A stretch of DNA of 33,600 nucleotides from Candidatus Dojkabacteria bacterium (GTDB lineage Bacteria > Patescibacteriota > Dojkabacteria > SC72): contig DUTP01000002.1 in NCBI GenBank assembly GCA_012842045.1, forward strand, positions 1 through 33,600. The letters run 5' to 3'. The notes beneath the pieces are model-generated. The model was given only the letters and a program-made list of their open reading frames with translations, did not search any database and was not told the origin of the DNA. Made by a program: the position numbers and the translations under genes. Positions 1-33,600 of the stretch are shown here, one piece after another (the stretch's first letter is position 1; every line of letters starts with the position of its first letter).

Positions 1-447
1 AAGAAAGGTATTAAGATTGCTAAAGTTGAATTAAAAGTGGGTTGGGGAACATTTGCTCCTGTTAGAGAAGAAGATATTGAAGATCACGAAATTCATGAGG
101 AAGAAATCTCTTTATCACAAACTTCTGCAGGTATTATCAACGAGACAATTAAGAATAGAGGTGATGTTTGGGCTTTTGGAACAACAGTTACAAGACTACT
201 TGAGAGTTGTGCAACAGAAGATGGCTTTGTAAATGCATATGATGGTAAGACAAACCTCTTCGTCTATCCTGGATATGAATGGAGAATTGTTAATCACTTA
301 GTTACAAATTTTCATATGCCCGACTCTTCTTTAATTCTTCTAGTTTCTTCATTTGCTGGGAAAGAGTTGATTAAGAAAGCATATGATGAAGCTTTGAAAA
401 ATGAGTATATGTTTTTAAGCTATGGGGATAGTATGTTAATAATTTAG
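1..447 (+). CDS. queA: S-adenosylmethionine:tRNA ribosyltransferase-isomerase (5'-truncated by window edge)
   Basis: Frame is open from base 1 (KKGIKIAKVELKVGWGTFAPV). QueA motifs: VGxGTF, GTTVTRLLES, TNFHMPDSS, YMFLSYGDSMLI. Confidence 0.96.
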   Translation, partial: KKGIKIAKVELKVGWGTFAPVREEDIEDHEIHEEEISLSQTSAGIINETIKNRGDVWAFGTTVTRLLESCATEDGFVNAYDGKTNLFVYPGYEWRIVNHLVTNFHMPDSSLILLVSSFAGKELIKKAYDEALKNEYMFLSYGDSMLII

Positions 448-463
448 TATGATATAACTATAT

Positions 464-2198
<1,735 letters not shown>

Positions 2199-2217
2199 GT
2201 ACAGAGCATCTTTTAGG

Positions 2218-2246
2218 TTGAGCTAGAATCTCAAACATGGTATTAT
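2218..2246 (+). promoter_or_regulatory. Sigma70-type promoter upstream of rny leader
   Basis: TTGAGC, 17-nt spacer, TATTAT with extended TG. Confidence 0.6.
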
Positions 2247-2266
2247 TATATAATCCTAATATAAAG

Positions 2267-2404
2267 GGATTTTAGGAAAATAGAATTTTGATAAAAGTAA
2301 AATATTTTTGATATTTATGATTTTTGAAATTTTAGAAAATTCGTTGTTTTTTATTCAAAGACCTCTCTTGGTCTTTGTTTCCTAGAATCTGCCTTTTGAA
2401 GGTA
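2267..2404 (+). ncRNA. Candidate structured RNA (6S-like or rny 5' leader)
   Basis: Closing stem 2268-2279/2378-2389; inner stems 2283-2289/2336-2342 and 2292-2296/2330-2334; side hairpin CAAAGACC/GGTCTTTG at 2356-2377. Confidence 0.4.
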
Positions 2405-2431
2405 CGATTAAATTTTTAAACAAATATTGAT

Positions 2432-3964
2432 ATGAGTACTGGTGTTATATTATCTATAACCATAGGTGTAGCAATCCTTGCGGTTATAGCTACAGTGTTA
2501 GTGTTAAGGTATGCATTTAAATGGGTGAATGTGAAAGATATCCCGGAAGAAGAAGTAGAAAAGGTTGCTAAAAGAATCATGGGAGATCGAATGAAGAGTG
2601 CTGAGAGAGAGATGGATGAAATGAAAAACAGAGAGGAACGAAGACTTAAGCAGATGAGAAAAGAGAGCCAAGATCATGAGGAAATTTTGATTGAAAGAGA
2701 GAGAAAGTTAAATAGGAGATCCAAAATACTTGATGAGAAAAGTGAGGAATTAGAGAGTAAAGAGCATCAATTAAAAGATGGTATTGAAAGATTAGAAAAG
2801 GACAGAGTAGAAGTTAAACAAGAATTAGAAAACATCTCGGGTTTGTCAAAAGAAGAAGCTAGAGAGAAGCTTATCGAAGAGATAGATCAGGATATGAAAG
2901 AGTATGAAGCGAAGAGAATTAGGCAAGCAGAGAAGAATATAGAGGCAACAGCAGATGAAAAAGCAAGAAAAATATTAGTAGAAACGATGCAGAATGTTGT
3001 TACTGATTATGTTGGAGAGACAACAACTAGTACAATTAAAGTAGATGATGACAAGGTTAAGGGTAGAGTTATTGGAAAAGAGGGAAGAAATATTAGATCT
3101 TTTGAGCAGTTAACGGGTGTTGATGTGATTGTAGATGAATCACCCAATGCAATTGCTCTCTCTTCATTTGATCCTTTGAGAAGAGAGATTGCACATGTAG
3201 CTATGACTAAGCTAATAGCAGACGGAAGAATTCATCCTGGTTCAATAGAGGATTCTGTAAGAAAAGCAAAAAATGATATTGCACAAGAGATAAAGAAGAA
3301 TGGACAGATATTAGCAGATGAGGCTGGTTGGCCAGATATAGATCCTGGGTTAATGAAATTGATAGGTAAGATGAAGTATAGAAGTAGTTATGGTCAATCT
3401 TTAATGTCTCATACAATTGAAGTTATCAGACTTGCGGGTGCTCTTGCAAAAGAGATAGGGGCAGATGTCGATTTGGTTAAAAAAGCGGCTCTGTTACATG
3501 ATGTAGGTAAGGTTCTTACACACAAAGTAGATAGTCCACATCATCATATCTCAGGTCAGGTTGCTAGAAAATATGGATTGGATGAAACTCTTGTTAATGC
3601 AATAGAGTCTCACCATCTAGATATAGAACCTCAGACACCAGAAGCAGTAGTTGTCTACTTGGCGGATGCAATATCAGGATCTAGACCAGGAGCCAGGAAA
3701 GATAGTTATGAACAATATATCCAAAGAGTTGAAGGTATTGAAAATGCTGCAAAAGAAATAGGAGGAGACAGAATAGAGGATGTCTTTGCTATTAGAGCAG
3801 GAAGAGAAGTGAGAGTGATAGTTAACCCTAAGTTAGTTTCAGATGATGAAGCAATTGTAATGGCTAAGGATATTGCTGAAGAAATAGAGAGTAAGCAGAG
3901 CTATCCAGGTAACGTAGAAGTAACCATTATTAGGGAAACAAGAGCTACAAATGTAGCAAAATAG
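2432..3964 (+). CDS. rny: Ribonuclease Y
   Basis: N-terminal TM helix, coiled coil, KH motif KGRVIGKEGRNIR, HD domain LLHDVGK, ADAISGSRPGAR, RAGREVRV. Confidence 0.98.
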   Translation: MSTGVILSITIGVAILAVIATVLVLRYAFKWVNVKDIPEEEVEKVAKRIMGDRMKSAEREMDEMKNREERRLKQMRKESQDHEEILIERERKLNRRSKILDEKSEELESKEHQLKDGIERLEKDRVEVKQELENISGLSKEEAREKLIEEIDQDMKEYEAKRIRQAEKNIEATADEKARKILVETMQNVVTDYVGETTTSTIKVDDDKVKGRVIGKEGRNIRSFEQLTGVDVIVDESPNAIALSSFDPLRREIAHVAMTKLIADGRIHPGSIEDSVRKAKNDIAQEIKKNGQILADEAGWPDIDPGLMKLIGKMKYRSSYGQSLMSHTIEVIRLAGALAKEIGADVDLVKKAALLHDVGKVLTHKVDSPHHHISGQVARKYGLDETLVNAIESHHLDIEPQTPEAVVVYLADAISGSRPGARKDSYEQYIQRVEGIENAAKEIGGDRIEDVFAIRAGREVRVIVNPKLVSDDEAIVMAKDIAEEIESKQSYPGNVEVTIIRETRATNVAK

Positions 3965-4000
3965 CCCTAAATATCACTATCTTCTAGTAATGCTTCTTAT

Positions 4001-4037
4001 GGGGGGAGAGGAAACTATACAGTCTCCCCCTTTTTTA
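4001..4037 (+). terminator. Intrinsic terminator after rny
   Basis: GGGGGAGA (4002-4009) pairs with TCTCCCCC (4023-4030), followed by a T6 tract. Confidence 0.8.
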
Positions 4038-4322
4038 AACAAATGTATACTTTTTATCGTTGCTGTCTTGCTTTTGCTGTGGTGGTATCATTTAAGTCTG
4101 TTATATTAGTGTTTCTTTGTATTCTAAGATGTTCAAAAAATTTGTAAAGTTTGTAGGAAACATGAGAGAAGTAGAAAAAGATCTTATCCTAAGAGAGTTT
4201 TTATAACCCTCACCAGCTAGCCTATAGGAAAAGTGTACTTGACCATTTCTCTACTTTTGCTTATTTTAATAGTGGATATACGCTATTTGTGTATATATCA
4301 AAAAAGAAAGGAGGTTATTACA

Positions 4323-4592
4323 ATGTTAAAGAAAGATTTAATTGACAGAATTGCAGCAACAGGTCTTACAAAGAAAGAAGCTGGTGCAGCATTAGATGCA
4401 GTCTTAGAAGCAATTGCTGATTCTCTTAAGAAAGGAGAACCAGTACTCTTGACAGGCTTCGGTAAATTCGAAGTTAGAACAAGAGCAGCAAGAACTGGAA
4501 TCAATCCAAAAACTCTAGAGAAGATTCAGCTTCCAGCAACAAAGGTACCTGCATTCAAAGCAGGAAAAGCTCTTAGAGCTGCTGTTAAGTAG
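4323..4592 (+). CDS. hup: DNA-binding protein HU
   Basis: [11 protein letters not shown]...[20 protein letters not shown]...PAFKAGK. Strong SD AAGGAGGT at 4308-4315 fixes the start at 4323. Confidence 0.97.
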
Positions 4593-4627
4593 ACTGCCGG
4601 TATTTCTTTATAGATAAAGAAATGGGG

Positions 4628-4652
4628 AAAGGATCCGTACGGGTCCTTTTTC
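4628..4652 (+). terminator. Intrinsic terminator after hup
   Basis: AAAGGATCC-GTAC-GGGTCCTTT followed by T-rich tail. An AT-rich hairpin (4602-4623) precedes it. Confidence 0.8.
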
Positions 4653-4693
4653 TGTTTACTATTATTTCAAAATGCTTTAAACTATACTCAGAC

Positions 4694-6112
4694 ATGTTGA
4701 AGGATTTTTTCATTCCAACAAAGAAGAATAGAAACAAGGCATACTTACTAAGCAAACCAGCAATAGTACTCTATACTCTTTTTCTTTTGTTAATTAACCA
4801 ATTTGGACCAATCTTTGGAATTAATCAGGCATATGCTAGTACTATAAACCAAGCCAATATCATATCCCTTACAAACCAAGAGAGAAGATTAGCAGGGTTG
4901 GGAGATTTGAAAAATAATCCTCAACTAGCATCTGCTGCACTAGCAAAAGCGAATGATATGTTTGCAAAACAGTACTGGGACCACTTTGGTCCAAATGGAG
5001 AGACACCATGGCAATTCATAAGAGCTGCAGGATATAACTATGTCTATGCTGGAGAAAATTTAGGAAAAGGTTTTAGAACAGCAGAAGGTTTGGTCGAAGC
5101 ATGGATGGCTAGTCCAACTCATAGGGAAAACATACTTAGTGCAAATTACAGAGATATAGGGATTGCAGTTGTAGAAGGGGAGCTCTTAGGTAAACAGACA
5201 ATACTTGTTGTTCAAATGTTTGGGAATCTTACAAGGTCAGTACAAGGAACTACCACATCAGAAGCGCCTAAACCAGTAGAAACGACTACACCTCCTACAC
5301 CTAAAAAAGTTGAAACAGGTAGCCAGAAAGTAGTAACACCAAAAGAACAGGGTGAAATAAGAAGTATTAGAATAACATCTCCAGGTATGGGTGAAGTGAT
5401 AACTGATCCTTCTGTCAATGTTAAGGGGGAAACAAAGAATACTACTGGAGAATATACAGTAAATATTTTAGAAAATGATGAAGTTGTAGGAAGTAGTAAT
5501 GCAACAGGTAGCACATGGGAAGTTGATAAAGATAGTGATTGGAGTGAAGGGGAGCATAAAATTATTGCTGTACTTAAAGATACTGAAGTCAAATCAGAGG
5601 AAAATACATTTATAATAGATTCTAAAGCTCCTGAAGTAGACCTCTCAACTTTGAAAGTTGTTGAGGACTCTGAAAATTTCACTTTAACTTTCAAAGTTAA
5701 GGGTGAGTGGGAAGAAGTAAATATAATAGTGGATTCTAATATCATTCTTGCTAATTCACCAATAGGGCAAGAGGATGTTGAGGTGACTATTCCCAAAGAA
5801 CCACATCCAACATCTGTATATATAAACTTATCAGACCATGTTGGTAACACCTCTAGTGTGGAAATAACAGAATATTTCCAAGTAAAAGAGAAAGAACAGG
5901 GAAACAAACTTCCAATCTTTTCTCTGTCTACCAGAGATGGTATAAATATCGGTATAGTTTCCTTTGTTCTTGTCTTATTAGTATTGAATGTCTTCTGGTT
6001 TATCAAGCAACGCAAATTTAAAGAATCAATAGGAGATGTCTTTACAGTTGGTGCATGGTGGATAATAGTAACTGTTTCGTTATTTACAGGTTTCTCAGGT
6101 TCTATAACATAA
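4694..6112 (+). CDS. Membrane-anchored CAP (SCP-like) domain protein with Pro/Thr linker, Ig-like domains and two C-terminal TM helices
   Basis: TNQERRLAGL, KANDMFAKQYWDH, AGENLGKG, WMASPTHRENIL. Start moved to ATG 4694, past the hup terminator; TATACT lies 5 nt upstream. Confidence 0.88.
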   Translation: MLKDFFIPTKKNRNKAYLLSKPAIVLYTLFLLLINQFGPIFGINQAYASTINQANIISLTNQERRLAGLGDLKNNPQLASAALAKANDMFAKQYWDHFGPNGETPWQFIRAAGYNYVYAGENLGKGFRTAEGLVEAWMASPTHRENILSANYRDIGIAVVEGELLGKQTILVVQMFGNLTRSVQGTTTSEAPKPVETTTPPTPKKVETGSQKVVTPKEQGEIRSIRITSPGMGEVITDPSVNVKGETKNTTGEYTVNILENDEVVGSSNATGSTWEVDKDSDWSEGEHKIIAVLKDTEVKSEENTFIIDSKAPEVDLSTLKVVEDSENFTLTFKVKGEWEEVNIIVDSNIILANSPIGQEDVEVTIPKEPHPTSVYINLSDHVGNTSSVEITEYFQVKEKEQGNKLPIFSLSTRDGINIGIVSFVLVLLVLNVFWFIKQRKFKESIGDVFTVGAWWIIVTVSLFTGFSGSIT

Positions 6113-6128
6113 ATAAATGTAACTGCCT

Positions 6129-6926
6129 ATGAAGTTTGGGAAAATAGAAATAAAAAGTGAAATCCTCTACATCCTATTTCTGTTTGTAGTTACAGAGTTT
6201 TTTAACATCTCTATTCTTAAATCTCCTCTTAGAACAATTATCCTATGGGGAGTCTTAGGTCTTCTATTACTAATTTTTTGGTTTGGCAGGGCATTCTCCC
6301 TCTATTCTAAAAAGAAAATATCCAAATACAGCAATGTACTGATGAAAATATCTCTAAAGGAAAGATTCTTTTCATATTTTGTTTTACCTTCAATATTTTA
6401 CATCTCCCTTTTAGTTTTTCTCTTTTTTAATAGGAATGTAATCTTAGGTCATTTTGTCTTGATTATGTGTATGATTCTCCTTCTCCTTCTTTTCTTGAAT
6501 GTAAAAAGCTCTATGAAGAAATTTTACACAGTACATATTGCAACAAAGGCTGTATTTGATTTCATATGTATAACAATTCTTTTTCTTTTGTTAAATGCAT
6601 TTTTAAGAATAGGGTTCTCAATTATTGAATATACGTTACTAGGTTTCTTTTCATCATTAACTCTGTATATCTTCGTATTAAAACTACATGATAGGTTTGG
6701 CTTAGTTGAAATTGTCTTGGCATTCCTAAGTGCAATTGTTACTGCACTCTCGATGATTCCCTTTTGGAATAGAAATATCTTTATAATACCTGCTGTTGGA
6801 GCATTAACCTTCTACTTAATTATATCTCTTTGGAATATTAGATTCTCTGGTAGAGTGAAACTAAACGATTACCTAGCTCCTGTACTCTATGTAATCTTTG
6901 CTCTTGTTTTAATATTAACAATGTAA
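6129..6926 (+). CDS. Polytopic membrane protein of unknown function
   Basis: 265 aa with about 8-9 hydrophobic segments; tight spacing with its neighbours. Confidence 0.8.
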   Translation: MKFGKIEIKSEILYILFLFVVTEFFNISILKSPLRTIILWGVLGLLLLIFWFGRAFSLYSKKKISKYSNVLMKISLKERFFSYFVLPSIFYISLLVFLFFNRNVILGHFVLIMCMILLLLLFLNVKSSMKKFYTVHIATKAVFDFICITILFLLLNAFLRIGFSIIEYTLLGFFSSLTLYIFVLKLHDRFGLVEIVLAFLSAIVTALSMIPFWNRNIFIIPAVGALTFYLIISLWNIRFSGRVKLNDYLAPVLYVIFALVLILTM

Positions 6927-6928
6927 GT

Positions 6929-7636
6929 ATGGATAAAAAAGACATTGTTTTGAAAGTTGGAGGTTCGTTACTGTATAGCGAGAATCAAGATATAAATTTT
7001 GACATAATGGGTAAGATTAAAAGTTGGTATGTTGAGAACAAGGATATCTACTGGAAATTTGTAATGGTGACTGGAGGCGGTACGCTGTCTAGAAGTCTCC
7101 AGAGTAAAGTAGGGAATAATATTGCTAATGAGCAGGCTCTACATAGTATAGCTATGTCTGTAACTCAGACTAGTGCAGAGCTTCTAGGAGGCTTCCTGGG
7201 GCATTCAAACATCTTCATACCCAGAACCCTAGGTGAAGCATATGAATACCTCTTAGAAGACACACCAGGAACTCTTGTAAGTGGTGGACTCAAGCTAGGT
7301 TGGAGTACAGACATGGATGCAGCAGTGTTTGCAGATATATTATTCGAAAAAAGAATATACAAACTCTCAAATATAGAATATGTATATGATAAAGATCCTA
7401 AAAAACACTCAGATGCAACCCCTATTAAAGACATGACTTGGAAAGAATATTTTGATCTCTTCTCAATCACAGATACAGATGAACACCAGGCAAATCATAG
7501 TCTTCCGATAGATAAAGTATCTGCAAGGTTTTGTAGAAACAAAGAAATGTCATTCTTCATATGTGGTGGTAAAAACTTGATGGAAAAAGAAGGCTTAGGA
7601 GATATTCTCTCAGAAGGGACTCTAATTCATCCTTAA
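6929..7636 (+). CDS. pyrH: UMP kinase, archaeal-type
   Basis: VLKVGGS, VTGGG, GG...GWSTDMDAA, SNIEYVYDKDPKK, PID. Lacks the bacterial KLSGE start. Confidence 0.85.
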   Translation: MDKKDIVLKVGGSLLYSENQDINFDIMGKIKSWYVENKDIYWKFVMVTGGGTLSRSLQSKVGNNIANEQALHSIAMSVTQTSAELLGGFLGHSNIFIPRTLGEAYEYLLEDTPGTLVSGGLKLGWSTDMDAAVFADILFEKRIYKLSNIEYVYDKDPKKHSDATPIKDMTWKEYFDLFSITDTDEHQANHSLPIDKVSARFCRNKEMSFFICGGKNLMEKEGLGDILSEGTLIHP

Positions 7637-7640
7637 AACA

Positions 7641-8102
7641 TTAAAGGATTTCTGAAAGTACATATTTCTCTTTTCCTCCTAACGATGGTAATTCAATCTT
7701 GTCACCAATTTTCTTTCCAATAAGGGACTCTCCAACTGGTGAGAGGTGTGAAATTTTTCCTTCAAGAGGATTAGCCTGATCTTCTCCAACAATCTGATAT
7801 TTCAACTCTTTCTTTCCCTTTAGTAGCACGGTATCACCAATATGTACAACATTCTTCTTTGTAGATACTACAACTTTTGCATTCTTAATCTTCTCCTTTA
7901 GTTCTACAATCTTTGCCTCATTAATATTCTGTTCTTCTACAGCCATGGAGTAACCATCATTTTCACTGAGGTCCCCCTGGCTTCTCATCTCATTCAAAAC
8001 ATTAGCTATTTTCTCTCTTGTTACCGTTTCTCTTTCTTTTAACTCTTCCTTTAACTTCTCTAAACCTTCTTTTGTTGTCAAATATTCATTGTTATCACTC
8101 AT
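7641..8102 (-). CDS. greA: Transcription elongation factor GreA
   Basis: YLTTKEGLEKLKEEL, QGDLSENDGY, ISHLSPVGESLIGKKIGD. Confidence 0.95.
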   Translation of the reverse strand: MSDNNEYLTTKEGLEKLKEELKERETVTREKIANVLNEMRSQGDLSENDGYSMAVEEQNINEAKIVELKEKIKNAKVVVSTKKNVVHIGDTVLLKGKKELKYQIVGEDQANPLEGKISHLSPVGESLIGKKIGDKIELPSLGGKEKYVLSEIL

Positions 8103-8130
8103 ACTTCATTTCCCAATATTAATTCAAGGG

Positions 8131-8159
8131 ATGATATACATTCAAAATATCTATGTCAA
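8131..8159 (-). promoter_or_regulatory. Sigma70 promoter of greA
   Basis: TTGACA, 17 nt, TATCAT on the minus strand. Confidence 0.8.
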
Positions 8160-8214
8160 GGAGAAACCATTAATGAAAAAACATCTAAGTTGTGATAAAA
8201 TACCTCCTAGATAT

Positions 8215-8289
8215 GCCGCTATCGTCTAACGGTTAGGACATAGGATTCTCAATCCTACAATCGGGGTTCGATTCCCCGTAGCGGTACCA
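8215..8289 (+). tRNA. tRNA-Glu (anticodon CTC)
   Basis: Acceptor GCCGCTA/TAGCGGT; D arm with GGTTAGGAC; anticodon stem TAGGA/TCCTA with loop TT-CTC-AA; T arm CGGGG-TTCGATT-CCCCG; encoded CCA. Confidence 0.97.
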
Positions 8290-8311
8290 TAATTTTTCAA
8301 GGATAATCTCT

Positions 8312-9046
8312 ATGGTTAGATACTATTGCAGTGGATATGATATTAACAATGCTTTTGGTCATGGATTAGGAGATATGTTTAAGAATGAATTGAAAGAAAC
8401 AAAAAGCATAGTATATATTCCAGGTGATGCAGAGAAAATAGAGAAGGTAAAAGCAATATATTTACCAGCATTTACAAAACATTTTGAAGATGTAGGAATT
8501 AAATTTGATGAAGTCACTTTAATAACTCCAGATATTGATAAATCAAAAGCACAAGAAAAAGTGAAAAGTGCAGACTTTGTTATGTTAATGGGAGGTAACC
8601 CATTTAAGCAAAAAGAACTGTGTGAAGATCTAGGACTTTTACCATTTTTGAAAAATTATGGTGGAGTAATGATGGGTTTTAGTGCTGGTGCAATGTTAAT
8701 GTCAAAATATATCATTATAGTCCCGTGTAGTGATGAATATCCTGATTTTCGTATTGAAGAAGGTTTGGATTTGGATGGGTTATCAATCTATCCACATAAC
8801 AATACATCAAGTGATATCTATCCTAAATCATTAGTAGTAGATGATGAAACTTACAAAAGAGATGATTTAATTACAGTAGCCAAAAAATATGGTTCTTTCT
8901 ATTTACTTCAAGATAATATGAGAGAAGATGGAAAGACAGATGTGAGTATTATTAAATCAACAGATGGTGAATTAGAATTCTATACCGAGAATAATGGTAA
9001 AATCTGGGCGGTAGTAGATGATAAAATAATATTAATATCTAGATAA
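8312..9046 (+). CDS. Peptidase S51 (PepE/cyanophycinase-like, class I glutamine amidotransferase fold)
   Basis: MLMGGNPF, nucleophile elbow GFSAGAM, IYPH. Confidence 0.85.
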   Translation: MVRYYCSGYDINNAFGHGLGDMFKNELKETKSIVYIPGDAEKIEKVKAIYLPAFTKHFEDVGIKFDEVTLITPDIDKSKAQEKVKSADFVMLMGGNPFKQKELCEDLGLLPFLKNYGGVMMGFSAGAMLMSKYIIIVPCSDEYPDFRIEEGLDLDGLSIYPHNNTSSDIYPKSLVVDDETYKRDDLITVAKKYGSFYLLQDNMREDGKTDVSIIKSTDGELEFYTENNGKIWAVVDDKIILISR

Positions 9047-9098
9047 ATATCTCTATTAAGTGTAATATATAGTTATATAAATTTTAAAAACTTTTCTA

Positions 9099-9641
9099 AT
9101 GAGTAAAGATTTTGATTCTATTCTAATGGAGAATGAGAAAGTAGTATGGGAGGGAAAACCTAAATTATTTCCATATATTTTAGCTACTTTTAAAAGATTT
9201 TTTGCTGGACTGGTATTTTTCCTAGTCACTTTACTTTTTGTATTCTTAGCAAATGGTGGTGATACAAATAAAGGTATTTTTAGCGGTATTAATATAATAT
9301 TTTTTGTTCCTTCCTTTATTTTGCTTCTTGCCCCACTATTTAGAATCATTCGATATAGCAAAGAGAAGTATGCTTTTACCGAGAGCAGAGTAATTCTTTC
9401 AAGTGGAATGTTTACTAGAAACTTCAAATCCATTGATTATAAGAATATTATAAATAGCCAAGTTAGAATTGGTTTTTTAGATAAGATCTTTTCTGTTGGT
9501 CAGATTTTGATTTTTACTGGAGAGGTAGGAGTTGTTAAAAAAAATCAGCCTCTTTCTTCTATAGCTGATTGTTTAGTAGCATTACCAAATCCTCATGATG
9601 CATACAAAGTTCTAACTAGTCTTTCAGAAGGGAAAAAGTAA
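9099..9641 (+). CDS. Membrane protein with bacterial PH domain (bPH_2-like)
   Basis: LMENEKVVWEGKP, two TM helices, YAFTESRVILSSG, LDKIFSVGQILIFT. Confidence 0.8.
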   Translation: MSKDFDSILMENEKVVWEGKPKLFPYILATFKRFFAGLVFFLVTLLFVFLANGGDTNKGIFSGINIIFFVPSFILLLAPLFRIIRYSKEKYAFTESRVILSSGMFTRNFKSIDYKNIINSQVRIGFLDKIFSVGQILIFTGEVGVVKKNQPLSSIADCLVALPNPHDAYKVLTSLSEGKK

Positions 9642-9716
9642 TTGTGTTTGTTTGCTCGAAACCCTCTTTTATGTTAACCTTAATAGGTTCTTATATTATT
9701 TTATCTCTAAATTAAT

Positions 9717-10286
9717 ATGAAAAAAGGAATACCAGCATGGGCAATTATCATAGGTGTTATTGTAATCCTAGGAGGTTTCTTCCTAAGAACACACAATAGA
9801 CTTGTGAAATCTAATGAAGAAGTAGATAACCAATGGGCACAGGTTGAAAGTCAATATCAAAGAAGATTTGACTTAATTCCTAACTTGGTAGAATCTGTTA
9901 AAGGAGCTATGTCTCAAGAAACAGAGGTATTTACTAACATAGCAGAAGCAAGAACAAGATACTCTTCAGCAAAAACAACCAGTGAGAGAGCAGAAGCAGC
10001 TACAGCAGTCGAAGGTGCACTATCTCGACTACTTGTTGTAATAGAGAACTATCCTGAACTAAGATCTCTAGATACAGTTAAAACATTAATGTCTCAATTA
10101 GAAGGTACAGAGAATCGAATTGCTGTTGAAAGACAGAGATATAATGATCAGGTAAAGGAATTTAATGCAGATATGAAAACAATCCCAACTAAGTGGATTG
10201 CATCTATGTTCGGATTTGAAGAGAAAGCATATTTTGAATCAGAAGAAGGTTCAGAAGTTGCTCCTAAGGTTGATTTGACAAAGTAA
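9717..10286 (+). CDS. lemA: LemA family protein
   Basis: QRRFDLIPNLVESVKG, ENYPEL, EGTENRIAVERQRYN. Confidence 0.96.
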   Translation: MKKGIPAWAIIIGVIVILGGFFLRTHNRLVKSNEEVDNQWAQVESQYQRRFDLIPNLVESVKGAMSQETEVFTNIAEARTRYSSAKTTSERAEAATAVEGALSRLLVVIENYPELRSLDTVKTLMSQLEGTENRIAVERQRYNDQVKEFNADMKTIPTKWIASMFGFEEKAYFESEEGSEVAPKVDLTK

Positions 10287-10298
10287 ACAATCTTTTAA

Positions 10299-11033
10299 AT
10301 GAAAATTAAAAATGTTGTAATATCTTTAATACTTCTTTTGTTGTTTGCAACACCTGTTGTTGCTTACTACAAATTAGGTACTCCTGAAAAATATGTTAAT
10401 GACTATACTAATACCTTAACATATGAACAAAAGAGAGCACTGGGAAGTAAGATTTCAGATTTTGAACAGGAGAGTACAAATGAGATAGCTGTTGTCATTA
10501 TTGATTCTCTCGAAGGTGATTATATTGAGAATTTTGCAGTAAAACTTTTTGAGGATTGGGGGATAGGGAAAAAGGGTAGAAATAATGGAGTTTTAATACT
10601 CGTTGCAATGAAAGAGAGACAGATGAGGATAGAGGTGGGATATGGATTAGAAGGAGCACTTACGGATGCTGAGGCTAGTTGGGTAATTGAGAATGTAATG
10701 GTTCCTAATTTTAGGGAAGACAAATATTACGAAGGTGTTGATGGGAGTGTTGATAAGATTATTGCGATAACTAAAGGGGAATTTGAAGTACCGGAGGATG
10801 ATAGTATGATCTCATTTGTTATCTTTCTTTTCATAGTTGCCATTGTTGTTGGAATAGCTGTCGCTGTAAGAATTCTGAGAAAAAAGTATCCTAACTGGAA
10901 AGGTTGGCATATTGGACCAGAAGACTTTACATCTTCTTCATCTAGTGATTATGGAGGTGGTAGTTCTGGTGATAGCTTTGGAGGTTTTGGTGGAGGTAGT
11001 TCAGGAGGGGGAGGTTCGAGTGGTAGTTGGTAA
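10299..11033 (+). CDS. TPM domain (YgcG/DUF477) membrane protein with Gly/Ser-rich tail
   Basis: Signal peptide, VNDY, WGIGKKGRNNGVLILVA, RIEVGYGLEGALTD, TM helix, GGGSSGGGGSSGSW. Typical lemA partner. Confidence 0.93.
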   Translation: MKIKNVVISLILLLLFATPVVAYYKLGTPEKYVNDYTNTLTYEQKRALGSKISDFEQESTNEIAVVIIDSLEGDYIENFAVKLFEDWGIGKKGRNNGVLILVAMKERQMRIEVGYGLEGALTDAEASWVIENVMVPNFREDKYYEGVDGSVDKIIAITKGEFEVPEDDSMISFVIFLFIVAIVVGIAVAVRILRKKYPNWKGWHIGPEDFTSSSSSDYGGGSSGDSFGGFGGGSSGGGGSSGSW

Positions 11034-11637
11034 GTTTAAAGGAGATATTCTTAAACGAGATTTCTATCTTCAAAATATATTTGTTGTGCTTAGAGATACA
11101 TTAGGTAAAGTCTTAATCCGTCAAGAAGGAAATATTATTACAGGAGGGCGAATTGTAGAAGTAGAGGCATATCCGGGAGGAGAAGATAAAGGATCACATA
11201 CATACCTTAACAAGAGAACACCTAGAACAGAAGTTCAATTTGGAATAGGTGGACATGCATATATCTATACTGTTCATACACATCATCTTTTGAATGTTGT
11301 TATTGGTAAAAAAGGTATGCCTGGTGCTATTTTAATACGGGCAGTAGAACCAATGTATGGTATAGATGTTATGAAAGCGAGAAGAGGTATGGAAGATTTA
11401 AAATCTCTTACAAATGGTCCTGGTAAATTTACACAAGCTATGAATATTACAAAATTATTGAATGGTATTGATTTTTGTAGTAAGGATTCTGAATTGTTTT
11501 TAATAGATGATGGTTTTAAGGTTGAGGAAAAGAATATTGTTAAAACAACTAGAATAGGTATTGATTATGCAGAAGAATTTAGAGATGTACCTTGGAGATG
11601 GTATTTGGAAGGTAATATGTTTGTTAGTAGGGTGTAG
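11020..11637 (+). CDS. mpg: DNA-3-methyladenine glycosylase (AAG/MPG family)
   Basis: RIVEVEAY, SH, AYIY, AILIRAVEP, LTNGPGKFTQA, RIGIDYA...PWRW. Start inferred at GTG 11020 after GGAGG. Confidence 0.92.
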   Translation: MVVGKFKGDILKRDFYLQNIFVVLRDTLGKVLIRQEGNIITGGRIVEVEAYPGGEDKGSHTYLNKRTPRTEVQFGIGGHAYIYTVHTHHLLNVVIGKKGMPGAILIRAVEPMYGIDVMKARRGMEDLKSLTNGPGKFTQAMNITKLLNGIDFCSKDSELFLIDDGFKVEEKNIVKTTRIGIDYAEEFRDVPWRWYLEGNMFVSRV

Positions 11638-11721
11638 TAGTTCATAAAAATAGAGTTTTGTGTGTATAATATAGTTGTGGTAGATGTGAGTGTATCGTTA
11701 AATTAATATATTTGTTATTTT

Positions 11722-12585
11722 ATGCCAGAAGGAGAGAGTTCAGAAAGTGATTTAAAGATACAATTACCAGCAGATTATAGAAGTAGCCCACGAATTACTG
11801 CAATATATGGTGTAAATCAAGGGAGGACACAAGAAGTAGAAGATGCAATTCTTAAAGGTGTAGATGATAGTATTGATGCTTTTACAGGAGTACCTGATGT
11901 TAATGGACTAGTAGAAGTACCAGTTATTAGTAAAGAACAAGTGATTAGTTTAAGAGAGAAGATAGTAAATATTGATAAAGACTTTGGAACTCTAATAAGT
12001 GGGAGTAATCTATCTGCAAATGAATTACAATTAGCAAAAGTAATGTATATATATAATCATATTCTTAATACAGTAAGCTATGCTGATGTCGAATTTACTA
12101 ATGATGGTCATGTCTCTGGTTTGGATGCACTAAATCGTGGATATTCCACTGCTTCAGCATATTCAGCATTAGTAAAAAATGAATCTGTATGTAGGGGAAT
12201 AAGTGAAGCTATCTATCTGTTGTGTAAATATATGGAAGTAAATGCTGAAATATGGCCAGTAGAAAGACCACCACATGCGTTTAATAGAGTGAATATAGGA
12301 GGTGTTTGGTATAAATTAGATGCTACATATGAAATAGGTATTACTCCTGGTGCAAAAAAAGATAGATGGTCTTCAAACTATTTCCTAAGAGCATGGGGTA
12401 ATACTTCTACAGATTATCCAAGAGAACAAATTGCTTCTATGAAAAATTTTCTTGCAGGTAAAGGACTTCGTTTTGAAGGATATCCAGAGAAACCTAAGAT
12501 TCAAATTAAACCACCTAAGATTGATATTAGAGGTAGGAGCGATAAACGACCTAGGATTGAAGTTAGAACTAGAAGTGATACATAG
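11722..12585 (+). CDS. Transglutaminase-like (Cys-His-Asp) domain protein
   Basis: ALVKNESVCRGISEA (Cys), HAFNRVNI (His), WYKLDAT (Asp). No signal peptide. Confidence 0.82.
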   Translation: MPEGESSESDLKIQLPADYRSSPRITAIYGVNQGRTQEVEDAILKGVDDSIDAFTGVPDVNGLVEVPVISKEQVISLREKIVNIDKDFGTLISGSNLSANELQLAKVMYIYNHILNTVSYADVEFTNDGHVSGLDALNRGYSTASAYSALVKNESVCRGISEAIYLLCKYMEVNAEIWPVERPPHAFNRVNIGGVWYKLDATYEIGITPGAKKDRWSSNYFLRAWGNTSTDYPREQIASMKNFLAGKGLRFEGYPEKPKIQIKPPKIDIRGRSDKRPRIEVRTRSDT

Positions 12586-12637
12586 TGAGGTTGAAGAATT
12601 TGTGAATAGGGTGAACAAAAGTAAAAAGTATCTTCTA

Positions 12638-12769
12638 CTATGAACATTTTGAATCTCCATATCTCATTTGTAGAAGTATTTTTTGTGCATCTATTTTAGA
12701 AGTCTTAGGAGTTTCAGGAAGTATTAACTTTTTCCAATCTTTAATTGTTTTCTTTTGTTCTTTGGTCAT
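12638..12769 (-). CDS. Small ORF (43 aa), possibly antitoxin-like
   Basis: Manual translation MTKEQKKTIKDWKKLILPETPKTSKIDAQKILLQMRYGDSKCS. Not in the supplied ORF track; a -10-like TGTAATACT lies 5 nt upstream. Confidence 0.4.
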   Translation of the reverse strand: MTKEQKKTIKDWKKLILPETPKTSKIDAQKILLQMRYGDSKCS

Positions 12770-12882
12770 GTCAGAGTATTACATAAAAACATTGAAGGTT
12801 CAAACATAGTTAATAATTTTATATTCTCTAGGGTTATGTTAAGATATGAGCTATGAATAAATAAGAAGTAGTATAATACATT

Positions 12883-13371
12883 ATGGAATTAGAGAAAGTA
12901 GATACATTAGAAAAAAATTTAACAAAAATCTTAGAATATCAAGAAGAGGGTTATCTATTCCATGGTTCTCGTATGAATAATATTGAAATGTTAGAACCAC
13001 AAAGATCTTACGATGTTGATTCTACAAATACATTCAATAATGATACAGCTGTATTTGCAAGTGCAAATCCTCAATCTTGTATTTTTGCCCTGTTAGATAG
13101 AGAAAAAATGCCAGAAGAAATGCAAAAAGGTACTGTGATAGTTCGTAATCGAGGTAATTCTTTATTAGCAGAAATACCTTCAAGGTGGAAGGTATATATA
13201 GAAAATAATGTAGGAACATTGTATGTAATTCCTCCAGATGGTTTTATAACAGAAGAAGGTGGGTCTTGGCAATATAAAAACAGAAAACCAGTTGTTCCAG
13301 TAGATAAGATATCTGTAAGTTTTGAACATTTTTTAAGATTGGGTGGAAAAGTTATTTGGACAGAGGAGTAA
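12883..13371 (+). CDS. Hypothetical protein, ADP-ribosyltransferase-like fold (Arr-like)
   Basis: YLFHGS, LEP, AVFASANP, GTLYVIPPDGF, WQYKNRKPVVPV. Confidence 0.55.
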   Translation: MELEKVDTLEKNLTKILEYQEEGYLFHGSRMNNIEMLEPQRSYDVDSTNTFNNDTAVFASANPQSCIFALLDREKMPEEMQKGTVIVRNRGNSLLAEIPSRWKVYIENNVGTLYVIPPDGFITEEGGSWQYKNRKPVVPVDKISVSFEHFLRLGGKVIWTEE

Positions 13372-13534
13372 ATCTAATTATTTCTTACTTCAAATATCTC
13401 TTGGTTGTACTCTTCTAAAAATATCACACCCTATATGATTTCATTACTAATTTACAATTAATGTTCTAATTGTATACTTAAAAGTATAAAAAGATACTGT
13501 ATGAAGAATTCTTTAGTATAATTATCGAAGATAT

Positions 13535-14146
13535 ATGTTACATAAAAACAATGTTAAAAAGAAAGATATAATAAGATTTATAATAATCCTATTAACCTAC
13601 ATCCTTACACCTATTCTCATACTTTTAAACCCACTATTTTTCAAATATAAATTTCTGTTTTTAGTAATAATAGGAATTTTAATATATCTTACCTTTAGAC
13701 TAACAGGAGTAACAAATGCAGAATTAGGAATAACAAAGAATAAATGGAAAGAATCTATAAAAGATATTATACCTTTTACTTTGCTGCTGATTGTAATAAC
13801 AATAGTACTAAGAACATTCGGTTTCCAAAGATTTAATCCTACAGAAACAATATACTTCTATCTCTTCTACCTCTTCATATCTTCTCCTGTACAAGAATTT
13901 TTGTATAGAAGTGTTTTTAAATATTTTGAGACAAAGAAACTCTTCTCTCCTGTAGTAGCTTTAATACTATCTTCTGTACTCTATTCATTTGTTCATATTA
14001 TTTACAAAGATATCTTTCTTTTACTAATTACTTTGGTTATTGGAATCATATGGTATACAGTATATGGAAAGACAAAGAATTTGTTAGGAGTTAGTATTAG
14101 TCATGCAGTACTAGGAATTTTAACAATAGCGTTGGGGATAATATAG
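13535..14146 (+). CDS. CPBP/CAAX (Abi) family intramembrane protease-like protein
   Basis: Multi-TM; motifs QEFLYR, YSFVH, SHAVLG. Confidence 0.85.
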   Translation: MLHKNNVKKKDIIRFIIILLTYILTPILILLNPLFFKYKFLFLVIIGILIYLTFRLTGVTNAELGITKNKWKESIKDIIPFTLLLIVITIVLRTFGFQRFNPTETIYFYLFYLFISSPVQEFLYRSVFKYFETKKLFSPVVALILSSVLYSFVHIIYKDIFLLLITLVIGIIWYTVYGKTKNLLGVSISHAVLGILTIALGII

Positions 14147-14169
14147 GTGTAAAAATAGTATAATACACT

Positions 14170-14784
14170 ATGACAAAACAGGATACTACAACTCAAACAA
14201 TTGCATATTATGATAACAATGCTAGATTATGGACATCTTCTCACGGAGGATATGAAAAAGAATCTTGGTGGAAAGATCAAATGGAAATATTTCATAAATA
14301 TCTCCCAAAAGGTAGAGTTTTAGAGATAGGTGCTGGTGCAGGTAAGGATGCAGAATCCCTCATAAATCTAGGTTATGACTATGTAGGAACTGATGCATCT
14401 AAAGAACTTCTTAAAATAGCAAAGGAAAGAAATCCTAATGCTGTTTTTCTTAACAAACCAGTACAAGAACTCGATTTAACTCTTGGTAAATTTGACGGAT
14501 TCTGGGCTGCTGCTGTACTGTTGCATATTCCTAAAGATGAAATGGTCGATGCATTAAAATGTATATCATTAGTACTTAAAGATGGAGGCATTGGCTTTAT
14601 AACCCTGAAAGAAGGGATAGGTGAGAAAGTCGATGAAAAAACAGGAAGACACTATTCGTATTTCCAAAAGGAAGAATTTGAAGATTTACTAAATCTAGTA
14701 AATTTTGAAGTTTTAGAAGGGGATATAATAGATAGGGAGGGAGAGAAATGGTTAATATTTCATATTAAAAAGGTTTCTAAATGA
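14170..14784 (+). CDS. Class I SAM-dependent methyltransferase
   Basis: VLEIGAGAGKDA, GTDAS, FDGFWAAAVLLHIP, LKDGG. Confidence 0.92.
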   Translation: MTKQDTTTQTIAYYDNNARLWTSSHGGYEKESWWKDQMEIFHKYLPKGRVLEIGAGAGKDAESLINLGYDYVGTDASKELLKIAKERNPNAVFLNKPVQELDLTLGKFDGFWAAAVLLHIPKDEMVDALKCISLVLKDGGIGFITLKEGIGEKVDEKTGRHYSYFQKEEFEDLLNLVNFEVLEGDIIDREGEKWLIFHIKKVSK

Positions 14785-15428
14785 CAAAATTTGACATAAT
14801 AACAATATTTCCTAAAACAATAGAAGAATATATAAATACAGGAATAATAAGAATAGCAAGAGAAAAAGGTCTTGTTGAAATTAATGTTCATGATCTAAGG
14901 AAATGGACAACTGATAAACACAAAACAGTAGATGACACACCGTATGGAGGAGGTCCAGGAATGATAATGAAGATAGAACCAATATACAATGCAATAAAGG
15001 AATTAAAAAAGAAAAATACTTTAGTTGCAATTACAACACCAAAAGGGGAACAACTAAAACAGAAGAAACTAGTAGAATTCTCTAAAGAAAAAGACTTACA
15101 CATGATAATCCTTTGTGGAAGATATGAAGGTTTTGATCAGAGAATACATGACTATTTAGTAAACTATGAATTCTCAGTAGGAGAGTATGTGCTTTCTGGA
15201 GGAGAACTTCCTGCTCTAGTATTAATAGATGGGATTACTAGGTTAATACCAGGAGTGTTAGGCAATGAATTATCCTTAGAAGAAGAGACTTTCAATGACA
15301 ATTCTCTAGAGTATCCTCAATATACAAAACCAGAAGATTTTAATGGTTGGAAAGTTCCTGATGTTCTTTTGTCTGGTAATCATAAGGAAATAGAGGAGTA
15401 CCGAAAAACGAACAAGAAAATGGTATAA
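14781..15428 (+). CDS. trmD: tRNA (guanine37-N1)-methyltransferase
   Basis: VDDTPYGGGPGM, CGRYEGFDQR, GEYVLSGGE, LEYPQYTKP, VPDVLLSGNH. Confidence 0.98.
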   Translation: MTKFDIITIFPKTIEEYINTGIIRIAREKGLVEINVHDLRKWTTDKHKTVDDTPYGGGPGMIMKIEPIYNAIKELKKKNTLVAITTPKGEQLKQKKLVEFSKEKDLHMIILCGRYEGFDQRIHDYLVNYEFSVGEYVLSGGELPALVLIDGITRLIPGVLGNELSLEEETFNDNSLEYPQYTKPEDFNGWKVPDVLLSGNHKEIEEYRKTNKKMV

Positions 15429-15479
15429 TATCTATGCAGTTCCAATTTCTGTCCTTAATACATTTAAATTTAAATTAAT

Positions 15480-15944
15480 ATGGATATGAGCAATAAAATA
15501 TCAATAACTGCAGAGAAACTTCAATCTCTCAAAGAGCGATTGCAAGAGTTGATAAAAAAGAAGAAAGATTTAGGAGAACATTTAGAACAGGCAAGATTGC
15601 ATGATGTAAGTGAGGATACAGATTCTATCAATGCTGTTGTTACTGAGCTACAAAAAGTTGATCAGAAGATTGCAGAAACAAATGACACTTTATCAAATGC
15701 AGAGGTTCTTAAAAAGACCAAAGCTAGAAATAAAATAGAGGTTGGTTCTGAAGTTACAGTGAAGGTGAAAGGTAAGACTGTGAAATATACAATAGTTTCA
15801 GATGTTGAGGCCGATCCTCTTGAAAATAAGATTTCTGATATATCACCTGTTGGCAAATCTCTTTTGGGGAAGAAAAAAGGAGATAAGATAGATGTTAATG
15901 TTGGAGAGAAACCAGTGACTTACGAGATTGTGAAAATAGACTAA
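15480..15944 (+). CDS. Second GreA/GreB-family (Gre-like) factor
   Basis: N-terminal coiled coil with tip HDVSEDTDS; C-terminal EADPLENKISDISPVGKSLLGKKKGD. Confidence 0.88.
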   Translation: MDMSNKISITAEKLQSLKERLQELIKKKKDLGEHLEQARLHDVSEDTDSINAVVTELQKVDQKIAETNDTLSNAEVLKKTKARNKIEVGSEVTVKVKGKTVKYTIVSDVEADPLENKISDISPVGKSLLGKKKGDKIDVNVGEKPVTYEIVKID

Positions 15945-17236
15945 GAGATATATAGATTTAAATCTTCTATCTTTACTCTTTCTTGTTTCATAGTATCTCT
16001 GTCTCTTACTGTGACAGTATCATTTTCTAGTGTTTCGTAATCAATAGTAATACAGTATGGTGTACCGATTTCATCTTGATATCTATATCTCTTTCCAATA
16101 TTGCCTCTACCATCCCATACAACTTTATGAGAATCAGCTAGTAGATCAAATACTTCTCTAGCTTTCTTAACAATATCTTCCTTGTTTCCAACAAGTGGGA
16201 ATATTGCAGCTCTGTATGCAGCAATATCTTTGTGTATCTTTAGTACAGTCCTCATATTTCCTTCACCTAAATCTTCCTCCTCATATGCATCAAGAAGTAG
16301 GTAAAGAAATGTTCTAGTAACACCACCGGAGGTCTCTACAATGTTAGGAATATATTTTTCATTTGTAATTGGATCAGTATATGTTAAATCTGTTCCAGAG
16401 AACTTCATATGTTGAGTTAAATCATAATCACCTCTCCAATGAATTCCTTCATTCTCAGCCCATCCCCAAGGAGCTAAATATTCAATATCGTATGCATTTT
16501 TAGCATAGAAGGCTAACTTGTCTTTAGGATGTTGATAGAATCTAAGGTTTTCGTGTTTTCTGTAAAGTTCTTTGTAGAACTTCATTCTTTCTTCTTTCCA
16601 GTATTCAAAATATTTTCCCATATCATCAGGATGTACAAAGAACTGTAAATCCCACTGCTCAAACTCTCTTGATCTAAATGTAAATCTTCCAGGAGTAACC
16701 TCATTTCTAAAAGTCTTACCAATCTGTGCAATACCAAAAGGAATCTGTTGTCTTGTACTATCTACAACATTCTTAAAGTCCAAATATATATTCTGACATG
16801 CTTCACCTCTTAGATATGCTTTTACTTTAGAACCTTCAATCACACCAACTTCTGTAACAAAGAGAAGATTGTAGGTTCTAGGTTCAGTAAATTCTTTCTT
16901 ACCACAATTAGGGCATTTATCTTCAATGTCTTCTGGTCTGAATCTCTGGTGACAACCCTTACACTCTACAACCTCATCACCAAAATTATCTATATGTCCA
17001 GATGCTTCCCAAACCTTAGGATGTGTAATGATTGTTCCATCAATTCCAACTACATTCTCTCTTTTATCAACCATATTCTTCCACCAATACCTCTTAAGGT
17101 TGTTTAACATTTCAACACCAACAGGACCATAGTCATAGAAACCTCCTATACCACCATATATCTCTGAATTTGGATATATTATTCCTCTTCTCTTACAAAG
17201 GGCAACTATATTATCAAGTGTATTTTTGTTTTCCAT
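15941..17236 (-). CDS. glyQS: Glycine--tRNA ligase (alpha2, class II)
   Basis: LCKRRG, EIYGG, DYGPVG, VWEASGH, QIGKTFRNE, REFEQ, IGKRYRYQDEIGTPY. Start set at MENK (17236). Confidence 0.97.
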   Translation of the reverse strand: MENKNTLDNIVALCKRRGIIYPNSEIYGGIGGFYDYGPVGVEMLNNLKRYWWKNMVDKRENVVGIDGTIITHPKVWEASGHIDNFGDEVVECKGCHQRFRPEDIEDKCPNCGKKEFTEPRTYNLLFVTEVGVIEGSKVKAYLRGEACQNIYLDFKNVVDSTRQQIPFGIAQIGKTFRNEVTPGRFTFRSREFEQWDLQFFVHPDDMGKYFEYWKEERMKFYKELYRKHENLRFYQHPKDKLAFYAKNAYDIEYLAPWGWAENEGIHWRGDYDLTQHMKFSGTDLTYTDPITNEKYIPNIVETSGGVTRTFLYLLLDAYEEEDLGEGNMRTVLKIHKDIAAYRAAIFPLVGNKEDIVKKAREVFDLLADSHKVVWDGRGNIGKRYRYQDEIGTPYCITIDYETLENDTVTVRDRDTMKQERVKIEDLNLYIS

Positions 17237-17342
17237 GAGTACCATTATATATTAAACATTTAACTAAACCAACTAAATTTATATCTTTTGTATACTATCT
17301 CTCTTGCAATCAATCTCTGTTTCAAATATATTTTAATTAGCA

Positions 17343-18308
17343 ATGAAGAAGCAAGAAAGAACCTTAGGAGAAATTGTAATACCATTAAATCATCTTATCA
17401 CAGTGGTTTTTGTTTGGTTAATTGCTGTTCCAATCTCTGTCTTTTTTTTCCTATCTCAAACAATAAAAAATCCGGGAAGAGTATTAGGTACGCAGAGTAA
17501 AGAGGTAGAAAGTGTTTTTTTGGAAGATAAAGAAAACCCTATATCTACTTCTGATCTTAAAGATGTAGGAAAAGTTGTAGTGGGAGATAAGGTATATTCA
17601 TTATCTATATGCTTAAAAGATCTGTGTAGGAATCTTTTTAATGATGATTTTAGGAGTTTGATAATAGGGGAAGAGTTAGATAAGTATAATTTTGAGAAGT
17701 ATATAGAAACTAATGTTCGTCCATATTTTGAATCGAAGTATGGTCAAAAGGTTGTTGTAAAGAATAGTAAGGGAGAATTTTTAGCTAGAGTTGAAGATGA
17801 GGTAATTAATTATAATTCTCTTTTTGATAAGGTTAATAGTGCATATTTAGCTGGAATAAACAATATTAAGATAGAGTTAGATTATAAAATAACAGCAGGT
17901 ACGGATGGAAAGTATGCAGATAAATATATTGAAATAGATAATTCACAGCAGAGATTATATGTTTGGGAGGAAGGAAAGATTATCAAAGAGATAGCATTGT
18001 CTGGGCCTGTCTATGGTTTTCAGGTGTATGGAGTTTTCCCAATAGTTGATAAGGGTAGAGAACCTATTGCTCCAGGAGGTAAGTATATGCCTTACTGGAT
18101 GGCTTTCTACTATAGCAAGAAACAAGATTCTTGGTATGGTCTTCATGCTTTGATTTGGGGATACAATGAAGATGGTACTAAGTGGTATGAGCCAGCTAGA
18201 AATATTGGAACTAGACAGAGTGCTGGTTGTATTAGAATGATGTTTGATGATGCTAAATGGCTTTATGAAAACTTTGAGAAAGGAGACCTTATCTTAATCC
18301 ATGAATAA
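17343..18308 (+). CDS. Membrane-anchored L,D-transpeptidase (YkuD) family protein
   Basis: N-terminal TM; YIEIDNSQQRLYVWE, MPYWMAF, YGLH, SAGCIRM, GDLILIH. Confidence 0.88.
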   Translation: MKKQERTLGEIVIPLNHLITVVFVWLIAVPISVFFFLSQTIKNPGRVLGTQSKEVESVFLEDKENPISTSDLKDVGKVVVGDKVYSLSICLKDLCRNLFNDDFRSLIIGEELDKYNFEKYIETNVRPYFESKYGQKVVVKNSKGEFLARVEDEVINYNSLFDKVNSAYLAGINNIKIELDYKITAGTDGKYADKYIEIDNSQQRLYVWEEGKIIKEIALSGPVYGFQVYGVFPIVDKGREPIAPGGKYMPYWMAFYYSKKQDSWYGLHALIWGYNEDGTKWYEPARNIGTRQSAGCIRMMFDDAKWLYENFEKGDLILIHE

Positions 18309-18437
18309 GGTGTGTTTTGTATAAATATATACATTTCTGTAAAAAAGAAAGTTTTGCTTGTGTGATAAGTGGAAATTTGCAGACCGTATCAATATATTAT
18401 GATATAATCTAGAAATTCATTTCAAATATTTAGTTCT

Positions 18438-19973
18438 ATGGAAGATATTACAAGTGATTTAATTGGACAAAGAAATGTTAGGATTGAGAAAGTAAAGAAA
18501 CTCAGAGAATTGGGGATTGACCCATATCCTGCAAAAACGCATAGGAAAGACAAGATAGGGGATGTGGTTGAGAATTTTGAGAAATATGAAGGCAAGGAGA
18601 CATGTTTAGTGGGTAGAGTTATGGCATGGAGAGAACATGGAAAGTTGGTTTTTGGTGATATAAGGGATCAATCTGGGAATATTCAGATAATGATCAAGCA
18701 AGATAATTTGGTTGAGGATTTGAAGAAAGGGTATTTGGGTTGGGAACATCTTTCACTTTTGGATTTAGCTGATTTTGTTGAAGTATATGGAACAATCGGT
18801 AAATCCAAAACGGGACAGATTACTATCATGGTAGAGTGTATTCGATTACTTTCTAAAGCCATTAGACCAATTCCTAGAGAACTTAAGAGTAAGGAACAGA
18901 AATTTAGAAGAAGATATTTAGACTTAGTTATTCATCCAGAAAAGATGAGATTGTTTGAAAGGAAGGCTAAGTTTTGGCAAGTACAGAGAGATTTCTTGAG
19001 AAAAGAAGGTTTTATGGAAGTAGAAGTTCCAATTATGGAACCAGTAACAGGAGGAGCAGATGCACGACCATTTATTACACATCATAATGCACTTGACCAA
19101 GAATTCTATCTTAGAATTTCTACCGAATTGTACCAGAAGAGGTTAATAGGTGCAGGTTTTGAAAAGATATATACTTTTGGTCCACACTTTAGAAATGAAG
19201 GTATGGATGATGAACATCTTCAAGAATTCTATGATATCGAATGGTATTGGGCATATGCTGATTACAAAGACAATATGAAATTAGTAAGAGAATTGTTCTT
19301 AGAGATTGCAAAGAAAGTGTATGGAAAGACAGAATTTGAAACAAGAGGGCATAAGTTTGATTTAGCAGATGAATGGAAAGAGATAGACTATGCAACGACA
19401 ATTAAAGATCACTTTGGAATTGATATTTTCAAGGATAGTGATGAAAAAATATTAGATGTAATAAAAAAGAATAATATTGAGATGGGTGGGGAGGTGAATA
19501 GGAATAGAATGATTGATACTCTTTGGAAGGATATTAGGACTAAGATATCAGGACCAGCATTTCTTGTTAATCAACCTAAGTTCATTTCACCATTAGCTAA
19601 ATCACATGAGGATAATGAAGAACTAACACAGAGATTCCAAGTGATAATAGCAGGTAGTGAGTTAGGTAACGGATATACAGAGATTAATGACCCTCAAGAC
19701 CAATTAGAAAGATTCTTAGAGCAACAGGCATTAAGAGAGAGTGGAGATGAGGAAGCACATATGTTGGATATAGATTTTGTAGAGATGTTGGAGTATGGTA
19801 TGCCACCTGTTAGTGGATATGGTCATAGTGAAAGGATATTCTGGTTTATGGAAGATGTTACTGCAAGAGAGGGAACATTCTTCCCACAGATGAGAATAGA
19901 GGTTGAGAATCTAACTAAGGAGATCTACAAAGATAAAGTAAAGTTTGAGGATACAAAGAAGAAAAAGAAGTAG
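18438..19973 (+). CDS. lysS: Lysine--tRNA ligase (class II)
   Basis: GIDPYP, RRRYLDL, GGADARPFITHHN, FRNEG, ELGNGYTEINDP, EYGMPP. Confidence 0.98.
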   Translation: MEDITSDLIGQRNVRIEKVKKLRELGIDPYPAKTHRKDKIGDVVENFEKYEGKETCLVGRVMAWREHGKLVFGDIRDQSGNIQIMIKQDNLVEDLKKGYLGWEHLSLLDLADFVEVYGTIGKSKTGQITIMVECIRLLSKAIRPIPRELKSKEQKFRRRYLDLVIHPEKMRLFERKAKFWQVQRDFLRKEGFMEVEVPIMEPVTGGADARPFITHHNALDQEFYLRISTELYQKRLIGAGFEKIYTFGPHFRNEGMDDEHLQEFYDIEWYWAYADYKDNMKLVRELFLEIAKKVYGKTEFETRGHKFDLADEWKEIDYATTIKDHFGIDIFKDSDEKILDVIKKNNIEMGGEVNRNRMIDTLWKDIRTKISGPAFLVNQPKFISPLAKSHEDNEELTQRFQVIIAGSELGNGYTEINDPQDQLERFLEQQALRESGDEEAHMLDIDFVEMLEYGMPPVSGYGHSERIFWFMEDVTAREGTFFPQMRIEVENLTKEIYKDKVKFEDTKKKKK

Positions 19974-19987
19974 TTTCTAAAAAAGCT

Positions 19988-20623
19988 ATGTCAAAAGTTT
20001 TTAAACTTCAATTCCAAAAATCTAATAGTAAAAAGATAGATTCTTTCTACAAGAAAGCAATGGAAGAGTTAAGTGAATTCTACCAGCTTAATTGGAATAG
20101 GAATACCCCTTTTATTTATCTTGTTGATAGTAGGGAAGATTATGATAAGTTGAATGGTTTTAAGACAGAACCTTGGGTTGTAGCATCAGCCTTTGAAAAT
20201 GGTGTGCTTATGTTATCTCCAGAGAGTTATGAGAAAGAGAGTACACATAAATATTCAGATGATGAGTATTTCTCTCTTATAAAACATGAGTTTAGTCATC
20301 TTTTCTATAATATATTTGCTAAGAACAATTACCCCGTATGGCTAAATGAGGGTTTTGCAATATATTCATCTGGTCAGTTAGCTACTAAGAAGAGACCAAA
20401 GAAGTTAAGTAAATTTCTTAATTATTATTCACAAGGAGGAACAGATGTGTATGAAGAGTCTGGGTTTGTAGTAGAGGGTTTGATTAAGGAGTTTGGAAAA
20501 GAGAAGGTTTTGAAGTTTATCAAACTATTACCTAATGTTAGAGGAGAAAGAGTGTTTAAAGAAGCTTTTGAGAAGTTTTTTGATTTAGAATTAAGTTATG
20601 AGAGTATTCAGGAGTTGTTATAA
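19988..20623 (+). CDS. Gluzincin (peptidase MA-like) metallopeptidase
   Basis: HEFSH followed by WLNEGFA. Confidence 0.8.
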   Translation: MSKVFKLQFQKSNSKKIDSFYKKAMEELSEFYQLNWNRNTPFIYLVDSREDYDKLNGFKTEPWVVASAFENGVLMLSPESYEKESTHKYSDDEYFSLIKHEFSHLFYNIFAKNNYPVWLNEGFAIYSSGQLATKKRPKKLSKFLNYYSQGGTDVYEESGFVVEGLIKEFGKEKVLKFIKLLPNVRGERVFKEAFEKFFDLELSYESIQELL

Positions 20624-20742
20624 AGTTATTAAATTTTAAGAAGCTCTCTTCAGGTAGTTTCTAGTTTTTTTATTTTTCTAATCCACCGATTTTTATCTAT
20701 TTATCAAATCTAAGAATTTCTATATAAATGATATAATTATAT

Positions 20743-21138
20743 ATGGATTCTATAAAAGATATACTCTCACAACTTAAAAAAACTATCCCAAAAGAAAAAA
20801 AGAAAAAAGGTGAAAAAGAGATACAATCTAAACTCTTTGATTTAGACACATTAGAAACAAATCCTAAGAAACTTTTTGGAGATAAAGGGAAGTATGTATC
20901 TACAGAACATCAAAGTTATGGTTTAAGGTTAGCAGGTAAGTTAGATGATAAAAAAAGGTTAACTATGTATATCAAATGGGCAAAAACCAAGCCCAGAGCT
21001 ATACTAGAGACAGCCTTGAGTTTTGTATCTGATTATCCAAATGCAGAGAGTAAATCTAGGCTATTTATGTGGAAAGTAAAACAATTAGAAGATGAAATTA
21101 AATCGAAAAAAGAACAAAAACAGAAAGATACTAAGTAG
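20743..21138 (+). CDS. Hypothetical basic helical protein
   Basis: 131 aa; TGATATAAT 5 nt before the ATG. Confidence 0.75.
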   Translation: MDSIKDILSQLKKTIPKEKKKKGEKEIQSKLFDLDTLETNPKKLFGDKGKYVSTEHQSYGLRLAGKLDDKKRLTMYIKWAKTKPRAILETALSFVSDYPNAESKSRLFMWKVKQLEDEIKSKKEQKQKDTK

Positions 21139-21913
21139 GGAGATACAGATGTATTTCTCTAGAGAGTTCCAGTACAGAGGGCAAATGGTTGCTTGGATTC
21201 TTGCAGATATTCTTAAGATACTAGGTCTCTGTTTTATCTGGCTAACTTCTGCAAAAGTTAATGGCAATGTAGAGCAAGGATATGTTGTGACATATTACAT
21301 TCTAATTATGCTTGTTAGTAAATTTACTTCAGACTACACGGTAGAGCATGGTGTTAGAAATATATTAGATGGTAGGTTTTCTAACTTCCTAATTAAACCA
21401 TTTAACTATCTTTTAGAATATTTAGGAATTAATATTGGGGGTAATGTTTTAAGAGTAATACTTTTCCTTCCTGCATTTCTTTTAGGAATATTAATTGCAT
21501 GGAAGAGTAATCTTTGGATTATGAATTTTAATATTCTTTCAATTTTCTTAGGACTAATTGCAATTGTTATTGGTTTTTCTATTAGTTTCTTAATGGGGAA
21601 TATTATTGCATTAGCTGCTATTAAGATAAAAGAGATGGATAGTATTAGAATATTTTTTTACAATGTGGCATCACTTCTCTCTGGGGAGTTCATACCTCTA
21701 GCTTTCATTTCAGGTGTAGCAAGGAAATTTTTCATTCTTCTACCTTTTAGATATACACTATCATTTCCAGTAGAGGTTTTTATTGGTGATATTGAAACAA
21801 AAGATATGTTGTTAGGTTTTCTAATGGGGATAACATGGCTTACAGTATTATATTTTTCTTACAAATTAATTTACAAGAAAGCTATTAAGAGATATGAAGC
21901 AGAAGGAATATAG
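21092..21913 (+). CDS. ABC-2 type permease (DUF990-like)
   Basis: FQYR, DGRFSNFLIKP, LLSGEFIPL, LPFRYTLSFPVE, RYEAEG. Alternative start at ATG 21149. Confidence 0.88.
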   Translation: MKLNRKKNKNRKILSREIQMYFSREFQYRGQMVAWILADILKILGLCFIWLTSAKVNGNVEQGYVVTYYILIMLVSKFTSDYTVEHGVRNILDGRFSNFLIKPFNYLLEYLGINIGGNVLRVILFLPAFLLGILIAWKSNLWIMNFNILSIFLGLIAIVIGFSISFLMGNIIALAAIKIKEMDSIRIFFYNVASLLSGEFIPLAFISGVARKFFILLPFRYTLSFPVEVFIGDIETKDMLLGFLMGITWLTVLYFSYKLIYKKAIKRYEAEGI

Positions 21914-22706
21914 TAGGGGGATAAAATATTATTGGAATGTATGGAGACATGTTTTTAAGGGTGGTCTTAAACGAAGTTATCTTTACAAAACAGATATATT
22001 TGTAAGAATTCTTAGGACTCTTCTTGTTGTTGGAATACAGATTGGTTTGTTGAATATACTGTTTGGAAAGAGTGAAGTGTATGCTGGGTGGAATAAGTCA
22101 GAGACATATCTAGTTATTGGTATTTGGAATGTTCTTAACTATCTTGGTTGGTCGGTTTTTTCTACGAATCTTTTGTATTTGGAATCTAAAGTTATTGAGG
22201 GGAAATTTGACTATATTCTTCTTAAACCTCTCTCTTCATCTTGGTATGCTTCATTTTCAGATTTCTTCATTACAAACTTCATTACTGCAATATCGGGGGT
22301 TATATTAATAATCTATTACATAATTGTAGAATGGGGGAATATACAATTGTTGGATGTTCTTGTTGGTATATTAGCAATTTGTGTGGCATTACTTATTTGG
22401 TATGCTATATATCTTTTCTTTGCTAGTTTTACTATTTCAAATCCTAGAAATGGGATTCTTTCAATAGCTAAGGAACTTCTTGGGTTAACTAAGTATCCTA
22501 TGGATGTTTTTGGTAGTTCATTGGGTTTTGTTTTTTATACTGTTATACCAATTGCATTCCTAACTACTGTTCCTGCAAATATAATTAGAGGAGAGTTTAG
22601 CTATGGTTTTGTGTTGATAGGGTTAGGTATATCAATGCTACTTATTTTTATTGCTAACCTGTTTTGGAAGTGGAATGTAAAGAAATATTCTAGTGCGAGT
22701 AGCTAA
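21894..22706 (+). CDS. ABC-2 type permease (DUF990-like)
   Basis: GW, GKFDYILLKP, KYPMDVF, YTVIPIAF...VPA, KYSSASS. Confidence 0.9.
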   Translation: MKQKEYSRGIKYYWNVWRHVFKGGLKRSYLYKTDIFVRILRTLLVVGIQIGLLNILFGKSEVYAGWNKSETYLVIGIWNVLNYLGWSVFSTNLLYLESKVIEGKFDYILLKPLSSSWYASFSDFFITNFITAISGVILIIYYIIVEWGNIQLLDVLVGILAICVALLIWYAIYLFFASFTISNPRNGILSIAKELLGLTKYPMDVFGSSLGFVFYTVIPIAFLTTVPANIIRGEFSYGFVLIGLGISMLLIFIANLFWKWNVKKYSSASS

Positions 22707-22816
22707 AATGTAATTTTGTTTAACCTCTAGTATATTAAAAATCTACTAAAAAACATCTATAGTCCTTACTGTATACATACAAACTGATGAGGTAACCTTA
22801 TTTCTTATTTATTGAC

Positions 22817-24646
22817 CTACTTATATCCCTCCGCCTGTAATTTGTATGATTTACTGTATATTCCATCCTTCTTTACTAATTCTTCATGTGTGCCCTCTTC
22901 TACAACCTTTCCTTTGTCTAAAACAATAATCCTGTCAGCATTTCTAACAGTACTAAATCTATGCGATATAATGATTACTGTTTTATTATCAAAAAAATCA
23001 TATATTCTATTAAATATCTTGTATTCAGAAACAGCATCTATAGCGGCAGTGGGTTCATCAAAAATAGCAAGAGGAGCATTCCTGTAAAAGAATCTAGCAA
23101 TTGCTATCTTCTGGGCTTGTCCTGAACTTGGTCTAATACCACCTTCTACTTTCTCTGTCATTATCTGGTCATACTTATTCTTGTATTCCATAATAAATTC
23201 ATGGGCATCTGCATTCTTAGCAGCTTCAATGACCTTTTTCTCGTCTACTTTCTCCTTTGGTTTCCCAGTGATAATGTTTTCCTTTACACTAAGGTGTGAA
23301 TAGAAGTTGAATTCTTGAAAGAGTACACCAAGGTTCTTGTACCAATCATCTATTGATAAATCATTAATATTGATTCCATTAATTAAAATTGCACCACTAG
23401 TTACAGAATATATTCTCGCTAAGAGTTTTACGATTGTAGTCTTTCCAGCACCGTTATGTCCGACCAAAGCTACTTCTTCTCCACTGTCAATTTTAAAACT
23501 TAGATTCTTAAACACGTATTTTTTTGCTTTTGGATATTTAAAAGAAACATTTCTAAATTCAATTTCTGGAGGAGTGTCTAAATATGGAAGCTTGATGTTT
23601 CCATCTTCAACTGCAGGCTTCATCTCGAAGAGAGCAATAAGATCTTTCATCTTTACTGAGAACTCATTCATAAATGTGATGGAAGCTAACATACTGTCCA
23701 AAGAACCTGCAAATGTATCTAAAGCTCTCATTTGAAAGGAGGCAGTTCCCATTGTAAATTTCCCATGTACGAAGTTATAGAAGACAACACCATATCCGAC
23801 AACACCAATTATTGAATCTAAAGCAGAAAGGAAGAAATTAGTAACTTCTCTCTCTTTGAAAATTTTTAACATTCCATTGTTAAACCAAGTAAAGCAGTCA
23901 TCAAATTTCTTTTTAAAGAACTCATATCCTCCAACAATACTAATCTCTTGTAGACTAGATGCATTTTGTACAGCACCTATGGATGACCATGCAATTCTTC
24001 TTTTTTCCGAATTATCTACTTGCCAGTGAAAATCCTTTTTCATGAAATATTGATCAGGGAAGAATCTGATAATCATAGATCCTAAAAGTACCGGAATCAT
24101 GACAGGGAAGAAGGAGAATATTACAACACCAGAAACAATTACTTGAACAATGTTGGAGATGAACACAACAGTATCATTAAGGACCATAAATGTGTCTTGT
24201 AACCATTGTGAAGCTCTGTTTATACGATTTAATATATCTGGGTTTTCTAAGTTTTGTACACCTAAGTAATTCAATTGTTGTGCAAATATAATTTCTAATC
24301 TGCTTCGAGATATTTGTCTTAATCCTCTGTAAGAGTATTGATATATATTCCCAATTAGTCCAGAGACAAAAATGTAGTAGAGAAGCAAAGCTACTAGATA
24401 TGGAATCATTAATCTAAAATCTTTAGCCTCACTTGAAGCTACCATAATTAATTGGTCAATTATTTTTGCAAAAAACACTCCATATATTAAACCTCTTAAA
24501 TCTCTAAGAATCCTTGTTATCAAAAGTAATATGGTTTTACTGGGAGAGATTTCATAGTATGTTTTAAATATCCAACCAACAGTTTTGATAAATTCTTTTG
24601 GAGATAATTTCTCCTGTTTTTCTTTTTCCTGCTTTTTCTTTTCCAT
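22817..24646 (-). CDS. ABC exporter, fused permease/ATP-binding protein
   Basis: N-terminal TMD; Walker A GHNGAGKT, signature variant PSSGQ, Walker B IFDEPTAAID, SHRFSTV. Confidence 0.95.
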   Translation of the reverse strand: MEKKKQEKEKQEKLSPKEFIKTVGWIFKTYYEISPSKTILLLITRILRDLRGLIYGVFFAKIIDQLIMVASSEAKDFRLMIPYLVALLLYYIFVSGLIGNIYQYSYRGLRQISRSRLEIIFAQQLNYLGVQNLENPDILNRINRASQWLQDTFMVLNDTVVFISNIVQVIVSGVVIFSFFPVMIPVLLGSMIIRFFPDQYFMKKDFHWQVDNSEKRRIAWSSIGAVQNASSLQEISIVGGYEFFKKKFDDCFTWFNNGMLKIFKEREVTNFFLSALDSIIGVVGYGVVFYNFVHGKFTMGTASFQMRALDTFAGSLDSMLASITFMNEFSVKMKDLIALFEMKPAVEDGNIKLPYLDTPPEIEFRNVSFKYPKAKKYVFKNLSFKIDSGEEVALVGHNGAGKTTIVKLLARIYSVTSGAILINGININDLSIDDWYKNLGVLFQEFNFYSHLSVKENIITGKPKEKVDEKKVIEAAKNADAHEFIMEYKNKYDQIMTEKVEGGIRPSSGQAQKIAIARFFYRNAPLAIFDEPTAAIDAVSEYKIFNRIYDFFDNKTVIIISHRFSTVRNADRIIVLDKGKVVEEGTHEELVKKDGIYSKSYKLQAEGYK

Positions 24647-24676
24647 TATTGATAGAGGATATGTTTAATAAAGACT

Positions 24677-24706
24677 ATTGTAACAGGTGAAATTGAAATG
24701 TGTCAA
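24677..24706 (-). promoter_or_regulatory. Sigma70 promoter of ABC exporter
   Basis: TTGACA, 18 nt, TACAAT with extended TG. Confidence 0.65.
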
Positions 24707-24720
24707 ATGTTTTTGTTGAG

Positions 24721-25710
24721 TTATAGGTGTTTTCTAACGACTTTTAATATTTTTTCTAGAACCTCGTCTAATGAAGTAGCCTGTATCTGTACACCTGCTG
24801 AATATGTATGACCACCTCCTCCTAGCTCTTCTGCTATTACCTTGACATCCTGATATCCTTTAGTACTTCTAAATGAAACAAACCAAACATTTTCAATATT
24901 CATATCTGGTTTTAAGATAAAACCCCAATGTACACCTTGTATAAATCGGAGATATTTATCTCTCAAGAAGCTCTGTGCTGTACTGGCTCCTTTCTTTAAT
25001 TCATCATTGTTTTCTAAATCTTCTCTACTTACAAACATATATGCCATATCTTTCTCAATTATTAATGACTCTAAGTATTTAATAATGGCAGGTGTTGCTT
25101 CTCTTGGGAATTTTGAGTTCCTGTATGCAAAGTCCTCAAGGTCCACGTCAGCTATCTCTTTGGCATCTGCAAATACTCTATGTGTGTTGGGAGTGGTGAC
25201 ATCGTAAAGGAATCTACCAGTGTCTGCAACTATTCCATACTGTACTAACTCTGCCTTCTCTTCATCTAGTTTAAATTTTTTCCCATATACACTCTTAAGA
25301 AGTTCATGAACCTCTTCTGCTGCAGAACTCATGTTGTTGTTTATCAAAACTTCACCATGTACATAATTAAAAAAAGTATCGTGGTGATCTATATATATCT
25401 TTTGAATATCGTTAGAAATATTATCTTCATCGCCAGTACACAAACTAATATCTCCGGCATCAGTTACAATGATTAAATCAAAACCAGTTGAATCTAATCT
25501 GTCTACCATCTCAATATCCTTCATTCTTGGCAACCTAATTGTAGGACTCTGTTTGGTTTGAAAGACAAATCTCTTCTTAGGATATATCTCCTCTAAACTT
25601 ATCTTAAGAAGTAATGCACTAGAGAAAGCATCAATGTCTGGTCCTTTATGAGTCAGAATTAATATGTTTTTTGACCTTTCAACAAGTTTTTTGAATAGTT
25701 TGTAAGACAT
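24721..25710 (-). CDS. nrnA: DHH/DHHA1 oligoribonuclease / pAp phosphatase (NrnA-like)
   Basis: THKGPDIDA, TD, IDHH, DTGRF, SFRS, GGGGH. Confidence 0.9.
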   Translation of the reverse strand: MSYKLFKKLVERSKNILILTHKGPDIDAFSSALLLKISLEEIYPKKRFVFQTKQSPTIRLPRMKDIEMVDRLDSTGFDLIIVTDAGDISLCTGDEDNISNDIQKIYIDHHDTFFNYVHGEVLINNNMSSAAEEVHELLKSVYGKKFKLDEEKAELVQYGIVADTGRFLYDVTTPNTHRVFADAKEIADVDLEDFAYRNSKFPREATPAIIKYLESLIIEKDMAYMFVSREDLENNDELKKGASTAQSFLRDKYLRFIQGVHWGFILKPDMNIENVWFVSFRSTKGYQDVKVIAEELGGGGHTYSAGVQIQATSLDEVLEKILKVVRKHL

Positions 25711-25825
25711 GACTCATTATACCATCCATTTAAAATGATTGTCTTGCAATATTTTCTATACACTTTAATTGATATCATAAATAACTTGTGATACTGTATT
25801 AATATAACTTTTAAATAAAATAGTT

Positions 25826-26731
25826 ATGAACAAAAACAAGGTTTTACAAATAGTCTTGTTTGTTCTTCTCTTTCTCATTGTAGGTCTTGGTGCATATTAT
25901 CTCTATTCAAAAGGAGTAATATGTAAATCACCAACAAGAACCGATGAAGAGATTACAGAGGAAGGTCTATACAAGACAGATGAAGGAGTAAGTTTTGAAC
26001 TAATTAGTCCTTTACCTGATAGTGAGATAGATTGTAAGTTTACTCTAGCTGGTAAAATGCCAAGAGAGTGGTTCTTTGAAAACTCCTTTTCATATTCAAT
26101 CATTGTAGATGGAAAAGAAGTATTAGCAGGTTCTGTACAAAGCAAAGATGACTATACAGAGAAAGAGATTTTAGAATTTGCTGAGGAGATTGAGTGCAAG
26201 GAGGGGTGTATTGGTGAGGGAGAGATTGTTTTAAAGAATGCTAACCCATCTGGTTTGCCAGAGAATGATGATCAGTACAGGATACCTGTTAAATTTACAT
26301 CGAAATGTTCTGTAGAGGAGGTTGTAGAGGAAACTCCTAAGGTAGCAGTAGTAAAACTTTTCTTTGGGAATAGTGAGAAAGATCCTGATTTTGAGAAATG
26401 TGAAGTAACATATGAGGTTAAAAGAACTATCAATGAGGTTGTAGCTGTTGGTAAAGCATCTATAAATGAGCTTCTTAAAGGACCAAGTACAATAGAGAAA
26501 AGTAAAGGATTTTACACTTCTATTCCTTCAGGAACAGAATTAAAATCTATTAATATTAAGGATGGAGTAGCATATGTAGATTTCAATGAGAAACTAATTG
26601 AAGGAGTAGGTGGAAACTGTTTAACAAGTAGGATTAGATCACAGATTACAAATACACTTAAACAATTTCCAACAGTGAAAAAAGTTGTAATACAAGTTAA
26701 TGGGAAATCTGAAGGAGTATTAGAACCGTAG
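25826..26731 (+). CDS. Membrane-anchored Gmad2 Ig-like + GerMN domain protein
   Basis: N-terminal TM; SPLPDSEI...G...WFFENSF and NANPSGLPEN (Gmad2-like); ELLKGPS...IPSGT...AYVDF...QITNTLKQFPTVKKV (GerMN). Confidence 0.85.
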   Translation: MNKNKVLQIVLFVLLFLIVGLGAYYLYSKGVICKSPTRTDEEITEEGLYKTDEGVSFELISPLPDSEIDCKFTLAGKMPREWFFENSFSYSIIVDGKEVLAGSVQSKDDYTEKEILEFAEEIECKEGCIGEGEIVLKNANPSGLPENDDQYRIPVKFTSKCSVEEVVEETPKVAVVKLFFGNSEKDPDFEKCEVTYEVKRTINEVVAVGKASINELLKGPSTIEKSKGFYTSIPSGTELKSINIKDGVAYVDFNEKLIEGVGGNCLTSRIRSQITNTLKQFPTVKKVVIQVNGKSEGVLEP

Positions 26732-26855
26732 TCTAATACTAAACCAGAGTAGTTAAATAATATTTTTCTTTTTAGCTAAATAGCCCTTGGGTCGTTGATA
26801 TAACCTAGTTATGGTAATATAATAGACATATCTTACTAAATTAATAAAAACAGAT

Positions 26856-28124
26856 ATGTTAGATATCAAACGCATAGTAGAACACAAAGAAGAAGTTCAA
26901 AGAGGTCTTCTCAAAAGAATGAATCCAGAAGATTTCAATCTAGGTGAAATAATATCTCTTTACGAAAATAAGAAGTCGTTACAAACAGAGTTTGATACAA
27001 AAAGAGCAGAGCAAAATAGTTTTAATGAAAGAATGGCTAAGGAAGATAAGGGAAGTGATGCTTTTAAGGAATTAGTAAAGGAACTCAAAGAACTATCTGA
27101 AGAAGTAAAAGAAATAGAAACAAGATTAAAAGAAGCAGATGAAAAACTAAAATCTAAGTTAGAGGTTCTCCCAAATGTACCAGATGAAGATGTAGTTTCT
27201 GGTGGTAAGGAAAACAATGAAGTTGTAAAAGAGGTTGGAAGAAAACCAGAATATGCATTTGCAATTAGAGACCATGTAGAGCTAGGTGTTGATTTAGGAA
27301 TCTTTGATTTTGAAACAGCATCAAAAGTTTCTGGAAACAACTTCTCTATGTACAGAGGTTTAGGTGCACAACTAGAATGGGCATTGATAAACTACTTCAT
27401 TTCAACACACTTAGATAATGGATACGAAATGATAATACCTCCTAATCTTGTAGTAAGAGAATCAGCATATACAGCAGGACAACTACCAAAGTTCGAAGAT
27501 GATGTATATTGGGTTCAAGATGGACTATGCTTAATTCCTACATCAGAAACAGTCCTTACCAATATCTACAGAGGAGATATCTTAAATGAGAGTGATTTAC
27601 CAAAGAAGTTCTTTGCATATACACCTTGCTATCGAAGAGAAGCAGGAAGTTACAGAGCTAATGAAAAAGGTTTAATTAGAATGCATCAATTTAACAAAGT
27701 AGAAATGTTCCAATATACTTCTGTAGAAAAGTCAAAGGAAAGTTTTGAAGAGATGCTAAATATTGCAGAAGAGTTAGTTGCTGGATTAGGTTTGCATTAC
27801 AGAGTTGTAAAATTAGCCGCAGGGGATTGTTCTGCTGGTATGGCAAGAACATATGATGTTGAGGTATATATCCCATCTATGGATACATACTATGAAGTCA
27901 GTTCTGTCTCCAATTCTAAGGACTATCAAGCTAGAAGAGGTAATATGAGGTACAAGAAAGCAGATGGAAAGATAGAGTTCTTACATACCCTAAATGGCTC
28001 TGGTTTAGCAACAAGTAGATTAATGGTTGGCCTCATTGAAACATACCAAAATGAAGATGGTAGTGTGACAATTCCAGAGGTTCTAAGACCATTTATGAAT
28101 GGTTTAAGTAAAATATCTAAGTAA
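26856..28124 (+). CDS. serS: Serine--tRNA ligase
   Basis: MLDIK, GQLPKF, LIPTSE, RREAG, GLIRMHQFNKVE, YQARR, HTLNGSGLA. Confidence 0.98.
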   Translation: MLDIKRIVEHKEEVQRGLLKRMNPEDFNLGEIISLYENKKSLQTEFDTKRAEQNSFNERMAKEDKGSDAFKELVKELKELSEEVKEIETRLKEADEKLKSKLEVLPNVPDEDVVSGGKENNEVVKEVGRKPEYAFAIRDHVELGVDLGIFDFETASKVSGNNFSMYRGLGAQLEWALINYFISTHLDNGYEMIIPPNLVVRESAYTAGQLPKFEDDVYWVQDGLCLIPTSETVLTNIYRGDILNESDLPKKFFAYTPCYRREAGSYRANEKGLIRMHQFNKVEMFQYTSVEKSKESFEEMLNIAEELVAGLGLHYRVVKLAAGDCSAGMARTYDVEVYIPSMDTYYEVSSVSNSKDYQARRGNMRYKKADGKIEFLHTLNGSGLATSRLMVGLIETYQNEDGSVTIPEVLRPFMNGLSKISK

Positions 28125-28128
28125 AACA

Positions 28129-28689
28129 ATGAGCATATTTGTTGGCTTTTTTCCAGATGATGAAATTAAAACAAAAATAGCTACTGTAGTAGTAGGTGTA
28201 AAGGATGTATTCAAAGATTTAGGAATTAATGTTAGATGGAGTGAAGCAGGAAAGTACCATGTAACATTACTTTTTCTTAGTGCTGATACGTCACCAATTA
28301 AATTACTGTATTACAAGTTTCTACTTAAAAAATTTAGTTTTAAGAAGTTTAAGATAAGATTTAATTCTATAAAGTTAGGTCTCTCAAGAAAATTTAGGCA
28401 ATTAATATATCTAGATTTATTGGAAGGTGGAGAGGAGATGAGAGGACTATATTTAACACTCAAAAAACTCTTGAAAAGTAAACAGGATATCAATTTCATT
28501 CCACACCTTACACTAGGAAGAGTAAATAAAGATGTATCACAGCAAGAATATTTGAATATAGTGAAAGATTTAAATGTTCTTACTAAAAAACTAAAAGTAA
28601 GTGATATCTCTTTTTCGGTGGATAGTATAGATTTAGTTAAATCACAGGATGGAAAGTATTCAGTTGAAATGAGCATTTCTAGTTCTTAG
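28129..28689 (+). CDS. thpR: RNA 2',3'-cyclic phosphodiesterase (LigT-like 2H family)
   Basis: Two HxT motifs: YHVTLLFL and FIPHLTLGR. Confidence 0.88.
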   Translation: MSIFVGFFPDDEIKTKIATVVVGVKDVFKDLGINVRWSEAGKYHVTLLFLSADTSPIKLLYYKFLLKKFSFKKFKIRFNSIKLGLSRKFRQLIYLDLLEGGEEMRGLYLTLKKLLKSKQDINFIPHLTLGRVNKDVSQQEYLNIVKDLNVLTKKLKVSDISFSVDSIDLVKSQDGKYSVEMSISSS

Positions 28690-29581
28690 GGATTAAGGTT
28701 TTCAAGAATATCTTTTGATTTTTAACATAGATAATATTTTTGTTTCTTCTAAACCAAGTTCTCTGTCTTTTAGCATACTGCTTTGTATGGGTAATTATAT
28801 CTTCCCTTATTTCATCCAAATCTTCTTTCTCTCTAAATTCCCTATATCCAATACTATTTAGAGCAGGATATATATCTAATCCTTCCTCTTTAATCTTTTG
28901 ATTCTCTTCAATTAGACCTGATTTGAACATTGCATCTACTCTTCTTACAATATTTTTCTCTAATTTATCTTTTGGTATATCTAAGAAAAAATATCTATGT
29001 TCTAACTCTGGACCTTTCTCAATACTAGGTAGAGACCCCTTAAGAATTATTTGAATTAATCTATGTGGGTTATTTTGATCACTGCTGTTTAATTTCGTTA
29101 ACTTCTCTTTTCCAACAATGTTTTGTAATTCTGTAATATCTAAATCTTCTAACTCACTTCTTTCTTTTCCCAAATTTTTCTCTTGTTCTTGAAGTTTGTA
29201 GTTAAAAACAACAGAATCTATGTATAGTCCTGTACCACCAACTAATATTGGTGTAATGTCTTCTGGTAATTCTTTTAGTATTTTAAAAACATCTTTCTGA
29301 TATCGATAGAGATTGTATTCTTCTTTTACACTAATGTACGAGTAGAGTAGGTGTGGAATGTTATCGATATACCAAATACCATTCCTTATTTCCTCAGGAA
29401 CAGGTTTTGCTGTACCAATAGAAATTTCTTTGTAGACCTGTCTTGAATCAGCATTGATGATAACTCCATTTATATGTTTTGCTAACTCTAAAGCAACAGA
29501 AGATTTTCCACTAGCTGTACATCCAGCAATCACAATTATTGGCTTTTTACGATATTCTGTTTGTTTTGAGACATTACCCAT
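28679..29581 (-). CDS. miaA: tRNA dimethylallyltransferase
   Basis: GCTASGKS, NADSRQVY, IGTAKP, VGGTGLY, IGYRE, YAKRQRTWF. Confidence 0.97.
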   Translation of the reverse strand: MGNVSKQTEYRKKPIIVIAGCTASGKSSVALELAKHINGVIINADSRQVYKEISIGTAKPVPEEIRNGIWYIDNIPHLLYSYISVKEEYNLYRYQKDVFKILKELPEDITPILVGGTGLYIDSVVFNYKLQEQEKNLGKERSELEDLDITELQNIVGKEKLTKLNSSDQNNPHRLIQIILKGSLPSIEKGPELEHRYFFLDIPKDKLEKNIVRRVDAMFKSGLIEENQKIKEEGLDIYPALNSIGYREFREKEDLDEIREDIITHTKQYAKRQRTWFRRNKNIIYVKNQKIFLKTLIPKN

Positions 29582-30098
29582 TTTTCTGTTTGAAAAAAAG
29601 TGGGAAAAGGAAGTAATTTACCCAAGTGGTAAGGATTATTATTACACTAGTAATCAAAATGAAAGTAGTAGCTGGTTGATTTAGGAAAAAGATTAGTGCA
29701 AGACTCATTAGAGTAACAAATATTGAGATTAAGAAAGAATCTTTTAGAAATTCTTTCTGTAATTTCTCAACATTGATGTTCTTCATCATTTTCTTTGATA
29801 TGAAAAATCCTACAGACATGCTGATATATATGAAGTTGATTACAAATACTATAATTGGGGTGAGTTGGAAGATATATGTGATTTGAATTTTGAAAATAAT
29901 ATTAGCTAGAAGGAGGACGAGTGTTGTGATAATGGTTGCTGCTGTAAATGAAGTGAGAGTGAAGAATATATACTTCTTGTTTCTTATCAATATCCAGATA
30001 CCTAGGAGAATGGCTGCTACTATGAGCAAGAACATTAAAGTTAAACTGATTTTTTGATACCAAGTCCAATTGTAAAATATATGTTTAAACATTCCCAT
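29574..30098 (-). CDS. secF: Truncated, divergent SecF-like membrane protein
   Basis: About 5 TM helices spaced like SecF TM2-TM6; LKDSFLIS...LALIFF...F...TWVNYFLFP aligns by eye with LSRSINTS...ALYFF...F...TYSSIFIA. Lies directly downstream of the secD-like gene. Confidence 0.55.
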   Translation of the reverse strand: MGMFKHIFYNWTWYQKISLTLMFLLIVAAILLGIWILIRNKKYIFFTLTSFTAATIITTLVLLLANIIFKIQITYIFQLTPIIVFVINFIYISMSVGFFISKKMMKNINVEKLQKEFLKDSFLISIFVTLMSLALIFFLNQPATTFILITSVIIILTTWVNYFLFPLFFKQKNG

Positions 30099-30109
30099 AT
30101 TATCTTTTT

Positions 30110-31357
30110 CTAAATTCTTTTAATATTATCTAAATACCAATCTGTGAGTAAGTAGGCTAGTTTTGAGAAAGCAATTAATGCAATCATTGCTTGAGCAAAG
30201 AGAGATAGGAAACCGGTACCTAAAAGTGCAATTATTCCAAAAACTACAACACCTCCAATAACTAGTAGTAACTCTGCATCTCTGTTCTCTACAATAGCAA
30301 GTATAAATATTGAAATTAGAACTAACTGTACTGCAAGTAGGAATGTATCAACAGGAATATGGGATAGTTTAAGGTATGAAAGGAAGAATGTAATTGTAAG
30401 TAGTGTTGTTAGGAATGATGTGATCAATGTCTTCTTGGATCGGTGTTTGAAGAGTAGGAGATAGAGATATGTTGTGATAATTGCAATACCGAAAGATAGA
30501 GTTAATTTAACATGGTCTAATTTAATCATATTAACATCTAAACTCTTCTCCCCTTGTACTGAATATTCAACAGGTATCTTACCAGATGTGTAAAGAATTC
30601 TAAGAGCTTTTGTTTCTTCTTCTGTTTCTGTATAGACAGGTATTGTAATATCTGGAGTAGCAGTCATTTCTTCTGAGAATTCAGGTACAAGGAAAGGTGT
30701 TACAAAGAAGTCAATTTGCATACCTACAATCTGTCCTTGATTTTCTTTAAGAAAAGTTCTTAACTCTTTATCTTTACTCTGTTTCTGTTTAAAAACTGCA
30801 AAGTATCTATATTCTCCATCATTTGTTCTAAGTTTGTTTTTCGGTATGTATACATTTCTAAACATATCCCAATCTAAATCTGTTGGATTGTAGTTCTCTC
30901 CAAATATTATGGCATATGGATTCTCCTCATCTTCGAAATTAACCTCATCTTTTCTAGTTACAATTTTGTAATAGTGTCTGGTTGATATTAATTGTTGAAC
31001 TAAGCTTTCTTCTTTTGAAGTGTTTACAGTAACCTTTAATATTGATGTTTCTTCATCTCCTTCCTCTGTTCGTATTGCAACTCTTTCGACACCAAATCTT
31101 TTTAATCTTCTAAAAAGAATTTCTTTTGTTTTATTTATATCTTTCTTTTCTTTTGTATCTAAGACAAGGTTATATTCCTTAGACCAGTATTTTGAATCTT
31201 TAGTGTTAAGATTGAAAGTTACTTTATCTGATATCTTTTCTGTAAGAGGTAGTGCTACAAGAAGAGATGTTATGAATATTGCTGAAAGTAGAGTAAGTAG
31301 AAAAGACTTTAAGAAAAGTTGCCAATTAGGTTTTTTAAATCGAATTTTCAATTTCAT
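30110..31357 (-). CDS. secD: Divergent SecD-like protein
   Basis: TM1, about 250-aa extracytoplasmic domain, 5 TMs. Landmarks: EILFRRLKRFGV (cf. IIERRVNxLGV), NQGQIVGMQID (cf. NVGKxxAIxLD), ALRILYTSGKIPV (cf. LAxxLxAGALPV), GTGFLSLFA (cf. GTGxVKGFA). Confidence 0.72.
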   Translation of the reverse strand: MKLKIRFKKPNWQLFLKSFLLTLLSAIFITSLLVALPLTEKISDKVTFNLNTKDSKYWSKEYNLVLDTKEKKDINKTKEILFRRLKRFGVERVAIRTEEGDEETSILKVTVNTSKEESLVQQLISTRHYYKIVTRKDEVNFEDEENPYAIIFGENYNPTDLDWDMFRNVYIPKNKLRTNDGEYRYFAVFKQKQSKDKELRTFLKENQGQIVGMQIDFFVTPFLVPEFSEEMTATPDITIPVYTETEEETKALRILYTSGKIPVEYSVQGEKSLDVNMIKLDHVKLTLSFGIAIITTYLYLLLFKHRSKKTLITSFLTTLLTITFFLSYLKLSHIPVDTFLLAVQLVLISIFILAIVENRDAELLLVIGGVVVFGIIALLGTGFLSLFAQAMIALIAFSKLAYLLTDWYLDNIKRI

Positions 31358-31359
31358 TT

Positions 31360-31935
31360 CTAGAGTAGGTCAGCTATCTGTCCAAAGAGAACAATTTTAT
31401 CATTTTCAAGGACATTTATTAAGAAAGGTTCTTTTTTCTTTCTAGCAAAGTCAAAATCTTGTTTTGTAATTGCACTAAAGCGTAAATTTCTATCTAAGTC
31501 TTTCTCTAGTTGCACAACTGCAGCTAGTAACTCTTTTACTTTCATTGTACCTATGAACAAGAAGTCTATATCTGTATCTTCTTCGTGTTTTTTGTTTTTG
31601 ATAAAGTTGTCAGTGAGAACGATTACCTCTATCCCTTCAATGTCTTTTGTGATATCTAAAATAGCTTTGCCAACTTTAGATTCTTTATAGAAAATAGCTC
31701 TTAAATCCCAAAGGATAGGGCACTGTTTGTTTACTCTGTATACAACCTTGTTCCCTTCTTTCTTTGATTTGAGAATGCCTGCCTTTTCTAGGTTAATTAA
31801 TTCTCTTCTTACAGCATTAATCTCTTCATCTAGTAATCTAACCAAAGCTCTTACATGATATGCAGAATCAATATTAGACATATACACATCTAATATGCTA
31901 ATTCTCACTTTAGAAATGAAAAGGTTCTTTAACAT
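31360..31935 (-). CDS. Winged-HTH regulator fused to a degenerate nucleotidyltransferase-like domain
   Basis: LFISKVRISIL, HVRALVR...EINAVRRELINLEKAGIL; C-terminal DIDFLFIG without the GS motif. Confidence 0.8.
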   Translation of the reverse strand: MLKNLFISKVRISILDVYMSNIDSAYHVRALVRLLDEEINAVRRELINLEKAGILKSKKEGNKVVYRVNKQCPILWDLRAIFYKESKVGKAILDITKDIEGIEVIVLTDNFIKNKKHEEDTDIDFLFIGTMKVKELLAAVVQLEKDLDRNLRFSAITKQDFDFARKKKEPFLINVLENDKIVLFGQIADLL

Positions 31936-31955
31936 CTTTCCTTTAGTTCTTAATA

Positions 31956-33233
31956 TTACTGCTCTATTATATCAAATTTCCCATCAGATTGGGAAATGGC
32001 AGCAATCCATATTCTTCCTCTGTTAAATTTCATTGGTGCGCCAGAGCTGTCAAAAAACTGAGTTCTTTCTGTTCTAGAACCTTTTTTCCACTTACCATTA
32101 ATAACTTTTCCATCTAGAAGGTAAACAGCATCTCCTTGTGATATTGTATCTATCACTATTCTTGCAGTACCATCAGTAGATGGACGAGTATTTACTTTTT
32201 GTATTATTACATTCTTTGCATAAACCTGTGAGTTTGTTTCTTGATCAGCATCTATTACTCCACCAATCTTTCGTAAATATGAATTTGTGTCAGGGTCATA
32301 TGTCCATATGGCATCATATTTTCCTGAATTATTTAATCTCATATGGAATACAGTCTTAACCATTGTTTTCTTTCCTCGTTCTTCATTTTTGGCATCATTT
32401 TTAAATTCATATCCTTTTATATCAGGGAAAGAATCCCAATTTTGTCTCTTAGCATACTCCCAAGCATTCTTGATAGAGTTATATTCGTTATGAGGAGCAT
32501 ATCTTCTTCCATCATTCCATCTCCATGCTCCAATTGTTGAAATATCTTTAATCCCATATGCTCCAACATTTCCACAGGCATTTGCTCTTGGGTCTGTACT
32601 CTCAGCACAACCATCCCTTATCAGTAGAGGGTCATATTCACTTGCCCATTCCAAGTAGTATTGTCTGAGACTTCTTACTGGGCCAACTTTCTCTGGAGCA
32701 GAACTCCAAAATATTCCTAAATATCTAGTAATACCTGCTTCTGCGTTGGTTTCATAGACGATATCTGCACTGTTTAAACCAGATTGTGGTCTAGCTTCAG
32801 AATGATTATTAATCATCACTGCAACAGGTCTTCTTTTCTTTAGTACATCCATCTCTTTTTTTGTAAAGAGTAGTCCATTTAGTGGACTTTCTTCTGTTTT
32901 GGGTTCTTTGGGTTGTGAAAGTAATGGAAGCTTTCTTTTTGAAGAATCTGATTGCGATATTATGTATCTAGAATTAAACTTTATTACATTAGAAGGATGT
33001 GTTGGTTTTAATTTGTATATTCCAAAGTAGTAAAAAGCTACAATTCCTACCAGTGTTAAAATTGCAACAAGAGGAAAAGCAACTTTTCTAAGTATTGGGT
33101 GTTTCTGTTTTTTCTCTTCAGTCTTTTTTTTCTCTACATCTTTTTGAGGTTTTGTAGTAACAGTTTCAGTCTTGTTTTTACCAATGTTATTATCGACTTC
33201 TTTTCCATCTACTATTTCAACAACTTTTGCCAT
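31956..33233 (-). CDS. DUF3048 domain membrane-anchored protein
   Basis: SPLNG, RPVAVMINNHSEARPQSGLNSADIVYE, EAGITR, GPVRSLR, APHN, GRIWI. Start set at MAKV (33233). Confidence 0.92.
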   Translation of the reverse strand: MAKVVEIVDGKEVDNNIGKNKTETVTTKPQKDVEKKKTEEKKQKHPILRKVAFPLVAILTLVGIVAFYYFGIYKLKPTHPSNVIKFNSRYIISQSDSSKRKLPLLSQPKEPKTEESPLNGLLFTKKEMDVLKKRRPVAVMINNHSEARPQSGLNSADIVYETNAEAGITRYLGIFWSSAPEKVGPVRSLRQYYLEWASEYDPLLIRDGCAESTDPRANACGNVGAYGIKDISTIGAWRWNDGRRYAPHNEYNSIKNAWEYAKRQNWDSFPDIKGYEFKNDAKNEERGKKTMVKTVFHMRLNNSGKYDAIWTYDPDTNSYLRKIGGVIDADQETNSQVYAKNVIIQKVNTRPSTDGTARIVIDTISQGDAVYLLDGKVINGKWKKGSRTERTQFFDSSGAPMKFNRGRIWIAAISQSDGKFDIIEQ

Positions 33234-33239
33234 ATGAAT

Positions 33240-33284
33240 ATAGTAGCACAAATGTTTGGTATTTCAAATGGATTGTGCTACTAT
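33240..33284. promoter_or_regulatory. Symmetric divergent promoter pair (12-bp perfect inverted repeat)
   Basis: ATAGTAGCACAA (33240-33251) / TTGTGCTACTAT (33273-33284). Each arm is an extended -10 (TG-C-TACTAT) facing outward. Confidence 0.7.
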
Positions 33285-33317
33285 TTTAATAATAAGTTAA
33301 ATTATATATAGAAGCTT

Positions 33318-33600
33318 ATGAAAAAATCTTACATATATATTTTAATCATTCTGGTTGTTGTAGGTGGATTAGTTGCCTACATTGTGACTAAGAACAAGAA
33401 TGTTGATGAGAAACCTGTGGATACAACCCAGGAACAGGAAGAGGAAAGAAAACTTGTAAAAGAAGTTTTTGAAGATGACAAGAAGGATAGTAGTAAGAAG
33501 AAAGTTGTATCTAAAATTGAGAGTGATACGGATTTCTCCAGCTATTCTTCAAGCAAGCAAGAGGTTGGTGAATTAGGTGATGAGGAAGACCTATTTGTTT
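33318..33600 (+). CDS. Membrane-anchored/secreted hypothetical protein (3'-truncated by window edge)
   Basis: Open frame MKKSYIYILIILVVVGGLVAYIVTKNK... runs to the window end. Confidence 0.8.
   Translation, partial: MKKSYIYILIILVVVGGLVAYIVTKNKNVDEKPVDTTQEQEEERKLVKEVFEDDKKDSSKKKVVSKIESDTDFSSYSSSKQEVGELGDEEDLFV

Follow-up and report, generated by a model that had tools for sequence, protein, structure and literature searches.

Among proton-driven motors SecDF is described as one of the smallest, and three of its residues, D340, D637 and R671, are described as essential (consulted portions of PMC5974789). The canonical references used in this work are the structures from T. thermophilus (3aqp, 3aqo and 5yhf), D. 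radiodurans (5xan) and E. coli, whose SecD and SecF are found in 5mg3. Literature on SecDF in Patescibacteria/CPR, or on proton-independent SecDF, describes no form that lacks the triad or the P4 domain in the portions consulted (PMC12992588, PMC9166423, PMC7143001).

Here we describe a pair of genes from a Candidatus Dojkabacteria bacterium that may encode such a form. The window, i.e. the whole stretch of DNA that was analysed, is 33,600 nucleotides long (contig DUTP01000002.1). The relevant features are:

28679-29581, minus strand: miaA, tRNA isopentenyltransferase (Pfam IPPT, E 7.9e-46)
29574-30098, minus strand: putative SecF-derived core, 174 aa (AF2 model, VIA, locus conservation and complex prediction)
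29739-29741, minus strand: Asp120 codon of the 174-aa protein (invariant, 41/41 sequences)
29835-29837, minus strand: Asn88 codon, third TM helix of the 174-aa protein (Glu in 4 relatives)
30110-31357, minus strand: SecD-derived protein, 415 aa (ORF, AF2 model, Foldseek, VIA and hhalign)
30287-30346, minus strand: TM4 of the 415-aa protein, residues 338-357, TFLLAVQLVLISIFILAIVE (sequence and family alignment)
30326-30328, minus strand: Gln344 codon of the 415-aa protein (Glu/Asp in 27/41 relatives)
30539-31186, minus strand: P1-like periplasmic domain, residues 58-273 of the 415-aa protein (VIA against 3aqo_C)
31360-31935, minus strand: winged-helix-like (wHTH) protein, 191 aa (weak Pfam wHTH matches)

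The wHTH gene lies upstream and ends 2 nt before the start of the 415-aa ORF, 11 nt separate this ORF from that of the 174-aa protein, and the latter overlaps miaA by 8 nt. An earlier, sequence-only reading had reported the intact frames, their lengths, several motifs and the miaA overlap, all of which we found as it gave them. Among related loci, miaA is downstream wherever the contig extends that far, and in 40 of 48 the gene after the SecD-like one encodes 169-177 aa. The ORFs are intact and of constant length in all 19 family genomes and in 46 of 48 loci.

By fold, profile and gene position the 415-aa protein is derived from SecD. Its AF2 model (pLDDT 88.3, pTM 0.79) has TM1 at residues 12-35, a periplasmic domain at 58-273 and five TM helices (TM2-TM6) at 282-414. 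The periplasmic domain superposes on the P1 domain of T. thermophilus SecDF (3aqo_C, residues 41-262) with a VIA Z-score of 18.6, an rmsd of 3.0 and 18% identity over 198 of 222 residues; no other chain exceeds Z 13.7. The whole chain aligns with 5yhf over 370 residues (Z 13.1, rmsd 4.9). This topology and superposition bear out the SecD topology and P1 landmarks that had been read from the letters. Foldseek returns SecDF throughout ranks 1-9 (best E 2.9e-13), and hhalign matches the family profile to canonical SecD of sibling families with a probability of 97.4% (E 9.3e-12, 313 columns).

The position of the gene points the same way. The wHTH homologue is single-copy in 100 of the 101 genomes of the class, and it is directly upstream of canonical secD in loci L056, L058 and L059. 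By coordinates the same arrangement holds for 7 of the 9 genomes in family f6, while the two genes are 1.6-3.7 kb apart in f18 and f9 and unlinked in f14. It had been proposed that the pair might be a repurposed paralog. That idea is unsupported, because there is no second copy and the pair sits where canonical secDF would be, behind the wHTH gene that the two kinds of locus share. The broader proposal, that the pair derives from SecDF, is supported by the fold, hhalign, the P1 superposition, the gene position and the predicted complex described below.

Family models do not detect the likeness to SecD/SecF, and for the 174-aa protein it is apparent from fold and context alone. The Pfam and NCBIfam SecD/SecF models match neither protein at E<=1, and distant members of the family likewise have no Pfam match. 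A genome-wide search with PF02355 (SecD_SecF_C) gave a single 12.2-bit chance match, which was rejected as SecD/SecF since it lies within rpoB. The family profile finds 0 matches among PDB sequences at E<=10. Against 1.84 billion representative sequences it finds 92 matches, none of them beyond the family, so that canonical SecD is not reached; the longest match is 547 aa and none is a fused SecD-SecF form. The GLDLxGG motif, which had been noted as missing, is indeed absent: the start of P1 reads FNLNTKD in both the window and the family consensus, against LGLDLKGG in sibling canonical SecD.

The 174-aa protein is best explained as a remnant of SecF, a predicted five-helix bundle that would correspond to TM8-12. 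Its AF2 model (pLDDT 88.0, pTM 0.81) has a short periplasmic N-terminal helix, where Trp11 is invariant, followed by TM helices at residues 13-38, 41-68, 75-103, 110-136 and 141-169; TM7, P4 and any other extracytoplasmic domain are absent from it. When this model was compared with 48,161 chains by VIA, every one of ranks 1-25 was an RND or a sterol-sensing module (Z 9.4-14.2 over 158-172 aligned residues), with Z 12.0 to residues 441-608 of E. coli SecD and Z 10.4 to residues 263-429 of T. thermophilus SecDF. Foldseek gives no match at E<=0.001 (best E 0.48). In the ESM Atlas all scores are below 0.9, and the SecD_SecF_C, MMPL and Patched clusters found there serve as a lead only. The hhalign probability is 1.4% against canonical SecF and 0.3% against the 415-aa family, neither of them significant, and the comparisons for the f4 and f2 partners are likewise not significant. 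A word-based search with the 174-aa protein found just 3 close relatives, and the partner sequences were therefore taken from the genome loci. The earlier description of this protein as SecF without TM1 and the extracytoplasmic domain holds, with the qualification that the likeness to SecF escapes hhalign: the bundle is of RND type and has no P4.

The 174-aa protein is predicted to bind the 415-aa protein. The structure prediction that had been suggested for the pair returned an RND-type complex with ipSAE values of 0.78, 0.77 and 0.77 against 0.00 for the best control, although such predictors may be repeating RND packing that they have memorised. The runs have at least 94% of their contacts in common, and the pLDDT of the partner is at least 79. 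Of 157 solved complexes 116 attain that mark, as do 2 of 215 mismatched pairs. In the predicted complex TM4 packs against the third helix of the partner, whose N-terminus and outer loops contact the base of P1, as would be expected with an N-out topology. In the 415-aa protein, residues 353-361 meet K119 and residues 122-124 of the partner.

SecD and SecF of the sibling families have kept the canonical motifs GMAVDAN, SVHDT and LxRS intact, and these map to D340, D637 and R671 of 3aqp. In the window, residues 344-359 of the 415-aa protein are QLVLISIFILAIVENR, and the only carboxylate of TM4 is Glu357, the residue that closes the helix on the cytoplasmic side. An extended hhalign block places the canonical TM4 Asp opposite Ile348, in a column that holds T, I, V, A or M across the family. 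The 174-aa protein has a single Asp (D120, within K119-D120-S121), two Glu (E111 and E116) and no His-Asp; its third helix has no acidic residue, and its sole Arg, R39, is in the loop between the first two TM helices. The loss of Asp(TM4), Asp(TM10) and Arg(TM11) is thus real, as the sequence-only reading had held, and so are the details it gave of an Asp-free TM4 and a partner lacking both the HD and the Asp. Its placement of KDS at the conserved Arg is less certain. A non-significant hhalign alignment pairs D120 with that Arg, and in agreement with it both residues stand equally far from where the hydrophobic span ends, but the exact register is unproven and could be off by one turn.

Relatives of the pair vary at several positions nearby. 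Position 344, four residues before Ile348, is Gln in the window against Glu or Asp in most relatives, and these acidic carriers stand on both sides of the midpoint root. Position 353 is Leu in the window against Arg or Lys in 31 of 41 relatives. On the partner, position 88 is Glu in exactly 4 of 41, namely those with Thr, Ser or Cys at position 344 of TM4; the four form one subclade, the sister clade of the window. Ten of the 41 pairs have no acid at either 344 or 88, and this state changed at least 3 times on the tree. Asp120 lies at the cytoplasmic start of the fourth TM helix, and Glu116 and Lys106 are each conserved in 39 of 41. The acids at 344 and 88 together with Asp120 look like a maintained non-canonical ion site, neutralised only in some members, the window included. 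The case for ion-independence is built on the missing residues and on context, and it is plausible but unproven because 27 of 41 relatives retain the TM4 Glu/Asp and Asp120 is invariant.

Constraint on the membrane part is relaxed relative to P1, the reverse of canonical SecD. In the family (f1) the mean pairwise identity is 0.45 in P1 and 0.40 in TM2-6, with 29 of 216 and 10 of 133 columns conserved at 90% or more; for canonical SecD the corresponding values are 0.49 and 0.65, with 34 of 233 and 59 of 153 columns. Members of the same genus are just 42-54% identical, a fast divergence, and 18 columns are invariant across 70 sequences. Between the window and locus L002, the two genes have dN/dS ratios of 0.12 and 0.06 and miaA has 0.13, values that are rough, with dS saturated, and that indicate purifying selection on both genes, a calculation which had been proposed earlier. 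Of two runs recorded as RNA, one (X21) contains a contig of 189 nt that matches 30318-30504 with 90-95% identity, too little to establish transcription. Two further runs with matches, X19 and X20, are probably DNA, and X22 gave no match.

We surveyed 101 genomes of the class, with f1 consisting of the window's own genome and 18 others. The pair is present in the own genome and in 18 of 18 f1 relatives, and in 0 of the 82 other genomes. Canonical secDF (SecD_SecF_C model) and the rotary-ATPase subunits c and a are each found in 0 of 19 f1 genomes; a search that also covered yajC, along the lines proposed in the sequence-only reading, found none of these systems in the own genome or its 18 sampled relatives. 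The own genome, which is 93% complete, has no recognisable H+-PPase, P-type ATPase or Na+/H+ exchanger. Its sole ATP-synt_ab match was rejected as a rotary ATPase and is Rho, truncated by a contig end. SecY, SecA and YidC genes are present. The genome also encodes a Na+/Pi-cotransporter-family protein and MurJ, so the cell probably has an ion gradient or a membrane potential of some kind. The ATPase a and c subunits occur in 13 of the 15 sibling genomes with canonical SecDF, the exceptions being G008 and one f6 genome. G008 (97% complete, one contig) carries a triad-bearing canonical SecDF and no ATPase a or c subunit was found in it; ATPase loss, therefore, does not force relay loss. The proposed link between loss of the relay and loss of ion-motive machinery is thus suggestive rather than clean: f1 lacks both, but G008 keeps the triad. 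Many families of the class have no detectable SecDF. A PF02355 match in G021, considered as an intermediate SecF, was rejected as a broken AcrB-like RND gene.

What does the pair do? In the explanation that we favour, and to which we give a little better than an even chance, it is the lineage's own strongly reduced SecDF, working without the canonical proton-driven power stroke. The SecD-derived subunit (TM1, P1 and TM2-6) and the five-helix SecF remnant would together form an 11-helix membrane core with a single periplasmic P1, still located beside SecYEG and YidC. P1 would catch the polypeptide as it leaves the channel and hinder back-sliding. SecA and thermal motion would provide the work, and the membrane core would serve mainly as an anchor and docking surface. 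Against this explanation stand the acids that relatives keep at 344 or 88 and the invariant Asp120, the Na+/Pi-cotransporter-family protein and MurJ, the triad retained in G008, the incompleteness of the genome and an F-like protein with no significant sequence similarity to SecF. Alternatively, an ion-driven motor may persist through a rebuilt site, in which Asp120 would act with polar side chains from TM4 and from the third helix of the partner (in most relatives Glu344; in the window Gln344, Asn88 and Ser), possibly coupled to Na+ rather than H+. A Na+-driven SecDF exists in Vibrio, and the Na+/Pi-cotransporter-family gene would suit such coupling. The conservation of Asp120, Glu116 and Lys106 and the spread of Glu/Asp344 across the root also favour a rebuilt site, and the restriction of Glu88 to the four Thr/Ser/Cys344 sequences looks like a needed carboxylate that has been relocated. 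Furthermore, the frequent Arg/Lys353 and the predicted contacts of residues 353-361 allow a polarity-swapped Arg/Lys353-Asp120 pair in place of Asp(TM4)-Arg(TM11). That said, the window has Gln344, Asn88 and Leu353, which leaves just Asp120 of the proposed site; the acid-free state covers ten pairs and arose with repeated changes, the relocation happened only once in evolution, conservation within the 415-aa protein is lower in TM2-6, and searches of the genome turned up no primary pump for H+ or Na+. On balance we consider a surviving ion motor unlikely, if worth taking seriously.

It is improbable, in our judgement, that the pair has departed from protein export to become some other RND-type device, such as a mover of lipids or envelope components or a sterol-sensing-like sensor. 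The 174-aa model does match NPC1, MmpL3, NCR1 and AcrB (Z 12.7-14.2) ahead of SecD and SecDF (Z 10.4-12.0), but VIA rows less than 1 Z apart are ties and all of these represent one and the same TM module. The pair has lost the canonical SecDF motifs, and the many families without detectable SecDF imply that it is dispensable there; yet the extracytoplasmic domain is specifically of the SecD P1 fold and is the best conserved part, the pair is positionally orthologous to secDF, and the operon has no partner genes for envelope-lipid export. We give hardly any credence to the genes being decaying relics without function. The loss of every family motif and the fast divergence would suit decay, but the ORFs are intact and constant in length, dN/dS is roughly like that of miaA, invariant columns persist and the alignment-based models are confident.

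There is also a more ambitious reading, which we offer tentatively and rate at somewhat below an even chance. The pair would be a natural SecDF that runs without any ion flow, and the class would preserve a stepwise dismantling of the membrane motor in cells without primary ion pumps. The proposed series leads from canonical SecDF to f4, where P1 is intact, the TM4 Asp is replaced and P4 is lost, then to f2, and finally to f1, where TM7 would be lost too and the last TM4 carboxylate would become Gln in the window's clade. A bolder variant is that most f1 members run on the polarity-swapped Arg/Lys353-Asp120 pair.

Were an ion-free SecDF confirmed, the substrate-catching P1 would be a functional module that can be detached from the RND proton motor. 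A conserved, selected SecDF without the triad, TM7 and P4 would be a natural minimal version that shows which parts are dispensable, and the reduced pair is a ready-made test of whether P1 aids export without ion flow. It would also connect a remodelled membrane motor with a way of life, in organisms of anaerobic digesters, in which no ion pumps are recognisable. There is a lesson for annotation as well: standard family models score these genomes as SecDF-negative, which distorts Sec inventories in candidate-phyla bacteria.

Compared with known systems, the pair shares with canonical SecDF the order of TM1, a P1 head-and-base domain and TM2-6 in the 415-aa protein, a two-gene operon in a genome with SecY, SecA and YidC, and, in the predicted complex, an RND-type packing in which TM4 lies against the central helix of the partner. 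Unlike canonical SecDF, it has no match to Pfam SecD_SecF_C or the NCBIfam SecD and SecF models, no GLDLxGG, no Asp340, Asp637 or Arg671, and, by hhalign, no cytoplasmic helix of ~25 residues between TM4 and TM5. Canonical SecF has six TM helices with P4 between TM7 and TM8, whereas the partner lacks TM7 and P4 and has 174 rather than ~300 aa, so the pair has 11 TM helices and not 12. The RND and sterol-sensing modules (AcrB, MmpL3, HpnN, NPC1, Patched and Dispatched) superpose on both the 174-aa bundle and TM2-6 of the 415-aa protein (Z 9.4-14.2), but those proteins have their own relay residues and other extracytoplasmic domains, while the P1 fold of the pair is that of SecD.

The nearest comparisons come from the same GTDB class. 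The sibling families (L050-L062) have SecD of 449-515 aa and SecF of 294-309 aa, the same wHTH gene adjoining secD and the profile homology given above. Unlike the window pair, they retain LGLDLKGG, GMAVDAN, SVHDT and LxRS, and the TM part is their most conserved part. Two intermediates, known from one genome each, f4 (L075, 468 and 205 aa) and f2 (L071, 401 and 208 aa), occupy the same position behind the wHTH gene as the window pair and, like it, have a short partner without a P4-sized domain and no ATPase a or c subunit found. In f2, as in the window, miaA follows, and the match of f2 to the f1 family is weak (94%, E 1.4e-7). The f4 SecD, unlike that of the window, is still a strong match to canonical SecD (hhalign 100%, E 2.5e-43); GLELGGG is retained in it, and an Arg is aligned with the TM4 Asp.

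The genes considered here form a tight row in the window:

31956-33251, minus strand: DUF3048 protein, first gene of the row
31360-31935, minus strand: winged-helix-like protein of 191 aa (wHTH), with weak PaaX and HVO_A0114 wHTH matches only
30110-31357, minus strand: SecD-like ORF of 415 aa, starting 2 nt after the wHTH stop
29574-30098, minus strand: partner ORF of 174 aa, separated from the 415-aa ORF by an 11-nt spacer
28679-29581, minus strand: miaA, overlapping the 174-aa ORF by 8 nt

Neither protein of the pair matches a SecD or SecF model (Pfam and NCBIfam, E<=1). The 415-aa protein has 80 relatives at E<=0.001 (383-431 aa); one source gives three of them the name SecD, and none carries a precomputed Pfam domain. 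A family profile built from the window protein and 69 relatives, with 11 near-duplicates excluded, matched no PDB sequence and retrieved 92 proteins from 1.84 billion representatives, every one from its own family. The AlphaFold2 model (pLDDT 88.3, pTM 0.79) consists of TM1, an extracytoplasmic domain of 215 residues and five more TM helices, and Foldseek places SecDF structures at ranks 1-9 (best E 2.9e-13), with AcrB-type pumps next. With a second structural aligner, residues 58-273 superpose on the periplasmic P1 domain of Thermus thermophilus SecDF (3aqo_C 41-262; Z 18.6, rmsd 3.0 A, 198 residues) and the full chain on 5yhf (Z 13.1, 370 residues). When the family was compared by hhalign with canonical SecD, represented by nine proteins that belong to sibling families within the class, the match reached 97.4% probability (E 9.3e-12, 313 columns). 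The SecD and SecF models are silent on a protein with the fold and profile of SecD, which is therefore a SecD homologue outside the detection range of these models.

The distribution of the family was studied in 101 genomes from the GTDB class. Its profile matches the window's own genome and all 18 other genomes of the same GTDB family (f1), and none of the 82 others. Canonical SecD and SecF pairs, identified by SecD_SecF_C, are found in four sibling families (f6, 9/9; f9, 1/1; f14, 3/3; f18, 2/2), and in neither the own genome nor the 18 other f1 genomes. The wHTH protein is single-copy in 100 of the 101 genomes. Its gene lies directly upstream of canonical secD in three sibling loci (L056, L058, L059) and, by coordinates, in 7/9 f6 genomes; in f18 and f9 it is 1.6-3.7 kb away on the same strand, and in f14 it is unlinked. 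The f1 row of DUF3048, wHTH, the pair and miaA is retained in practically all loci of sufficient length. This row and the shared wHTH position place the pair where secDF used to be. The sequence-only reading had also entertained a repurposed paralog. This is not supported, as the pair is an orthologue in the secDF position and no canonical secDF was found in f1; the suggested search for one elsewhere in the own genome (SecD_SecF_C; 736,648 bp, 6 contigs, 93% complete) gave one 12-bit match only. That match is inside rpoB and is not secDF.

The wHTH gene often adjoins secD or a secD derivative, and its product may be a conserved regulator or partner of export genes. One genome, G094, has two full-length SecD-like copies on separate contigs (C26:929-2131 and C1:107855-109060), which may reflect duplication or a mixed bin. 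At another locus (L045, 3335-4855, plus strand) the wHTH gene runs into the SecD-like gene as a single 506-aa ORF whose alignment with the window protein does not begin before residue 132. TM1 and the first part of P1 thus seem to be missing; either a true deletion or fusion or an error of assembly may account for this.

Of 48 related genome loci, 40 have a 169-177-aa gene behind the SecD-like one, overlapping it by 4 nt or starting 1-11 nt past its stop, with one locus at 138 nt (L009, 4853-5374, where the partner is full-length). The remaining eight comprise five contigs that end early, two loci lacking a complete SecD-like ORF, and one 115-aa ORF (L017, 4900-5247) that may be truncated, because it is so short and starts 166 nt downstream. 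Sequence comparison of the 174-aa family with canonical SecF was non-significant, as was Foldseek with its model (pLDDT 88.0), which has a short N-terminal helix and then five TM helices. When the model was compared exhaustively with the structures of 48,161 chains, ranks 1-25 are all RND or sterol-sensing membrane modules (Z 9.4-14.2, 158-172 residues), E. coli SecD 441-608 and T. thermophilus SecDF 263-429 among them, and unrelated folds come after these at Z<=9.0. The partner has neither TM7 nor the SecF periplasmic domain P4.

Complex prediction suggests that the 174-aa partner binds the 415-aa protein, with scores of 0.78, 0.77 and 0.77 and a best control of 0.00. The score mark is attained by 116/157 solved complexes and 2/215 mismatched pairs, counts that are rough because they used our own alignments. 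The runs have at least 94% of contacts in common, with partner pLDDT of at least 79. In the predicted interface, TM4 residues 347, 350, 351 and 354 pack against the third partner helix (83-90), and the partner N-terminus (10-15) and outer loops contact the base of P1 (75-96). The latter contacts are consistent with an N-out, C-in topology, equivalent to TM8-12.

The strings cited by the sequence-only reading were verified in both proteins, and its central claim, loss of the Asp/Asp/Arg relay triad, is borne out for the window's pair. Canonical sibling proteins retain GMAVDAN, SVHDT and LxRS, which HMMER alignments to 3aqp place on D340 (TM4), D637 (TM10) and R671 (TM11), residues named essential in a review (PMC5974789). 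In the 415-aa protein residues 344-359 read QLVLISIFILAIVENR. Its TM4 (338-357) has no carboxylate before the last residue, Glu357, the canonical Asp falls opposite Ile348 when the hhalign block is extended, and the protein has lost a cytoplasmic helix of about 25 residues between TM4 and TM5. The third partner helix is free of acidic residues. The partner has a single Arg, R39, in the loop that joins TM helices one and two, and its sole Asp is D120, within K119-D120-S121; it has no His-Asp.

ATP synthase subunit c is found in 43 of the 101 genomes (by a model that also matches archaeal control genomes) and subunit a in 47; both are absent from the own genome, from the 18 other f1 genomes and from the single genomes of f2 and f4. 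YajC is found in 0/101. The suggested check of the own genome thus detected neither yajC nor ATP synthase, nor, at 93% completeness, any rotary ATPase (a, c, alpha/beta), H+-PPase, P-type ATPase or Na+/H+ exchanger. Its sole ATP-synt_ab match is Rho. SecY, SecA and YidC are encoded, as are an AI-2E-family transporter, ComEC, a Na+/Pi-cotransporter-family protein and MurJ, the last two weighing against a simple 'no gradient' picture. The data hint at the proposed correlation between loss of the triad and loss of ion machinery, with exceptions: subunits a and c are absent in f1, f2 and f4, but one f9 genome (G008) keeps a triad-bearing SecDF without detectable a or c. In several families an ATPase was found and no SecDF detected. 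The sampled genomes are related and so not independent, and any association boils down to a single event or a few.

At least part of the region 28679-31935 occurs in 20 public runs from 11 studies, and near-identical DNA (at least half of sampled words) in 18, two of them possibly the source sample. Most of the 18 are labelled anaerobic digester, biogas fermenter, manure or bioreactor metagenomes, the others plain 'metagenome' or unlabelled; the labels are consistent with an anaerobic, fermentative habitat.

Thirteen other families were examined behind wHTH for further reduced forms. In the f4 genome two small genes are inserted after wHTH, and beyond them come proteins of 468 aa and 205 aa; the 468-aa protein matches canonical SecD (hhalign 100%, E 2.5e-43) and retains GLELGGG, with Arg aligned to the TM4 Asp. 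The f2 genome has the window's order (wHTH, 401-aa protein, 208-aa protein, miaA), and its 401-aa protein weakly matches the 415-aa family (94%, E 1.4e-7). The remaining eleven families have no membrane-protein pair of such size and topology behind wHTH. Small genes with a 'YKVWL.Q..D..AAK'-like N-terminus follow wHTH in several families, one or two per locus, e.g. 141 and 124 aa between wHTH and the SecD-like gene in f4 (L075, 679-1421, plus strand), 142 and 119 aa at L073, and single ORFs of 267 aa (L072) and 260 aa (L079). By eye, they look like a putative HEPN/nucleotidyltransferase-type pair. In a sibling-class genome (G021) an AcrB-like RND gene (L067, 2602-5324, minus strand) is divided between two ORFs, of 541 aa and 213 aa, that lie 455 nt apart; it is probably a broken efflux pump.

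We lean towards reading the pair as a minimised orthologous SecDF. Its P1 domain would be the part under selection, the canonical proton relay would be gone from the membrane core, and in the window's clade the complex would act, most likely without ion flow, as a putative catch or ratchet beside SecYEG. In canonical sibling SecD mean pairwise identity is 0.49 in P1 and 0.65 in TM2-6 (0.72 in TM4-5), with 34/233 and 59/153 columns at least 90% conserved; in the 415-aa family it is 0.45 and 0.40, with 29/216 and 10/133 columns, and as the alignments are unequal in depth only the P1/TM contrast within each is meaningful. That the pair is decaying seems very improbable: Nei-Gojobori dN/dS between the window and a 73%-identical relative (L002) is 0.12 for the SecD-like gene, 0.06 for the partner, 0.13 for miaA, 0.03 for wHTH and 0.08 for the DUF3048 gene, rough values as dS is saturated (1.3-3.1). 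Against the neutral evolution that the sequence-only reading had allowed for, they clearly indicate purifying selection on both genes. A change of function we hold to be improbable for a pair kept in the secDF position.

The main rival is an ion site rebuilt around Asp120, which we consider possible though unlikely. Trp11 and Asp120 are invariant in the partner alignment (41 rows), and the 415-aa/174-aa family is not uniformly stripped of membrane acids: 27 of the 41 pairs taken from genomes have Glu or Asp at residue 344, and in a quick maximum-likelihood tree rooted at its midpoint these lie on either side of the root. In four pairs the residue is Thr, Ser or Cys, and these are exactly the ones with partner Glu88. 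Gln stands at 344 in six, including the window's clade. Ten pairs have no acid at either position, with at least three state changes on the tree. At residue 353, 31/41 carry Arg or Lys, and the window's protein Leu. Asp120 is as far from the end of the hydrophobic span as R671, with a register uncertain by one turn; shifted by that turn, it would be the counterpart of the [KR]-[DE]-S motif (359-361), the one aligned by hhalign with the canonical RDSN motif.

For the minimised SecDF that we prefer, the literature searched, as far as its text was accessible, offers no description of such a form, and CPR surveys give SecD and SecF by annotation only. The RND packing in the complex model may have been reproduced by the predictor from its training; as modelled, the contact between TM4 and the third partner helix resembles the TM4-TM10 packing of RND proteins.
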